Assembly (NCBI GenBank): GCA_018660465.1
Contig: JABJKH010000041.1
Location: 6,650-70,649, forward strand
Direction of reading: 5' to 3'
Origin: Rhodospirillaceae bacterium
Lineage (GTDB): Bacteria; Pseudomonadota; Alphaproteobacteria; Rhodospirillales; JABJKH01
DNA: 64,000 nt
The notes below the pieces were generated by a model. That model was not told the DNA's origin. It searched no databases and saw only the letters and a list, made by a program, of their open reading frames with translations. A program made the position numbers and the translations under genes. Shown here one piece after another: positions 1-64,000 of the stretch (positions are counted from its first letter, which is position 1; each line of letters begins with the position of its first letter).

Positions 1-640
1 GCTGATGGCCCTGGCCTTGGCGGCAATGTTCTTCGCCAGTGCCCTCGCCGTGTTCCAGAACAACGTCAAACGCATGCTGGCCTATTCTTCGTTGGCGCAA
101 ATTGGCTATATGGTCTTAGGGATCAGCTTTGTCTCGACCATTGGATTAACCGGCGGCATCATCCATCTGTTCAACCATGCCCTCGTCAAGTGCGCGTTGT
201 TCATGGCGATGGGATGTATCTTCTTTAAAATCAATTCGGTGAACATCAACGACATGGCCGGGATCGCGAAAAAAATGCCAGTGACCATGGCGGCGTTTGT
301 GATTGCCGGGCTGGGTTTGGTTGGTGTCCCCTTAACTGTTGGTTTTGTTTCCAAGTGGTACCTGATCCAGGCGTCTTTGGAAAAAGGCTCTTGGTTGATC
401 GCAGCGTTGATTGTCGGCAGCTCCCTGCTGGCAGTCGTTTATATATGGCGGGTAGTCGAAGTCGCGTACTTTAAGAAACCTTTGGGTCGCCCCAAGAAAG
501 GCATCGCCGAAGCCCCTGCCAGCATGTTGGTGCCGTTGTGGGTCATGACCGCAGCATCGGTTTATTTCGGAATTAATGCGACGACCACGGCGAATGTCGC
601 GGGGGCTGCGGCCAAGGCGTTGTTAGGGGGCACACCGTGA
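1..640 (+). CDS. MrpD/NuoN-type proton-translocating antiporter subunit, C-terminal part (5' end lies outside the window)
   Basis: The ORF is open to the window edge. The translation is polytopic and hydrophobic, with the LAYSS.AQ.GY and FNHA..K motifs of the NuoL/M/N-MrpA/D family. Its stop overlaps the next start (GTGATG at 637-642). Confidence 0.8.
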   Translation, partial: LMALALAAMFFASALAVFQNNVKRMLAYSSLAQIGYMVLGISFVSTIGLTGGIIHLFNHALVKCALFMAMGCIFFKINSVNINDMAGIAKKMPVTMAAFVIAGLGLVGVPLTVGFVSKWYLIQASLEKGSWLIAALIVGSSLLAVVYIWRVVEVAYFKKPLGRPKKGIAEAPASMLVPLWVMTAASVYFGINATTTANVAGAAAKALLGGTP

Positions 641-2103
641 TGTCACCAGAAACCGCCATCCTGACCGCCGTCGCCCTGCCGCTTATCGGCAGCGCTGGAA
701 TTTTGCTAACGGGCAAAGCTCCAAACCTGCGCGAAGCGGTGACGCTGATCACCGGCGTCGTGCTTACCTACATCGTTGTTGGCGTGTTGTTGCCTGTCGT
801 CATGGCGGGCGGACGGCCTGAAGTTAGCTTAGGTGAAATTCTGCCAGGGCTGAGCATCGCCTTTGCGTTGGAACCCTTGGGCATGATCTTCGCCTGCGTC
901 GCCAGTTTCCTTTGGGTGGTGACATCGATCTATTCCATCGGCTACATGCGTGGCCATCACGAAACCAACCAGACGCGGTTTTATTTCTTCTTCGCCGTCG
1001 CCATTTTCGCCGCTATGGGGCTGACGTTCTCCGGCAACATGCTGACGCTGTTTATTTTCTACGAAGTGCTGACGTTGAGCACTTTCCCGCTGGTCACCCA
1101 TGCGGGCACCGAAGATGCCAAGAAAGGCGGGCGGGTTTATTTAGGAATTCTCATTGGCTCCTCCATCGGCTTCTTGCTGGTCGCCATTATCTGGACCTAT
1201 GTCGCGGTTGGCACCTTGGACTTCAGCAAAGGTGGCATCTTGGAAAGCCATGTCAGCGATACGGTCGCGGGCGTTCTGCTGGCGCTCTACGTCTTCGGCA
1301 TTGGCAAGGCAGCCTTGATGCCGTTGCACCGTTGGTTGCCCGCCGCCATGGTCGCACCGACACCGGTCAGCGCGTTGCTACATGCGGTGGCCGTCGTGAA
1401 GGCGGGCGTGTTCACGGTTCTAAAAGTCACGATCTACATCTTCGGCATTGATTACCTGAAGGACATCGGCGTCAGTGAATGGCTGCAATATATGGCAGCG
1501 GCGACGATTATCTTGGCGTCCTTAGTCGCCATGACCAAAGACAATCTAAAAGCCCGGCTCGCCTATTCAACCGTATCGCAGCTGTCCTACATCGTGCTGG
1601 CGGCGATGTTGGTGACAGAGACCAGCATCATTGGCGGCGGCATGCACATTGTTACGCACGCATTCGGTAAGATCACCTTGTTCTTCTGTGCGGGTGCGAT
1701 CTTGGTTGCTGCCCACAAATCTGAAATCAGCACGATGCGGGGACTGGGCCGGGTTATGCCGCTGACGTTTATTGCGTTCTTTATCGGCAGTCTATCGATC
1801 ATCGGCCTGCCACCGTTCGGCGGACTATGGAGCAAGTGGTACATCGCCATCGGCGCGATGGAAGCGCAGCAGATTTTCTTCGTCGGCGTGCTGATGCTGA
1901 GTTCGCTATTGAATGTTGGTTATTTGCTGCCAATCCCCATCAGGGCCTTCTTTGGGCCGAAAGCGGTTATCAAGAATGCGAAGTATAAGGAAGCGCCGGT
2001 GGCGTGTTTAATTGCGATTGGAATTTCATCGATTGGGTGTGTGCTGCTGTTCTTCTACCCCAGTCAAATTTATGCCCTGTTAAAAACCATTATGGTGCCG
2101 TAG
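637..2103 (+). CDS. Monovalent cation/H+ antiporter subunit D family protein (NuoL/M/N-like)
   Basis: 488-aa polytopic membrane protein. Family motifs are present: WLPAAMVAPTPVSALLHA and LAYSTVSQLSYIV. It is translationally coupled to the upstream gene. Confidence 0.85.
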   Translation: MMSPETAILTAVALPLIGSAGILLTGKAPNLREAVTLITGVVLTYIVVGVLLPVVMAGGRPEVSLGEILPGLSIAFALEPLGMIFACVASFLWVVTSIYSIGYMRGHHETNQTRFYFFFAVAIFAAMGLTFSGNMLTLFIFYEVLTLSTFPLVTHAGTEDAKKGGRVYLGILIGSSIGFLLVAIIWTYVAVGTLDFSKGGILESHVSDTVAGVLLALYVFGIGKAALMPLHRWLPAAMVAPTPVSALLHAVAVVKAGVFTVLKVTIYIFGIDYLKDIGVSEWLQYMAAATIILASLVAMTKDNLKARLAYSTVSQLSYIVLAAMLVTETSIIGGGMHIVTHAFGKITLFFCAGAILVAAHKSEISTMRGLGRVMPLTFIAFFIGSLSIIGLPPFGGLWSKWYIAIGAMEAQQIFFVGVLMLSSLLNVGYLLPIPIRAFFGPKAVIKNAKYKEAPVACLIAIGISSIGCVLLFFYPSQIYALLKTIMVP

Positions 2104-2116
2104 TGGAGACCGACGC

Positions 2117-2371
2117 ATGAGCAATGCAAAAGAAAAGCACTGGCTTGTCCGACCGAAGACCATCCGTGGGTTGTGGATCGTTGGCCTCTTGGTATTGGCG
2201 GCACTGGCAATGGCGGACAAGTACATGCACGGCCACCCCAGCTTCGGGATCGACGGCACGTTTGGTTTTTATTCTTGGTACGGTCTCGTGGTTTGTGCGG
2301 CCATGGTCGTCTTCGCCAAGCTTCTCGGTTTCTTATTAAAGCGCCAGGACACTTATTATGATGAGCGGTGA
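2117..2371 (+). CDS. Small two-helix membrane protein embedded in the antiporter-like cluster
   Basis: 84-aa ORF with two hydrophobic segments. It sits between two MrpD-like genes and its 3' end overlaps the next start by 14 nt. No family was recognised. Confidence 0.5.
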   Translation: MSNAKEKHWLVRPKTIRGLWIVGLLVLAALAMADKYMHGHPSFGIDGTFGFYSWYGLVVCAAMVVFAKLLGFLLKRQDTYYDER

Positions 2372-4043
2372 TTTCCCCCCTGGCATTGTTCTGATCCTCG
2401 GCGCGTTCTTGCTGCCGTTTGTGGGGAAGACTCTGCGACCTGTCCTCATCCTCGGGCTGCCGCTGATTACGCTGGCACTGGTGTGGCGTCTGACGGATGG
2501 TGCCTCGGTTGTTGTGTCCCTGTTGCAATACGAACTCATCCTGGTACGAAGTGATTCACTCAGTCGACTTTTCGCGACGATTTTTTCCATCATGGCATTC
2601 GGCGGCGGGCTGTTCGCGCTTAAGCAAGAAAAGGTCTTGGAGTTGGTGGCGGCCTTCGTTTACGCCGGGTGCGCGATCAGTGTCGCCTTGGCTGGTGACC
2701 TAATAAGCCTGTTCGTCTATTGGGAAATTATGGCGGTGGCCTCCACCATGGTTGTGATTTCAGTTGGGGCGGCGAATTCAAACCGGACCGCGATGCGCTA
2801 TTTCCTCGTCCATATGTTCGGCGGTGCGCTTCTGATGACCGGCATTGTGATTCATATTGTTGATACCGGATCGACCGCGTTCGCCGCCATGGAACCAACC
2901 AGCATCGGCACCATGCTGATCTTGGCTGGGTTCTTGATCAACGCTGCAGCACCGCCGCTGTCGGCTTGGCTAGCCGACGCCTACCCTGAGGCCTCTTACA
3001 GCGGCACCGTCTTCCTTTCGGCCTTCACAACCAAGGCCGCGGTGTATGTCTTAATTCGCGGCTTCCCGGGCGCTGAGATTCTGATTTACGTTGGCGTGTT
3101 CATGATTTTCTACGGCATCATTTATGCCCTGCTGGAAAACGACATGCGGCGCATCCTCGCCTACAGCATTGTGAACCAGGTCGGCTTCATGGTGACGGCT
3201 GTAGGGATTGGGACGGAGATGGCGCTGAACGGTGCTGCCGCCCATGCCTTCACCCACATCATATATAAGGCGTTGTTGCTGATGTCGGCGGGGGCGGTGC
3301 TGTATCAAACCGGCAAGCGAAAATGTACCGACCTCGGTGGGTTGTTCCAGAGCATGCCGCTGACGATGATCTGTGGCGTCGTCGGCGCGCTTTCGATTTC
3401 ATCCTTCCCGTTAACGTCCGGCTTTATCAGCAAGTCGATGATCAGTCAGGCGGCCTCCGATGAAAAGATGTTCCTCGTTTGGATGCTGTTGATGGCGGCT
3501 TCTGCAGGCGTGTTCCTGCATGCCGGCATTAAGTTTCCGTGGTTCGTCTTTTTCCAGAAAGATTCTGGATTACGTCCAAAAGACCCGCCCTGGAACATGC
3601 GCTTAGCGATGATCTTATTCTCAGGATTGTGCATCGGTCTCGGCATTTGGCCGGAGCCGCTTTATGCGATCCTGCCGTTCACGGTGAACTACGTTCCCTA
3701 TACGGTGCCGCATGTGGTCAATATGTTGCAGCTCTTGCTGTTCTCAGGCTTGGCGTTCTTCCTGATGCTGCCGATGATGAAACGAACGCTGACCATTTCG
3801 CTGGATGTTGATTGGCTCTATCGGAAGCTCTTGCCGGTGACGGCGCGGGAATTCGTGCGGATTTTCTCACCCTTGGACCGCTTTCTCCGCGACACGTTCA
3901 AGGGCTGGATCAAAATCATCATCCAAGGCGTGCAACGCCAAAACGGCCCCGAAGGCCTCCTCGCCCAAACAGAACACGCCGGACACATGGCACAGTGGAT
4001 GGTGGTGCTGCTGGCGGTGTATTTGGTGCTGAACTTTTTGTAG
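2358..4043 (+). CDS. Monovalent cation/H+ antiporter subunit D family protein (NuoL/M/N-like), long form
   Basis: 561-aa polytopic protein with the motifs WLADAYPEASYSGTVFLSAF and LAYSIVNQVGFMV, which are typical of MrpD/NuoM-like modules. Confidence 0.85.
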   Translation: MMSGDFPPGIVLILGAFLLPFVGKTLRPVLILGLPLITLALVWRLTDGASVVVSLLQYELILVRSDSLSRLFATIFSIMAFGGGLFALKQEKVLELVAAFVYAGCAISVALAGDLISLFVYWEIMAVASTMVVISVGAANSNRTAMRYFLVHMFGGALLMTGIVIHIVDTGSTAFAAMEPTSIGTMLILAGFLINAAAPPLSAWLADAYPEASYSGTVFLSAFTTKAAVYVLIRGFPGAEILIYVGVFMIFYGIIYALLENDMRRILAYSIVNQVGFMVTAVGIGTEMALNGAAAHAFTHIIYKALLLMSAGAVLYQTGKRKCTDLGGLFQSMPLTMICGVVGALSISSFPLTSGFISKSMISQAASDEKMFLVWMLLMAASAGVFLHAGIKFPWFVFFQKDSGLRPKDPPWNMRLAMILFSGLCIGLGIWPEPLYAILPFTVNYVPYTVPHVVNMLQLLLFSGLAFFLMLPMMKRTLTISLDVDWLYRKLLPVTAREFVRIFSPLDRFLRDTFKGWIKIIIQGVQRQNGPEGLLAQTEHAGHMAQWMVVLLAVYLVLNFL

Positions 4044-4103
4044 GGGCTTCCCTCCGCCGCCGTTCAATCTGGACATACCAACGTAAGTACGCTAACCGAG
4101 AAG

Positions 4104-4895
4104 GTGTTTCAAAGAGGCATAGTCGGGGTGGTATCTGTGAGCGACCGTTTGGCGGGGAAATCCATTGTGGTGACGGGGGGCGAAAGCGGGATTGGCCGTT
4201 CTATTGTCCTGCGTTGTCTGAGCGAAGGTGCGTCCGTTGTCATCGCGGGCCTTGATGAAGCTCAGATGTCAGAGACCTTAGCCGATTGCAAAGCAGCAGG
4301 TGCGGACGAACGCGTGCTGGGCGTGCCGACTGATGTGACGGACTCAGCACAGGTTCAAACCGCCATCGACAGCGCGGTCGAAAGCTTCGGCAGGCTAGAC
4401 GCCGCAATCGCCAACGCGGGTGTATTCACCACAGAAACAGCCTTCGGGGATTGGGACATCAAGGAACTAGAGCGCGTGATCGCGGTCAACCTGACGGGCG
4501 TGTTCTATGTTCTGCAATCCGCAGCCAAAGTGCTGATCGCGCAGGGCGAAGGCGGTAGCTTGATGGCGACGGGGTCGTCGACGGCGCTTCGTCCAGTCGC
4601 TGGTTTAATGCCTTATGTCATGAGCAAAGGTGGCGTTCATAATATGCTGCGCGGACTTGCCGTCGAACTGGCCCCGCACAAAATTAAAGTCAACACCATC
4701 GTGCCTGGTCTGGCGGAAACGAAGCCGGTGACCAGCGTGGAGGGTTATGTCGAGACCATGCTAAAAGCCATCCCGATGAATAAGATCGTCCAACCCGACG
4801 AGCTGGCCGCCTTCGTTGCCTTCGCCTTAAGTGACGAGGCCCCACACATGACCGGCACGTTGCTTAAAGTCGACGCTGGCCGGACATCGGCATAA
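4104..4895 (+). CDS. Short-chain dehydrogenase/reductase (SDR)
   Basis: Carries VVTGGESGIGRS (TGxxxGxG), NAG and YVMSKGG (YxxxK). The true start may be the GTG at 4137. Confidence 0.85.
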   Translation: MFQRGIVGVVSVSDRLAGKSIVVTGGESGIGRSIVLRCLSEGASVVIAGLDEAQMSETLADCKAAGADERVLGVPTDVTDSAQVQTAIDSAVESFGRLDAAIANAGVFTTETAFGDWDIKELERVIAVNLTGVFYVLQSAAKVLIAQGEGGSLMATGSSTALRPVAGLMPYVMSKGGVHNMLRGLAVELAPHKIKVNTIVPGLAETKPVTSVEGYVETMLKAIPMNKIVQPDELAAFVAFALSDEAPHMTGTLLKVDAGRTSA

Positions 4896-4907
4896 GGGGA
4901 ACACAGC

Positions 4908-5669
4908 ATGGGAACCTACGATCTTTCAGGCAAGACAGTCCTGGTCACCGGCGGCGAAACCGGGATCGGTCGGGCGATTGTTTTACGCACCCTCACCGAC
5001 GGGGCTAACGTCGCTGCGGCTGGGATCAATACGGAATTGCTGGATGAGACAGTAACCTTAGCGCGTGATGTTGGTCCGGCGGATCGGATGGCGGCACTGC
5101 CCGTTGATATTCGTGATGTAGACCAAGTGCAAAAGATGATCGACGATACGGTTGCGAAATTTGGCCGTCTTGATGCGGTCATCGCCAATGCCGGTGTCAT
5201 GGTGATGCGCCGCCCGTTTATCGAATTAACGCACGAGGAATGGCACAACGTCGTAGCGGTGAATCTATTGGGGACATTCCACACACTGCAGGCCGCAACC
5301 CGCGTTATGAAGGCACAAGGCGACGGCGGTGATCTGCTGGTGACAACATCATCGAACGCGGTCAGGGCGGGTCCCATGGCGTCGGCCTACGTCGCAACAA
5401 AAGGTGCCATTCAACATATGGTCCGCGCACTGGCCGTAGAGTTGGCCCCCGAGATGATCCGCGTCAACGCCATCGTCCCAGGGTTAACACAAACCCCAGG
5501 CACCCTCTCCCGCCCCGGTCATATTGAACGCAGCAAGAAGAACATACCGATGGGTGAAGTGATGATGCCGGAAGAACACGCCGCCCTGGTCGCTTTTGCC
5601 TTGAGTGGAGAAGCCCCCCACATGACCGGCACTGATTTGAAAATTGACGGTGGGCGCACGTCTGGTTGA
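4908..5669 (+). CDS. Short-chain dehydrogenase/reductase (SDR), paralog of the upstream gene
   Basis: Carries VTGGETGIGRA, NAG and YVATKGA. It aligns along its full length with the 4104-4895 product. Confidence 0.85.
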   Translation: MGTYDLSGKTVLVTGGETGIGRAIVLRTLTDGANVAAAGINTELLDETVTLARDVGPADRMAALPVDIRDVDQVQKMIDDTVAKFGRLDAVIANAGVMVMRRPFIELTHEEWHNVVAVNLLGTFHTLQAATRVMKAQGDGGDLLVTTSSNAVRAGPMASAYVATKGAIQHMVRALAVELAPEMIRVNAIVPGLTQTPGTLSRPGHIERSKKNIPMGEVMMPEEHAALVAFALSGEAPHMTGTDLKIDGGRTSG

Positions 5670-5698
5670 GCGTGTGTTGAACCAAGTCAGAGCCAATA

Positions 5699-6904
5699 AT
5701 GGAAGACAGCCCTATGCAGCCACTTCGCGGCCTGAAGGTTATTGACCTCAGCAAGATTTTTGCCGGTCCTCACTGTGCACAGTATTTAGGTGACCTCGGC
5801 GCTGATGTCATCAAGATAGAACCCGTGGTCGGCGGTGACGACATACGGCACTGGGCACCGCAGAAAGACGGACAGTCTGCAACCTTCCTGGCCTTCAACA
5901 GAAACAAGCGGTCTCTCGCGGTTGATCTGAAAACCGACGAAGGCCGCGCCATCGTGCAAGCGCTCATCAAAGATGCTGACATCGTGCTTCAAAGTTTTAA
6001 AGGCGGCACGGCCAAGAAGCTTGGCGTCGACTATGAAAGCCTAAGCGCCCTCAACCCAAAGCTGATCTATTGTGAAATTTCCGGCTTTGGTCAAGAAGGC
6101 CCCTTGGGCGGGCAGCCGGGATACGATGTCATGTTGCAAGCCTTTAGCGGCATGATCAGCACCATGGGCGAAGCCGATGGCCCCTACGCACGGGTCAGCT
6201 TTTCACCGGTCGATATGAGCACCGGCCTCATGGGTGTCATCGGCATTCTGGCTGCACTTCAAGAACGCAATTTAACCGGCAAGGGCAGCCATGTTGAGCT
6301 TTCGCTGTTGGATACGTCGATGTCGATGCTGGGGTATCTCGCGCAGAATTACTGGACCACGGGCAAGGCCCCGGAACGCATGGGCACGGCCCACCCTTCC
6401 CTCGCCCCCTATCAGGCCTTTAAGGCATCAGACGGCAGCCTGATGGTTGGCGCTGGGAATGATGCGCAATGGCGGCGGCTGTGTTCCTTGCTCGGGCTGG
6501 AGGCGTATGCGGACGATCCACGCTTTGCCACAAATCAATCCCGCGTGAAGAATCTCGGCGAAACCGCAAAGCTGGTTCAGGATGCGTTACGCGACAACCC
6601 GGTTCAGCACTGGCTGGATTTGTTCATGAAAGAGGGTATTCCCTGTGCGCCGATCCAAACGCTGGACGCTGCCCTGGCGCATCCGCAAGTCGCCGCACGC
6701 GGGATCGTCACGACCGCGCAGCACCCGACCCTGGGTGAGATAAACCAGATCGGGTTCCCCGTACGGTTCAATCATGAAGATCGCGCCAATCCTAAGTCCG
6801 CTCCATTGCATGGTCAGCACACAGCTGAAATACTCAAACAAGCGGGTTATGATCAGGACGCAATTGAGGATTTTCTCGCACGCGATATCGTGCGCGAAAG
6901 CTAG
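5699..6904 (+). CDS. Family III CoA-transferase (CaiB/BaiF type)
   Basis: The N-terminus LRGLKVIDLSKIFAGPHCAQYLGDLGADVIKIEP is the hallmark of the CaiB/BaiF family. Length is 401 aa. Confidence 0.85.
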   Translation: MEDSPMQPLRGLKVIDLSKIFAGPHCAQYLGDLGADVIKIEPVVGGDDIRHWAPQKDGQSATFLAFNRNKRSLAVDLKTDEGRAIVQALIKDADIVLQSFKGGTAKKLGVDYESLSALNPKLIYCEISGFGQEGPLGGQPGYDVMLQAFSGMISTMGEADGPYARVSFSPVDMSTGLMGVIGILAALQERNLTGKGSHVELSLLDTSMSMLGYLAQNYWTTGKAPERMGTAHPSLAPYQAFKASDGSLMVGAGNDAQWRRLCSLLGLEAYADDPRFATNQSRVKNLGETAKLVQDALRDNPVQHWLDLFMKEGIPCAPIQTLDAALAHPQVAARGIVTTAQHPTLGEINQIGFPVRFNHEDRANPKSAPLHGQHTAEILKQAGYDQDAIEDFLARDIVRES

Positions 6905-6919
6905 GACTGAACGGAAGTA

Positions 6920-7720
6920 ATGATGAGCAAAACATCCTTGGTTGACTATGCGGTTTCAGATCATGTCGCGGAAATTACTCTGAACCGTGCGCCGGTCAAC
7001 GCTTTCAGCATCGCTTTCCTGGATGAGATCCTTGCCGCCTTTCAACGCGCCGCGGACGATGAAAATGTGCGCGCGGTTATCCTGCGGAGTGCGCTGCCCA
7101 AAATATTCTGTGCCGGCCTTGATCTTGATATCTTGCTGGATAAGCCAATTCTTGAGGTCCGGTCCTTTCTGGAAAAACTCTACATCGACCTTTGGGACAC
7201 CCAATATGCCATGGGCAAGCCCACCATCGCTGTCGTCAACGGGGCCGCGCGCGGCGGCGGCATGACACTGGCGATTTCCTGCGATGTGATCTTAGCGTCG
7301 GATAACGCCACGTTCGGCTATCCGGAAATTGACCTGGGGCTCCTGCCCGCCATTCACTTTACACATCTACCCCGCATTGTTGGTCGCTATCGTGCATTTG
7401 AATTGTTGTTTAGCGGGCGCACCTTCCCCGCCAGTGAAGCGGCAGCCCTGGGCTTGATCAGCAGGATGGTTCCGAAGGATGAACTTCTATACGAAGCGAG
7501 AGAGATGGCACAGACATTTGCTAACAAGTCCCCCACTGCCATGCGCTTGGGCCGCGCTGCCTTTATGCGCACCAATGATCTAGATTACCGGCGCGGGGTC
7601 GCCGTTGCGGTTGAAGACTTTTGTAACAGTGCGATGACCCCAGACGCCCAGGAAGGATTGAAGGCGTTCTTAGAAAAGCGCGAAGCCAACTGGCAAAATA
7701 AGAAAGAGAACCAAGGGTGA
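6920..7720 (+). CDS. Enoyl-CoA hydratase/isomerase (crotonase fold)
   Basis: Crotonase signature regions are present: ITLNRAPVNAF, FCAGLDL and VNGAARGGGMTLAISCD. Confidence 0.85.
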   Translation: MMSKTSLVDYAVSDHVAEITLNRAPVNAFSIAFLDEILAAFQRAADDENVRAVILRSALPKIFCAGLDLDILLDKPILEVRSFLEKLYIDLWDTQYAMGKPTIAVVNGAARGGGMTLAISCDVILASDNATFGYPEIDLGLLPAIHFTHLPRIVGRYRAFELLFSGRTFPASEAAALGLISRMVPKDELLYEAREMAQTFANKSPTAMRLGRAAFMRTNDLDYRRGVAVAVEDFCNSAMTPDAQEGLKAFLEKREANWQNKKENQG

Positions 7721-8205
7721 CAAAAGACGACCCCGAATTTAACGTCAAACGAGATCACAAATATGGTGAAAGCCGGTATTTGGAAGACTTCACGGTTGGC
7801 GAGACTTTCTATATTCCATCCCGCACCATGACTGAGGCAATTTTCGCGGCCTTTCAGTTGGCATCCGGTGACAATGACCCGATTCACTACGATGTTGAAT
7901 ACTGCCAAGAGCGCGGCCACAAGAACCTATTGGCCCATGGCATGCAAATCTTTATCCAGACCGCCGCAGGTGCCGGCACCTTTCCCCATCAAGTGGCAGA
8001 CAGCTTGCTCGGACTGCTTGAATTTTCAGGCAAAATGCTTGAACCGGTATACGCTGGCGACACCGTCTACCCGCTTCTGACCGTAGCCGACATCTTACCG
8101 CAAACCACGACGGGCATTCTTACGCTGAATGCCGCCGTTTGGAACCAGGACAGCGTCAAAGTGTTCGACGGCACCCACAAATACCTGATCCGCAAACGAC
8201 CCTAG
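7717..8205 (+). CDS. MaoC-like (R)-specific dehydratase/hydratase (hotdog fold)
   Basis: 162 aa with SGDNDPIHYD (the MaoC hydratase motif region). Its GTG start overlaps the stop of the crotonase gene. Confidence 0.75.
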   Translation: MTKDDPEFNVKRDHKYGESRYLEDFTVGETFYIPSRTMTEAIFAAFQLASGDNDPIHYDVEYCQERGHKNLLAHGMQIFIQTAAGAGTFPHQVADSLLGLLEFSGKMLEPVYAGDTVYPLLTVADILPQTTTGILTLNAAVWNQDSVKVFDGTHKYLIRKRP

Positions 8206-8436
8206 AATTTGGATTAATATTCCCGCTGTTTCAAAGAAAGTGGCTGCCGGGTAATTTCCCAAATAAATTACTTGAATTTTACTTAGGAAATTACACATAG
8301 ATTTATGTGTCGGGGGGATGTGTGTCTGATCGACTAATAGTTGCCGGTCAATTTAGATTTCATTTGCCTCGAAGGTTGACCGGAAGACGCCGTTGGGTGG
8401 CTCATCCAAGGTTCACGAACGATTTGAGATTGGCGA

Positions 8437-11400
8437 ATGAAAGACGACGACACAAAAAATTTTGAGATTCTAGAGAACAGCCCTATGGGCGTTGCCGTCG
8501 TCTCTCATGCGGATACAGACACCCGCCTGACCGGCGAACGATTGTTCATTAATGACGCACTCGTCAAAATGTATGGGGCAACATCACGCGAGAACTTCCA
8601 GAACGCTGAAATCGCTAAAAGTTGGGTTGACCTCAAACAGTTACGCGCTGTTGAGGAGGTTATGAAAAGGCGCGAAGACCTCGTTGATTTCGAGGCACGT
8701 CAGCGGCGGATCGATGGAACGGAGTGGTGGGTTTCAATGAATTCGCGCCCGATCCAATTTGGTGGCCGCGATTGCACCATGATCTGGCATTTCGATATCA
8801 CGCGTCGAAAGCAGGCGGAGTTAGACTTACAAAAATCACGCGACGAAGTGCAGATGCGTGTGGAGAAACGTTTCAGCTCCCTCTTGGATGGCTCAAACCA
8901 AGGTATTCTTATCCATCGCAATCGGGTCCCCTTATACGCCAATCCAATGTTGGCGGAAATGTATGGGTATTCGTCTCCAGAAGAAATTATGGCATTGGAG
9001 TCTACGGAAGTATTGACCCACCCATCGTATGAACGGGGCACTCACGAACTCAGAATTAACGGAGAGGACGTCGCAGCGGACTTCCAAACCAAAGGTCTGC
9101 GAAAAGACGGTTCGGAGTTTTGGGAGGAGCGCCGGTCATTTACCTTGGATTGGGAAGGTGAACCTGCTGTTTGTTCTATGCGATTAGACATCACCAAAAA
9201 GAAAGAGACCGAAGATCAGTTTTATAATGCGGTTCAAAGTTTATCGGAAGGCTTCGCATATTTTAATTCGGACGATCACCTGGTTATCTGGAACGAACAG
9301 TTTAGAAAGCGTCACTTCGGGCAAAACAAAACCCTTGAACCTGGAATCAGCTTTGAGGATTTATTCCGCGACAGGGTTGCTTCAGGGCTCGTTCCCAGCG
9401 CAGCCGGACGAGAAGAAGACTTTATCAAAGAGCGCATGGAACACCACAACAACCCCGGAGAACCGTTCATTAATATGCACGCCGACGGCACATGCATTTT
9501 GATTAATGAAGAAAAAACACCAGATGGGGGAACCGTCTTTACATCACACGACATAACCGATCAGAGAAATACCGAAGAGGCCATGCGGGTAAGTGAGGCG
9601 CGCCTCAAAAACATTCTCGATAATTCTCCAACACCTATATATTTCAAAGATACAGAAAGCCGAATCCAACTCGTTAATCGACAATTTGAAGAAACTTACG
9701 GTGTTCGCTGGGAAGATATTAAGGGAAAATCACCGGTGGATATGTATCCAGGTGAAAAAGGAGAACGGTTCCTCGAATTTGATATGGAGGTCCTAAAACA
9801 ACAAGAAACAATTAAGCAGGAAGAAGAAATTGACGGCAAAACATACGCCACTTCAAAGTTTCCAGTCTTTGACATTGATGGCGAACTCATTGGATTGGGC
9901 GGTGTTGAAATGGACATCACCGAACGCAAGCAAGCAGAGAAAAAAGTTCAAGACAGTGAGGCGCAATTTAGGGCGTTCATCGAGAACAGTCCGGCGCGGA
10001 TCATCTTAAAAGATACAAACCAGCGATATCTTCTCGCTAACAAAGCCTACACCGACGTTTTTGGTCGCAACGAAGAAGAGTTTGTCGGGAAAAAGTCAAG
10101 TGAACTTTCCTGGGTTTCAAAGGAAGCCGTCGAAACCAATGAACAAGCTGATGGTAAGGTACTTGAACACGGGGAAACTATTAGACTTGAAAGAGTAAAC
10201 GACCCCGGAGAGATCACAGAGAGTCACTGGAATATCACGAAGTTTCCGGTTGCAAATGAGTTAGGTGAGATTACCGGTATCGGCGGGATCGCGATCGATG
10301 TTACGGAAAAGAAAAAGGCCGAGCTATTACTTCAGCTTAGTGAAAATCGCTTTCGGGACTATGGCACGATTGCCTCTGACTGGTTCTGGGAAATGGATAA
10401 GAACCTGCGGTTTAGCTATTTTTCGAATCGGTTTGCCGACATCAGCGGCATTTCGCCCAACGATCTTCTTGGCAAAACCCGTCGCGACTCGGGTCTTGAT
10501 GGGAATGATGACGCCGTTATGCAGAATATAGCGGACTTGAAAGCGCATCGCCCCTTTAGGGACTTTGAACATTCCAGAACCTTACCCGACGGACACACTG
10601 TCTATATGTCGACGTCAGGCGTGCCTGTTTTTGATGCCGACGGTGAATTTCAAGGGTACAGAGGAACAGGACGAGATGTCACGGAGCAGAAGGTTGCTGA
10701 AATCGTGCTCGATCAAGCGAAGCAAGAGGCCGATGAAGCCAACCGCGCGAAGTCTGACTTTTTATCCTCCATGAGCCACGAACTCCGCACACCCCTAAAT
10801 GCAATTTTAGGCTTTAGTCAGTTGTTGGCAACAGACCCAGACTCGCCCTTGTCAGAAGCCCAGAAAATATCCTTGAATTATATTTCCAAGGGCGGTCATC
10901 ACCTTTTAGTTTTGATCGATGATGTGCTCGACCTGGCGAAGATCGAGTCAGGAAAGGTAGAGTATTCAATTGAGGATGTAGTCGTAGATCGTGTTTATAA
11001 AGACTGCCTGCCCCTTGTCGACGTAAAAGCCAAGGAACGAGGCATCACAATTACTTCCAATTCATCGGCCTCGGAAAAATTGGTTGTCCGCGCCGATCAC
11101 ACCCGCTTCAAGCAAATTTTTCTAAACCTTCTGTCGAACGCGGTTAAATACAATAAAAAGAATGGCACGGTATCGGTCTCTTTTGATCGCACGCCCGAAG
11201 GCATGTTGCGCACGAGCATCCAAGATACAGGCATTGGCATTTCGAAAAAGAACCACAAGGAATTATTCAAACCGTTCAATCGCCTCGGCCAAGAAACAAC
11301 GGAAACCGAAGGAACCGGAATTGGCTTGGTTGTAACCAAACAGCTGGTCACGGAAATGGGCGGCAACATTGGCTTCGAAAGCAAAGCCCACAAGGGAAGC

Positions 11401-11868
11401 ACCTTTTGGTTTGAACTCCCCCTATCTGAAGACGCAATGTCCAAGGTAAAAACAAGTGACCAAGAGAATGAAGCAATCAAAATTAAGGAACTCTCAGGAA
11501 AAGTCCTCTACGTAGAAGACAATCCGGCAAACCTGGACCTCATGGAAATGATCATTTCCCGCGTTGAGGACCTAAGCATGATTTCCACCCACACTGCCGA
11601 ATTGGGCTTGGATTTGGCCAAATTGGAGAACCCCGACGTCATCATCATGGACATTAATCTGCCGGGAATGGACGGATTCGAAGCACTTGCGAAGCTCCGG
11701 GTTATGAACTGCACTCTCAAAACACCGGTTATCGCCCTGTCCGCCAACGCGACCAAGCGCGATATAGCGGTCGGGCACGAAGCCGGGTTTTATGACTACC
11801 TAACAAAACCCGTCGATATTAATGCTGTCCTTGGCGCAATTAAGTCAGCTTTGGGTACGCCTGCGTGA
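8437..11868 (+). CDS. Multi-PAS hybrid sensor histidine kinase with C-terminal receiver
   Basis: 1143 aa with repeated PAS/PAC-like blocks (D.T.RK.AE junctions). It has the H-box SHELRTPLNAILGF, N/G boxes (LLSNAVKYN, GTGIGL) and a receiver (VLYVEDNPANL ... DINLPGMDG ... ALSANA). Confidence 0.9.
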   Translation: MKDDDTKNFEILENSPMGVAVVSHADTDTRLTGERLFINDALVKMYGATSRENFQNAEIAKSWVDLKQLRAVEEVMKRREDLVDFEARQRRIDGTEWWVSMNSRPIQFGGRDCTMIWHFDITRRKQAELDLQKSRDEVQMRVEKRFSSLLDGSNQGILIHRNRVPLYANPMLAEMYGYSSPEEIMALESTEVLTHPSYERGTHELRINGEDVAADFQTKGLRKDGSEFWEERRSFTLDWEGEPAVCSMRLDITKKKETEDQFYNAVQSLSEGFAYFNSDDHLVIWNEQFRKRHFGQNKTLEPGISFEDLFRDRVASGLVPSAAGREEDFIKERMEHHNNPGEPFINMHADGTCILINEEKTPDGGTVFTSHDITDQRNTEEAMRVSEARLKNILDNSPTPIYFKDTESRIQLVNRQFEETYGVRWEDIKGKSPVDMYPGEKGERFLEFDMEVLKQQETIKQEEEIDGKTYATSKFPVFDIDGELIGLGGVEMDITERKQAEKKVQDSEAQFRAFIENSPARIILKDTNQRYLLANKAYTDVFGRNEEEFVGKKSSELSWVSKEAVETNEQADGKVLEHGETIRLERVNDPGEITESHWNITKFPVANELGEITGIGGIAIDVTEKKKAELLLQLSENRFRDYGTIASDWFWEMDKNLRFSYFSNRFADISGISPNDLLGKTRRDSGLDGNDDAVMQNIADLKAHRPFRDFEHSRTLPDGHTVYMSTSGVPVFDADGEFQGYRGTGRDVTEQKVAEIVLDQAKQEADEANRAKSDFLSSMSHELRTPLNAILGFSQLLATDPDSPLSEAQKISLNYISKGGHHLLVLIDDVLDLAKIESGKVEYSIEDVVVDRVYKDCLPLVDVKAKERGITITSNSSASEKLVVRADHTRFKQIFLNLLSNAVKYNKKNGTVSVSFDRTPEGMLRTSIQDTGIGISKKNHKELFKPFNRLGQETTETEGTGIGLVVTKQLVTEMGGNIGFESKAHKGSTFWFELPLSEDAMSKVKTSDQENEAIKIKELSGKVLYVEDNPANLDLMEMIISRVEDLSMISTHTAELGLDLAKLENPDVIIMDINLPGMDGFEALAKLRVMNCTLKTPVIALSANATKRDIAVGHEAGFYDYLTKPVDINAVLGAIKSALGTPA

Positions 11869-11918
11869 TTAATTCTAGGCTTGAATTTACAGCCTGAGAA
11901 CACACCCAGTATTCCTCC

Positions 11919-12365
11919 CTAACTTAAATCCTCCAACACCTCGTCCGGATGCTGCTCCGGATCAGGCTTGGTGTAAGTCTTTACCACCTTCCCATCCGGC
12001 CCGATGAGCACAGATGCCCGTGTGGCCTTTTCCTGATCCGCCGTTTCAGCCGCACCATAGGCCATGGCAATAGATCGGTCAGCGTCACATAGAAGCTCCG
12101 CCGTCACGTCCATTTCATCTGCCCAGGTTTTCAGGTCTTCGGGCGTACTGAAGGTAATGCCGACGACTTCTGTGTTCTTGTCTTTAAGGTCTTGGATTCT
12201 ATCACGGAACCCTTTTACTTCCTTCGTTCACCCGCCGCCAAAGGCACGGGGGAAGAACCAGACCAGCACGTTTTTTCCTGCGTAATCAGCTAAGCTTACG
12301 TTTTCCCCATCCTGGTTGGGCAAATTAAAGCCAAGCGCGTCACTTCCAATTTCCGGTAGAGCCAT
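11919..12365 (-). CDS. Bcp/AhpC-TSA peroxiredoxin, predicted selenoprotein (in-frame TGA at 12228-12230 replaces the peroxidatic Cys)
   Basis: The ATG at 12365 opens a frame continuous with the listed 64-aa ORF except for one TGA. The joined product reads ...KNVLVWFFPRAFGGG-U-TKEVKGF...VVGITF..., which matches the Prx FYPKA.TPGCT.E active-site context. Confidence 0.8.
12194..12212 (-). promoter_or_regulatory. Candidate bacterial SECIS hairpin for the peroxiredoxin TGA
   Basis: On the minus-strand RNA the hairpin is GGGUUC-CGUGAUA-GAAUCC: a 6-bp stem with one G-U pair and a 7-nt loop containing GU. It starts 15 nt after the UGA. Confidence 0.35.
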
Positions 12366-12507
12366 CGAATCCTCCTAACTATTTTGCCTTGAATACTAGG
12401 CACTGGACCTAAGTGAAACCAGCCCAAATGTTTTTTGGGAAAAAGGCCCTAAACAGGACCCACTCATCCTTTTTTTCTATCCATCCTTGTTCTAGAATGT
12501 CCTGGCA

Positions 12508-13143
12508 ATGACTTCTTTCCCTGAAAAATTATTGAACGGTTACCGGACGTTTAAGGACGGGCGCTTTGCCCAAGAGCAACCGCTTTATCGTTCCTTGGCG
12601 CAACAGGGCCAAACCCCGGAAACCATGATCATCGCGTGCTGTGATTCACGGGCGGCACCGGACATTATCTTTGGCTCAACGCCGGGGGAGATTTTTGTCG
12701 TCCGCAATGTCGCCAATCTGGTGCCACCGTATGAGCCTGATGATACCTATCATTCAACCTCGGCCGCCTTGGAATTCGCGGTCCAGAGCCTGCGGGTTAA
12801 AAACATCGTGGTGCTGGGCCATGGGCGCTGTGGCGGTATCAACGCTGCCCTGAACCCCGCGTCCGAGCCCCTGTCGCCGGGTGACTTCATCGGCAAATGG
12901 ATGGACCTGATCATGCCGGCGGTCTCTGCCATCGCAGCTAACGACCTCAGCCCGCAAGAGAAACAATTGGAACTGGAACGCGCCGCGGTGCGCCATTCCC
13001 TGGCGAATCTCAGAACCTTCCCCTGCGTCAAAATCCTTGAAGACAAAGACCGCTTGACCCTGCACGGCGCTTGGTTCGATATCGCCGACGGCGATCTATG
13101 GGTAATGGATTCTGAGACTGGCGAATTTTCGCCAACGAGCTAG
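12508..13143 (+). CDS. Beta-class carbonic anhydrase
   Basis: CCDSR and GHGRCGG zinc-ligand motifs (CxDxR ... HxxC). Length is 211 aa. Confidence 0.85.
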   Translation: MTSFPEKLLNGYRTFKDGRFAQEQPLYRSLAQQGQTPETMIIACCDSRAAPDIIFGSTPGEIFVVRNVANLVPPYEPDDTYHSTSAALEFAVQSLRVKNIVVLGHGRCGGINAALNPASEPLSPGDFIGKWMDLIMPAVSAIAANDLSPQEKQLELERAAVRHSLANLRTFPCVKILEDKDRLTLHGAWFDIADGDLWVMDSETGEFSPTS

Positions 13144-13147
13144 GGGT

Positions 13148-14344
13148 ATGAAACTAGCTGAAACGCAATGGCCCGTTGTCTGGGTCGCCTTTGGGGCAGG
13201 CATCATTGCCGCGTCGCACATTGGCAAGCTGCCCCCTGCCCTGCCACAAATCAGCACCGAACTGGAAACAGGCCTGGTCCTTTCTGGCTGGATTGCGTCG
13301 ATGATTTCAACCATGGGATTTGCCCTGGGCCTCGTCGCCGGAGCCCTTGCCGACCGGCTGGGTCAACGGCGGGTCCTGATTTTTGGGCTGATGATGCTAA
13401 CGGCGGGAAGCCTCCTCGGTGCTTTCGCCGAATCCAGCACAATGATGCTGGTGGCGCGGTTTATCGAAGGGCTTGGGTTTACCGCGACCACCATTACCGG
13501 CGGCGCGATCATCGCACGGGCCACCATCGACCAAGACCGAAAATTTGCACTGGGCGTCTGGGCGGCCTATATGCCGATTGGTTTTGCCTGCATGATGATG
13601 TTCGCAGCGCTTATTCTGGATAGCTATGGCTGGCGGGTGTTATGGGGCGTCAGTGCCGCCCTGTCGTTAATTTGGACCGTCATTGTTCTGCGCTCGACGG
13701 CGACATGGCAGTTGAGCCAAATCCGCGCCGTTAATCGAGATTCGATCCTTGGTAATGTGAAGCGCTGTCTGTCCAAGGGTGGTGGCGTCTTGGTGGCTTT
13801 GTGCTTTGGGGTCTATGCGAGCCAGCATATTTCAATGATGAATTGGCTGCCCACCTATATGCTGGAAGTCTACGGCGTCAGCACCCTGATTGCCGCAACC
13901 GTGCCAGCCCTGGTGCTGGCCTTTAACGCGGTTGGAAGCCTCGTCGCCGCCCGCGCCATGGGTCGCGGTTGTCCCATCTGGTTGCTGCTGAGCATCGGTG
14001 CCAGCGGCATGGCGGTGACAGAGATCGGTATTTTCTCCGGCGTGTTACCGGATAGCGTCCGACTCGGCTTGGCATTTATATTTGGCATCTGCGGTGGATT
14101 GATTCCCGCGTCCGCCCTTGCCGCCCCGCCAGTCTACGCACCGACCCCGGCGCTGATTGGGACCATGGGTGGGTTGATGGTCACGGGCACCAACACCGGC
14201 CAGTTGTTTGGCCCCCCTGCCCTCGCCGCCGTCCGCGAAGCCGCCGGTAATTGGGACGGCACACTCTGGCTTCTACTTAGTTTAGCGATTGCGGGGATCG
14301 TCATGGCGTTGCTCTCCCGCCCTCTGGAAAAGCGTGCGTCCTAG
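13148..14344 (+). CDS. MFS transporter
   Basis: 398-aa protein with about 12 hydrophobic segments. It has the MFS loop motif ALADRLGQRRVL between TM2 and TM3. Confidence 0.75.
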   Translation: MKLAETQWPVVWVAFGAGIIAASHIGKLPPALPQISTELETGLVLSGWIASMISTMGFALGLVAGALADRLGQRRVLIFGLMMLTAGSLLGAFAESSTMMLVARFIEGLGFTATTITGGAIIARATIDQDRKFALGVWAAYMPIGFACMMMFAALILDSYGWRVLWGVSAALSLIWTVIVLRSTATWQLSQIRAVNRDSILGNVKRCLSKGGGVLVALCFGVYASQHISMMNWLPTYMLEVYGVSTLIAATVPALVLAFNAVGSLVAARAMGRGCPIWLLLSIGASGMAVTEIGIFSGVLPDSVRLGLAFIFGICGGLIPASALAAPPVYAPTPALIGTMGGLMVTGTNTGQLFGPPALAAVREAAGNWDGTLWLLLSLAIAGIVMALLSRPLEKRAS

Positions 14345-15546
14345 GTTAGTTTCCGCGCGTGCGCCAACAAACGATCAACATCGTCTTCATCATTATAAAG
14401 GTGAAGTGCCAGTCGGATCATGCCGCGGCGGATGGTGTGGATGAAGCCACCTTGAGACAGGTGATCTGATAAACGGCTGATCATCGGGTCTTCGGCTGTA
14501 TCGTGACCTTCGGCACCAAGGTTGCCAATACAAACGATGCTGGCAGTTTGTGGTCCGGCAGGGCCGCCTGGCACCGGCAGACCGAGTCCCAAAAGCCCAT
14601 CGATCAATCGGGCAGCGAGTCCCCCAACATGGGTTTCGATGGTCTGCGTGCCGACACGGTTGAGGATGTCCAAGGTCTTTTCTGCGACAACGACGCCGGG
14701 GTAGTTATAGTTGCCGAGATCAAACCGCCCGGCCGCCGGCATTAAGCGATAGTCCTCTGCTCCAAAGGCGGCTTCATGGGCACCGCCGCCCAGATCGACA
14801 CCGAACCGTGCGAGGTATGCGGGTGTCAGGCGCTCCGCCCATTCGGCACGGCAATACAAAAAACCCATGCCATAGAGCCCGCAGAGGCCTTTTTGAGTCG
14901 ATACCGCAAGGCCATCAACACCAAGCGCCATTACGTCGGTATCCAATATGCCTAACGATTGCACTGCATCGACAAGCAGAAAGATTCCGCGTTCGCGACA
15001 GATCTTTCCGACGGCGGCAACATCGGCGCGAAAGCCCGGCGAGAAGGTCACCGTCGGCATTGTTACAAGCCGCGTTTTCTCATCAATGGCATCGATCAAA
15101 AGTTCTGCATCAATGTGCCCTTCCCGGTGTGGCACGGAACGGACTGAAATGTCCTCGCGCTTGCGTTGGTTAAGCCAGGGATAGACGTTATTGGGGTGTT
15201 CCATCTCCAGGCAAACGACGGCGTTTTCGCCGGCCTGCCAATCAAACGCTGCCGCGATCATGTTCAGCCCTTCGGAAACGTTCTTCGTAAAGGCCACTTC
15301 ATTGGCATCGCTGTTGATCAATTTGGCGAAGGCGCGGCGCGTATCCTCTACAGTTGCGAACAACGCATCCTTATCTGTCAGCCCTGATTGCAGTCCCTCT
15401 AGATGCACGTCCAACGCCGCGCGCGCTGGGCTCGGCAACAGCCCCCGTGTACACGTGCTAAAATACGTCGTCGCTTCGTCCTTGAGGAACAGGGCCTGAG
15501 CGTCCTTCAGGGAGAGTTTTTCCGATGGAAGTGAAATTTTATTCAT
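14341..15546 (-). CDS. Class V aminotransferase-fold PLP enzyme (cysteine desulfurase / selenocysteine lyase-like superfamily)
   Basis: The translation has the class V pattern, including DAVQSLG and a VSTQKGL Lys region. I chose the start at the internal ATG 15546 (MNKISLP...), because the upstream extension looks non-coding. Confidence 0.7.
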   Translation of the reverse strand: MNKISLPSEKLSLKDAQALFLKDEATTYFSTCTRGLLPSPARAALDVHLEGLQSGLTDKDALFATVEDTRRAFAKLINSDANEVAFTKNVSEGLNMIAAAFDWQAGENAVVCLEMEHPNNVYPWLNQRKREDISVRSVPHREGHIDAELLIDAIDEKTRLVTMPTVTFSPGFRADVAAVGKICRERGIFLLVDAVQSLGILDTDVMALGVDGLAVSTQKGLCGLYGMGFLYCRAEWAERLTPAYLARFGVDLGGGAHEAAFGAEDYRLMPAAGRFDLGNYNYPGVVVAEKTLDILNRVGTQTIETHVGGLAARLIDGLLGLGLPVPGGPAGPQTASIVCIGNLGAEGHDTAEDPMISRLSDHLSQGGFIHTIRRGMIRLALHLYNDEDDVDRLLAHARKLT

Positions 15547-15840
15547 GATCCGACCGCACTTTTGGGATGGTTTCAATACTGGAGGCGACAAATTTACACG
15601 AGATATCGCCTCAGCAAAAGTCAGAATACCTCCTCCCGGCAAGGCGTGACGGACATCACATACCGTCCCCTCTAAATTATGCATACTCGCTGCCACGGTG
15701 GGAAATCTTAAGCCATATCGTAAGTCTCACATTTTTTGCTTCACCGATTTTACGGTTTGCAAACGTGTTAAATTTTTGATTTTTTACTCCCATCCAATTT
15801 ATCGAAGACAAAATTTGAATTAAGCATTTTAGAGGACCCA

Positions 15841-16083
15841 ATGAACGTAAATACACCCAAGCAAAACGGAATCGCAGATGAACTCGCCGCTCAAGAAGCC
15901 ATGGAGCGCGAAGAAAGAGACCGCAAGCGCCGCATGCAAATTCGCCGACGACAGAAGCTGGCGGAAGAACATAACAATAGAGAGAAAAATCGAACCCTTT
16001 CCGCCGTCACCAAGGCTTCCTTCTGGCTTCTTATCATCGGCGGTGGCGTTATCGGGATCGGTTGGACGATCGCGTCGCTTTAA
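15841..16083 (+). CDS. Hypothetical small protein with charged N-terminal half and a C-terminal transmembrane helix
   Basis: 80-aa ORF with a KR/E-rich coiled segment followed by FWLLIIGGGVIGIGWTIASL. No family was recognised and the call is weak. Confidence 0.3.
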   Translation: MNVNTPKQNGIADELAAQEAMEREERDRKRRMQIRRRQKLAEEHNNREKNRTLSAVTKASFWLLIIGGGVIGIGWTIASL

Positions 16084-16109
16084 TCGCAACAACACGTGTC
16101 GTTGTCTAT

Positions 16110-16365
16110 CTACGACGCCCCCAAGAATACTGAGTGCACGAAAGCGTTCCCGCCAACTCAACACCGCGGACGCACTTAGATCCGTGACATTCTTATCGAA
16201 CAATCGTTCCTGATAACAATAAGACGCGACCAAGCACCCTGGATGCCCTGTGGGCAGGTCAGCCATCATTTCCGGCAGCAGCTTCAGCCAAATGAGAAAG
16301 CCGTGTAGCGGGTCCTCGTTCAGTTCGTTGGCGCGATCAAAACGCCGCAGCAGATTCTCGGCCAA
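16110..16365 (-). pseudogene. Remnant of a TetR-family regulator (C-terminal ligand-binding domain only)
   Basis: The first ~85 residues of ORF 15829-16365 (LLRRFDRANELNEDPLHGFLIWLKLLPEMMADLPTGHPGCLVASYCYQERLF...) resemble a TetR C-terminal domain. No HTH-encoding N-terminus precedes it and the remainder of the ORF looks like noise. Confidence 0.35.
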
Positions 16366-16685
16366 CTCCCCCTTTATCTTTGAAATGATAGAAGAAGCCG
16401 CTAAGGATCAAGTTTGGGAGTTTTTCATAAAACTTCTAACTTGATCTGCGCTGCGCTCTGACGGAAGTCATAACGAAAGACATAAGACATGTGCACAAAG
16501 GACAGGTTATTGGTATCGAATTTCATTTTTAGACTCTAGCAACCTAAATCACCGCTAAAAATCGTTTGTATTTTCGTTTTGTGGACTCACATGGAGTCAT
16601 TAACAATTCAAAAAGAATGAATGCCGGGCAACGCCCCGGTCCTGGAGTGTGAATAATAATATTTGCATAAGGTGAGGCAACGAAA

Positions 16686-19592
16686 TTGAAGAAATTTCGA
16701 AAAACTGCCAAAGACCGAGTGCTCTGCGTGGAAGACGAGCCTGAAATCGCCGACCTGATTGGCGAAGTACTTCGCGCGAGGGGATACCAAGTCGAAATCG
16801 CCGCAACCGGAAAGGCGGCCATAAGCGCATTCTCCAAGGGCGACTTTGCCTTGGTGACGATAGATTACAGACTGCCTGACGTTACCGGGCTTGAGATTGC
16901 ACAAGAATTCATAGCCCTTAAGCCCGACGTTCCGTTGGTTATGGTAACCGGGCGCGGAAACGAGAGCATCGCCGCCAAGGCGTTGCGCCTGGGTGTGTCC
17001 GACTACATTATCAAAGACAATCTGAAGACCTTTCTTGAGCTATTGCCTACCATCATCGAGCAGGTTCTTAAAAGACAGGAAGTTCTTACCAAGAGCCGTA
17101 CTTACGACAAAAAATTGAACAAACAAAAGATTCAGTTGCAGAGCATTCTGGATACTGTCGTTGATGGCGTCATCACCATTAGCGAGACAGGGAAAATCCA
17201 GTCCTTCAACTTGGCGGCGGAAACGATCTTCGGCTACAAGGAAGACGAAGTAATAGGCAAGAACGTCAACGTTCTGATGCCCAACCCCCATAAGCGTAAG
17301 CACAATTCTTACCTAAAAAACTTTCTTAAATCGGGCGAGGTCAAGGTCATTGGCGTTGAACGCGAGGTAGTGGGATTAAGAAAAGACGGCGCAACCTTTC
17401 CCATGTCGGTCGCCGTAAGCGAACTCATGCAGGATGATTCATTCGTGTTCACTGGGATCGTTCGGGACATTACAAAACAAAAGAAAGCCGAAGAGGCGCT
17501 TCTGTTAAGCGAAGGCGCCACGGCGGAAGAACGCAAGACTCTCCAAGACGCAGTGGAATGTTTCACCGATGGATTCATTCTTTTTGATGCTGAGGAAAGA
17601 TACGTCCTTTGCAACCAAGACTTCCAGAATTCTATTTCTGATTTCGATAAAATATTTAAGCCCGGTCTTACGTTTGAAGAAATAACACGAACACGTGTTA
17701 AAGCGAAAAATTTTCGAGCAGAAATTGTTCGTGATGAGAACTGGATACAACAGCGTTTGAAAGAATACCGTACATGCCGAACCATCGAACGCCAAATAAG
17801 AGATGGCCGCTACATAGAACTCCGCCATCTAAAAACACCGAATGGCGGGACAGCCATGGTTCGGAGGGATATTACCGACCTCAAACATTCAGAAATAACG
17901 CTGCTCAAGAATACTGATACGATTAACTTGATGCAGAAAACTGCGGTGGCAGTCAATGAAGCGCCCACGGTTGAGAAAGCAATTCAGACCTGTCTCCGTT
18001 TGGTCTGCGCCTATGCCGGGTGGCCCGTGGGCCACGCCTACATGGTAGACGGGGAAGAAAGCGATAAACTGACCTCCACGCGCATTTGGCATTTCGACGA
18101 GCCCCAAAAGTTTAAGAATTTCCGTCGGACCACCGAGAAAACCAACTTCACCTCTGGCATTGGACTTCCGGGCCGTGTTTTCTCCAGCGGCCAGCCGGCC
18201 TGGATTGTCGACGTCACCACGAACAGCAACTTCCCCCGCGCCAAGCTGGCTAAGGACGCCGGCGTCAAAGGTGCCTTCGCCTTTCCCATACTGGTCGGCC
18301 AAAAAGTTGTTGCTGTCTTCGAATTTTTCGCAAGTGAGAAATATTTGCCCCGGGCTGAAATTCTCGAAATCATGCGCCACGTTGGTACGCAAGTGGGCCG
18401 CATCATTGAACGGAGGCGTGCCGAGGAAAACTTGGTTGAGGCCAGGGAGCAGGCTGACCAAGCGAACCGTGCGAAATCCGACTTCCTGTCCTCCATGAGC
18501 CACGAACTTCGCACCCCCTTGAATGCGATTCTCGGATTTAGCCAGTTGCTGAACAACGATCCAAAGGAAGCTCTGACGATCACTCAGGAAAAATCAGTAG
18601 GCTACATCATAAATGGCGGACATCATCTGCTGAAACTGATCGACGAAGTTCTCGACTTGGCGAGAATCGAATCCGGAAAACTGGATCTTTCCATGGAGAA
18701 CGTGGTGGCGTCACCCCTGATTGAAGAGTGCCTCACCACGATAGAAGTCAAGGCGCTGGAACGTAATATTCGCACACCTGACCATTCCATGTACATCGCC
18801 GACTCCGTAATTCGCACAGACATTACACGATTTAAACAGATCCTCTTGAACCTGCTTTCCAATGCCGTCAAATACAATCGGGAAGGAGGCGCATTGATTG
18901 TCGCCACGTATGAAACGCCAAAAGGCATGTTGAGGATAAGTGTCACCGATACCGGAGAGGGTATTCCTGAAGATAGACAATCAGAACTGTTTCAGCCGTT
19001 TAGCCGCCTCGGTCATGAAACGACGAGCACGGAAGGGACGGGCATCGGTCTCGTCGTGACGAAACGCCTGGTCGAGGAAATGGGCGGAAACATCGGTTTC
19101 GAGAGCGACGTTGGCAAGGGCACAACATTCTGGATTGAACTTCCATTATCTCAGAACGTAATGGGCGCCAACAAGATTGAGGCCCACAGCAAGAATGATG
19201 TCATCCTCAAAGAACTCTCAGGCAAGGTACTTTATGTGGAAGATAACCCAGCGAACTTGGATCTGATGAAATTGATCATATCTCGGGTTGATGGCCTGAA
19301 CATGATATCCACCAACACGGCGGAGTCAGGTTTGGACCTGGCCCGTGACGAGAACCCAGATATTATCATCATGGATATTAACCTGCCGGGAATGAATGGT
19401 TTTGAGGCTCTCAAACAACTTAAGAAAATGAATAGCACCCGCTCAACACCAATCATCGCGCTTTCAGCCAATGCGAGCCCGCAAGATATTGAGTCGGGAC
19501 GGAAGGCCGGATTTTACGACTACCAGACAAAACCAATTGATATCGGAAATTTTCTTCAGGTCGTTGAGACGGCTTTAGGTTTAGACGTGTAA
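16686..19592 (+). CDS. REC-PAS-PAS-GAF hybrid sensor histidine kinase with second C-terminal receiver
   Basis: 968 aa. N-terminal receiver ([13 protein letters not shown]...[11 protein letters not shown]), PAS blocks, a GAF-like region, and the H-box [18 protein letters not shown]. It also has [15 protein letters not shown] and a C-terminal receiver (DINLPGMNG). The annotated start is TTG. Confidence 0.9.
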   Translation: [968 protein letters not shown]

Positions 19593-19898
19593 GAGCACTT
19601 AATTAAATACGATAAAGCTCACGGTTCCATTATCAGCGTCGCCATTCTCGTTTTGGGTTTGAATAACCAACCGGAATATTCCTAATTTTGGGTTTTATTT
19701 CAAACCACAAATGTCCCACGCATCATCTTGCGCCGCGCTTTTCTCTGACGGTGGGATTAAATACAAAATTCGGAATCTTAGACGCGCACTGCAACAGTGT
19801 TTGACGAAGGGTCTTGGGTATTGGAAGGTTGAATTTATGACGTGTCCACGAGCCGACACGGTCTGGCAACACACAGATGCGGAGAAAAGGAAACTTAG

Positions 19899-20813
19899 AT
19901 GAGAGTGGGATTTTTAGGTCTTGGTGACATGGGGGAGATCATCGTCCCACGTTTAATCGATGCAGGGTATCAGGTAACAGGTTGGAACCGAACCCTTGAA
20001 AAGGCGAAGCCCCTTGCGGACAAAGGCATGGCCGTGGGGGATAGCCCGGCGGATGTCGCGGCAAAATCTGACGTAATTTTTTCCATCGTTACCGATGCGG
20101 CGGCGGTTGAGGCTGTTGCGCTGGGCGAAAATGGCGTGCTTTCCGGCATCGCCAAGGACAGTGTCTACATTGACATGAGCACGATTTCACCGGGCCGGTC
20201 GCGGGCAATTTCCACGGCATTCAGGGACGCCGGGCGGATCATGCTGGATGGCCCCCTATCAGGCAGCCCGGTATCAATTGTACAAAACAAAGCATCGATC
20301 ATGATTGGCGGTGACAAGGCGGCGTTTGAGCGCGTGAAGGATGTTCTGCTGGCGATCGGTCCCAATGCGACTTACATCGGCGAAAGCGGCACGGCGGCAA
20401 CCCTAAAGGTTTCCATCAACCTGACACTCGTCGCCGAAATGGTGGCGTTTTGCGAAGGCATGGCGCTCGCCGAAAAAGGCGGCGTTGACCCAGAGATCGC
20501 CTATGACGGCTTCATGAAAAGTGTCGCCGCATCCCCTGTCATGGGATACCGCGGCTTGTTCGTGCTGGATGGCAAGATGCCTGAAAAGCCCTTGGCCAAT
20601 GTTCGCTTGCAGCAGAAAGATGTTTTACTGGCGTTGGAATTCGCCCGCGAAATGGGCATGCCGGCACCGCTGATCGCCGCGACCAATCAAATGCTGAATG
20701 CCTGTCATAGCCTCGGCATCGGCCATCGTGACTTTGTCACTGTGATTGATGTGTATCGGTTGATGGGCGGAATCATCAAGCAATCTGATTTAGAGAAAAT
20801 TTCCCAGAACTAG
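19899..20813 (+). CDS. NAD(P)-dependent oxidoreductase, 3-hydroxyisobutyrate/6-phosphogluconate dehydrogenase-like family
   Basis: N-terminal Rossmann motif VGFLGLGDMG. Length (304 aa) and overall pattern fit beta-hydroxyacid dehydrogenases. Confidence 0.85.
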   Translation: MRVGFLGLGDMGEIIVPRLIDAGYQVTGWNRTLEKAKPLADKGMAVGDSPADVAAKSDVIFSIVTDAAAVEAVALGENGVLSGIAKDSVYIDMSTISPGRSRAISTAFRDAGRIMLDGPLSGSPVSIVQNKASIMIGGDKAAFERVKDVLLAIGPNATYIGESGTAATLKVSINLTLVAEMVAFCEGMALAEKGGVDPEIAYDGFMKSVAASPVMGYRGLFVLDGKMPEKPLANVRLQQKDVLLALEFAREMGMPAPLIAATNQMLNACHSLGIGHRDFVTVIDVYRLMGGIIKQSDLEKISQN

Positions 20814-20844
20814 AGGGAATAAATTTACACGGAGGCATTTAAGA

Positions 20845-21258
20845 ATGACTGGGACAAAACCCTATCGCACGAACATCAAAGACGTGCCGCTGGTCGGTGG
20901 ATTAAAAAAAGAAGATGGCTGGATCGACATGCAGGTTCAGTTCTTGATCGATGAGAAATCAGCTGATTCCAAACGCACCGTCGTTGGCTGGACTGTTCTC
21001 AAACCAGGTGCGGCCCACGAACGGCATAAGCATTCCAATGTTGATGAATTTTGGATTGTGCTCAAAGGATCTGGAACCATGTACACGACCGATGGCGAAG
21101 AATCATCCGTCGAAGGCGATGTCGTGTTCACCCCTTCGGGACACTGGCATGGGTTCAAGAACACGTCTGATGAAGACGTTGTCTTGGTCTGGGGCTGGAG
21201 CGGTGCCGGATCGCTAGAAGATGCAGGCTACGCCATTCCCGAAGGCGATAGCCATTAG
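20845..21258 (+). CDS. Cupin domain protein
   Basis: 137 aa with cupin motifs HERHKHSNVDEFWIVLKG and PSGHWHGF. Confidence 0.7.
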   Translation: MTGTKPYRTNIKDVPLVGGLKKEDGWIDMQVQFLIDEKSADSKRTVVGWTVLKPGAAHERHKHSNVDEFWIVLKGSGTMYTTDGEESSVEGDVVFTPSGHWHGFKNTSDEDVVLVWGWSGAGSLEDAGYAIPEGDSH

Positions 21259-21975
21259 ATGAATACTCCTGATATGAGCAGCGCCATTCAGCGCGGCATG
21301 CAAAAGCAATTTTCCCTGCGTCAGAAACAGATTAACCAAGGCGAAAGAAGGGTGGGTTGGAAGGCCGCATTTGGCGCGCCACAAGCACTCGAAAAATTCG
21401 GTATATCTGCGCCGCTTGTTGGGTTTTTGACAGACAAGACCCTGATGCAGGACGGCACAACGCTGGTGCAGGCCGACTACGCGAAGCCAGCGCTTGAGCC
21501 TGAAATCGCAATCCATATGGGAGCTGGCGTTTCACCGGGTGCCAGCCTGGCCGAAGCCAAGGCAGCCATTCGCGGGTTGGGTCCAGCTATTGAGTTGGCA
21601 GATGTCACCTTCCCACCCGATGACCCAGAAGAAATTCTAGCCCACAATATTTATCACCGCGGCCTGATCTTAGGTGATTGCGATACACGCTTTGCCGGTG
21701 GTGAAGTTTCGGGCCTAACCGGAATTTTGACCTGTAATGGAAACATCGTCATCGATACGTCTGATGTCGAAGCGATGACCGGGCGGCTTGGTGAAATCGT
21801 GCGCCATTTCGCAAATTTTCTCGCACCATTTGGCGGTACGATTGAAACAGGCGATGTCATTATCGCGGGTTCGTTGATCCCACCCTACTGGGTCGATCAG
21901 CCATTGGAATTTTCCTATGAACTGACTCCCATTGGACGACTTCAGGTGCTGTTCGACGCGGAGCAAGAAATCTAA
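21259..21975 (+). CDS. 2-keto-4-pentenoate hydratase-like / FAH-superfamily hydratase-decarboxylase
   Basis: 238 aa. GWKAAFG, EPEIA and related stretches resemble the MhpD/HpcG hydratase family. It starts directly after the cupin gene's stop. Confidence 0.55.
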   Translation: MNTPDMSSAIQRGMQKQFSLRQKQINQGERRVGWKAAFGAPQALEKFGISAPLVGFLTDKTLMQDGTTLVQADYAKPALEPEIAIHMGAGVSPGASLAEAKAAIRGLGPAIELADVTFPPDDPEEILAHNIYHRGLILGDCDTRFAGGEVSGLTGILTCNGNIVIDTSDVEAMTGRLGEIVRHFANFLAPFGGTIETGDVIIAGSLIPPYWVDQPLEFSYELTPIGRLQVLFDAEQEI

Positions 21976-21979
21976 CGCG

Positions 21980-22525
21980 TTAGAATGCCGTCCCTGGCGT
22001 ATTTATAAACTCTTCTTCCTCTGCCGTGTTCTCCCGCCCCAACACTTCATTTCGGTGCGGGAAGCGACCGAAGCGGGCAATGACGTCACGGTGCTTGATC
22101 GCATAGTCCAGTGTGCTGGCGTTGCCGTATTTTTCAAACAATGGGATACCTGCTTCTTGGTCTCTCAAATCTTCAGAATGCATCATCGGGGTGATCAGGA
22201 ACCTTGCGTGCTCCACGGGTAGATCGTCCAGCCACCCCTGCTCTATCGCGTGCTTGGTTAGGGCTAGGGCTTTCGCGTCAGACTCAAATGCGCGGGCATC
22301 CCCCCGGAACATATTTCGCGGGAATTGATCCAGCACGATGACCAAGGCCGCACACCCTTCTGGTGTCTCCGCCCATCCGTCATGAGTCCCTGCAACTGCG
22401 GCTTCATAGGTCGCACCGAAACGTTTCTGAATCTTGGCATCAAACGCGGCATTTTTTACAAACCACTGCTTTGGCTCAGTCTCTTCAAACCAAAAAGAAA
22501 GAATGTCAGCGATTTCTACGCTCAT
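21980..22525 (-). CDS. DUF924 family protein
   Basis: Starting from the ATG at 22525 the product reads MSVEIADILSFWF...WF...LDQFPRN.FRG...RFGRFPHRN..LGR, the characteristic DUF924 pattern. Confidence 0.7.
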   Translation of the reverse strand: MSVEIADILSFWFEETEPKQWFVKNAAFDAKIQKRFGATYEAAVAGTHDGWAETPEGCAALVIVLDQFPRNMFRGDARAFESDAKALALTKHAIEQGWLDDLPVEHARFLITPMMHSEDLRDQEAGIPLFEKYGNASTLDYAIKHRDVIARFGRFPHRNEVLGRENTAEEEEFINTPGTAF

Positions 22526-22660
22526 GATTACGCCCCTGAGAATAAGACTTACTTTATCTAACGACCTACACCGGGAAGGACCCTGTAAAATGTACTGTTC
22601 TCTTAGCAATAATACAGGTTATGGTTTCTACGAAAAAATAATTCTCTGGGAGAGATTGAG

Positions 22661-23002
22661 ATGTCAGGTTCAGCTGCAAGGGCTCACGTACATTTTGCAT
22701 TGAGTATGGAGCATGCGGTTCGGGTATCGAATCGCGAAGTTATGGTTGCCGAAATGGAACCCTTGACCGAGGAGCAGCTTTTATTGGTCTCCGTCCAGGT
22801 CGCAAAGGCACGCGCGGCCTATATGATTGCGGCAGTGAAAGTTGGCTTAACGGACGGCTCGGAGCCCTCTGCTTCTGAACTGCGGATACTACGTGAAACA
22901 TTCGAGGAAAAACGCGACGCTTTTGCCGCCCTTATGACCGCGATTGAACGGGGCTATGTTGATGGACCAGGAGACAATGACGACTGGGAAAATGACACCT
23001 AA
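22661..23002 (+). CDS. Hypothetical protein
   Basis: 113-aa helical, acidic ORF. No family was recognised, and it overlaps the start of the next ORF in another frame. Confidence 0.35.
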   Translation: MSGSAARAHVHFALSMEHAVRVSNREVMVAEMEPLTEEQLLLVSVQVAKARAAYMIAAVKVGLTDGSEPSASELRILRETFEEKRDAFAALMTAIERGYVDGPGDNDDWENDT

Positions 23003-23318
23003 CTTCCAATGCAACAGTTGCGGTAAATGCTGTCTTGAAGGTGCCGCAGAATTACAAGCCGTCGAAGAAGATATCGCGTACTGGGAAAGAAACGCCCCGG
23101 AACTTCTGCAATACGTCACGCTCCACGGTGAACCCGGCGCACGTACGGGCGATCTTTGGCGGACCAAGAAAACCACGCCGCGCTGCAAGTGGATAAAAAA
23201 ATATCCAGGGCGGGATAAATACTATTGCCGCATCTACGACCACCGCCCGCAAGTCTGCCGCCGCTATCCCATCTCAAAAGAACATGGACTGTTTACCGGG
23301 TGTGAGGGGTATTCCTGA
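22944..23318 (+). CDS. YkgJ-type cysteine-cluster (CxxCxxCC) zinc/iron-chelating protein
   Basis: Has the CNSCGKCC motif plus downstream CRIYDHRPQVCRRYP, which fits the YkgJ/UPF0153 family. The true start may be a later ATG. Confidence 0.6.
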   Translation: MNGAMLMDQETMTTGKMTPNFQCNSCGKCCLEGAAELQAVEEDIAYWERNAPELLQYVTLHGEPGARTGDLWRTKKTTPRCKWIKKYPGRDKYYCRIYDHRPQVCRRYPISKEHGLFTGCEGYS

Positions 23319-23444
23319 AATTTATCGTTCTTGCTGATAAAGCGCCGCCTCGCCTTCTTTCTTCACCGCCGCAAGCAACTCAGGAATAATCACCCCTCCA
23401 ACCCCATCGCCTTTGCCCCCTTCATTTGACTATTCTCACCCAGC

Positions 23445-25076
23445 ATGCCAAATATTTCTCCCCCTTCGTTGACAGGATTTCAAATGTTAGAACGTGATTA
23501 TTTCTCTCCTGGGCGCTCCACGGCTGTTGCTGAAAATGGGATGGCGGCGACGTCGCAGCCGATGGCGACGATGGCGGCTGTTGACGTGTTGAAAATGGGG
23601 GGCAATGCCATAGATGCAGCCCTTGCAGCCGTCGCGGTGCAGTGTGTTGTTGAACCCCAGATGACTGGCATCGGAGGCGATTGTTTTGCCCTGGTTGCCC
23701 CTGGTGATGGGTCCCCTGTCGCGTCGTTCAACGGATCAGGATTTGCGCCCGCCGGGATGACACCAGATACTTTAAGGGATGCGGGACATTCAGTTGTGCC
23801 GCCAACGTCGCCCCACGCGGTGACTGTTCCAGGCGCGATTGATACGTGGTGCAGGCTGCATGAAAAATATGGAACGATTGAGTTCGAACGCATTCTGGCC
23901 CCGGCCATTGACGCCGCTGAAAACGGCTACCGCGTTACCGGCAGGATCGGTTATGACTGGGCGATGAGCCGACCCCGGCTTGAAAGCAATGCGGAAGCCA
24001 CCAAATACTTTTTGCCAAACGGTGTGACGCCGAAGACCGGCGATAGAATGGTGAACCCGGCCCTCGCCAAGACTCTGAAGGCCGTCGCAAAAAACGGACG
24101 CAATGCCTTTTACCAGGGCGAAGTCGCAGAAGAAATCGTCACGGTACTAAACAGCTTCGGTGGCACCCATACGCTTGAAGACTTTGCCGAGTTCTCAGGC
24201 TTTGAGACAACGCCAATCTCCGCCCCCTTCCGCGACCATGTACTGACCGAATGCCCGCCCAATGGCCAAGGCCTCGCTGCCTTGATCATTGCACGTATCT
24301 TGGATGGTTTTGATTTGTCCGACGACGCGGTCAGCGAAGCCGACCGGATTCATCTTTTGGCAGAGGCAACAAAGGCAGGCTATCGCCAGCGCGATTTGTT
24401 GGTTGCTGATCCTGACCACGTGACATTTGATATGGATGAGGTCTTGGGTGATGCCTTCATTGGTGATTTACGAAACCGTATAAAACTTGATGTCGCCTCT
24501 GGTCCCGCAGTATGGGACGGCCCTGTGCACAAGGATACAGTCTACCTGACCGTGGTCGATAAGGACCGAAATGCGGTGTCGCTGATCAATTCGATCTTCG
24601 ACGGTTTTGGCAGCGGCATTTTTGCGCCAGGGTGCGGTGTGCTCCTGCACAATCGCGGCCAAGGGTTTTGCCTCATCCCTGATCACCCGAACGAAATCGG
24701 CCCGCGCAAGCGCCCGATGCACACAATCATTCCGGCGATGCTGTCCAAGGGCGACAAAGTTGTCATGCCCTTCGGCGTCATGGGTGGACAGTTCCAGGCA
24801 ACCGGCCACGCACATTTTATCTCTCACGTGCTTGATCGCGGCTACGATATCCAACGCGCCAATGAAGCGCCGCGTAGTTTTTGGTTTAATGACGTCTTGT
24901 CTCTTGAGCCCGCGTTTGGAAATGGCATCCGCGCGGACCTGGAAGCCAGGGGCCATACTGTCGATTGGGCAGAAAAACCGACTGGCGGCTGTCAGGCGAT
25001 TTACATTGATCATGACCGCGGCGTGTTAATTGGCGGCTCTGATCACCGAAAAGATGGCATGGCGTTAGGATATTAG
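23445..25076 (+). CDS. ggt: Gamma-glutamyltransferase
   Basis: 543 aa. [20 protein letters not shown], the processing-site region KRPMHTIIP and the [10 protein letters not shown]-terminal motif fit the GGT family. Confidence 0.85.
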
Positions 25077-25196
25077 AGTACAGTCAGTTCTTCGAAGTAT
25101 TTATCCATTGTCAATGCTTTAACTGCCGCCATATTGTTACTGTGCGGCGGTAAAAAGGTGCAGTTACATTATTTTGCTACTTCTAGGGAAAAGAAA

Positions 25197-27296
25197 ATGA
25201 ATTTTGGTGGACTTAAGTCAAAAATTCTCGTTGGGGTGGGCGTCCCGGTCTTAATGCTGTTTATCCTTTGTGTCGTCACCATAACCAGTATCAATTCTAT
25301 TAAAAATACAGAGGCTTGGGTTGAGCATACGAACGAGGTAATCACCACAGCGGACAAAATACTGGTCAGTGCGATTAATATGGAAACCGGTATGCGCGGC
25401 TATCTTCTCGCTGGAAAAGACAATTTTCTGGCTCCCCTAATTAAAGGGGAGAAAAATATCGCCCAATTGATCGGCCCTTTGCAGAAGAAAGTCAGTGACA
25501 ATCCCAAACAAGTCCAGCGTCTGGTAACGCTAGAAAAACTATTAGGCCAATGGAAGAACAACGTCGTTGACTCGAATGTTTCTCTCCGCCGTGAAATCAG
25601 CGGTGCAACGACGGTTAATGATTTGGCTAGTATTGTCGGACAGGCAAAAGGCAAACGCTATTTCGACAAGTTCCGCAGCCAGATCGACACCTTTATCAAC
25701 CGCGAAAGGAATCTTTTAGATAAACGAAAATCCGATTACAAGGTATCCCAAGAGAAAAACAAACAAATCGATTCGGCCATCGATTGGATCACCCATACCT
25801 ACAGTGTGATCAATGAGGCCCAAGGCCTTCTGGCAAACGGCATTGATATGGAAACCGGCATGCGCGGTTACCTATTGACTGGAAAAATGGAATTTTTGGA
25901 GCCTTACAATCGTAGCTCTGGCATATTTTCTGATAAAGCATCGGCACTCGCTAAAACGGTCGGCGACAACCCGGCTCAAGTAAAGCTATTAGACGACATT
26001 CAGGCCACAATTGGGACTTGGCGAAAAGATGTTGTCGATCCCTTGATTGCCCTTCGTGGCGAAGTACAAAGTGGCAAGTCTATGGATGATCTGGCCATTT
26101 TGATCGGGCAGGAAAAGGGCAAAGTCTACTTTGACAAAATTCGTAAAACCCTATTAGCCTTCGTCAGTGAAGAAACCGAATTATCGGCCCTGAGAAAAAC
26201 TGAGAATCATTCCGTCACAAGTAATACCATTTTAACGACATTGATTATCTTCATCTCAGGCTTTTTACTGAGTGTGTTAATCGGCCTATACCTTGCCAAC
26301 CATGTGCTTAGGCAAGTTGGCGGTGAACCAAATGAGATCGCAGTTCTTGCAACAAAAATATCCGATGGTGACCTGACAACGAAATTTGACTCAAATCAGA
26401 AAGTAGAAGGCATTAATCACGCTGTCCAAGTTATGTCGGAGAATCTGAAGCAGCTTACCGGCAATATTCGGGAAGCCAGCATCAAAGTTTCCACCACAGT
26501 CAGGCAAATTACAGGGGCGATTTCATCGCTGACATCAGCGGCCGCTGAGCAGGCAGCCGCCATCAATCAAACAACCTCAACTCTGGAGGAAATTAAGGCG
26601 ACCTCCAATCAAACCTTGCTGAAAGCACAGGCGTTGGGCGAAACCGCAGATCGCACTAGCGAAGAAGGCGACAGAGGCGAAGAGAAATTGCAGCAGACCG
26701 TTGGCGCCATGCAATCCATCCGCGAGAAAGTACAGGCGATTGCCGATACCAATCTGGAACTGAGCGAACAAACCAAGCAGATCGGCCAAATTACCGCCGC
26801 CGTTAATAATATTTCCCATCAATCGAAAATGCTTTCCATCAACGCGTCGATTGAGGCCGCCAAGGCTGGGGAAGCCGGCAAAGGGTTTTCGGTCGTTGCC
26901 GAAGAAATTGGAAACCTGGCCGAACAATCCGAGGAATCCACAGGCCAGGTAGAGAAAATCTTGGAAAGCATCCAAGCCGCCACAAGTCGCGCCCTGATGG
27001 CGACAGAGGAAGGCACAAATGAAGTCGACCAGGGTGTCGAATTGGTCGAACAGACCAGTGAAATTATGGTCACCCTGAGCGAAGCAATCCATGAAACCGG
27101 AACGTCATGTCAGCAAATCGTCGCCGCCGTCCGTCAGGAATCGGTTGGTATTGAACAAATTGCAACGGCAATGAATGATATCAACGAGGCAACGACACAA
27201 TCGCTCACAACTGCCAATGATACCAAACAGGCAACCGAGAATTTGGGTGAAGCCGTTGAAGATTTGGAATCCAACATTAACGCTTATAAGATTTAG
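25197..27296 (+). CDS. Methyl-accepting chemotaxis protein with two CHASE3-like periplasmic repeats and HAMP
   Basis: After the N-terminal TM the [10 protein letters not shown](A/T)GK motif occurs twice. This is followed by a second TM, a HAMP domain and the conserved MCP hairpin ...[34 protein letters not shown]. Confidence 0.85.
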
Positions 27297-27314
27297 CAAG
27301 CGCGCTTCGCCTGC

Positions 27315-28061
27315 CTACTTCGGCAAAAATGGCTTGAATTGACTTCTTGTGCGACCGCCTTTCCCGAGGCCGCCCGGTCGGTCCAGACTGGGTCGGTCTA
27401 GGCTGGGTCGATCTAGGCTGGGTCGGTCCACGCTGGGTCGGTCTAGGGGACGGGCAATGGGGCTGGGCTTCTCTTCGGTTCGTTGACCTGGCGCAAGATG
27501 CACCGTCCCAATTGGGGAAGCTTCTGCAGAAACCTTCTTCGAAGGGTTCCAGGAGGCGACGGTGACGGCTTTGCCTTCTTGGGTGCGCATGAGCTTAGGC
27601 TTCACGACTTGGTCTACGGCAGGGGTATTGTCGGCGCGGGTAAACGACAACATCATCTCATCCAAGGTGATCTCACTCCGCTTACCGACTTTAATCGCCT
27701 TCTTAAACGCCAGCGTTCCGTTGCAGAGTTTATTCAATCGGTCTGCTGACATGTTGCCGAAACGCCGCCAAATGTTCTCAAGAAAGCTTTCCACATCAAT
27801 CGGCAGGAACAATTCGGCTTCTATATTGGGCCGTCCACGGGTGAAGGCGCGATAGATGTTAGGCTCCAACGGCCCGACTTCTTCGGCAATAAACACGGCA
27901 GGCATTAATTTTTGGCCCTCATAAGCCACAGCAAAATAGGCCTGCGCCAAAAACAAAAGCCGGTGCAGCTTTTGGGGTTGCAGGTACTCGTTATTTTCCA
28001 GCGCCGTGTCGCTGAACCAAAACGCAATATCAAAACTGGAATCAACAGCAGACCGCATCAA
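27315..28061 (-). CDS. Panacea/DUF4065 (GepA/SocA-like) domain protein with C-terminal (L/V)DRPS pentapeptide repeats
   Basis: The N-terminal region ...LQPQKLHRLLFLAQAYFAVAY... resembles the DUF4065 antitoxin-type domain. The C-terminus reads PLDRPSVDRPSLDRPSLDRPSLDRPGG. Confidence 0.6.
   Translation of the reverse strand: MMRSAVDSSFDIAFWFSDTALENNEYLQPQKLHRLLFLAQAYFAVAYEGQKLMPAVFIAEEVGPLEPNIYRAFTRGRPNIEAELFLPIDVESFLENIWRRFGNMSADRLNKLCNGTLAFKKAIKVGKRSEITLDEMMLSFTRADNTPAVDQVVKPKLMRTQEGKAVTVASWNPSKKVSAEASPIGTVHLAPGQRTEEKPSPIARPLDRPSVDRPSLDRPSLDRPSLDRPGGLGKGGRTRSQFKPFLPK
27376..27450. repeat. 15-bp tandem repeat, about 5 copies (GGTCGGTCYAGRCTG)
   Basis: Read directly from the sequence: ggtcggtccagactg / ggtcggtctaggctg / ggtcgatctaggctg / ggtcggtccacgctg / ggtcggtctagggga. 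It encodes the pentapeptide repeat of the Panacea-domain gene. Confidence 0.9.
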
Positions 28062-28294
28062 AACTCCTCAGAGGCAACGAATTAGGTTAATTACCCAATC
28101 TAAATCCGAGAGTTCAAAAATATCATTAACAGGACGGAGAAAATAGAGAAAATTTTGGAATTGTATCCAAACTGGGTGTATCGCCTAATCGAATATGAAA
28201 TTTATAATGTTAAAAGAAGAGAGACCTCGCATGTAGACAAACAAATCTTTTTAGGATCAATTGTATGAGAACTTAGCTTTCTAATAATTGAAGA

Positions 28295-30619
28295 ATGGTA
28301 GTTGTGCTGGTAAATCGCATGCGAGAATATTTCCGGAACCGGTACAAAGCTACAACGACTGCTATTCGCAGTTGGACCAAGATAGCAAAAAGGAAGATTC
28401 GGGTTGGGTACGCACACCTATGGCATAGGTTTTATTTCATTCGGAGCTGGTTAACTCGCCTGTTATTACGCCACAGCGGGATTGCAATTTTTTCTTTACT
28501 GATCGTTCTTTTCACAATCTCAGCCTTCTGGCTTCCTGAAACTCAAGTGGCGCTTCAACCTAACTTCGCTACAACCGAAAGTCTGGGAAGTTTTAGATCC
28601 TTGATACTCACCATTGGGGGGGCGTTAATAGGAGCGACTGCTATCGCGTTCACTCTCGTCATGTTTGCTATTCAAGTAAATATCGAACGCATGCCTCATG
28701 GATTATTTCGCAAACTAAGCTCAGACCGTTACTTACTCGGTGCATTCGGCATCACATTTTTACTCGCCATCACAATTGCAACACTATCTATGATTCCCGA
28801 CAAGTCTTGGGTCGCCGTCGCTGTTTATGGAACAGTCTGGGGAACCTTTTTGGTTCTGGGCCTGTTCCTTTATGCTTATCGTCGCGCCCTGTCCCTTATT
28901 AATCCCATTCAGCAACTAAACTTCATCGTAGAAGCCACCCAAAAAGATTTTCGGCGCTGGGTACGTAACGCGCAACATGCTGCGCCAATTCTTGAAGAAA
29001 TTAGTAATGAGCACGCCGACCCGACATTAGAGACTCAATCTACTTACGACTTAGAGCGGTTTAAGTATTTTCAAATTAACCCGCACTGGAGCAATCAGGC
29101 GCAAAACGCCATTTTACATGCTATTACTTTTGCTCGACGTTATGCGGAAGATGGTGACTATGAAGTCTCTGGTGCTGCGTTGACGGCAATAGTGGGTATT
29201 AATGCTGGGTATATCGAAGCGAAGGGAAAAACCTTTGTTGCCCAAAACCCTTTGATCAATAATTCACTCTCCACTGACGGATTTATCAACGTAACATTAG
29301 AGCATTTACGACAAAACTTGCACATTGGAGTTGAGCGCGGTGATGAAAACCAAATAGAGCAAACGTTACAGACCATAGCACAACTTGCTAAATTGTATCT
29401 GAGAATTGACTACTCTCAAGAATTCGAAACTAAAACACACGCAAATCTTGCCGCTAGCTACCTTTCCGGGTCAGCAAAATCAATATTGCCAAAGGTCATG
29501 CCTGATGTGCTAATGGAATGGATGCGTCTTATGGGCCAAACTGCGCAACTTTTCATTCTTCAGGCAGATCACAATGATATTAGAACACTGACCGAAAGGA
29601 TTGGCATGATCGCAGGAGCCTGCGCAACCAAAGATGACTACCGCCCAGTTACCCAAGTTGGCGTTGAGCAGTTGACGAATTTAACGAAAAACTTAATCTA
29701 TAGTGAGCACCACGACGTTAGATATGCTTTGGAAGACGTAAAAAGAAACATCAATTTTATTGCAGAATTTTTATTCGCCGTACCTGAGACGCTACTCAAT
29801 AAAGTCCTCAGCACAAATATGGGTCCGTATTATTCAGGAACTACTCCTGATAGTTTTCTTCAATGGCTTACCGACCTTGCCCATGCGCTTTCTGAAAATT
29901 CAACAAGCGATGAACGCTGCCAAAACATTATCCGAAAAATTGAGGAATGGGCTCAGAGTTTATCTAAAACAGAAAAAGAATTATTTCTGTTATCCATCAA
30001 GAATAAATCATTTTTTACATTTGATATCATTCACTGGATTTCCAGTATCACAAAACTTCTTTTGTTTATTTCAAATACTAAGTCTTGTCCTGAGCACACT
30101 CGTGAGGAACTTAAAAAGCACGCACTCTGGCTTGTATCAGTATTGACCTGGATTCCAGATAACAATGAATCCGTGAGGCACGTGGAAAATTTTTCGGTGA
30201 CAGAAATACTTTTTGATGTAGCGTTAGATTCTAACCAACGAGAATTTGAGGAATTTTCCCTGCAAGTTGGCAAAATTCTTTTATCATGGGGCTTCAAGGG
30301 TGGAAAATACGGGTCGGGCTGGGGAACACTAGATAAATCAATATATGGGCTTGCTGCTCTCGCTATTATCAGAAAAGAAAAGGTATTTGGAGAACAACTA
30401 AAAAAAGAAATTTCAAATCGGCAAAACAGTAAGGACGCAGTGGGACAGGAGATATGTGACATCGCCGCTCGAAATATTCGAGATAAGGCTGCAACACTTT
30501 ACCAGCAGGGATATAGCCACTCACGCATTGATAATGTAATGCACTCAATTGACCATGAGCAGTTGGCCCCATTACTCAATGAAATCGCAGATATTCTCTC
30601 GCCGCCCGTCGCGGAATAG
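28295..30619 (+). CDS. Orphan 774-aa protein: N-terminal ~4-TM membrane anchor plus large helical cytoplasmic region, function unknown
   Basis: Long uninterrupted ORF in an AT-rich stretch, with hydrophobic helices within roughly the first 200 aa. I could not find a Walker A, HExxH or other catalytic motif by eye. The start could instead be the ATG at 28319. Confidence 0.6.
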   Translation: MVVVLVNRMREYFRNRYKATTTAIRSWTKIAKRKIRVGYAHLWHRFYFIRSWLTRLLLRHSGIAIFSLLIVLFTISAFWLPETQVALQPNFATTESLGSFRSLILTIGGALIGATAIAFTLVMFAIQVNIERMPHGLFRKLSSDRYLLGAFGITFLLAITIATLSMIPDKSWVAVAVYGTVWGTFLVLGLFLYAYRRALSLINPIQQLNFIVEATQKDFRRWVRNAQHAAPILEEISNEHADPTLETQSTYDLERFKYFQINPHWSNQAQNAILHAITFARRYAEDGDYEVSGAALTAIVGINAGYIEAKGKTFVAQNPLINNSLSTDGFINVTLEHLRQNLHIGVERGDENQIEQTLQTIAQLAKLYLRIDYSQEFETKTHANLAASYLSGSAKSILPKVMPDVLMEWMRLMGQTAQLFILQADHNDIRTLTERIGMIAGACATKDDYRPVTQVGVEQLTNLTKNLIYSEHHDVRYALEDVKRNINFIAEFLFAVPETLLNKVLSTNMGPYYSGTTPDSFLQWLTDLAHALSENSTSDERCQNIIRKIEEWAQSLSKTEKELFLLSIKNKSFFTFDIIHWISSITKLLLFISNTKSCPEHTREELKKHALWLVSVLTWIPDNNESVRHVENFSVTEILFDVALDSNQREFEEFSLQVGKILLSWGFKGGKYGSGWGTLDKSIYGLAALAIIRKEKVFGEQLKKEISNRQNSKDAVGQEICDIAARNIRDKAATLYQQGYSHSRIDNVMHSIDHEQLAPLLNEIADILSPPVAE

Positions 30620-30663
30620 ACAATTTTAGCAACCGTAGGATTTTGGTTAGGCCTGATACGTCC

Positions 30664-31197
30664 CTACCCCTGCGGCGTCAAATTCAGTGTCCGAATAAAA
30701 ACCTGCATGCCGTAGTTGATGGTCATGTAGTTGCCGAGTTCCATGATTTGGGCTTCGGAGAAGTGGGTCTTACCTTCGTCGTAGAACGCCTTATCGACCT
30801 TTGCGGGTTCCCGGTACATCAGGTAGCCGTAGCGGAACGCCCATTTGTGGGCGTCGCTAAACTGGGGTTCGTTTTCAAAGTCGCCACAGGCAGCCTCAAT
30901 CAATTCTTCAGTCAGGCCCCGTTTCATGGCCTTCTTCGATCTGAGGGAGGCGAAGTACTTGTCCCCTGCCAGCCTGGCCAACTGAATGCGAATGGCTTCT
31001 TTCAGGCGCACGTCCAAGCCACCGTTTTCATACGCCTGGCGCATGGCGTTGAACAGGGCCTCGGCATAATTGGGCGCGTGAGCCAACACCTCAAAGAACT
31101 GCTTATCGGCAATCCCCAGGTCTTCGGCCAAGGCCATGTATTCCTTAATCTTCGGCTTCTCTAAGTTTTCAGCCGGCGCGGAGTCAATGTAAGCCAT
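30664..31197 (-). CDS. Carboxymuconolactone decarboxylase (AhpD-like) family protein, Cys-less paralog
   Basis: 177 aa, colinear with the neighbouring AhpD-like selenoprotein. KEAIRIQLARLAGDKYFASLRS aligns with KEIIRIQLSRHAVCNYUGNVRS. Confidence 0.75.
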   Translation of the reverse strand: MAYIDSAPAENLEKPKIKEYMALAEDLGIADKQFFEVLAHAPNYAEALFNAMRQAYENGGLDVRLKEAIRIQLARLAGDKYFASLRSKKAMKRGLTEELIEAACGDFENEPQFSDAHKWAFRYGYLMYREPAKVDKAFYDEGKTHFSEAQIMELGNYMTINYGMQVFIRTLNLTPQG

Positions 31198-31212
31198 AGA
31201 GTCTCTATCTTC

Positions 31213-31869
31213 CTATTCAGCAGCCGAGTCGGGCGCTAAATCTAAAGCGCGCTCCATCGCCCCTTCGGTGTGGGATATTGGCGTCGTGCCATAGATTTCT
31301 TTTGATTCTTCCTGGCTGACCAGCCGTCCGTCCGGCGAGAACATCGGATAGAAATCCAATGTCCCAAAGAACGTGTGGAAACCAATGTTAACGCCAATGT
31401 AGGTGCCGAGCTCGACAATTTCTTCCGACGAATAATACTTTTTCAAGTCGTCGTAGAACGCTTCGTCGATCTTGTCTAAATCCGACGCCATGTATTCGCT
31501 ATAACGCAGCGCTGCCTTTTCGGCATCGGTAAACCGGTCGCTGGCTTCATAGTTATTGATGCCTTCGTCGATGTCTTCTTCCGTCAATCCTTGCTGCTTC
31601 GCCGAAGCAGACCGCACGTTGCCTCAATAATTACAGACGGCGTGCCGGGACAGTTGGATTCGAATGATCTCTTTTAGCTTGTGATCGACCACGCCGGAAT
31701 TAAACACCGTGCCCCACGCCACATACATGGCTTCGGACAGGTCCGGGTTGTGGCCCTGCATGGCATGGAACGCCGGGTCCGGCGCACGGTGCTTCAGGGC
31801 CTTCTTAATATAAGGCGCAAGCTTGGTCTTATTCAGCTCATCGATATCAAGCATCGAAATATTAGGCAT
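31213..31869 (-). CDS. AhpD-like (carboxymuconolactone decarboxylase family) predicted selenoprotein with C-x-x-U motif (TGA at 31624-31626)
   Basis: ORFs 31624-31869 and 31213-31617 share one frame and are separated only by TGA. The joined sequence is ...LSRHAVCNY-U-GNVRSASAKQQGLTEEDI.... It aligns with the downstream paralog across the stop, and the CxxU sits where AhpD has CxxC. Confidence 0.8.
31594..31610 (-). promoter_or_regulatory. Candidate SECIS hairpin for the AhpD-like TGA
   Basis: On the minus-strand RNA the hairpin is CUGCUUC-GGC-GAAGCAG (perfect 7-bp stem, or 6 bp with a CGGCG loop). It begins 13 nt after the UGA. Confidence 0.4.
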
Positions 31870-32085
31870 TCAAGTTCCCCCCAGAATGCGGGTTAAGTAT
31901 GCGGTGTTAGGCATCCAAATCTATATACAACAGTATGGTTAATGCCCCGTATTTAGCAGAAGGAACTGTCCCCACACTGTCGTGAATCGCCGGGATGGTA
32001 ACCGAAGTGGATGATCGGGGGAAGAGGTTCTTTTTCACAAAGTCTTGAGGTGGAGTTTGAGACAAGATGGAGACTTTACTCAGGC

Positions 32086-32203
32086 CCTTCGAGACGCGCT
32101 CAAGTGAGCGCTCCTCAGGATGAAGTAATATTTAGGTCCATTGATACAAAGAAATTTTATTTAACTTCATCCTGAAGAGCGCGAAAATCGCGCGTCTCGA
32201 AGG
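32086..32203. repeat. Intergenic nested-palindrome element, copy 1
   Basis: Outer arms are CCTTCGAGAC (32086-32095) and GTCTCGAAGG (32194-32203). Inner arms are TCCTCAGGATGAAG and CTTCATCCTGAAGA around an AT-rich loop. Side hairpins are GCGCTCAAGTGAGCGC and GCGCGAAAATCGCGC. Confidence 0.9.
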
Positions 32204-32216
32204 ACGCGTCGCAAAG

Positions 32217-32732
32217 TTATCCCGAAACACCACCCCACCAGCGCTCAAGCGCTTCCACTTCCACCGGCAACACACCGCCCATGCCACCTGTCCGCTCCTT
32301 CCAAATCTCCAACGCCGTTTCAGGAACGCTGATCAGAAAGGGGATTCCGTCGCTAATCGCCAACATAATTTCATCAGACAAGCCGCGCCCTTTTTGCTCT
32401 TCAACACCGAATTTATCAAATACGATCAATTCGGCTTTGCTCTTAATCGCATCGCGCAGCACGCCGCTTGTCCCGACCAATACAGACGCATCAAGCGCGC
32501 AGGCGTTCTTATCGTAGTCATGCTTTGGAACTCTTTTAATAGGGCTGCGCGCGCCTGTCACAACATCAACCGCATCGATCCCAGCGTAAGTACCATCATC
32601 ATTAAGCACCTTTTCCTGCACCAACCCGGCGACCCGGACGCCGTGCTTTTTACGTTCCTCAGCAAATGCCGCCAAGAAGCCGACGCCGTTGGACCGCGGC
32701 GTGTAGACGACGGCAGCAAATGAGGGCCGCAT
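32217..32732 (-). CDS. DUF2478-like (THEP1/NTPase-related) protein
   Basis: 171 aa. The overall pattern (AGLVQE..., LIVFDKFG..E..G.G) recalls the DUF2478 family, but this is a from-memory match only. Confidence 0.45.
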   Translation of the reverse strand: MRPSFAAVVYTPRSNGVGFLAAFAEERKKHGVRVAGLVQEKVLNDDGTYAGIDAVDVVTGARSPIKRVPKHDYDKNACALDASVLVGTSGVLRDAIKSKAELIVFDKFGVEEQKGRGLSDEIMLAISDGIPFLISVPETALEIWKERTGGMGGVLPVEVEALERWWGGVSG

Positions 32733-32887
32733 TAAGGTTCTCTCCTCCGGGCTCGCGCGAATTGCATACTTATAACTTATTCATTCAGGGAACAGTATCA
32801 CCGAGTTGAAATCTGACTTCCTTGACCTACGTCACATGGGCGGTCAATTTCTCTGTTAAGTACATGGATGAAAGAAGGATACCCCCC

Positions 32888-33814
32888 ATGAGCGACAGCC
32901 AGATCATACTCCACCACTACCCGCAATCCCCGGTCAGTGAAAAAGTCCGGGTGGTGCTTGGTATCAAGGGGCTGGACTGGAAATCTGTGGAAATTCCAAG
33001 GCTGCCGCCGAAACCGAATTTGATGCCGCTGACCGGCGGTTATCGTTTAACCCCGGTGATGCAAATCGGTGCCGACATCTTTTGTGACAGCTTGGCGATT
33101 ATCCGCGAAATTGACCGCCGCCACCCGACCCCCACACTATTTCCCGGCGGCGCGGAAGGCATGGCCTGGGGTGTGGCGCGGTGGACCGATGGGCCGATGT
33201 GCAAGGATGTAACGACCATCGCCATGGTTGAGATGAGCGACACCATGCCAACAGAATTTTTGGCTGATCGTGGTCCGCTCTACTTCGGCGCGGATTTCAC
33301 CCTCGATGGACTCAAAGCCAAATACACGGAATCCTTGGTGAATGTTCGGGCACAACTTGGTTGGCTGAACGAACGGGTCGCGATCCGTCAATTTATGCTG
33401 GGGTCAGAGCCCGGCCTGCCGGATGCACTGTGTTATTATCTGGTCTGGTTCCTGCGCGATCGCATGGCCGAAGCCGAGCCGTTCTTATCACAATTCAAAA
33501 ATATCATTGCTTGGGAACAACGCATGAAAGATATCGGCCACGGCACTCCGGACGATATAAGCGATCTCGATGCCCTCGCTATCGCTAAGAATTCTACTCA
33601 CCAGACACCCGAACGCGCCGACCCTGGCGATCCGCAAGGCCTGAACGTTGGCGATAAGATTACGATTGAACCCGCCGACGGCGGCGTGCCGGTCGAGGGA
33701 ATTCTTCGAAATCTATCGGCCAGCACCATCGCCATTCTGCGCGAAGATGACCAAGTAGGCCAAGTCTGCGTTCACCTCCCCAGGCTGGGGTACCGGGCTA
33801 CTCGCGTTAGTTAA
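32888..33814 (+). CDS. Glutathione S-transferase family protein with extra C-terminal domain
   Basis: From the ATG at 32888 the product starts MSDSQIILHHYPQSPVSEKVRVVLGIKGLDW...TPVMQIGADIFCDS, a GST N-terminal thioredoxin-like fold. The ORF-track start at 32822 is probably too early. Confidence 0.7.
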   Translation: MSDSQIILHHYPQSPVSEKVRVVLGIKGLDWKSVEIPRLPPKPNLMPLTGGYRLTPVMQIGADIFCDSLAIIREIDRRHPTPTLFPGGAEGMAWGVARWTDGPMCKDVTTIAMVEMSDTMPTEFLADRGPLYFGADFTLDGLKAKYTESLVNVRAQLGWLNERVAIRQFMLGSEPGLPDALCYYLVWFLRDRMAEAEPFLSQFKNIIAWEQRMKDIGHGTPDDISDLDALAIAKNSTHQTPERADPGDPQGLNVGDKITIEPADGGVPVEGILRNLSASTIAILREDDQVGQVCVHLPRLGYRATRVS

Positions 33815-33838
33815 TGGCCGATTTAGTTAAAATCCGTG

Positions 33839-34030
33839 TTAGTTAAATGCGGAACTTAAGCGGTTAAAATTAGTTTCCATTTTATTCATCTCAGCCCTCA
33901 ATTCACTCAGCACGATTTGTAACGCATCGACCGAATTGGATTGGCCATCAAGCGAGGATATCATCTGGCCAATCGGCCGGTTGAGCGTTGAAATACGAGA
34001 GGGAACGGAAAATTTAATAACTTCATTCAT
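33839..34030 (-). CDS. Hypothetical small protein (weak call)
   Basis: This is the only ORF in an AT-rich 520-bp gap and its start is ambiguous (34195, 34078 or 34030). No family was recognised. Confidence 0.2.
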   Translation of the reverse strand: MNEVIKFSVPSRISTLNRPIGQMISSLDGQSNSVDALQIVLSELRAEMNKMETNFNRLSSAFN

Positions 34031-34336
34031 AATCTTAATCCAATAAACAATTAAAGCACTTCGTTCATTAATCATTTGGATTCTATACCCCCCTGTTACT
34101 TGAAAATAGCTGTCTAGAAGCATCAGGCGAACATGACAAAAGATATGAATACCCCCCTTTCGATATAAAATAAGATTAGTGTCTGAAAGCGCCAAGAGTT
34201 ACTGTATTTACACTCGACGTTTTGATAAAAGAACTACCTGACTGTTTTGTCAGTTTTAGCTACATATAATCTCATTCATATAGATAATTATAAAATCCTT
34301 TTAGGATGGCGATAAGCCGGTCGATAAAAATTTAAA

Positions 34337-36838
34337 ATGAAGCGAATTAACTCCCTTGTTCTCATCATGGCTGCCATTGCCATTATTGTCGGTGGTATTT
34401 CCATTGTTGTGCTCTACAACACCGCCTATGAGGTTAAGCGCCAGGACCTGATTCAAATGGCGCAGAGCCAAGCGCGCTTGATTGAAGCCATCGCTCGGTT
34501 CGATCAAAAATATAGCGCTAAAGATCATCCACTGGGAGCCGCGGCAGCGACGATTTCTCAAGTCAACGATGCAATTTCGGCCTACAAAGGGTTTGGGGAA
34601 ACCGGTGAATTTGTGCTGGGGAATCGTAAGGCTGATAAAATTATCTTCCTACTAAGTTTTCGCCACCCCACGCCCAACAAACAAGGTCGCCCCACAGAAG
34701 AGGGGGCACGGTACGTTCCTTATAATTCTAGTCTAGCTGAGCCCATGCGGCGTGCCCTTTCCGGGCAGTCGGGAACTGTCGTCGGATCTGACTATCGCGG
34801 CGAAGAGGTATTGGCGGCTCATGAACCGATCAAAGAGCTCGGCCTTGGCATTGTCGCGAAGATCGACCTTGCAGAGATCCGCGCCCCTTATTTGAAAGCC
34901 GCCTTAATTGTCATCGGTTTTGGCCTATTGATTATCTTTTTTGGGTCCCTGTTGTTCTTCCGAATAAGCAGCCTCATCGCCACACAAATCATTAAAGGCG
35001 AAGAAACATTGGCCGCCACGACCAGCGAGCTTGAATTTCAAAAATTGGCTCTTGATGAACACGCCATCGTTAGCATTACAGACGTTGACGGCAACATCAC
35101 CTACGTCAACGACAGGTTCTGCGCAATAAGTGGACATACCCGTGACGAATTAATCGGCCAGAATCATCGTATTCTTAAATCCGGCGAACACGACCAGGCG
35201 TTCTATCAAGATTTATGGCAGACCATCACCAGCGGTAAAACCTGGGAAGGTGAGATTAAGAATCAGAAGAAAAACGGCGACTACTATTGGGTAAGAGCCA
35301 CCATCGTTCCGTTCCTGGATGAACAAGGAACGCCGTTCCAATATGTTGCGATCCGAACCGACGAAACAGAGCGCCTTGAGACCGTCACCAAGTTAGCCGA
35401 GAGCCAAATCATGATTTCTGCAGTTTTGGAAAATTCACCATCTGCCATCAGTGTGAAAGGTTTGGATGGTCTATATTTGATCGTCAATAAGGTTTGGAAC
35501 GACTGGTTCAACCCAACACATAAAGAAGCCGTCGGAAAAGCCGTTGGTGATTTTTTTGAGCCCGCCCATGTGTCAGGAATTGACGCCCAAGACACCGAAG
35601 TCTTGGAATCAGGAAACGCCGTCAGCACGGAAACTCAGACACCACATTCGGACGGAACCATCAGAACATCCATCCTACAAAAATTCCCCGTAAGAGATGC
35701 CAATAACAAAATATTTGGGATCGGCTCCATGAACACTGATATCTCTGACCGAGTTCGCGCAGAGAAAGAAGTTACACAATTTAGAACGACCCTCGACCAT
35801 ACCCAGGACTGCATCTTTATGTTTTGGCCTGATCCGTTGCGGTTCTTTTACGTCAACCAGGGCGGCATGACTCAAGTCGGATACACCCAGGACGAGCTTT
35901 ATAAAATGGCCCCGTTCCAAATTAAACCTGAGTTCACGGAAGCGGAGTTCCGTAACATGATCCAGGGACTGATGGAGGGGCCAGAACACGCGACGACATT
36001 CGAAACAATTCATCAGCATAAAAACGGCAATCAAGTCCCGGTCGAAATATTTTTGCAGTATATCTTCCCCCTCAACGAAAATCCGCGCTTTGTCGCTATC
36101 GTGCGCGACATAACCGAGCGCAAGGAAGTCGACCGCATGAAAAGCGAATTCGTCTCCACCGTCAGCCACGAACTTAGAACCCCCCTGACATCCATCAAGG
36201 GGGCTCTCGGGATGGTCAAAAGCGGTGCCCTGGGTGACATCTCGGAAAGTGCGTTGGACATGGTGGATGTTGCCCACAAGAACAGCGACCGCCTGATCCA
36301 ATTGGTCAATGATATCTTGGATATGGAAAAGCTTCAGTCCGGCAATATGGAACTCGATCTCGAAAACCTTGACCTCACAGCTCTTGTGCGGGAGGCGGTT
36401 GAGACCAATCAAGGCTACGCCCAAGAGCAGAATTCAAAATTCGTTTTTGGGGACCTGGCGTCTGGGGTGACGCTGCAGGCAGATGCGGGTCGCCTGACCC
36501 AAGTGATCGCCAACCTGCTTTCCAATGCCGCCAAGTTTTCACCAGATGGTGGGATCGTCAAAATTTCGATCACCCATGATGAGAGGGAAGCAACCGTTTC
36601 GGTCACTGATTCAGGACCCGGCATAGATGAAGAAATGACGGATCTTATATTCGGAAGATTTACTCAGGTGGATTCTTCCGACACTCGAGAAAAGGGCGGT
36701 ACCGGTTTGGGCCTGAATATCTCCAAATCAATCGTCGAGCTGCACGGCGGCACAATCGGATTTAAGTCCGAAGTTGGTACTGGCAGCACGTTCTTCTTCA
36801 CGTTACCGGTCACACCCGCCGGACGACTCCAAACATAA
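34337..36838 (+). CDS. Sensor histidine kinase with periplasmic Cache-like domain, three PAS domains, HisKA and HATPase_c
   Basis: 833 aa. An N-terminal TM, a ~170-aa extracytoplasmic region and a second TM are followed by PAS/PAC blocks. It has the H-box VSHELRTPLTSIKGAL, LLSNAAKFSP and GGTGLGLNISKSIVELHGG. Confidence 0.9.
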   Translation: MKRINSLVLIMAAIAIIVGGISIVVLYNTAYEVKRQDLIQMAQSQARLIEAIARFDQKYSAKDHPLGAAAATISQVNDAISAYKGFGETGEFVLGNRKADKIIFLLSFRHPTPNKQGRPTEEGARYVPYNSSLAEPMRRALSGQSGTVVGSDYRGEEVLAAHEPIKELGLGIVAKIDLAEIRAPYLKAALIVIGFGLLIIFFGSLLFFRISSLIATQIIKGEETLAATTSELEFQKLALDEHAIVSITDVDGNITYVNDRFCAISGHTRDELIGQNHRILKSGEHDQAFYQDLWQTITSGKTWEGEIKNQKKNGDYYWVRATIVPFLDEQGTPFQYVAIRTDETERLETVTKLAESQIMISAVLENSPSAISVKGLDGLYLIVNKVWNDWFNPTHKEAVGKAVGDFFEPAHVSGIDAQDTEVLESGNAVSTETQTPHSDGTIRTSILQKFPVRDANNKIFGIGSMNTDISDRVRAEKEVTQFRTTLDHTQDCIFMFWPDPLRFFYVNQGGMTQVGYTQDELYKMAPFQIKPEFTEAEFRNMIQGLMEGPEHATTFETIHQHKNGNQVPVEIFLQYIFPLNENPRFVAIVRDITERKEVDRMKSEFVSTVSHELRTPLTSIKGALGMVKSGALGDISESALDMVDVAHKNSDRLIQLVNDILDMEKLQSGNMELDLENLDLTALVREAVETNQGYAQEQNSKFVFGDLASGVTLQADAGRLTQVIANLLSNAAKFSPDGGIVKISITHDEREATVSVTDSGPGIDEEMTDLIFGRFTQVDSSDTREKGGTGLGLNISKSIVELHGGTIGFKSEVGTGSTFFFTLPVTPAGRLQT

Positions 36839-36873
36839 AACTTCAATAAACAGGGGAATCTTTTGATCATTGC

Positions 36874-36909
36874 CCCCCAATTGTCCCCCAATTGTCCCCC
36901 AATTGTCCC
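36874..36909. repeat. 11-bp tandem repeat CCCCCAATTGT x3.3, each unit containing the palindrome CAATTG
   Basis: Read directly from the sequence: ccccccaattgt cccccaattgt cccccaattgt ccc. It lies 36 nt downstream of the kinase stop. Confidence 0.9.
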
Positions 36910-37034
36910 TATGAATAAGATTTTCTTAGGTCAGGTCTTTGGGCTGGCGGCGGCCTATGCTCTGTTCGGCTGGCTGGGATTGTTATCAGCGTTGGAGTTC
37001 AACTCACCTGTAACTCGAGGGGACCGAGCAGAGC

Positions 37035-37472
37035 CTAAAGAATAAGGCTGAGCGAAGAGCCAAGTTTTTCGAAGCTGCCGGTAATGACGCGGACGGTGTC
37101 TTCGTAGACGGCGATGGCTTTCTTGAAATCGCCGGGTCCACCCTTGAACCCATTTCCGGTGTCGCTTTTTTCCCCGCGTTCGTTGATTTCCAGCAACGAC
37201 ACGAACAAATCCGTCGGCGCGTTAAAGCTGCCAGGGTTTTCGGCCCGAGGCCGATTGTTTCTACGGTCTTGATTGGTGTTATCGGCGAGCGCCCGCTCCT
37301 GCTCCTGGAAAATCAGCGCTGTATTATCAAACGAGATAGAGCCGGAGGTGTTGATCTCCTCAACCTGTCCCCGATCACTGGCATTTCCCCGAACAGACGC
37401 AACCGTACGCCCCGCCGTTGGGGCGGTGGGTGCTGTCGCTACCGGTTGTTGCACTCTTGCAATCAGGGCCAT
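37035..37472 (-). CDS. Hypothetical protein
   Basis: 145-aa ORF, low complexity at the N-terminus. No family was recognised. Confidence 0.4.
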   Translation of the reverse strand: MALIARVQQPVATAPTAPTAGRTVASVRGNASDRGQVEEINTSGSISFDNTALIFQEQERALADNTNQDRRNNRPRAENPGSFNAPTDLFVSLLEINERGEKSDTGNGFKGGPGDFKKAIAVYEDTVRVITGSFEKLGSSLSLIL

Positions 37473-37691
37473 TCTGGCTCTTTCCTCGTCTCATTTTCAG
37501 GCTGCCAACCCCATCGAAAACCCCACGCAAACACACATGCGCAGACCCATCGCGGGCTAACATACACTTCTCTACGTCCTAATATATCAAAAAACCGAAA
37601 GAAGTCAATAGCTTAGGGTGAATTTAGGCGCGCAAAATCCACCGCTGTCCAAGTTATTGAATCCATTCACTGATTCGATTTGCTATTTCAG

Positions 37692-38522
37692 CTACCGGGC
37701 CGCCAAAGCCCGGGCTAAAAAGCCATCAATGACTTCGGCGGCAGGGGAATCGTAAAGGTTGTTGTGGCCCGCCAGTTTAATCCAGTGGGCGGTTTTAGGC
37801 TCGGAAGCGGCGTTAAAAAGAGCCTGACCAAACTTGACGGGGACGGTCCCGTCCAGGGTACCGTGCACGATGATCAAGGGGGTATTGATCTCACTGATAA
37901 TCGCCGCTGAATTGAAACGATCTCGAACCAGCCACTGGGCCGGTACAATCGGGTAATGATGCTGTGCGACATCTGCCAGGGTCGTGTAGGGCGCTTCCAA
38001 GACCAGCGCTGCCACTGGGGTATTCTGTTTTGCGAATTCCCAAGCCATCCGAACCGCCGGACCGGAGCCCAGAGATTCGCCGTAGATCACCAAATTGTCT
38101 GGCCCAAGACCTTGGTCATCAGCAAATTTCAGCCACGCCCTGGCATCCGCATATAAGCCCTCCTCGCTCGGGTTGCCGGGGTTGCCGCCAAAGCCTCTGT
38201 ATTCGGCCAGCAACACCCCATAGCCCCAATCCATATAACGCCGAGCCTTAAAGGCGCGGTCCGCTACCGATCCCGCATTGCCATGGAACAGCACGATCAG
38301 CGGCTTTTCGGGTTTGGGTGGGGCGAACCAACCTGACAGTTCCAACCCATCCGCTGTCGACGCACTCACGACCTTCATCTCAGGCACACGCATCTGAGTT
38401 GGAGATGGCGGTGCACTGCCTGGGTGATAAATCATGGAGCGCTGCAACGCGAACAAGGCGATCACAAAGACCAAATACGCGCCCAGAAGGCTACTAACGA
38501 TGCTGATCATTTTTCCCCTCAC
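37692..38522 (-). CDS. Alpha/beta hydrolase (membrane-anchored, S9/S33-like)
   Basis: N-terminal TM, an HGNAG oxyanion region, the GESLGSG nucleophile elbow, and downstream D and H (GHNNL). Confidence 0.8.
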   Translation of the reverse strand: MRGKMISIVSSLLGAYLVFVIALFALQRSMIYHPGSAPPSPTQMRVPEMKVVSASTADGLELSGWFAPPKPEKPLIVLFHGNAGSVADRAFKARRYMDWGYGVLLAEYRGFGGNPGNPSEEGLYADARAWLKFADDQGLGPDNLVIYGESLGSGPAVRMAWEFAKQNTPVAALVLEAPYTTLADVAQHHYPIVPAQWLVRDRFNSAAIISEINTPLIIVHGTLDGTVPVKFGQALFNAASEPKTAHWIKLAGHNNLYDSPAAEVIDGFLARALAAR

Positions 38523-38532
38523 AACAGCCCCT

Positions 38533-39285
38533 TCACAGTAACCACAACTTCTTCATCAGTCGCGCCAGTTCTGGGTCATGTTTTTCCAAATCGCGGCGGT
38601 TGTAGGGGTAGTGGTCGTTTTGTCCGAAGTAGGCTTCGGTGCCTTCGGCAAAGTACTCACGGACGTTGCGCATCGCATAGTGCTTGGCCTTCTTTCCATC
38701 AATGCGATCGACATTATCATAGCTGCCATTGGCGCTGGCCTTTTTATATGCAGCGATAAGTTCCGGATGGTCGTATCCCAGAACCTGTTCGTGGTAGGCA
38801 TGGGACAATTCGTGCAGCAACAACAATGGCGCGCCGTCCTCCGATTGTAAAAAGTAACCACCATCACTGATGGAAATGCCGCCGGCCTTATCCTTGTTGA
38901 TGCCGTTCTTGATCAGCCACGGCCCGGCCTGGGTGTGAAAATAATGAAACTTGAATTCATCAAACTTTTCCCAGCGTGCATCGTGCTGCACCCAGATCGG
39001 AATCAGGCGCAAGAATGTCGTGACATTTGGCGGTACAAGTTTGCTGATTCGAATGAGATCGCGGCGCAATTTCTGCCGCACTCTGGTTGCTAATCTTTTT
39101 CGCTGATAGTGCAGTTCCTTGTTCACCCGAAGGGTCCAACCGGCGATGTTCTCGCTGAGATAGCTGGCGGTCGGTTGAACGCCTTTCGCTTGAGCAAACA
39201 CCGACGATGGCAAGGCTAAAACCGCCACCATGAAAAGCCATAAAATGATTAAGAGCCGCGCCACCTTACTCCACCGGACGAGCAT
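38533..39285 (-). CDS. Secreted putative zinc metallopeptidase (HExxH)
   Basis: Signal-peptide-like N-terminus ending in AQA, and an LLLLHELSHAYHEQ motif. Confidence 0.6.
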   Translation of the reverse strand: MLVRWSKVARLLIILWLFMVAVLALPSSVFAQAKGVQPTASYLSENIAGWTLRVNKELHYQRKRLATRVRQKLRRDLIRISKLVPPNVTTFLRLIPIWVQHDARWEKFDEFKFHYFHTQAGPWLIKNGINKDKAGGISISDGGYFLQSEDGAPLLLLHELSHAYHEQVLGYDHPELIAAYKKASANGSYDNVDRIDGKKAKHYAMRNVREYFAEGTEAYFGQNDHYPYNRRDLEKHDPELARLMKKLWLL

Positions 39286-40099
39286 TGGTGACCTTGGTTA
39301 GGGGCGCTTTATTGTTACTCTGGATGACATCGAAAGCATAACGCCAAGAGACGCCGGGGCCGGTCACGGTCGCTTGGCAGGTGCGAAGTACCTTGATCGC
39401 ATCAAAACTAAGATCCTTATATCCGGAGACGCTAAAACGGCTGATGGTGGTTTTGTCTGGCACCCGGTCGCGGACCGCGATGCGCAGCAACAATCCCGCC
39501 TGCTCGCGGACAATATCATCGGTGCAGGTCGGCAATTCAACAGCACTCCCCTGCCACAACCGCATCCATTGTGCCTGCGCCTCACCCTCGCCCCTAGGGA
39601 TCAACCCCCACCCAAGGGCGGCGATAAAGCCCGCCACCGCGTAGGCGCTCCACGATGTGCCGCCGCGCCTCAGGATCGCGTCTTCGCGTTGCATCTGGGA
39701 AATTGTATCGCCATAGATCTCCTCCAGTTTCTCAACGCTACGAGTCACATAGACATAATTGGCAACCATCGCCAATACGGCAAAGACCAGCGGCGTGCCG
39801 ATGATTGCCACCCGGGGCGAGATCAGCCACAACACCGCCGGCACAAACATCAAACACGCACCGATGGTCGCCATGCGGCGGTAGAAATACCAAGGAACAG
39901 ACAACAAAAACGCCGACCAATTCCATGAAATAAGGCCGCCCAGAAACGCTCCACCGCCGGCAGAAATCTTTTGATATTGGGAGAAATAATAAGTGTCGTT
40001 GCGGCCAAAAAATTGCCGTAGATCTTCTTCGTCCGGCGGGTTCTTTCCCAATCCGCCAACACCATTCGATCTACCGTTCGCACTCACTTCCGCCATCAT
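39266..40099 (-). CDS. DUF2628-like membrane protein with C-terminal soluble domain
   Basis: YYFSQYQKI....WNWSAFLLSVPWYFYRRM is typical of DUF2628 and is followed by additional TMs. The 3' end overlaps the next gene's start by 20 nt. Confidence 0.5.
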   Translation of the reverse strand: MMAEVSANGRSNGVGGLGKNPPDEEDLRQFFGRNDTYYFSQYQKISAGGGAFLGGLISWNWSAFLLSVPWYFYRRMATIGACLMFVPAVLWLISPRVAIIGTPLVFAVLAMVANYVYVTRSVEKLEEIYGDTISQMQREDAILRRGGTSWSAYAVAGFIAALGWGLIPRGEGEAQAQWMRLWQGSAVELPTCTDDIVREQAGLLLRIAVRDRVPDKTTISRFSVSGYKDLSFDAIKVLRTCQATVTGPGVSWRYAFDVIQSNNKAPLTKVTNARPVE

Positions 40100-40359
40100 C
40101 CCCCCCAGGACAAATCAATGGAAATATTCAATCGGATAAATCAATGGGATTTATCGATTTACAATCTTGAGCAACACCATCCTGCCGCGAACCCGTTTAA
40201 AGGGCAATATGTTAGAAATTTCGCCCGTATTCAATCGTATTGAATCATTTGCAGCATAACGTTCTCTGCATTAAAACTAATACAAATTGCATAGACCAAT
40301 AAATAAATGTTATGCTTAAAGTAATACTTCTCAAATAAATATAGATTTTTCTTAAAATT

Positions 40360-40378
40360 AATAATGATTATCATTGTA
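40360..40378. promoter_or_regulatory. Fur-box-like palindrome
   Basis: aATAATGATtATCATTgTa matches the classical consensus GATAATGATAATCATTATC at 15 of 19 positions. It lies about 150 nt upstream of the dual-PAS chemoreceptor, in a 420-bp AT-rich gap. Confidence 0.3.
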
Positions 40379-40524
40379 TTTTATGCGAAGAACATCAAAT
40401 AGCTTGATTAATTATCAACGCCTAAGGCCCTAAAGATTTTAAAAATTGGATAAATGCGCTGCTCCATTAGGGGGAGAGTGCCGATTGTTTATCATATAAC
40501 GCGATTTATTTTAAGGAGTGCGCC

Positions 40525-42006
40525 ATGCTTAGAAAAACCCCAACCCATGCTAAAATGCAGGGACAGATGCTGGAAAATATGCCGGTCAACATCATGATGT
40601 TGGAGATTCAGGATTACCGCATCACTTACATGAACAAAACCAGCGAAAACACCTTGAAAAGTCTAGAACACTTGTTGCCGTGCAGAATCGACGACTTGGT
40701 CGGGCAATGTGTTGATATTTTCCACAAAAACCCAGCCCACCAACGCCAGATGTTGGCTGATCCCAGCAATCTTCCGCATCAGGCGATTATTCAACTTGGC
40801 GATGAGTACCTAGACCTTTTGGTCACGGCGATGAATGACAGTTCCGGCAACTATGTCTCTGCAATGCTGACATGGAGCGTGGTCACCGATAAAATTAAAT
40901 CGGAAGAAAGCAGCAACCGGCAACTCCAGGTCATCAACCAAATTCCAGTTGGCGTGATGCTGGCCGATCCAGAATCCTTGGAAATTACCTATATTAACGA
41001 ATTCACCAAGACCACACTGAAATCGCTGGAACATCTTATTCCGTGCACGGTGGATAGCTTAATCGGGCAATGCATCGATATATTCCATAAAAATCCCGCC
41101 CATCAGCGGCAAATGTTGAAAGATCCTGCCAACCTCCCGCATGTGGCAAAAATCAACCTCGGCGGAGAAACTCTGGATCTTCGGGTTTCGGCAATCACCG
41201 GTGCAGACGGTGGCTATGAAGGTATTCTGTTGGTCTGGAGCGTTGTCACTGGCCAAGTCAAAATGGCCGACGACTTTGAGTCGAATGTTAAGTCGGTTGT
41301 AGAAACCCTGGCGGCTGCGGCCACTGAAATGCAGGCGACGTCTGAATCCATGGCCGCAACGGCGGAGGAAACCACCAATCAGGCGAGTACTGTTGCAGCA
41401 GCGACAGAACAATTAAGTGCCTCGGTCAATGAGATTTCCTCACAGGTGTCCGTATCAGCGACCGCTGCTTCCAACGCGGTCGAGGAAGCCGAACGCTCAA
41501 ATCAAATGGTCCAAGGTCTGGCCGATGCGGCAGACAAGATCGGACAAGTGGTGAACCTGATTAAGGACGTCGCTGATCAGACCAACCTTCTGGCCTTGAA
41601 TGCAACAATTGAAGCTGCCCGCGCCGGTGATGCTGGTAAAGGCTTTGCGGTTGTCGCGTCTGAAGTTAAGAACTTGGCCAATCAGACCGCCAAGGCAACT
41701 GAGGAAATTGCGGCCCAGATCAGTTCGATCCAAGGGGCAACGAAAGAGTCGGTAGACGCCATTCAGACCATCAGCAAAACCATCAACGAGATCAGCGAAA
41801 TTCAAACCACGATCTCATCGGCGGTGGAAGAACAAAGCGCCTCTACCCAGGAAGTTAACGTCACGATTAACGGCGTTAGCCAAGCATCCCAGGAAACAGG
41901 TATTGCCGCCTCCAACGTTATGGAATCAGCTGGCGACTTGGCCAAACAGGGCGAAATTCTGGCCCAGGAAGTTGAGAAATTCCTGGTTGAAGTCCGCGCA
42001 ATGTAA
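40525..42006 (+). CDS. Soluble methyl-accepting chemotaxis protein with two tandem PAS-like sensor domains
   Basis: No TM segment. Two ~125-aa repeats share [39 protein letters not shown]. These are followed by the MCP hairpin [34 protein letters not shown]. Confidence 0.85.
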
Positions 42007-42035
42007 AATTAGAACGAAGTCTTCGAGTGACGAGA

Positions 42036-42064
42036 AAGGGGCCCTTCGTGGGCCCCTTTTTATT
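42036..42064 (+). terminator. Rho-independent terminator of the dual-PAS MCP gene
   Basis: GGGGCCC-TTCGT-GGGCCCC (42038-42056) followed by TTTTTATT. Confidence 0.75.
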
Positions 42065-42098
42065 GCGTGTAATTCCTGAAGACGTGGTGCCAATGAGT

Positions 42099-42222
42099 GT
42101 CCTTCGAGACGCGCCTAAGCAAGCGCTCCTCAGGATGAAGAGTTTTCATAAGCAATTGATAATAAACTTAATTTTAATATATCTTCATCCTGAGGAGCCG
42201 CGCCAGCGGCATCTCGAAGGAC
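42099..42222. repeat. Intergenic nested-palindrome element, copy 2
   Basis: Outer arms are GTCCTTCGAGA and TCTCGAAGGAC. Inner arms are TCCTCAGGATGAAG (42127-42140) and CTTCATCCTGAGGA (42183-42196). Side hairpins are GCGC-CTAAGCAA-GCGC and GCCGC-GCCA-GCGGC. Confidence 0.9.
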
Positions 42223-42259
42223 GCTCAGCGGTACAAACTCACCTTATATACAGACCAAT

Positions 42260-42523
42260 CTAATGAATAATAAACTCACCATCTGCCAAGCGAACTTCGG
42301 CCGGTTTGATCAGCTGGGCATTGGCGACGCGCACTGAATGCAATTTGCCATCAAGCCGCTGTTCCCAAAAATCCAGGAACTTTTTTAATTCAGGAAATTG
42401 CGGGGCTAGGTCCAGCTTCTGCCACACGAAACTTTGCAGCAAACTAGGAAGATCCGGCATGTGGTACAGGATTTCCGCTGTCGTCAGGCGGTAGTCTTTA
42501 AGTTGGCGTTTCAGATCAGACAT
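42260..42523 (-). CDS. usg: Usg-family protein
   Basis: From the ATG at 42523 (GGAG 6 nt upstream) the product is MSDLKRQLKDYRLTTAEILYHMPDLPSLLQSFVWQKLDLAPQFPELKKFLDFW..., the Usg-like family pattern. The longer ORF-track start is unlikely. Confidence 0.55.
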   Translation of the reverse strand: MSDLKRQLKDYRLTTAEILYHMPDLPSLLQSFVWQKLDLAPQFPELKKFLDFWEQRLDGKLHSVRVANAQLIKPAEVRLADGEFIIH

Positions 42524-42646
42524 GATGCATCTCCTTATCCACTGGGCAGTGTGCAGGAAACGCCATAAGAGTTCAACAATTATGTAATAATTCCAAGGGA
42601 TTAGCAGCCGCCGCACGAGAGTGCTGCCAATCCCTTGAGAGGCGTT

Positions 42647-43267
42647 TTAAAGCCCGTTGTCGGTGATATGAGTCTTGTATCCCGGGCGTGCCTTCAGACG
42701 GTCATGCCAAGCGTCCAAGTTCGCCAATGCGGGATGATCCAGGTCCAACAGCTTCCAGCGATTAATAAAAAAGCCGACGGGAATATCGCCCATGGTGAGG
42801 TTCTCACCGGCGACGAAGGGTCTATCAGCCAAATGTGCATCCAACATTTTTATGTACACAATGGCGGCTTGCTTGGCTTCGGCGATGGCGTCTTGGTCCC
42901 AGTCCGCTTCTTCCTTGCGGGTGGTTTCACGGAAAATAAAGCCAACCGTGGAATTCAGCGCAAATAACTGCCAGTCCATCCACCGGTCTGCCTCAGACCG
43001 TTCTGCCGGGTCTTCCGGCCACAAGGTGCCCTTGCCGTGAATGGAGCTGAGGTAGCGAATAATAGAATTAGATTCCCAGATGATTGTGTCGCCGTCTTCC
43101 AGGGTCGGGACGAGTCCATTTGGGTTTATCGCCCGGTACGCCGGATCATCGTTGCCGCCAAACGGGCCCCCAAGATCCACTCGGTCAAATTCCAAGTTTA
43201 ATTCTGCCAGACACCACAAAACCTTGCGCACGTTGCTGGATGTTTTTCGTCCCCAAACTTTTAACAT
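42647..43267 (-). CDS. Glutathione S-transferase
   Basis: 206 aa. SSNVRKVLW...NPNGLVPTLEDGD..IWESN.IIRYL is the canonical GST N-terminal domain. Confidence 0.8.
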   Translation of the reverse strand: MLKVWGRKTSSNVRKVLWCLAELNLEFDRVDLGGPFGGNDDPAYRAINPNGLVPTLEDGDTIIWESNSIIRYLSSIHGKGTLWPEDPAERSEADRWMDWQLFALNSTVGFIFRETTRKEEADWDQDAIAEAKQAAIVYIKMLDAHLADRPFVAGENLTMGDIPVGFFINRWKLLDLDHPALANLDAWHDRLKARPGYKTHITDNGL

Positions 43268-43558
43268 TTTTTCGCCTCAATCTTTAAATACCATACGATA
43301 GGATGCGAAGGTGCGTCCTTGCGGGTAAAAGCGCAACATATAAGTTAACTTTATCGTACTCATTTGACCGTCTGACATGATTTTGACTTGATTTTTGGGT
43401 CTTCTTTGGCAGTATAGAGGATACCGGTCCGAATTTCAGGGAGGATTGGTGGAAAGATCGCTATCTCGGTTCTGAAAACGAGGATAGACTTGATCTAAAT
43501 AGCCTGGGAACGTCACTCGGAGTTTCACCCGAATGACTCTTCCAGCTTGCGATAGGGA

Positions 43559-44173
43559 TTGACGATGCGAAGACTTTTTTCTGCCGGTGTTTTTGCTTTA
43601 TTCATGGCCGTGGTTTGGAGCCCGGACAACGCGCGCGCTGACGCGTTTTCTGATGGCGCCCTGAAATTCATCGAAAACCTGGCCCATAAATCACTGACGA
43701 CCCTGACCGGGGATAACATAAATGTAAAAGAGCGGCGGCGTCGCTTTAAAATTCTCCTGCACAAAAATTTTGCCGTGAAAACCATCGGACGCTGGGTGCT
43801 GGGGCGCTATTGGCGGAAGGCCAAGCAACCCCAGAAAGACGAGTATTTCGACCTGTTCGAAAGCCTTATTATCAAGACCTACGCCGACCGCTTTGCAAAA
43901 CTATCTGGCTCCAGTTTGATTGTGAAGAAAGCCATCTCCAAGGGCAGCAAGGACACGGTGGTTTATTCGGAATTTCGGGAAGGCAAAAAAGTAGCGGCTA
44001 AAATCAACTGGCGGCTGCGCGCCAAGGAAGGCCAGTTCCGGATCATCGACGTGATGGTCGAAGGCATCAGCATGGGTATGACCCAGCGCGACGAGTTCGC
44101 TTCGGTCATTCGCAAAAGCGGCCGCGGTGTTGAGGGCTTGCTCAGGGAACTCCGCAAGAAGAAGACTCTCTAA
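43559..44173 (+). CDS. MlaC/Ttg2D-family lipid-binding periplasmic protein (HpnM-like position next to hopanoid genes)
   Basis: Signal peptide, 204 aa, and MlaC-like motifs (F.....I.R.VLGRYWR, F...Y..Y...F). It is located directly upstream of hpnC. Confidence 0.6.
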   Translation: MTMRRLFSAGVFALFMAVVWSPDNARADAFSDGALKFIENLAHKSLTTLTGDNINVKERRRRFKILLHKNFAVKTIGRWVLGRYWRKAKQPQKDEYFDLFESLIIKTYADRFAKLSGSSLIVKKAISKGSKDTVVYSEFREGKKVAAKINWRLRAKEGQFRIIDVMVEGISMGMTQRDEFASVIRKSGRGVEGLLRELRKKKTL

Positions 44174-44182
44174 CTCGAGGTC

Positions 44183-45040
44183 ATGAACACCCCATTGGCG
44201 ACACAGGATTCGGTCGAAACTCCTTCAGGTAAAGACGCCGCCTACGAGAACTTTCCGGTGGGCTCATGGCTGTTGCCAGCGCATCTCCGCCCACATATCG
44301 CTGTGTATTATAACTTTGCCCGTGCGATTGATGACATCGCCGATAATCCTGACACCCAGCCCGACGAAAAAATTAAACGCCTCAGTGAATTTGAACGCGC
44401 CGTGCTGGGCGAAGGCGACCCCGACCCGCTCTATGCGACCGGCCACCGTATGCGCGACAGCCTGAATGAAACCGGCACCACGCCCCAGCACTGCCTGGAC
44501 TTGGTCGATGCTTTTAAACAAGACGCGGTCAAAGGGCGCTACGACGACTGGGACGATCTGATGCACTACTGCATTCGCTCAGCAGCCCCCGTTGGACGCT
44601 ACCTATTGGATATTCACGGCGGATCAGTCGATGGCTATGGCCCGTCGGATGCGCTGTGTAATGCGCTGCAAGTGATCAATCATCTTCAGGACTGCCAGGA
44701 CGATTATCAGACCATGGACCGGGTGTATCTGCCGGGCGACTGGATGGCGGCACATGGTGGCACGGTCGAACAATTGGATCAGGACAAGGCATCCCCCGGG
44801 ATCAGAAAAGTCATTGATCAGTGCCTAGACGCAACAGACGAACTCATGATCGAAGCGCGGCGTTTGCCCGCGGGATTAAAGTCCAAACGTCTGGCCATGG
44901 AATCCGCCTTCATCGTCCGTATTGCCGATGCCTTGATTAAGCGCTTGCGGAATGAAGACCCGGTGGCGGGGCGGGTGCAGTTAAGTAAGCCCCAGTTTGT
45001 CTGGTGTGGCATTCGGGGCGTTGGTTCGGTTTTATTTTGA
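44183..45040 (+). CDS. hpnC: Hydroxysqualene synthase HpnC (squalene/phytoene synthase family)
   Basis: ENFPV, ARAIDDIADNP and LQDCQDDYQ.DRVYLP Asp-rich motifs. Context with hpnD, hpnE and shc supports the call. Confidence 0.8.
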   Translation: MNTPLATQDSVETPSGKDAAYENFPVGSWLLPAHLRPHIAVYYNFARAIDDIADNPDTQPDEKIKRLSEFERAVLGEGDPDPLYATGHRMRDSLNETGTTPQHCLDLVDAFKQDAVKGRYDDWDDLMHYCIRSAAPVGRYLLDIHGGSVDGYGPSDALCNALQVINHLQDCQDDYQTMDRVYLPGDWMAAHGGTVEQLDQDKASPGIRKVIDQCLDATDELMIEARRLPAGLKSKRLAMESAFIVRIADALIKRLRNEDPVAGRVQLSKPQFVWCGIRGVGSVLF

Positions 45041-45065
45041 GGGAGATGTTGGAGCTTAACAATGC

Positions 45066-45165
45066 GTCCTTCGAGACGCCGCTTTGCGGCTCCTCAGGAT
45101 GAAGAATATTATTGAATAAAAAATCTTCATCCTGAGGAGCGCGAGAATTGCGCGTCTCGAAGGGT
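45066..45165. repeat. Intergenic nested-palindrome element, copy 3 (between hpnC and hpnB)
   Basis: Outer arms are CCTTCGAGAC (45068-45077) and GTCTCGAAGG (45154-45163). Inner arms are TCCTCAGGATGAAG and CTTCATCCTGAGGA. Side hairpins are GCCGC-TTT-GCGGC and GCGC-GAGAATT-GCGC. Confidence 0.9.
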
Positions 45166-45190
45166 CTGAGCGAAACTCACTAGATATATC

Positions 45191-46330
45191 ATGATACAAC
45201 GCCTCCTCCCCTTCCTCCCCTTCGCCATCTGGATCGGTCTCATCCTGTTCAGAGGCAACTTTTGGCGCTCGGATCAAATTACGTCCGGAGAAGCCAAAGA
45301 CTTGGACTCATGGCCCAACGTCACCGCTGTCATACCGGCGCGCAACGAGGCCCCTTCCATCGGGGCGACGGTCGAGACCTTGTTGGCGCAGGATTATCCG
45401 GGCTCCCTCTCAGTCGTAGTCGTTGACGACAACAGCGACGATGGCACGGCAGACGTCGCACGTGCCGCCGCAGGAGATCGGGCAGACAAACTCACGGTCG
45501 TCAGCGGCAAGCCCTTGGAAGCTGGATGGAGCGGTAAGCTGTGGGCCGTAAGCCAAGGCATCGAAGGCGCCACCACGTCCGACTACATTTGGCTGACCGA
45601 TGCCGACATCACGCACACGCCGGGAAACCTGCGCTGGCTGGTGGCCAAGGCGGAGGTAGAAAAACTCGATCTGGTTTCCGAAATGGTCATGCTGCGCTGT
45701 GAAAGCTTTTGGGAGCGCTTGCTGATCCCGGCCTTTATTTTCTTTTTCCAAAAGCTGTATCCCTTCCCCCAGGTTAACAACCCGGACCATGCTGTCGCCG
45801 CAGCCGCCGGCGGTTGTGTATTGGTCAAGCGGAAGGCCTTGGCAGATGCGGGCGGCATTGCCGCGATTAAGGACAAGTTGATCGACGATTGCGCCCTGGC
45901 GGCGATCATCAAGGCTCGCGGGCCGATTTGGTTGGGCCTGACCGAACGCGCGCACAGTTTGCGAGTCTATAATCATTTGAGCGAAATCTGGCACATGGTC
46001 GCCCGCACCGCGTTCGTGCAGTTGGATCATTCGGTCCTGCAACTGATCGGCACCGTCGTCGGCATGGCAATCATTTATCTGGCGGCACCGATCATGGCGA
46101 TCTGGAGCGGCATCACGGGAGATGAACTTTTAGGGCTTGCCGGCGGTGGTGCTTGGCTGGTGATGGCGATCACATTTTTGCCAACGCTGAGACTGTATAA
46201 AATGAACCCAGCCTGGGCGATGGCGTTGCCGCTGGCCGGGTTGATTTATACAGCCATGACCGTTGATTCCGCTCGCCAACATTGGGCCGGGCGCGGCGGG
46301 GCCTGGAAGGGGCGGAGTTATAGTTCTTGA
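45191..46330 (+). CDS. hpnB: Hopene-associated family 2 glycosyltransferase (HpnB-like)
   Basis: N-terminal TM, then the GT2 motifs VIPARNEA and VVVVDDNSDDGT, then C-terminal TMs. It sits inside the hpn cluster. Confidence 0.7.
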   Translation: MIQRLLPFLPFAIWIGLILFRGNFWRSDQITSGEAKDLDSWPNVTAVIPARNEAPSIGATVETLLAQDYPGSLSVVVVDDNSDDGTADVARAAAGDRADKLTVVSGKPLEAGWSGKLWAVSQGIEGATTSDYIWLTDADITHTPGNLRWLVAKAEVEKLDLVSEMVMLRCESFWERLLIPAFIFFFQKLYPFPQVNNPDHAVAAAAGGCVLVKRKALADAGGIAAIKDKLIDDCALAAIIKARGPIWLGLTERAHSLRVYNHLSEIWHMVARTAFVQLDHSVLQLIGTVVGMAIIYLAAPIMAIWSGITGDELLGLAGGGAWLVMAITFLPTLRLYKMNPAWAMALPLAGLIYTAMTVDSARQHWAGRGGAWKGRSYSS

Positions 46331-46370
46331 CCCGTGACGTTCAGTAAAAGGTGGTGTATCCATACTCGTC

Positions 46371-47237
46371 ATGAATGAGATAGCGACAAATACTGAGATC
46401 GAGACTGATCCAGCAGCCCATGCAGAAGAAGTCGTGCGCCGATCTGGCTCATCATTCTTCTGGGCGATGCGGCGCTTACCGACGGAAAAGCGTCAGGCGA
46501 TGTATGCCATCTATGCGTTCTGCCGCGAAGTCGATGACATTGCCGATGATCCGGGCGAGGAAGAAACCAAGCGCTTCCAACTTGGTCAATGGCGCGGTGA
46601 AGTCACCCGCATATTCGCCGAAAGTGCCCGCCTCCCCACGGCCAAAGCCTTGATCCAACCCGTGGAACGCTACAACCTGCCGCAGCAAGATTTCCATGCC
46701 ATGATCGACGGCATGGAGATGGATGCTGGCAACTCTGTGCGCATTGCCAATATGGCTGAGCTGGAACTTTATTGTGACCGGGTCGCGTGCTCGGTTGGGC
46801 GCATGTCGAACATGGTTTTCGGTATTGAAAAAGAATTGGGAGACAAGGTCGCCTTCTCCCTCGGTCAAGCACTGCAACTCACGAACATCCTCCGCGATGT
46901 TGCCGAAGACGCCGAACGCGACCGGCTGTACCTGCCCCAGGATTTGCTCATCGCCCACGGCATCGACAGCACGAACATTGATGAAGTGCTGACCCATCCG
47001 CGCCTGTCGGATGTGTGTGAGCTGTTGGCTGAAGTCGCCAAACGCCGGTTCACGGAATCTCGCGAGCTCTTAGCACAGTGCAACCGCGTTCAAATGCGCC
47101 CGGCGATCATGATGATGGAAGTCTATGATGCGATCATGAAACAGTTGTTTGTGCGTGGCTGGAAAAATATCGATATCCCCGTCAAGCTGAGCAAAGTCAA
47201 GAAGCTGTGGGTCGCCTTCCGCTACGGCATGTTGTAG
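46371..47237 (+). CDS. hpnD: Presqualene diphosphate synthase HpnD (squalene/phytoene synthase family)
   Basis: SSFFWAMR, YAFCREVDDIADDPG and NILRDVAEDAERDRLYLP motifs. Confidence 0.8.
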   Translation: MNEIATNTEIETDPAAHAEEVVRRSGSSFFWAMRRLPTEKRQAMYAIYAFCREVDDIADDPGEEETKRFQLGQWRGEVTRIFAESARLPTAKALIQPVERYNLPQQDFHAMIDGMEMDAGNSVRIANMAELELYCDRVACSVGRMSNMVFGIEKELGDKVAFSLGQALQLTNILRDVAEDAERDRLYLPQDLLIAHGIDSTNIDEVLTHPRLSDVCELLAEVAKRRFTESRELLAQCNRVQMRPAIMMMEVYDAIMKQLFVRGWKNIDIPVKLSKVKKLWVAFRYGML

Positions 47238-47241
47238 CACG

Positions 47242-48489
47242 GTGGCTGGCCATATTCATATCATCGGGGCTGGGGTGGCAGGGCTTTCGTGCGCTGTATC
47301 CCTCACCGAACGAGGCGAGTCTGTAACGCTGTATGAAGCCGCCGGCCACGCCGGTGGGCGGTGTCGTTCCTATGAAGATGCGGCTCTGGGTCGGCGCATC
47401 GACAACGGCAATCACTTGTTGCTGAGTGGTAACAGCTCAGCCATGGCCTACCTGAAAATAATTGGTGCGTCCGATAGCCTGACAGGACCAGAGACGGCAA
47501 GCTATCCTTTCGTCGATTTAAAGTCCGGCGAACGCTGGACCGTGCGCCCCAACAAGGGGGTGCTGCCGTGGTGGGTGTTTTGTGAAAACCGCCGGGTGCC
47601 AGGAACGAATGCCTGGGATTACCTGAAGGCACTGCGTCTGGCACTTGCCGGCAAGAACGACACACTCGCCAAATGCCTCGGCAACAGCGGCCCGCTGTTC
47701 GAGCGGTTTTGGGAACCGTTAGGAGTTGCTGTCCTGAACACCGATGCGAACGAAGCGGCGGCGGCGCTCTTGTGGCCCGTCATGAAAGAAGCTTTTGGCA
47801 AAGGCGAAGACTTCTGCCGCCCGCGCATTGCCCGCGAAGGCTTGAGCGAAAGCTTTGTTGACCCTGCCCTCGCCTATTTGAAGGGGCACGACGCGGACGT
47901 TAATCTCAACACCCGGGTCCGGACAATCACGTTAGACAACGAACGGACAACATCCTTAGACTTGGGCGACAAAACGGTGAGCTTGGACGAAGATGATGTC
48001 TTGGTGCTTGCGGTACCGCCTGCAGTCGCGTCTTCGTTACTGCCCGACCTTACCGTTCCTCTGGAAACCCGGGCGATTGTGAACGGGCATTTTATTTTGG
48101 ACGCGCCCAGAAGTGACGAGCTCAGTTTCATGGGCCTTGTCGGCAGCGTCAGTCAGTGGCTGTTCGTGCGCGGTGAAGTCGCCTCGGTCACGGTCAGCGC
48201 CGCAGATAAGCTGGCCGAACAACCCGCCGAAGAAATTGCCGAGACTCTCTGGAAAGAGGTTGCGAAAGCCCTGGAACTGGGCGATAAGCCCCTTCCGGCG
48301 CACCGCATTGTTAAGGAAAAGCGCGCGACTTTTGCGCAAACGCCGGAAGACGTTTCGAGACGACCAGGCCCTGTTACTGCCTGGTCGAATTTGTTTCTGG
48401 CAGGAGATTGGACCAACACAGGCCTGCCCGCTACCCTTGAAGGGGCGATTAGGTCGGGCCGAATCGCTGCAAATAGAATCACTCAATAA
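47242..48489 (+). CDS. hpnE: Hydroxysqualene dehydroxylase HpnE (FAD-dependent amine-oxidase fold)
   Basis: IIGAGVAGLS dinucleotide-binding motif at the N-terminus and LAGDWT near the C-terminus. Its position between hpnD and shc supports the call. Start codon is GTG. Confidence 0.8.
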   Translation: MAGHIHIIGAGVAGLSCAVSLTERGESVTLYEAAGHAGGRCRSYEDAALGRRIDNGNHLLLSGNSSAMAYLKIIGASDSLTGPETASYPFVDLKSGERWTVRPNKGVLPWWVFCENRRVPGTNAWDYLKALRLALAGKNDTLAKCLGNSGPLFERFWEPLGVAVLNTDANEAAAALLWPVMKEAFGKGEDFCRPRIAREGLSESFVDPALAYLKGHDADVNLNTRVRTITLDNERTTSLDLGDKTVSLDEDDVLVLAVPPAVASSLLPDLTVPLETRAIVNGHFILDAPRSDELSFMGLVGSVSQWLFVRGEVASVTVSAADKLAEQPAEEIAETLWKEVAKALELGDKPLPAHRIVKEKRATFAQTPEDVSRRPGPVTAWSNLFLAGDWTNTGLPATLEGAIRSGRIAANRITQ

Positions 48490-48520
48490 GGCACTAGACT
48501 CTTGACAAACATGGACCTTT

Positions 48521-50623
48521 TTGGCCATTTTGAGAGCTTGGGACCAAGTGTTAAACGGGATTTACGGGGTCGACGTGAATTTATTAGACTCAGCACTGCA
48601 ATCCGATCGTTCTTCGGTCGTAGAGCAACTGCGCCCGGATCACGTCCAAAACCCCCAGCAAAACCCCCAGCAAAACCCCCAAAAAAACCCTCAGCAAAGC
48701 CCTCGGAATAACCAAGATCAAAATCAAAAAATCGACGCGATTATCGCCAAGGCCAAGGCCTGGATGGAAGACCAACAGGCCGAAGATGGGTCCTGGTCGT
48801 TTGAGCTGGAAGCCGACGTCACCATCCCCGCTGAATACATTCTTCTGAACCATTTCCTAGGCACAATCGACGACGAAATTGAAGCCAAGCTGGCAGAATA
48901 CATCCGCCGCACCCAAGGCTCACACGGCGGCTGGCCGCTGTATCACGACGGTGATCTCAACATGAGCGCGTCGGTAAAGGCTTATCTGGCACTGAAATTA
49001 ACCGGCGAAGACCCTGAAGCCCCGCACATGACCTGGGCGCTGAACGCCATTCGTAATCACGGTGGTGCTGAAAGGGTCAATGTCTTCACGTTGTTTGCCC
49101 TGGCGTTGTTTGGGCAAGTCCCCTGGAGTGCGGTACCGGTGATGCGGGTCGAGGCGATGCTGCTGCCGAAATGGGCGCTGTTCCATATCGATAAAGTTTC
49201 GTATTGGTCGCGGACCGTGATGGTGCCGTTGTTGGTCTTGGCGGCGTTGCGTCCCGAAGCCAAGAACCCGCGCAATGTCGATATCAAGGAATTGTTCCTA
49301 ACGCCGCCGGATGAGGTGAAAACCTTTCTGACAAACCCGACCGGCAGCTGGCTCGGCCGGGTGATGTTGGGGGTTGATAAGCTTGCTCGGTATGTCGAGC
49401 CCTTCGTGCCGCAATCTTGGCAGCAGAAAGGCATCGATAAGGCCCTGGTATTTATCGAAGAACGCTTGAACGGTGAAGACGGTCTGGGCGGTATCTTCCC
49501 GGCGATGGCCAATGCGCTGATGATGTACGATACGTTGGGCCACGATAAAAACGACGAAAAATGCAAAATCATCCGTAAATCCATCGACAACCTTTTAATT
49601 CTGCATGACGACTGGGGCTACTGCCAGCCGTGTCTGTCGCCGGTCTGGGATACAGGTCTTGGCGCGTTAGCGATGCAGGAAGCCGGCGTCACCCACGACG
49701 ATGAGCGCCTGCGTAAAGCCTGCGAGTGGTTGGTCAACCGACAGATCACCGAAGTTGAAGGCGACTGGACTGCCAACCGTGGTAATATCCGCCCTGGCGG
49801 CTGGGCGTTCCAATATTGGAACGACTATTACCCTGATGTTGATGACACGGCAGTCGTGGTGATGGCACTGCATCGCGCTGATCCTGAAAAATATAAGGAC
49901 GCCATTGACCGTGGTACGGAATGGATCATCGGCATGCAGTCCAAAAATGGTGGCTGGGGTGCCTTCGATGCGGACAACGAACATTACTTCTTACAGAACA
50001 TCCCGTTCGCCGATCATGGCGCGTTGCTGGACCCACCAACAGCAGATGTGAGTGCGCGCTGCATCTGCATGCTGGCGCAATTGGGCTATGACAAAAATCA
50101 CCCGGTGGTTAAAAAAGCTCTTAAGTATCTTCGCGCTGAACAGGAAGACAACGGCTCCTGGTTCGGACGCTGGGGCAATAACTATGTGTACGGGACTTGG
50201 TCGGTATTGAACGCCTATTGCGCACTCGGCAAAGACATGTCGGCACCGCACATCCAAAAAGCCAAAGACTGGTTGATCTCTTGCCAGCGGCCCGATGGCG
50301 GCTGGGGCGAAGACTGCGCCACTTATTGGCAGCACCGCCGCGATGAAGTTAAGACCAGCACGCCGTCACAAACATCCTGGGCAATGTTGGGCCTGATGGC
50401 GGTCGGCGAAGTCGACAATGACGCCGTGCACCGCGGTGTTGAATATCTACTGGAAGCACCGCGCAACGGCAAATGGGTCGAAGAATATTTCAACGCCGTC
50501 GGCTTCCCGCGGATCTTCTATCTCCGCTACCACGGATACAGTGGCTATTTCCCGCTGTGGACCCTGGCACGCTACCGCAATCTGATGGACAGCAACGATA
50601 AGTTCCCTAAGTTTGGGATGTAA
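48521..50623 (+). CDS. shc: Squalene-hopene cyclase with an N-terminal Q/N/P-rich repeat extension
   Basis: DGSWSFELEADVTIPAEYILLNHFLG, repeated QW-type motifs (GGWG...), and the catalytic DVDDTAVVVMAL (DxDD). The start codon is uncertain. Confidence 0.9.
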   Translation: MAILRAWDQVLNGIYGVDVNLLDSALQSDRSSVVEQLRPDHVQNPQQNPQQNPQKNPQQSPRNNQDQNQKIDAIIAKAKAWMEDQQAEDGSWSFELEADVTIPAEYILLNHFLGTIDDEIEAKLAEYIRRTQGSHGGWPLYHDGDLNMSASVKAYLALKLTGEDPEAPHMTWALNAIRNHGGAERVNVFTLFALALFGQVPWSAVPVMRVEAMLLPKWALFHIDKVSYWSRTVMVPLLVLAALRPEAKNPRNVDIKELFLTPPDEVKTFLTNPTGSWLGRVMLGVDKLARYVEPFVPQSWQQKGIDKALVFIEERLNGEDGLGGIFPAMANALMMYDTLGHDKNDEKCKIIRKSIDNLLILHDDWGYCQPCLSPVWDTGLGALAMQEAGVTHDDERLRKACEWLVNRQITEVEGDWTANRGNIRPGGWAFQYWNDYYPDVDDTAVVVMALHRADPEKYKDAIDRGTEWIIGMQSKNGGWGAFDADNEHYFLQNIPFADHGALLDPPTADVSARCICMLAQLGYDKNHPVVKKALKYLRAEQEDNGSWFGRWGNNYVYGTWSVLNAYCALGKDMSAPHIQKAKDWLISCQRPDGGWGEDCATYWQHRRDEVKTSTPSQTSWAMLGLMAVGEVDNDAVHRGVEYLLEAPRNGKWVEEYFNAVGFPRIFYLRYHGYSGYFPLWTLARYRNLMDSNDKFPKFGM
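48647..48705. repeat. 12-bp tandem repeat (CAAAACCCCCAG-like, about 4-5 degenerating copies) inside the shc 5' region
   Basis: Read directly from the sequence: caaaacccccag caaaacccccag caaaaccccca aaaaaaccctcag caaagccctcgg. In the shc frame it encodes NPQQNPQQNPQKNPQQSP. Confidence 0.85.
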
Positions 50624-50763
50624 TTGACGGGTTTGGTTTCTCCCGTTCTCTCCTCTTTTCGTTTCGCCCAATCAAATATAAATAGTTTTGTTGATCGTCG
50701 ACCATATATGTAAGATTGAGGCGAAATTTTAGATGAGCACATTCCTAATTGCAGTGGGGAAAA

Positions 50764-51531
50764 ATGCGTTTCTTAGTGTTAGCAGTTTTCATAATTTTCT
50801 CATTTGGCCAGCAAGCGATCTCAGCGGAGTCGGTTGTTCTGGTAACGCCGGTGAATTCCGTCGACACAGTGACGAGCGAGGTCATCCTAAGAGAAGCCTA
50901 CCGTCGTATCGGAATAAATCTGGTCATAAAAAAGTATCCAGCCGAACGCGCCCTTAAACTCGCCAACCAGGGTAAAGTGGACGGAGAAGTTCAGCGCATT
51001 AATGGCATTGCCGCTAAATATCCGAATTTAATCCAAGTCCACCCAAAGATAAACTTCATCGAAGGCGTTGTTTTTTCCAAATCTGTGACCTTCGATGTCA
51101 AGGGCTGGGAAAGTTTGCGCCCCTATCGAATTGGAATTATCCGCGGCATAAAATTCGCCGAGCGGAATACGGCCGGCATGAAAGTATTGCCTGCCGGAAA
51201 TTATGCCACCCTGTTCAAGATGCTCGATAGAAAAAGATTTGATATCATCGTTTCACCAAGTCTGAATGGACGCTACCAGATGTTACAGGCCGGAGTAAAA
51301 GGGTTACGCGAGTTGTCCCCGCCAATAATGCGGTTCGATCTTTTTCACTACTTACATAAAAAGAATAAGGCGCTACTCCCTAGAATTTCGAAGGTACTCC
51401 AAAGCATGAGAGAGTCTGGAGACCTTAAAAAAATCCGTCGTCACGTAAATATTATTTTATTGAAACGCGTCGAAAAACACCTGCCAATCTGCGATAAGGA
51501 CTATAGTTGTTTTGAGGGAAAGTCTGGCTAA
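50764..51531 (+). CDS. Periplasmic family 3 solute-binding protein (stand-alone)
   Basis: From the ATG at 50764 there is a signal peptide (MRFLVLAVFIIFSFGQQAISA), followed by a ~230-aa SBP_bac_3-like sequence. Confidence 0.7.
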   Translation: MRFLVLAVFIIFSFGQQAISAESVVLVTPVNSVDTVTSEVILREAYRRIGINLVIKKYPAERALKLANQGKVDGEVQRINGIAAKYPNLIQVHPKINFIEGVVFSKSVTFDVKGWESLRPYRIGIIRGIKFAERNTAGMKVLPAGNYATLFKMLDRKRFDIIVSPSLNGRYQMLQAGVKGLRELSPPIMRFDLFHYLHKKNKALLPRISKVLQSMRESGDLKKIRRHVNIILLKRVEKHLPICDKDYSCFEGKSG

Positions 51532-51568
51532 TTTTGGGGTAGATCATGTGGGCAGGGGGTTTGACGGA

Positions 51569-54373
51569 ATGAAGCGGCTTCTTTGCCCGGTGTTCATTCT
51601 GCTAGCGGGGGTGCTTGTTGCCTTTTCATCTTTGGCTATTGCCGCAGATAATACAAAGAAATCTTTAAACAAAATCATCGCGGCCATGCCGCAAAATTTC
51701 CCGCCTCACTATTCCATCGATTCATCGGGCCAACCTACCGGGTTTGCGGTCGACGTTATGAACGCAATCGCAAAGAAAGCGGGCATCGAAGTATCCTACG
51801 ACATCAAGGAGAACTGGAGAGAGACCCAAGGGGCCTTGAAATCTGGCAAGGCTCACGTAATTCCAAATCTAGGCATCTCAATCAAGCGCAAAGAATTTGC
51901 AATATTCACCACACCGCTGGAAAAATTTCACATTTCCATTTTCGTTAGTAAAGAGCGAACTGATCTCAAAAACCTAGCGGATATGAAAGGTATCATCGTC
52001 GGCGCCGTTGACGCCAATGTGGGGGCGCGGCTGCTTGCCAAAAGAACCGACTTAGAATTGCGCATATTCGCAACCTTTCACGAAGCCATGTTGGCGCTTT
52101 TGAGTGGTCGTGTAGAGGCATTGGCTTATCCAGAATCGGTCACTTGGAAGTCATCTCGTAAAATGAAGTTAGACGGTCAAATCCGTGTTCTTGCCCCTCC
52201 CCTTAAAACGATCAAGAGGGCCATTGCCGTCAGAAAGGATTTGCCCGAACTTCTGAAACGTCTGCAAGTCGCAATGGATGGATTCATCGGTTCTACAGCG
52301 TACAAAGAAATTTACTCCAAGTGGTATGATGCGGACCGACCGATTTGGACGGCGGACCGATTTCTTCTGATTGCCCTGGTCATTATGGGCCTGATCGTGG
52401 TGGGCTTTGCCGGATGGCCTCTCATTAACAGGGTGCGTGCCAACGCTTGGGCTCAATTGGCGGAGGACGGCAGCCAAGCCACAGAAAGGAATGAGCCGTT
52501 TAGGTCTCTGACCTCAAAACTATTGAGCATCTACGTGCCTTTGGTAACACTTGCCGCTGTCGTTTTGTTTTTATACTTGGAATTTCTTTTTTATCAGAAA
52601 GAACGTGACCAATTAATCTCATCGCTGAATAACGTTGTTACCATCCAGAGCCCAGCGTTCCAGGCAGCGGCATGGGAATATGATGTAGATCAGGTGCGCC
52701 AACTCCTTGGGGAATTTCTGCTTTTACCGCACATCCAAGGCGCTGTCATCTATGACACGGCTGGCGAAGTGATGGGCCAGGTGGGTGACATTAAAACAGA
52801 ACCCGAGATTCCAGAGTTCAGGGTAAATCAGACCCTGCTCTCTTCATACCAAGGTGTTAAGGAGCCGATTGGTCGCTTGGTTATGACGGTCAACAGCAAA
52901 CAAATCTGGCTCCGCGTATACGAACATCTTCAGGTTAACGCGATTATTTTGCTGGTCCTGCTCATCAGCCTTATCACCAGCACTTTATTTGCCGTCAGCA
53001 GGGTCATTGGCCGCCCCCTGCTCCAACTCCGCAATGCCATAGAACAAACCAAGCTGGAAAGTGTTAGAACCCCTGTGCAGTGGGAAAGCGGCGATGAATT
53101 GGGCCAGGTCGTTCGCGCCTACAATGAAATGCAGGAAAAGGAAGAGGCAGCGAAAAATGAAGTTAGGGAATACCAGGAGAACCTCGAAAATCTTGTTGAT
53201 GAAAGAACCCAGGAATTAGAACACAAATCGACCCTTCTCGAGGCCGTTCTGGGCAGCATCAATCAGGGTCTGGTCGCTTATGATAATAAATTGATGCTGA
53301 TCATTTCCAATAAGCGGTTCCAGGAAATTCGCGATGTGCCAGAAGAAATGACGCGTCCCGGATCAGCCTTCATTGACTGGGTCAGGTTCGATGCCGAACG
53401 TGGCGAATTCGAAGACGGCGATCCAGAGAAAGTCGTCCATCAGAAAATTCTCCAAGCCGAAAAATTCGTTGCTCACAGTTTTGAACGCAAAAGGCCCGAC
53501 GGTACGATCATTGAAGTCGAGGGCGGGCCGCTACCAAATGGTGGATTTGTTAGCACCTTCACGAACATCACGGAACGTAAGACTGCCGAAATCAAACTGT
53601 CTGACGCGTACAATGTAATTTCCGATTCAATTGATTATGCGGCCCGAATTCAACGTTCCGTCCTTCCCGATGACGCCTTGTTCTCCTCTCTTCTCTCTGA
53701 TCATTTTGTCTTGTGGGAACCGCGTGATGTCGTCGGCGGTGATATCTATTGGAGCAGAATGTGGGGCGATGGCTTCCTTATTATCTTGGGCGACTGTACC
53801 GGCCACGGCGTTCCCGGAGCCTTTATGACGCTGATCGCCACCGGTGCCTTAGACAACGCCTTGTCAGATGTCGCCGGGGGTCAGGTAGCGGAATTGATGC
53901 AGCGCCTTCACCAGTTGGTACAGGTCACTTTGGGCCAGTATGGAGAGAAAGGAGAGTCCGACGACGGCATGGAACTGGGCATCTGTTATGTCGGCCCTGA
54001 TATGGAAAACATGATATTTGTCGGAGCCCGGTTCGAGCTGTATCTGGTTCAAGATGGCGCGATCAGTATCATTAAAGGAACAAAAAAAGGTATTGGCTAT
54101 CACGGAATTCCCCACAACCAAGTATTCGAAGAACATGAAATTGTAAATTTAGCTGACAAATCTTTTTACATGACTTCCGACGGGTTGGTCGATCAGGTCG
54201 GCGGCGAAAAAAATCGAATGTTTGGAAAAAAACGTTTCCGCAATCTCTTGCTGGAAATACAAGATCAATCCATGAAAGATCAAAGAGACCGCCTACATCA
54301 ATCCCTAACCGAGTATCAAGGCGATCAAACCCGCCGCGATGACGTCGCGGTCATTGGGTTTAGGGTTGAGTGA
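51569..54373 (+). CDS. Membrane sensor phosphatase: periplasmic SBP3 domain, TM, second extracytoplasmic-like region, HAMP, coiled coil, PAS and PP2C/SpoIIE phosphatase
   Basis: Signal/TM, then an SBP3-like region (PPHYSID..G.PTGFAVDV), TM helices and a HAMP domain (RPLLQLRNAIEQ...). These are followed by a PAS domain and the SpoIIE motifs VGGDIYW, LGDCTGHGVPGAFMT and DDVAVIGFRV. Confidence 0.8.
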   Translation: MKRLLCPVFILLAGVLVAFSSLAIAADNTKKSLNKIIAAMPQNFPPHYSIDSSGQPTGFAVDVMNAIAKKAGIEVSYDIKENWRETQGALKSGKAHVIPNLGISIKRKEFAIFTTPLEKFHISIFVSKERTDLKNLADMKGIIVGAVDANVGARLLAKRTDLELRIFATFHEAMLALLSGRVEALAYPESVTWKSSRKMKLDGQIRVLAPPLKTIKRAIAVRKDLPELLKRLQVAMDGFIGSTAYKEIYSKWYDADRPIWTADRFLLIALVIMGLIVVGFAGWPLINRVRANAWAQLAEDGSQATERNEPFRSLTSKLLSIYVPLVTLAAVVLFLYLEFLFYQKERDQLISSLNNVVTIQSPAFQAAAWEYDVDQVRQLLGEFLLLPHIQGAVIYDTAGEVMGQVGDIKTEPEIPEFRVNQTLLSSYQGVKEPIGRLVMTVNSKQIWLRVYEHLQVNAIILLVLLISLITSTLFAVSRVIGRPLLQLRNAIEQTKLESVRTPVQWESGDELGQVVRAYNEMQEKEEAAKNEVREYQENLENLVDERTQELEHKSTLLEAVLGSINQGLVAYDNKLMLIISNKRFQEIRDVPEEMTRPGSAFIDWVRFDAERGEFEDGDPEKVVHQKILQAEKFVAHSFERKRPDGTIIEVEGGPLPNGGFVSTFTNITERKTAEIKLSDAYNVISDSIDYAARIQRSVLPDDALFSSLLSDHFVLWEPRDVVGGDIYWSRMWGDGFLIILGDCTGHGVPGAFMTLIATGALDNALSDVAGGQVAELMQRLHQLVQVTLGQYGEKGESDDGMELGICYVGPDMENMIFVGARFELYLVQDGAISIIKGTKKGIGYHGIPHNQVFEEHEIVNLADKSFYMTSDGLVDQVGGEKNRMFGKKRFRNLLLEIQDQSMKDQRDRLHQSLTEYQGDQTRRDDVAVIGFRVE

Positions 54374-54381
54374 CGGCACCC

Positions 54382-54786
54382 TCAATAAAGCGTACTCCCG
54401 TCCGTTGTTGATACATGCGCGCTAACGACTTTCCAGCCAACGTCCGGGAATTTGATCCAGGTTTGGGTTTGTCGACCGATAAGGTCTTGGCCGCGGACTT
54501 TGAATTCTAGATTGACGGTGGCTGTGTCATCACCAATTGTCAGGATTTCGAGCCGAATTCTTTTTTCCTTAATGCCGGGCCCTGGCTTTCGAGCGACGCG
54601 GAAAGCGTGGATGGCATCGAAGCCGTAGCCGTGTTCACCCATGGCGAGGCGCACGGTAAAAGGGCTGTTCCAAAATGTGTCGTCGAGAACGTCCACATTT
54701 TTCTCAACCAGTGCGACTTCATAAGCTTCGAATTTCTGGCGCACTTCCTCGACCACTTCGGGGATGTTGGGGGTGTAATCTTTCAT
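54382..54786 (-). CDS. NTF2-like AtzH/HpxZ-like (DUF3225) protein
   Basis: 134 aa. The F.AYE.AL...NV..LD..FW.SP.TVR....E..YGF.AI.AFR.AR pattern matches the family from memory. Confidence 0.5.
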   Translation of the reverse strand: MKDYTPNIPEVVEEVRQKFEAYEVALVEKNVDVLDDTFWNSPFTVRLAMGEHGYGFDAIHAFRVARKPGPGIKEKRIRLEILTIGDDTATVNLEFKVRGQDLIGRQTQTWIKFPDVGWKVVSAHVSTTDGSTLY

Positions 54787-54810
54787 CGTGATTCCTCTGG
54801 AAATTCAAAT

Positions 54811-54840
54811 AAAAAAAGGCCCGCCTTTATTGAGCGGACC
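54811..54840 (-). terminator. Rho-independent terminator after the GrdB-like gene
   Basis: On the minus-strand RNA: GGUCCGC-UCAAUAAAG-GCGGGCC followed by UUUUUUUAUUU. It lies 29 nt past the stop at 54869-54871. Confidence 0.6.
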
Positions 54841-54868
54841 TTTCTTTAAGCAGTCTACTTTAGTTCCG

Positions 54869-56086
54869 TCAAACGTGTTTCAACATTGCGTTCGGAACGT
54901 AGGCCGTTCGTCCCATTGTTTGCAGGGCCTCGGTCTCATGACCCAGGCACAGTTCCCGCAATTTGATGAACAGCTTTCCGGCAAGGGTTTCTCCGTAATA
55001 CCAATCACTGATTTGAACATCGGAAACACTTCCGGGTTTCGCCATTGCCGCCTGATAATAGAAATATTTCAGATCATCAGCGGTTAGCTTCAACGCACGG
55101 CCAATTGGCTGGCCTTCCATGAAGCTGTCGATGCTCGGGTCGTCAACAAAGCTAACTAGGAAATCGATGATCTCCTCGGGCGAATATTCGGTCAGACCAT
55201 CTAATCTCCGACCCTTAAAGTTCTTGATCGATTCTTCATACCACGGACGCAGCAGGACGACTTCTTGCTTCAAATCCAAGGCGAGTTTTTCTGCATCGCT
55301 TAGATCATTCTGTGGAGCCGCCAAGTTTACCGGGCAGGTCCAGCCTTCCATATCCGCCGGTGGCCCCGGAGGCGCATCGGGGAAATCTTCGATGAACGGC
55401 CCGTCATTGCGTTCGAGCAATTTAAGCGCACCCAACAGGACCCGGCGTTGAAAATCCGGCTCATTCGGCGCGCCAAACGGACGCCCCAGTTCAAACGGTA
55501 CGAACAGTGCCCGCGGTGGACGCAGGCCTTCGGTGTGTTTTCGGATCAAGCTGATTTGCGTCGTCGGCAAACCTTCGCGTTCCAAGTAGTGTGCCAGCCC
55601 GCCCACGGCGCGCGTGCATTGAGGTCAAACGCCAGCGAGGATAACCCCGGTCACGTTGTCACTTTTCAAAAGTCCCGCCAGATCCTTGGAAACAGCAGCA
55701 TGTGCCATCGGCGGTGTCGCCCCCATAAAGGCGTAATGATAGTCGGCAACTTCGCCAACATCGCCACTTGCTGCCAGTTCTCTCAAACGCTCAATCGGGA
55801 AGACAATGTTGAGGTCCTGTTGAAATCCCGTGCGATCAAAGTTGGTGGAAACGTGGCTCATGATCAGATCATCCATATCCGTATCGTTGGGGATGATTCG
55901 GTATTCACCGACACCTGGGGTGAATTCTTTATCTTCGCGGCGGTGCAAACCTGCCGTTGTAATGATCGCGACTTTTCGTTCGTTGAGCGCCGGGCCATCA
56001 GCGCAAGTTGTATCGTCATAATCAGGCAGATCCTGATTGACGATCATGTTGCGCTGCTTTTCCGGCATGTCTGATAAATGGGCCAT
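54869..56086 (-). CDS. GrdB/PrdB-like (glycine/sarcosine/betaine/D-proline reductase selenoprotein B family) predicted selenoprotein, U-x-x-C (TGA at 55625-55627)
   Basis: ORFs 55625-56086 and 54869-55606 are in one frame, and the 18-nt gap has no other stop. The joined sequence is ...NVTGVILAGV-U-PQCTRAVGGLAHYLEREGLPTTQ.... Family-typical stretches VAIITTAGLH, MSHVSTNFDRTGFQQD.N and FPIERLRELA are present. Confidence 0.75.
55592..55618 (-). promoter_or_regulatory. Candidate SECIS stem-loop for the GrdB-like TGA
   Basis: On the minus-strand RNA, UGCACGCGCGCC-GUG-GGCGGGCUGGCA can form an interrupted GC-rich stem of about 11 bp with a GUG apical loop. It starts 6 nt after the UGA. It was folded by eye only. 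Confidence 0.3.
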
Positions 56087-56200
56087 AATAATCCTTTGGC
56101 TATGCCTAAGTTAAGTTGTTGGGAATTGAGCGAATAGTCCTGTGCGGGGGCCTTTCGATCAAGGTCTCATCGCAAAAATTTATGCGGACTTTGTTCACAT

Positions 56201-56521
56201 TTACGAGAACGTTGCCAATTCTTTGGTTTTGACCGCAGTCGACTGCCGCATCATTTCTTCGGCGATCTCGATCAGGTCTTTCTTATAGGCGTCTGCATCA
56301 AAGCCATCTTCAAAATAGCCTTCTTCGACGCCCCGGTCGACCGTGCTCAGCGCGTACCAGATCACTTCATATACCTTGTCATAGCAAAATGAGTTCGCAC
56401 CGCCTTCAAGAACCTGTATTCCTGCGAGATCAAACAGGCCGGCATCCTCTCTGTTTGATCCATTTGAAAGGGCCGTGGCCGTGGCTTCTTGGGTCAAGCG
56501 CAAGATCAAGTCGGTATTCAT
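56201..56521 (-). CDS. Hypothetical protein between selU and the GrdB-like gene
   Basis: From the ATG at 56521 the product is 106 aa (MNTDLILRLTQEATATALSNG...). The longer ORF-track version would overlap selU. No family was recognised. Confidence 0.4.
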   Translation of the reverse strand: MNTDLILRLTQEATATALSNGSNREDAGLFDLAGIQVLEGGANSFCYDKVYEVIWYALSTVDRGVEEGYFEDGFDADAYKKDLIEIAEEMMRQSTAVKTKELATFS

Positions 56522-56558
56522 ATTGCTGTCCTTAAAATGTGGATTTTGTACGCAGCGC

Positions 56559-57671
56559 TCACAATAGGCTTCTTTCTTTGGCCCACTCAAGCACCTCATC
56601 ATACGATCCGTGAAATATGATTTTATCGGATTGTTTGCCGAGTTGGTATTCACACATCGGGTCGTAATAATCAGCCAACAGCGCCACGATCCAGCCTTCG
56701 TGATCACTGGTGTCGTCCTGTTCTTCCTGCTTCTTCAGCGCGGCGTCCATCAAGGCCGAAATCTTTTGGTATCTTTCCAGCCCCAGCCGCCGTTTCACGC
56801 GCATAAGACTTTGAGTTAAATAATCGACAAACAGCTCAAACCCATTGTCTGGATGCGCCTCCAGGAACTCCTGCGTCATTTCAATGACATACTCCCGCAA
56901 GATGCATTGCACCCGGTCCGCCACCGGCATTTCCACGATCGCCACATCAGCCGCGCGCATTTTATCGTAGAAATCTTTTGGGATTGTACTGGGGCCAATC
57001 GACTGGCTTTCATCTTCGACGATTAAAGTGCGGCCTTGAAAGGCGTGGCGCTTCTGCAGCAATTCAATGCCGAGAGCGTTCTCAAAATCAATTTGTGACG
57101 GCACACCGGAAACCCTGTAGCCAAAGCTTGAGCCGCGATGATTGGCATGACCTTCCAAATCGATGCTGAAGTCGACGGCATTGACCAGGGCCGTCTTCCG
57201 GGTGCCCGTCTTGCCGCCGATCCGGATGATCGGCACTTCTGCCGCCGCCTTATCAATTGTGTCGATCAACAGCCGCCGGAGCGCCTTGAACCCACCATCG
57301 ATCAAGGGCACATCGACCCCTGCTTCATGCATCCATTGTCGGGCATAATTGGACCGCATGCCGCCGCGCCAGCAATACATGTGGGTGTTCGCGTTGGCCT
57401 TGGCGAAGTCGCACCAGGCTTGAATGCGTTGATCCTTGGTGTCGCCCGCGACCAACTTGTGGCCCAGTTCGACCGCGGCTTCCCGACCCTTCTGCTTATA
57501 GCAGGTGCCGACCAATTGACGTTCGTCGTCGTTTAGGATTGGGATGTTTTTAGACGTTGGAAAACCACCCTTGGCAAATTCAACCTCCGCCCGCACATCC
57601 AAAAACGGCGTGTGCGCCAGAAACAGATCCCTAAATTCTTCAGAACGAACGATGTGGTCTAGCATTTTCAA
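56559..57671 (-). CDS. selU: tRNA 2-selenouridine synthase (SelU/MnmH/YbbB)
   Basis: N-terminal rhodanese domain with the active-site loop YCWRGGMRS, then the P-loop GGKTGTRKT. Length is 370 aa and the overall pattern matches the YbbB family. Confidence 0.85.
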   Translation of the reverse strand: MKMLDHIVRSEEFRDLFLAHTPFLDVRAEVEFAKGGFPTSKNIPILNDDERQLVGTCYKQKGREAAVELGHKLVAGDTKDQRIQAWCDFAKANANTHMYCWRGGMRSNYARQWMHEAGVDVPLIDGGFKALRRLLIDTIDKAAAEVPIIRIGGKTGTRKTALVNAVDFSIDLEGHANHRGSSFGYRVSGVPSQIDFENALGIELLQKRHAFQGRTLIVEDESQSIGPSTIPKDFYDKMRAADVAIVEMPVADRVQCILREYVIEMTQEFLEAHPDNGFELFVDYLTQSLMRVKRRLGLERYQKISALMDAALKKQEEQDDTSDHEGWIVALLADYYDPMCEYQLGKQSDKIIFHGSYDEVLEWAKERSLL

Positions 57672-57867
57672 AGTCGTATTTCCGGCAGGTGAGCCTAGGA
57701 CATACCGGAAACGACCGACCTTTTAAATGAAAACTAGATAACGACATAGTGAATATCTAATTATAAACCATCACGTGACCTAAAAGCAGACAGCGGTATA
57801 TTTTATGGATTAGGTAGCAAATTGGGATTAAATTGATATCGGCACAAGGGTTCGGGAGCTGAAGATT

Positions 57868-59004
57868 TTGAATTTATCGAGCAAAAGCAAAGACTTGGAA
57901 GGAATTAAAGAACTCAAGAGTGAGTTGAAAGACCTCCGCGCGCGCCTTGCTCAGTCCGAAGAAAACCTTAGCCAGCTTCGTGATCTTGCTGCCCGCGAAG
58001 ATGCACAGCGCGACATAAATGAAGCAAAAACCAATAAGTCGATGAATGATCTGGCGACTGAGGTCTTCGCCCGAATTCAAGCAGAAGAAAAATTAAAGGC
58101 GAGTGAGCAACATCTTCTTGATGCAATTGAAAGCCTACAGGAAGGGTTTGCGCTGTTTGATAAGGACGACAAGCTGGTCCTCTACAATGAGGAATATGTA
58201 CGGTTGCACGCGTTCATGGGCGATTTCCTAAAGCTCGGGAACTCTTTTGAAGAAATGGTTCGTTATAATGTGAAGCGTGGAAAAATCCTGACAGCCATCG
58301 ATCGAGAGGAAGATTTTGTAAAAGAGCGCGTCCAGCTGCACCGCAATCCCAGCGGTCCGATCATTCGGGCCTGGGAACATGGGACGTGGTACATCATCAA
58401 CGAATCAAAAACGCCCGACGGCGGGATTATTCAGACCTTTAGTGATATTACCGATTTAAAACGCGCCGAGGAACAAATCAGCCACATGGCGAACCACGAT
58501 GCGTTGACGGGACTTCCAAGTCTGCGCCTCGGCAAAGACCGGCTGACCAGCGCTGTCGCCCATGCCCACCGCCATGACTCTAAGGTAGCATTGATGTTTG
58601 TTGATTTGGACGGCTTTAAGGAAGTGAACGACACGATCGGTCACGATGCCGGCGATGAAGTGCTGGTGGGTGTCGCCAAGCGGCTTACAGATTGCGTCCG
58701 GGAAACAGATACGGTCGCCCGAATTGGCGGCGATGAATTTACCGTCGTGATTACAGAAGTTTCAGACAAAGACGCCATCGCCAATGTGGCCAAAAAGATT
58801 ATCGACAGTGTCTCGGAACCGTTTATCCTAAGCGATGGCGCTGCCCAGACAACCATCGGGGCCAGCGTCGGCATCGCCATTTATCCCGACCATGGCAAAA
58901 ACGCCGAAGCCCTTGTTCGATTGGCCGATAAGGCAATGTATACGGTGAAACGGCGTGGCAAAAACAACTACGTCTTTGTCGATGAAATAGACCCAGAAGA
59001 CTAA
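57868..59004 (+). CDS. Coiled-coil-PAS-GGDEF diguanylate cyclase
   Basis: N-terminal coiled coil, a PAS block similar to those of the big kinases (LQEGFALFDKDDKLVLYNE), and a GGDEF domain (RIGGDEF). The annotated start is TTG and is uncertain. Confidence 0.85.
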   Translation: MNLSSKSKDLEGIKELKSELKDLRARLAQSEENLSQLRDLAAREDAQRDINEAKTNKSMNDLATEVFARIQAEEKLKASEQHLLDAIESLQEGFALFDKDDKLVLYNEEYVRLHAFMGDFLKLGNSFEEMVRYNVKRGKILTAIDREEDFVKERVQLHRNPSGPIIRAWEHGTWYIINESKTPDGGIIQTFSDITDLKRAEEQISHMANHDALTGLPSLRLGKDRLTSAVAHAHRHDSKVALMFVDLDGFKEVNDTIGHDAGDEVLVGVAKRLTDCVRETDTVARIGGDEFTVVITEVSDKDAIANVAKKIIDSVSEPFILSDGAAQTTIGASVGIAIYPDHGKNAEALVRLADKAMYTVKRRGKNNYVFVDEIDPED

Positions 59005-59040
59005 CCCTATACAGATAAGTACAGGTTCAGCTAAGAGGTC

Positions 59041-59361
59041 TTAGTTGAACAAGCTAAGGATTGTTTTCTCTGATTCGCCAGCGAACGATTGGCCGTCGTT
59101 ATCTAGTTTTTGACGAACATCAAGCGCCAGCAACTTAGCCGCTTCTTCGGAAATGCTCGGGCCATTTTCTATGTCTTCGATTGATGGCGCAGCATCGGCT
59201 AACTTTTTGGCCCCCGCATCAACGTTAACGCGCGCCGCGTCATCGTCACGTTTATCTTCCGCCTGTCGAGAATCATCTTCGGCCTTTTTTTCGAAAACCG
59301 CTGTCTTACGGAGGGCGACGAGATCGCTGGCCAGCGCGGTCGAGACTTTAATGTCTACCAT
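59041..59361 (-). CDS. Hypothetical acidic protein
   Basis: 106-aa ORF rich in D, E, A and K. No family was recognised. Confidence 0.4.
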   Translation of the reverse strand: MVDIKVSTALASDLVALRKTAVFEKKAEDDSRQAEDKRDDDAARVNVDAGAKKLADAAPSIEDIENGPSISEEAAKLLALDVRQKLDNDGQSFAGESEKTILSLFN

Positions 59362-59477
59362 CTTTTTTCTGCCTATTACTTCGTGCTTTCAGCACGACAA
59401 CACATATCACTAAGACCGCATACTATTACCTAAGTGCCTCATTTTGCAACAAAAATTTAATAGACCGCAAGTTATAC

Positions 59478-60287
59478 CTAAATAGGTGGCATATACCCAC
59501 ACGTCAGTCCGCCGTCGATTACGAACTCTGACCCGGTCATCATCCGCGATTCGTCGGATGCCAAATAGACAATGCCGTAGGTGACATCTTCGGTTTCCAG
59601 AATTTCGCCCAGCGGCACCAAGTCGGCCAATGTTTGATAGGCTTCTTCTTCATTGCCGACCGCATCGGTAAATCGTTGCAACAAAGGTGTCTTGATAAAC
59701 GTCGGATGCACCGAATTGCAGCGGATATTGTACTTGTGACGGGCACAATGAAGGGCAATGGATTTTGTCATGGAGCAAACCGCCGCCTTCGCCGTGCCAT
59801 AGCCAAGGGTTAAAGGATTGCCCAGAATCCCAACGGTGGAAGAGATATTGATAATCGAGCCGCCGCCGCTGTCTCTCATATATGGAAGCGCCAGTTTACA
59901 GCCCCAGAACACGCTATCGACGTCAATTTCCTGAAGTTTTTTCCACTCCGCAAAGTCGGTGGATTCGATATCGCCGCCGATGCTGATGCCGGCGTTGTTG
60001 ACCAGCACGTTCAGGCCGCCGAATTCTGACTGGACGAGGTCCAGCGCCGTCTTCCAATCGTTTTCGTTCGTCGCATCATGCTTCGCAGCAATCGCGGCGC
60101 CAGCCCCGTCTGTACTAGGCCGCTCTGCGTTTATCATCTCCGCCGTCTCCTTGGCGGTCTCTTCATTGAGATCAGAAGCAACAACGCTTGCGCCTTCCTT
60201 TGCAAGGTGGCGCGCAGCGGCACGGCCCAGCCCTGATCCTGCTCCGGTCACCAACGCAATTTTCCCCGCGACACGACCTGAATTCAT
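59478..60287 (-). CDS. Short-chain dehydrogenase/reductase (SDR)
   Basis: VTGAGSGLGRA, NNAG and YGTAKAA motifs. Confidence 0.85.
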   Translation of the reverse strand: MNSGRVAGKIALVTGAGSGLGRAAARHLAKEGASVVASDLNEETAKETAEMINAERPSTDGAGAAIAAKHDATNENDWKTALDLVQSEFGGLNVLVNNAGISIGGDIESTDFAEWKKLQEIDVDSVFWGCKLALPYMRDSGGGSIINISSTVGILGNPLTLGYGTAKAAVCSMTKSIALHCARHKYNIRCNSVHPTFIKTPLLQRFTDAVGNEEEAYQTLADLVPLGEILETEDVTYGIVYLASDESRMMTGSEFVIDGGLTCGYMPPI

Positions 60288-60433
60288 TTTTTCCTCCAGC
60301 GATAATTAACCTGAATAGTTTTTAGGCTTTTATCGACCGGCTTACACGACGAAAGCGGGCGACCGACCTAAAAAGCGTGGACATCGTATTGGGATCAGGC
60401 TTTTATCTGGCCAAATTCATAGGAGGATATTTC

Positions 60434-61120
60434 ATGAGCTTAGTATTTTCGTCTGTTGGCACGCCGTCGGTTGCCATCGAAGGATCAGAGGATCGTTACC
60501 CCGCCCGTCGTTTATATTGCATCGGCCAGAATTACGCCGAGCACGCCCGTGAAATGGGCTACAACCCGGACCGGGAACCGCCGTGCTTCTTTATGAAGCC
60601 TGCGGATTCCCTGTTGCCCAGCGGCGAAGACTTCCCCTATCCCCCTGCCACCAACGACGTTCACCATGAAATCGAACTGGTCGTCGCCCTTGGCAAGGAA
60701 GGCCATGATATTTCAGCAGACGACGCGCTCGACTACATCTACGGCTATGCGGTCGGCCTGGATATGACCCGGCGGGATTTACAAGGCCAAGCCAAGGAAC
60801 AAAGATTCCCATGGGAAACCGGCAAAGCCTTCGATAACTGCGCGCCCATCGCGCCGATCGTTCCGGCATCAAAAATCGGCCATCCGACCGAGGGACGGAT
60901 TTGGTTGGACGTCAATGGCGAGCCACGTCAGGAAGGCGACATCAATCAATTGATCTGGGATATTCCGGAAACCATCTCATATCTCTCGAAACAATACACG
61001 CTCATGCCCGGCGACTTGATCTTCACCGGCACCCCCGCAGGTGTTGGCCCGATCAGCAAAGGCGAAACCATGGAAGGCGGCATCGAAGGCGTCGGCACCA
61101 TCAAGATCGCCGTGGTTTAG
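60434..61120 (+). CDS. Fumarylacetoacetate hydrolase (FAH) family protein
   Basis: ATG at 60434 preceded by AGGAGG. RLYCIGQNYAEHAREMG, HHEIELVV and PGDLIFTGTPAGVG are typical of the FAH family. Confidence 0.8.
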   Translation: MSLVFSSVGTPSVAIEGSEDRYPARRLYCIGQNYAEHAREMGYNPDREPPCFFMKPADSLLPSGEDFPYPPATNDVHHEIELVVALGKEGHDISADDALDYIYGYAVGLDMTRRDLQGQAKEQRFPWETGKAFDNCAPIAPIVPASKIGHPTEGRIWLDVNGEPRQEGDINQLIWDIPETISYLSKQYTLMPGDLIFTGTPAGVGPISKGETMEGGIEGVGTIKIAVV

Positions 61121-61160
61121 GAGACGGCTCAATTTGAGCGAATAAAAACGGAGTGCGTTT

Positions 61161-61586
61161 CTATTTCTCATCCAACCATACATTGCCGGCCTCATTCGTG
61201 TTCCCGACACCAATGTAGCAGAAGACCAAGACGGATTCTTCATCCTCCGAAGGGTTAGCGATGACGTGAACGGTGCCTGCGGGAATGAAAATGAAGTCGC
61301 CAGCTTCCAGCACCATGTCTTTCCGATGGCTCAAATCGCTGCGCGCGAACCACGCTTTGATCTTTCCTGAAACAACATGCCAGCAAACATTATTATTACC
61401 ATGATAGTGAGTTGGGTCGGGCTCCCCACCCGGGGGCAGTATGGTACGCCCCATGATCGCGTTGGCACCTTCAACGGTTTCATCATTAATTCCAAACCCG
61501 ATCTGTAGGGGAGGTTCATATTTTACATCCGTCCCGATCTCGCTTGGACGAATAATCGTTGGATTTTGTTGCTCCAAGGGAACCAT
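61161..61586 (-). CDS. Cupin domain protein
   Basis: 141 aa with THYHGNNNVCWHVVSG and AGDFIFIPAGTVH cupin motifs. Confidence 0.7.
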   Translation of the reverse strand: MVPLEQQNPTIIRPSEIGTDVKYEPPLQIGFGINDETVEGANAIMGRTILPPGGEPDPTHYHGNNNVCWHVVSGKIKAWFARSDLSHRKDMVLEAGDFIFIPAGTVHVIANPSEDEESVLVFCYIGVGNTNEAGNVWLDEK

Positions 61587-61660
61587 ATCTGTCTCCTTCT
61601 ACCTGATATATTTTTGTCAATCTATATGTTAGGCGTGTGTTCCTGGGGATCTAGAGCCCC

Positions 61661-62518
61661 CTAATTTGACCGCGCAAGAACCGACTTTGCTTGCTTATAC
61701 ATGGCGTAGTCGATGAGCTTGCCATTCACTTGAACTGCGGCCTCGCCATTTTTTTCTGCCACTTCGAATTCTTCCACGGCTTTTTGGTAGTGGGCAAGTT
61801 CAACTTCGGGCAAAGCATACGCTTCTCGTGCAACCGCAATGTGCGACGGATGGATCAGGGTCCGGCCATCATATCCAAGACGACGGGACAGCGTACAATC
61901 CGCCCGCAATGCATCAAGGTCCTTAACCGCGCTGAACGCGCCATCAAGAACATAAGGCAGCTTCGCCGCGCGGGCTTCTAATAAAACCTTGGATCGGGCA
62001 TACATCATTTCCGTCCCTTCGATTGAAAACCCACAGCCCAGTTCACGTTGCAAATCACCATCTTCGGCGCTGCCAAAAGCGACGCTTTCAACACGCGTGG
62101 CAGAGGTCGCCAGATCGTAGCAGCGCATCACGCCGAGCACAGATTCCATCATCAATATGAATTTGATCGAGTCAGGCTCATACCCTTGGTCTTTTTCGAT
62201 CTTGGTCACAATTCGGTCCGCGTCCTTAATCACATCCACATCTTCAGCCATGGGAATAAGAATGCAGTTGATCTTATCAGACGCGACCGCCTTCAGATCG
62301 TCTTCGATAAGGTCAGGTTCGTTGTTGATGCGAACAATCGGCGGCAGGGAAAGTTGCGGAATGAGATCAGCAATTCGGGTGCGCGTTTCCGCCTTCATAT
62401 CCATCGGAACGGTATCCTCAAGGTCGATGATGATCGCGTCCGGTTCGTACTTTGCCGATTTGAGGATCATGTCCTCACGAGTTCCGGGAATATAAAGGGT
62501 GATCAGCGGTTTTGACAT
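61661..62518 (-). CDS. HpcH/HpaI aldolase / citrate lyase beta (CitE)-like acyl-CoA lyase
   Basis: 285 aa. PG...DMILKS..Y.PDAIIIDLEDTV, VRIN and MMESV motifs of the CitE/malyl-CoA lyase family. Confidence 0.8.
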   Translation of the reverse strand: MSKPLITLYIPGTREDMILKSAKYEPDAIIIDLEDTVPMDMKAETRTRIADLIPQLSLPPIVRINNEPDLIEDDLKAVASDKINCILIPMAEDVDVIKDADRIVTKIEKDQGYEPDSIKFILMMESVLGVMRCYDLATSATRVESVAFGSAEDGDLQRELGCGFSIEGTEMMYARSKVLLEARAAKLPYVLDGAFSAVKDLDALRADCTLSRRLGYDGRTLIHPSHIAVAREAYALPEVELAHYQKAVEEFEVAEKNGEAAVQVNGKLIDYAMYKQAKSVLARSN

Positions 62519-62986
62519 TCAGGCGCTCCGATCTTCATCAGCAGGCTTGCGCTTGATCAGGAAGGCCAGAACCCCTTCCTGCACGACTTCGCCGCGTTGG
62601 TTGATAACTTCCATTGCGCGTTTCATGACGCCGCGGTCAGGCTTGGAGGTTTCGCGCTTCTCCAGAACCTTGACGCGGACGTGGAGGGTGTCCCCAGGAA
62701 TTGTATGCTTGGTAAATTTCAAACTGTCGAAGCCAAGAAAGGCAATCAGCGTGTCATCATAAAGGTGCAACTGAAACAGCAACCCGGCCGAAATTGCGTA
62801 GACGAGGGGCCCTGGCAAAATACGTGTGCCAAACTGGGTCGTTTTGCAATATTCCTCATTGACATGCAGCGGGTTGTGATCCCCTGACAGAGCCGTGAAA
62901 TTGACCATATCGGTTTCGGTAACCGTTCTCTGGGCGGTTACGAATTCCGCGCCGACGTCCCATTCTTCCCAGTATAAACCTGTCAT
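62519..62986 (-). CDS. MaoC-like hydratase (hotdog fold)
   Basis: 155 aa with LSGDHNPLHVNEEY. Its stop abuts the lyase start (62518/62519). Confidence 0.8.
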   Translation of the reverse strand: MTGLYWEEWDVGAEFVTAQRTVTETDMVNFTALSGDHNPLHVNEEYCKTTQFGTRILPGPLVYAISAGLLFQLHLYDDTLIAFLGFDSLKFTKHTIPGDTLHVRVKVLEKRETSKPDRGVMKRAMEVINQRGEVVQEGVLAFLIKRKPADEDRSA

Positions 62987-63024
62987 TCTTATCTCCTCGT
63001 TCGAGCGACATTCGCAAAATAAAA

Positions 63025-64000
63025 TTATTTAATGACACCCTTGTCATGCAATTCTTTAAGCCTGTCAGGTGACAAATTCAAAAGCCCCCCCAGCACCTCG
63101 TCGGTGTGTTCACCTAAAAGCGGTGCCGGGTTGGAAATCACTTCTGCCAAGCCGGTCATTTTGATCGGATTTCCGGGCAGGCGAACCTTGCCGACTTCCG
63201 GGTGATCGTATTCGACGATCATATTTCTTTCCGCAACAGGCGGTTCGGCAAAGGCGCCTTCTAGATCAAGCAGCGGCGATGCCGGAACGTCGGCGGCACG
63301 AAGATTTTTAATCCAATCATCGACTGTCCGTTTTTCAAAAATTTCTCTGATGAGAGGGATCAAAATTTTACCGTTCTTGGTTCGGTCAATATTGGTGGCA
63401 AACCGTTCATCATCAACAAGGTCCGGCGCGTCCATAACCTTGCAGAGATTTTGCCAAGAAATTTCTTCGCGCACAGCAAGCACGACAAAGCCGTCCTTGG
63501 CGGCGAAAGCGCCCCACGGCACGGTGTATTCATGAGCCGACCCCATGCGCTCGGGAACTTCTCCGTTGCTTAGATACATCGTCCCGATATAGGTGAGCAG
63601 GTTCAGCATGGCGTCGAACATCGACAGTTCGATGCAGCGTCCCTTGCCATTGCGTTCGCGATCAAAAAGCGCCGCGAGGATCGCCTTGCAGGAGAATATC
63701 CCGCCGCTCAAATCGCCAAAGGGAACCCCAAGCCGCACTGGCGGTCCATCGTTCTCGCCGGTAATCGACATGTGTCCGCTCATTGCCTGAACAATGATGT
63801 CCCAGGCAGGAAAATTCTTGTAGGCCCCTTCTGTCCCGAAGCCGGTCACGGTGCATTGAATGATGCGTGGATTGACCTTGCTCAAACTTTCGTAATCGAC
63901 CTTCAACCGCTTGAGAACGCCGGAGCGAAAATTATCAATGACGACGTCTGCGGTCTTGACGAGATCGTAAAACAGCTCCCGTCCTTCGTCGGTTTTAAGA
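63025..64000 (-). CDS. Family III CoA-transferase (CaiB/BaiF type), N-terminus beyond the window edge
   Basis: The frame stays open upstream of the listed ATG to position 64000 (LKTDEGRELFYDLVKTADVVIDNFRSGVLKRLKVDYESL...). It is colinear with the CoA-transferase at 5699-6904. Confidence 0.85.
   Translation of the reverse strand, partial: LKTDEGRELFYDLVKTADVVIDNFRSGVLKRLKVDYESLSKVNPRIIQCTVTGFGTEGAYKNFPAWDIIVQAMSGHMSITGENDGPPVRLGVPFGDLSGGIFSCKAILAALFDRERNGKGRCIELSMFDAMLNLLTYIGTMYLSNGEVPERMGSAHEYTVPWGAFAAKDGFVVLAVREEISWQNLCKVMDAPDLVDDERFATNIDRTKNGKILIPLIREIFEKRTVDDWIKNLRAADVPASPLLDLEGAFAEPPVAERNMIVEYDHPEVGKVRLPGNPIKMTGLAEVISNPAPLLGEHTDEVLGGLLNLSPDRLKELHDKGVIK

Follow-up and report, generated by a model that had tools for sequence, protein, structure and literature searches.

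Two minus-strand open reading frames (ORFs), at positions 55625-56086 and 54869-55606 of the window (the whole 64 kb stretch of DNA that was analysed), share a common frame, and the sole stop between them is the TGA at 55625-55627. This arrangement raises two questions: whether the ORFs are the halves of a single selenoprotein gene, and what reaction its product might perform.

Joined across the TGA, the two ORFs yield a product of 405 aa that reads …VILAGV-U-PQCTRAVGGLAHYLEREGLPTTQISLI… and carries a redox centre of U154-P-Q-C157. The terminal stop of the gene is likewise TGA (54869-54871). A preliminary description of this DNA had proposed both the split gene and its U-x-x-C centre, and both proposals hold: the ORFs lie in one frame, the TGA is the only interruption, the joined length is 405 residues, and the centre is present in the joined sequence. 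The same two split products are recorded in three NCBI MAG assemblies. Judged from its sequence, the locus is one intact gene in which an internal TGA encodes selenocysteine (Sec). The coordinates of the gene, its parts, and its surroundings are collected in Table 1.

Table 1. Positions of the gene, its functional parts, and adjoining features in the window.
Feature	Position	Strand	Basis or remark
Complete selenoprotein gene	54869..56086	(-)	405 codons + terminal TGA stop; ATG at 56086, AAAGGA before ATG
In-frame UGA, selenocysteine codon (U154)	55625..55627	(-)	In-frame stop at the same position in 80/80 related loci
Cys157 codon, Cys of the U-x-x-C centre	55616..55618	(-)	Invariant in 80/80 joined family sequences
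SECIS-type hairpin within coding sequence	55592..55618	(-)	Conservation in 81 distinct gene copies, covariation, low synonymous variation
Apical loop GUG	55604..55606	(-)	Invariant G and U, located +22/+23 relative to the U of UGA
PrdB-like α/β domain (residues 33-225)	55412..55990	(-)	TIGR04483 and Pfam GRDB matches
Cys251 codon, W-x-C-P-V-N motif	55334..55336	(-)	Cys in 79/80 family sequences; invariant in a second alignment
Family-specific C-terminal helical domain (residues about 229-405)	54872..55402	(-)	Absent from PrdB and GrdB
Intrinsic-terminator-like hairpin and T-run	54810..54848	(-)	Directly 3' of the gene; from sequence
tRNA 2-selenouridine synthase MnmH (SelU), upstream, same strand	56559..57671	(-)	NF008751: 473 bits, cutoff 361

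Comparison across genomes speaks directly to the nature of the TGA. An in-frame stop occurs at exactly the U154 position in all 80 related genome loci, the carriers of which include Alphaproteobacteria, Desulfobacterota, Burkholderiales, and Chloroflexota, among others; direct reading of the codon gave TGA in 84 extracted sites (81 distinct sequences). Complete genomes with the gene include OZ244931.1, OY759590.1, and CP070694.1. Both halves of the gene are under purifying selection across loci, and six full-length homologs (P0015, P0064, P0067, P0070, P0075, and P0080) have Cys in the U154 column of the alignment. One could still hold that the TGA is a true stop, and the locus a pseudogene, the site of a sequencing error, or a pair of separate polypeptides: gene callers predict two ORFs everywhere, and a GTG lies 7 codons past the TGA, where they mistake it for the start of a 245-aa "C-terminal ORF." However, because the stop is conserved in 80/80 loci, across phyla and with selection acting on both halves, it cannot be a sequencing error, and since the Cys-form homologs are continuous, the orthologs are not truly two polypeptides. 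This dispels two of the three doubts that the preliminary description had raised against its own proposal. The GTG, in turn, is the invariant loop of a hairpin, and its presence can be explained without a ribosome-binding site. Together with the covariation and synonymous constraint of that hairpin, these observations leave the true-stop reading effectively refuted.

The hairpin spans 9-35 nt 3' of the UGA. Its lower stem pairs 55615-55618 with 55592-55595, and its upper stem pairs 55607-55613 with 55597-55603. The bSECISearch criteria for a bacterial SECIS element call for a stem-loop 3' of the UGA whose apical loop has a conserved G(U) approximately 16-37 nt from that codon; here, the stem-loop lies directly 3' of the UGA and the invariant loop G and U fall at +22/+23. 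Folded as a single sequence, the hairpin does not exceed shuffled sequence in stability (z = 0.73), a comparison that says little in GC-rich coding sequence, and Rfam returned no relevant family across the window at gathering score, nor around the site at E <= 10. We take the hairpin to be real on the grounds of comparison, that is, conservation, covariation, and synonymous constraint, and not of single-sequence stability. Cells changed on both sides of the stem number 13, versus 2.3 in shuffles, and 0/500 shuffles reach 13; the compensatory changes comprise CG to UA seven times at one pair and GC to AU at other pairs. When the alignment is slid as a control, the paired fraction falls from 80% to 29-55%. 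Third-position entropy in the stem codons is 0.24-0.34 bits, whereas 47 other conserved four-fold codons average 1.67 bits (minimum 1.04). The stem Arg is encoded by CGC in 68 of 72 sequences, against mixed codon use at the other conserved Arg positions. Finally, the hairpin is gone in the distant Cys clade and is kept as a fossil in the closest Cys form. The structure that had been pointed out at this site, GUG loop included, is thus present, conserved, and covarying.

The capacity of this genome to decode Sec is approached through other traits, since the window contains none of selA, selB, selC, and selD (no tRNA genes, and no SelA/B/D among the scanned ORFs). We infer it from MnmH, from a second candidate selenoprotein, and from the orthologous loci. 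MnmH, the next gene but one upstream with a 106-aa ORF between, is by its profile match a second selenium-utilisation trait in the window. Orthologs in four loci (L007, L009, L052, and L062) are adjoined by tRNA-SeC and a Pyr_redox_2-SelD fusion; across the 79 related loci, SelD, as an NADH-oxidoreductase-SelD fusion, is near the gene in 8 and tRNA-SeC in 4. The second candidate, a probable selenoprotein, is a TGA-interrupted CMD/AhpD-like gene with a CxxU motif in the window.

What kind of protein results? The Pfam GRDB family (PF07355) matches residues 33-151 with E 7.8e-9 and 35.7 bits, versus a gathering score of 22, through positions 222-345 of the 347 in the model. The best NCBIfam match is TIGR04483 PrdB, at 95.4 bits and E 3.6e-27, which aligns residues 33-225 with model positions 26-219 of 238. 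Models of the GrdB type, which are about 430 aa long, are covered just over positions of about 203-422 and score below their curated cutoffs: 43.9 versus 602.2 for TIGR01917, 51.3 versus 65.45 for TIGR01918, 56.6 versus 800 for NF040794, and 56.2 versus 775 for NF040795. The U-x-x-C motif is listed for both PrdB and GrdB (PMC1088965, PMC2398784, PMC13188914), and the window motif fits at the motif level. On these profile matches, the protein belongs by homology with the GrdB/PrdB superfamily, and the family fit first proposed from short motifs is borne out by a search with the joined sequence, in which PF07355 scores above gathering; the third doubt of the preliminary description, a lack of significant GRDB similarity, thus does not apply.

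The remainder of the protein is family-specific. In the AF2 model of the closest Cys-form homolog, P0015 (pLDDT 90, pTM 0.88), the U/C position lies between strand 114-118 and helix 122-137, and the linker that carries Cys251 is predicted to be flexible and inter-domain (pLDDT about 68); Cys251 is a candidate third redox residue. The C-terminal domain of approximately 180 aa matched no Pfam family at E <= 1, Grd/Prd component families included. Searches of the PDB, whether with the sequence or with a family profile, gave no significant match, and Foldseek against the PDB gave none at E <= 1e-3. Residues 271-326 weakly resemble DsrC (E 0.32, not significant). The C-terminal half has matches in 936 clusters at 50% identity.

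Known members of the superfamily work with partners, and the gene neighbourhood was examined for them. A scan of the ORFs of the 64 kb window turned up neither GrdA, GrdC/D/E, or PrdA nor any gene of a thioredoxin system, and no PrdA, GrdE, or GrdA partner was found in 79 related loci (about ±6 kb each). The absence of partners had been remarked on as unusual: the absence itself stands, but across these loci it is family-wide and no peculiarity of this organism. Neighbour clustering over the 79 loci, within ±5.5 kb of the gene, recovered no partner in more than about 10 loci, and the top clusters are shadow ORFs that overlap the gene itself. The remaining neighbours are lineage-specific and share no theme: one group of Rhodospirillaceae has CoA-transferase III and D-2-hydroxyacid dehydrogenase, and Desulfobacterota have an HTH-MEDS regulator and DUF547. 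The adjacency of MnmH is limited to the lineage of the window.

These data weigh on the possibility that the protein is a genuine PrdB subunit of D-proline reductase with a PrdA partner encoded elsewhere in the genome. Such an identity would agree with the rank of TIGR04483 and the nearly whole coverage of its model, with the U-x-x-C listed for PrdB, and with the naming by IMG and NCBI. We consider it very unlikely: the score of 95 bits stays far from the equivalog cutoff of 300, and the protein has about 180 residues without a PrdB counterpart, so that at 405 aa it departs from the single-domain build of the 238-position PrdB model. Moreover, neither the window nor any of the 79 related loci has a PrdA, PrdC, or proline-racemase-like neighbour, whereas known prd/grd genes are operonic (PMC13188914). 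Marine MAGs of Rhodospirillaceae and Burkholderiales are among the hosts, and the family is abundant in surface-ocean samples.

The recurrence of selenium-trait neighbours (MnmH in the window, the SelD fusion in 8 of 79 loci, and tRNA-SeC in 4) suggests a different role, in selenium or sulfur trafficking and not in catabolism: the protein might reduce or carry selenium species for SelD and MnmH through a relay of U154, C157, and Cys251. The third Cys, conserved and placed on a flexible linker, and the faint DsrC resemblance would suit such a relay. Yet that resemblance is not significant, the linkage extends to just about 10% of loci, selenoprotein genes often lie near Sec machinery for reasons other than function, and Desulfobacterota, which have many selenoproteins besides this one, retain the gene but not the linkage; we regard trafficking as unlikely.

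Cys251 also invites a reading in which the protein processes itself, with cleavage at this residue to leave the C-terminal domain with a pyruvoyl group at its N-terminus, such that one polypeptide would combine PrdA-like and PrdB-like functions. According to work cited in PMC1088965 (its ref. 27), the pyruvoyl group of PrdA and GrdE derives from the Cys where the chain is cleaved internally, and Cys251 is near-invariant and sits precisely between the two domains, in a linker that is exposed and modelled with low confidence. Against this, the residue that precedes Cys251 varies (T, A, F, or V), the C-terminal domain resembles none of the Grd/Prd components or other Pfam families, and no experiment hints at cleavage. 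Self-processing is accordingly a decidedly unlikely account.

The reading that we favour, with a probability of roughly 85%, is that the locus encodes an intact 405-residue selenoprotein, its UGA read by means of the SECIS element, that would work as a stand-alone PrdB-like enzyme on a substrate other than D-proline. During translation, the UGA at 55625-55627 would be decoded as selenocysteine, with the hairpin acting as a bacterial SECIS that recruits SelB·GTP·Sec-tRNA(Sec); the terminal UGA, which has no such hairpin, would end translation. The predicted fold places U154-P-Q-C157 in the α/β domain, where a β-strand meets the N-terminal end of a helix, followed by the linker with Cys251 and, last, the helical domain. 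By analogy with GrdB and PrdB, the selenolate would attack the bound substrate, Cys157 would resolve the adduct to form a selenenyl-sulfide, and a cellular thiol system would regenerate the enzyme. Because neither a pyruvoyl partner (PrdA/GrdE) nor a GrdA acceptor is found near family members, we infer that the protein acts alone; it may be self-sufficient, with the C-terminal domain supplying substrate binding. Extended to the entire "PrdB" family, we offer a more tentative proposal, to which we give somewhat less than even odds: its members are not proline reductase subunits but self-contained Sec enzymes, in which the helical domain and the third catalytic Cys, on its mobile linker, replace the pyruvoyl partner, and whose substrate could be a small molecule plentiful in the sea or else a selenium/sulfur species with ties to SelD/MnmH. 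If true, this would mean undiscovered chemistry in a top-abundance ocean selenoprotein.

The family itself is widespread and has been known since 2005 as the selenoprotein "Proline reductase PrdB." Orthologs of the same architecture appear under that name in the supplements of the Sargasso Sea selenoproteome by Zhang, Fomenko & Gladyshev 2005 (PMC1088965) and of the GOS selenoproteome by Zhang & Gladyshev 2008 (PMC2398784). Geobacter uraniireducens and Anaeromyxobacter dehalogenans are also listed in the literature with a "proline reductase" selenoprotein. The published family is described by a UxxC motif, Pfam07355, and a marine abundance of 42 and 235 genes (PMC1088965, PMC2398784). Three entries of these supplements (AACY01068648, AACY01016836, and JCVI_READ_600877) have the signature of the window protein and its long C-terminal domain; the common signature is V-P-V-U-P-x-C-T-x-A-V…PPRALWVPF.LGRP.G…W.CPV…LL.PWY…GRT.VG. 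The motifs CTRAV and PPRAL occur 8 and 10 times, respectively, in the Sargasso supplement (PMC1088965); the GOS supplement (PMC2398784) has 59 and 53 occurrences. The published "PrdB" bin also holds other subfamilies, for instance …VPSuGLCNQTV… and …VPNUPVCHQTV… (PMC1088965, PMC2398784).

The N-terminal fragment is named "selenoprotein B…" in NCBI and similarly in IMG, and this N-terminal piece is the only one to have been given a name. Of the 150 best cluster representatives (50% identity) for the C-terminal half, 149 are fragments, most of which begin at the GUG of the SECIS loop, 17 residues ahead of the start of our C-terminal query. The locus is thus a textbook case of a selenoprotein split by gene callers. 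In our literature search, no paper set this family apart from true PrdB or gave its function. The family stands alone in every locus examined, and the name "proline reductase PrdB" is therefore probably ill-fitting; for a highly abundant marine selenoprotein family with no partner, an extra domain, and sub-cutoff scores, a D-proline reductase label is unsupported. Flagging the misnaming does not answer the question of function, but it makes that question testable.

Set beside known systems, the window protein shows no structural difference from the Sargasso/GOS "PrdB" family and bears its signature; those papers treated the family as proline reductase and did not take up the lack of PrdA or the additional domain. 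With PrdB of Clostridium sticklandii and C. difficile (TIGR04483), it shares homology over essentially the whole of PrdB and a Sec, the presumed nucleophile, within UxxC at a similar distance from the N-terminus. It differs in its third conserved Cys, in having neither a PrdA pyruvoyl partner nor a prdC/D/E/F operon, and in belonging to a family found in non-Stickland organisms. GrdB, GrdF, and GrdH (PF07355, TIGR01917/01918) are likewise Sec-dependent and align to the window protein through their C-terminal half, whereas it lacks their N-terminal roughly 220 residues and has no GrdE, GrdA, or GrdC/D nearby. The GrdB-like fluoroacetate reductase FarB (PMC10838667) belongs to the same superfamily, the members of which diversify in substrate. 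All characterised GrdB-type members, FarB included, use a GrdE-type partner, and the window protein has none nearby. At the RNA level, the closest parallel is the SECIS of Escherichia coli fdhF, in which the loop nucleotides are G23/U24. The window hairpin differs from it in a loop of 3 nt (5 nt if the closing C-G opens) without an obvious bulged U, and in a G·G mismatch in the stem of about half of the family sequences; both elements, however, are stem-loops within the ORF just 3' of the UGA, here with the apical GU at +22/+23, and that of the window is maintained by compensatory changes.

The in-frame TGA at 55625-55627 is a genuine Sec codon, a conclusion supported by five independent lines of evidence. 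It is the sole stop between two minus-strand ORFs (see table), and read-through yields a 405-residue product centred on …VILAGV-U-PQCTRAVGGLAHYLE…; the terminator codon of the gene is likewise TGA. The preliminary description had read the pair as one gene with UGA as Sec. Its coordinates, the product length, and the hairpin position were all right on re-examination, and conservation, the Sec/Cys pair, the hairpin, Sec machinery, and selenium traits support the reading itself.

Features of the window and selenium clusters of related loci
Feature	Position	Strand	Remarks
N-terminal ORF	55625-56086	minus	153 aa; ATG start with AAAGGA before the ATG
C-terminal ORF	54869-55606	minus	frame identical to the N-terminal ORF
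Intrinsic-terminator-like hairpin	54848-54810		3' of the selenoprotein gene
ORF of 106 aa	56201-56521		between MnmH and the selenoprotein gene; without known family
MnmH/SelU, tRNA 2-selenouridine synthase	56559-57671	minus	473 bits; upstream, next but one
CMD/AhpD-like gene, TGA-interrupted	31213-31869 (TGA 31624-31626)	minus	motif C79-N-Y-U82
CMD-family gene without TGA	30664-31197	minus	directly downstream of the CMD/AhpD-like gene
Hopanoid biosynthesis cluster	44183-50623	plus	two squalene/phytoene-synthase-family genes, glycosyltransferase, amine-oxidase-type gene, squalene-hopene cyclase (TIGR01507, 761 bits)
Selenium clusters, related loci	L007 2923-5038; L009 9823-11921; L052 1510-3254; L062 2805-3797		

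Relatives were sought by scanning one genome per species, and at least 578 genomes encode them. The 80 best loci span Rhodospirillaceae and other Alphaproteobacteria, Desulfobacterota, Burkholderiales, Gammaproteobacteria, Chloroflexota, and a Clostridiales MAG; all 80 have an in-frame stop at the exact TGA position. Direct reading at 84 extracted sites (81 distinct sequences, tandem duplicates of L009 and L011 included) gave TGA as the codon. These tandem paralogs (L009, 6460 and 7702; L011, 5183 and 6460) have TGA and hairpin in both copies. When Sec/Cys state was compared across homologs, the few continuous database forms (369-436 aa) carried Cys in the Sec column (PVCLLCTRA, PVCPNCTRA). 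Set beside these counts, a split gene or pseudogene is barely conceivable.

The SECIS-type hairpin after the Sec codon is conserved. In an ungapped alignment of 51 nt around the TGA, the upper stem is ACGCGCGCC/GGCG(C/G)GCU, and the loop G and U (positions +22/+23, counted from the U of UGA) are invariant. Thirteen sequence-pair cells changed on both sides versus 2.3 in column shuffles, and 0 of 500 shuffles reached 13; among the double changes, one pair went from CG to UA 7 times. The paired fraction was 80%, versus 29-55% with slid partners. Because the stem overlaps codons of a conserved peptide, we also compared synonymous variation: the third positions of stem Thr/Ala/Gly codons have an entropy of 0.24-0.34 bits, versus a mean of 1.67 bits (minimum 1.04) at 47 four-fold codons of equal conservation in the rest of the gene. 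Of 72 sequences, 68 encode the stem Arg by CGC, while all six codons appear in other conserved Arg columns; the loop Val codon varies freely (1.3 bits). Folded alone, the hairpin is not better than shuffles, and Rfam holds no model for it. By the established bacterial mechanism, SelB·GTP·Sec-tRNA(Sec) would bind the GU loop with the ribosome at the UGA, and the terminal UGA, without a hairpin, would direct termination.

The Cys forms vary in this structure. The closest (P0015, L085 6001-7110) has TGC for TGA and keeps a complete SECIS-type hairpin (-15.8 kcal/mol when fitted to the family structure), apparently the fossil SECIS of a recent Sec-to-Cys switch. A more distant Cys clade (loci L087 and L088) has lost the hairpin, its members P0067 and P0080 scoring -6.7 and +3.9 kcal/mol versus -14 to -16. 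In L087 (5272-9676), the P0067 gene belongs to a run of same-strand genes that includes a GST, two SDRs, and a TauD-family dioxygenase overlapping the 3' end of P0067; a DSBA-family gene and an FMO-like monooxygenase are close by. These neighbors offer a possible hint of xenobiotic or organosulfur catabolism for the Cys clade.

The source genome very probably uses selenium, as indicated by MnmH and a second TGA-interrupted gene in the window. From its sequence, this CMD/AhpD-like gene is probably the window's second selenoprotein gene: the TGA falls inside a Pfam CMD match (E 1.7e-8), and a perfect 7-bp hairpin (CUGCUUC-GGC-GAAGCAG) occupies positions +17 to +33 downstream of the UGA. tRNA searches and ORF scans found no selA, selB, selC, or selD within the 64 kb. 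In L007, L009, L052, and L062, no more than a few kb separate the ortholog from a tRNA-SeC gene, and 8 of 79 loci have a Pyr_redox_2-SelD fusion within 6 kb; ortholog, fusion, and tRNA-SeC form a small selenium-utilisation cluster in several Alphaproteobacteria. The SelD, selC, and MnmH neighborhoods, with a non-significant resemblance to DsrC, would fit a role in selenium or sulfur trafficking, which we consider unlikely; MnmH, the 106-aa ORF, and AtzH-like neighbors are confined to the window's own lineage.

The joined protein matches Pfam GRDB above the gathering score over residues 33-151, in keeping with the family first proposed. The match ends at profile position 345 of 347, three residues before Sec, so domain annotation never reaches the active site or the remaining PrdB-like domain; PF07355 may have been built from TGA-truncated sequences. 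Positions 26-219 of the 238 in the NCBIfam PrdB model align to residues 33-225 (95 bits, cutoff 300). Only the C-terminal halves of the GrdB, GrdF, and GrdH models align, Grd-type scores being 51.3 against a cutoff of 65.45 and 44-57 against 600-800; all NCBIfam scores thus fall far under curated cutoffs. For residues ~229-405, even a threshold of E <= 1 brings up no Pfam family, and sequence, profile, and Foldseek searches of the PDB gave no match. The closest Cys form (48% identical), taken as a stand-in, gave a confident AlphaFold2 model (pLDDT 90, pTM 0.88) with an α/β domain, a low-confidence linker of ~30 residues, and a helical bundle. In the model, the Sec/Cys position falls between a β-strand and a helix N-terminus, where redox-active CxxC motifs usually sit.

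Across 80 joined Sec-form sequences, U154, P155, C157, T158, H78, S80, D84, N93, P190-P191-R192, and G201-R202-P203 are invariant. By analogy with Andreesen's mechanism for GrdB/PrdB, the U154 selenolate would attack the substrate, C157 would resolve the adduct by forming a Se-S bond, and this bond would be reduced by a thiol system. A third Cys, C251 (linker, W-x-C-P-V-N), occurs in 79 of the 80; the anatomy suggests that the C-terminal domain, and perhaps Cys251, would stand in for the missing partner. That Cys251 instead undergoes self-processing to yield a pyruvoyl enzyme is quite improbable.

The reported absence of Grd/Prd partners holds among the window ORFs, which include no GrdA, GrdC/D/E, PrdA, PrdC, thioredoxin, or thioredoxin reductase; searching for split CxxU/UxxC ORFs likewise gave nothing GrdA-like. 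Clustering of all ORFs lying up to 5.5 kb to either side of the gene in 79 loci revealed no neighbor common to more than ~10, so the stand-alone state is a family trait. Recurrent neighbors are lineage-specific: the SelD fusion, CoA-transferase III with D-2-hydroxyacid dehydrogenase in one Rhodospirillaceae group, and an HTH-MEDS regulator with DUF547 in Desulfobacterota. NCBI names the N-terminal fragment 'selenoprotein B glycine/betaine/sarcosine/D-proline reductase' and IMG names relatives 'D-proline reductase (dithiol) PrdB'; a true PrdB with PrdA encoded at a distance is nevertheless highly unlikely, and the anatomy points to a substrate other than D-proline.

Gene calling has obscured the family. 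The GUG at 55604-55606 (minus strand) is the SECIS apical loop, and gene callers take it as the start of a 245-aa 'hypothetical protein'; hundreds of database fragments begin MGGLAH… for this reason. The C-terminal half matches 936 clusters at 50% identity. Of the 150 best, 149 are represented by a fragmentary database protein, which in most cases starts ~17 residues before our query, at this GUG; thus, Sec forms dominate and are systematically mis-called.

The selenoprotein family is already known. 'Proline reductase PrdB' (UxxC, 42 genes) was the third most abundant selenoprotein of the Sargasso Sea (PMC1088965), and in 38 GOS samples the count was 235 Sec forms plus 110 with Cys (PMC2398784). 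Supplementary AACY01068648, AACY01016836, and JCVI_READ_600877 from these surveys are unmistakable orthologs, with the motifs and long C-terminal domain of the window protein. The 'proline reductase' of Geobacter uraniumreducens, Anaeromyxobacter dehalogenans, and the Olavius δ1 symbiont (five copies; source of locus L036) probably belongs here too. Reviews of 2022 and 2026 still place such proteins under D-proline reductase, and the literature searched, with incomplete coverage, held neither a separation of the ~400-aa stand-alone family from true PrdB nor a function assay. The modest interest lies in a name mismatched with the anatomy of an abundant marine selenoprotein and in the substrate that it may act on. 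Characterised GrdB/PrdB-type enzymes share an operon with a GrdE/PrdA-type subunit (PMC13188914), as does FarB, a recently proposed fluoroacetate reductase (PMC10838667); the window family, in contrast, stands alone.
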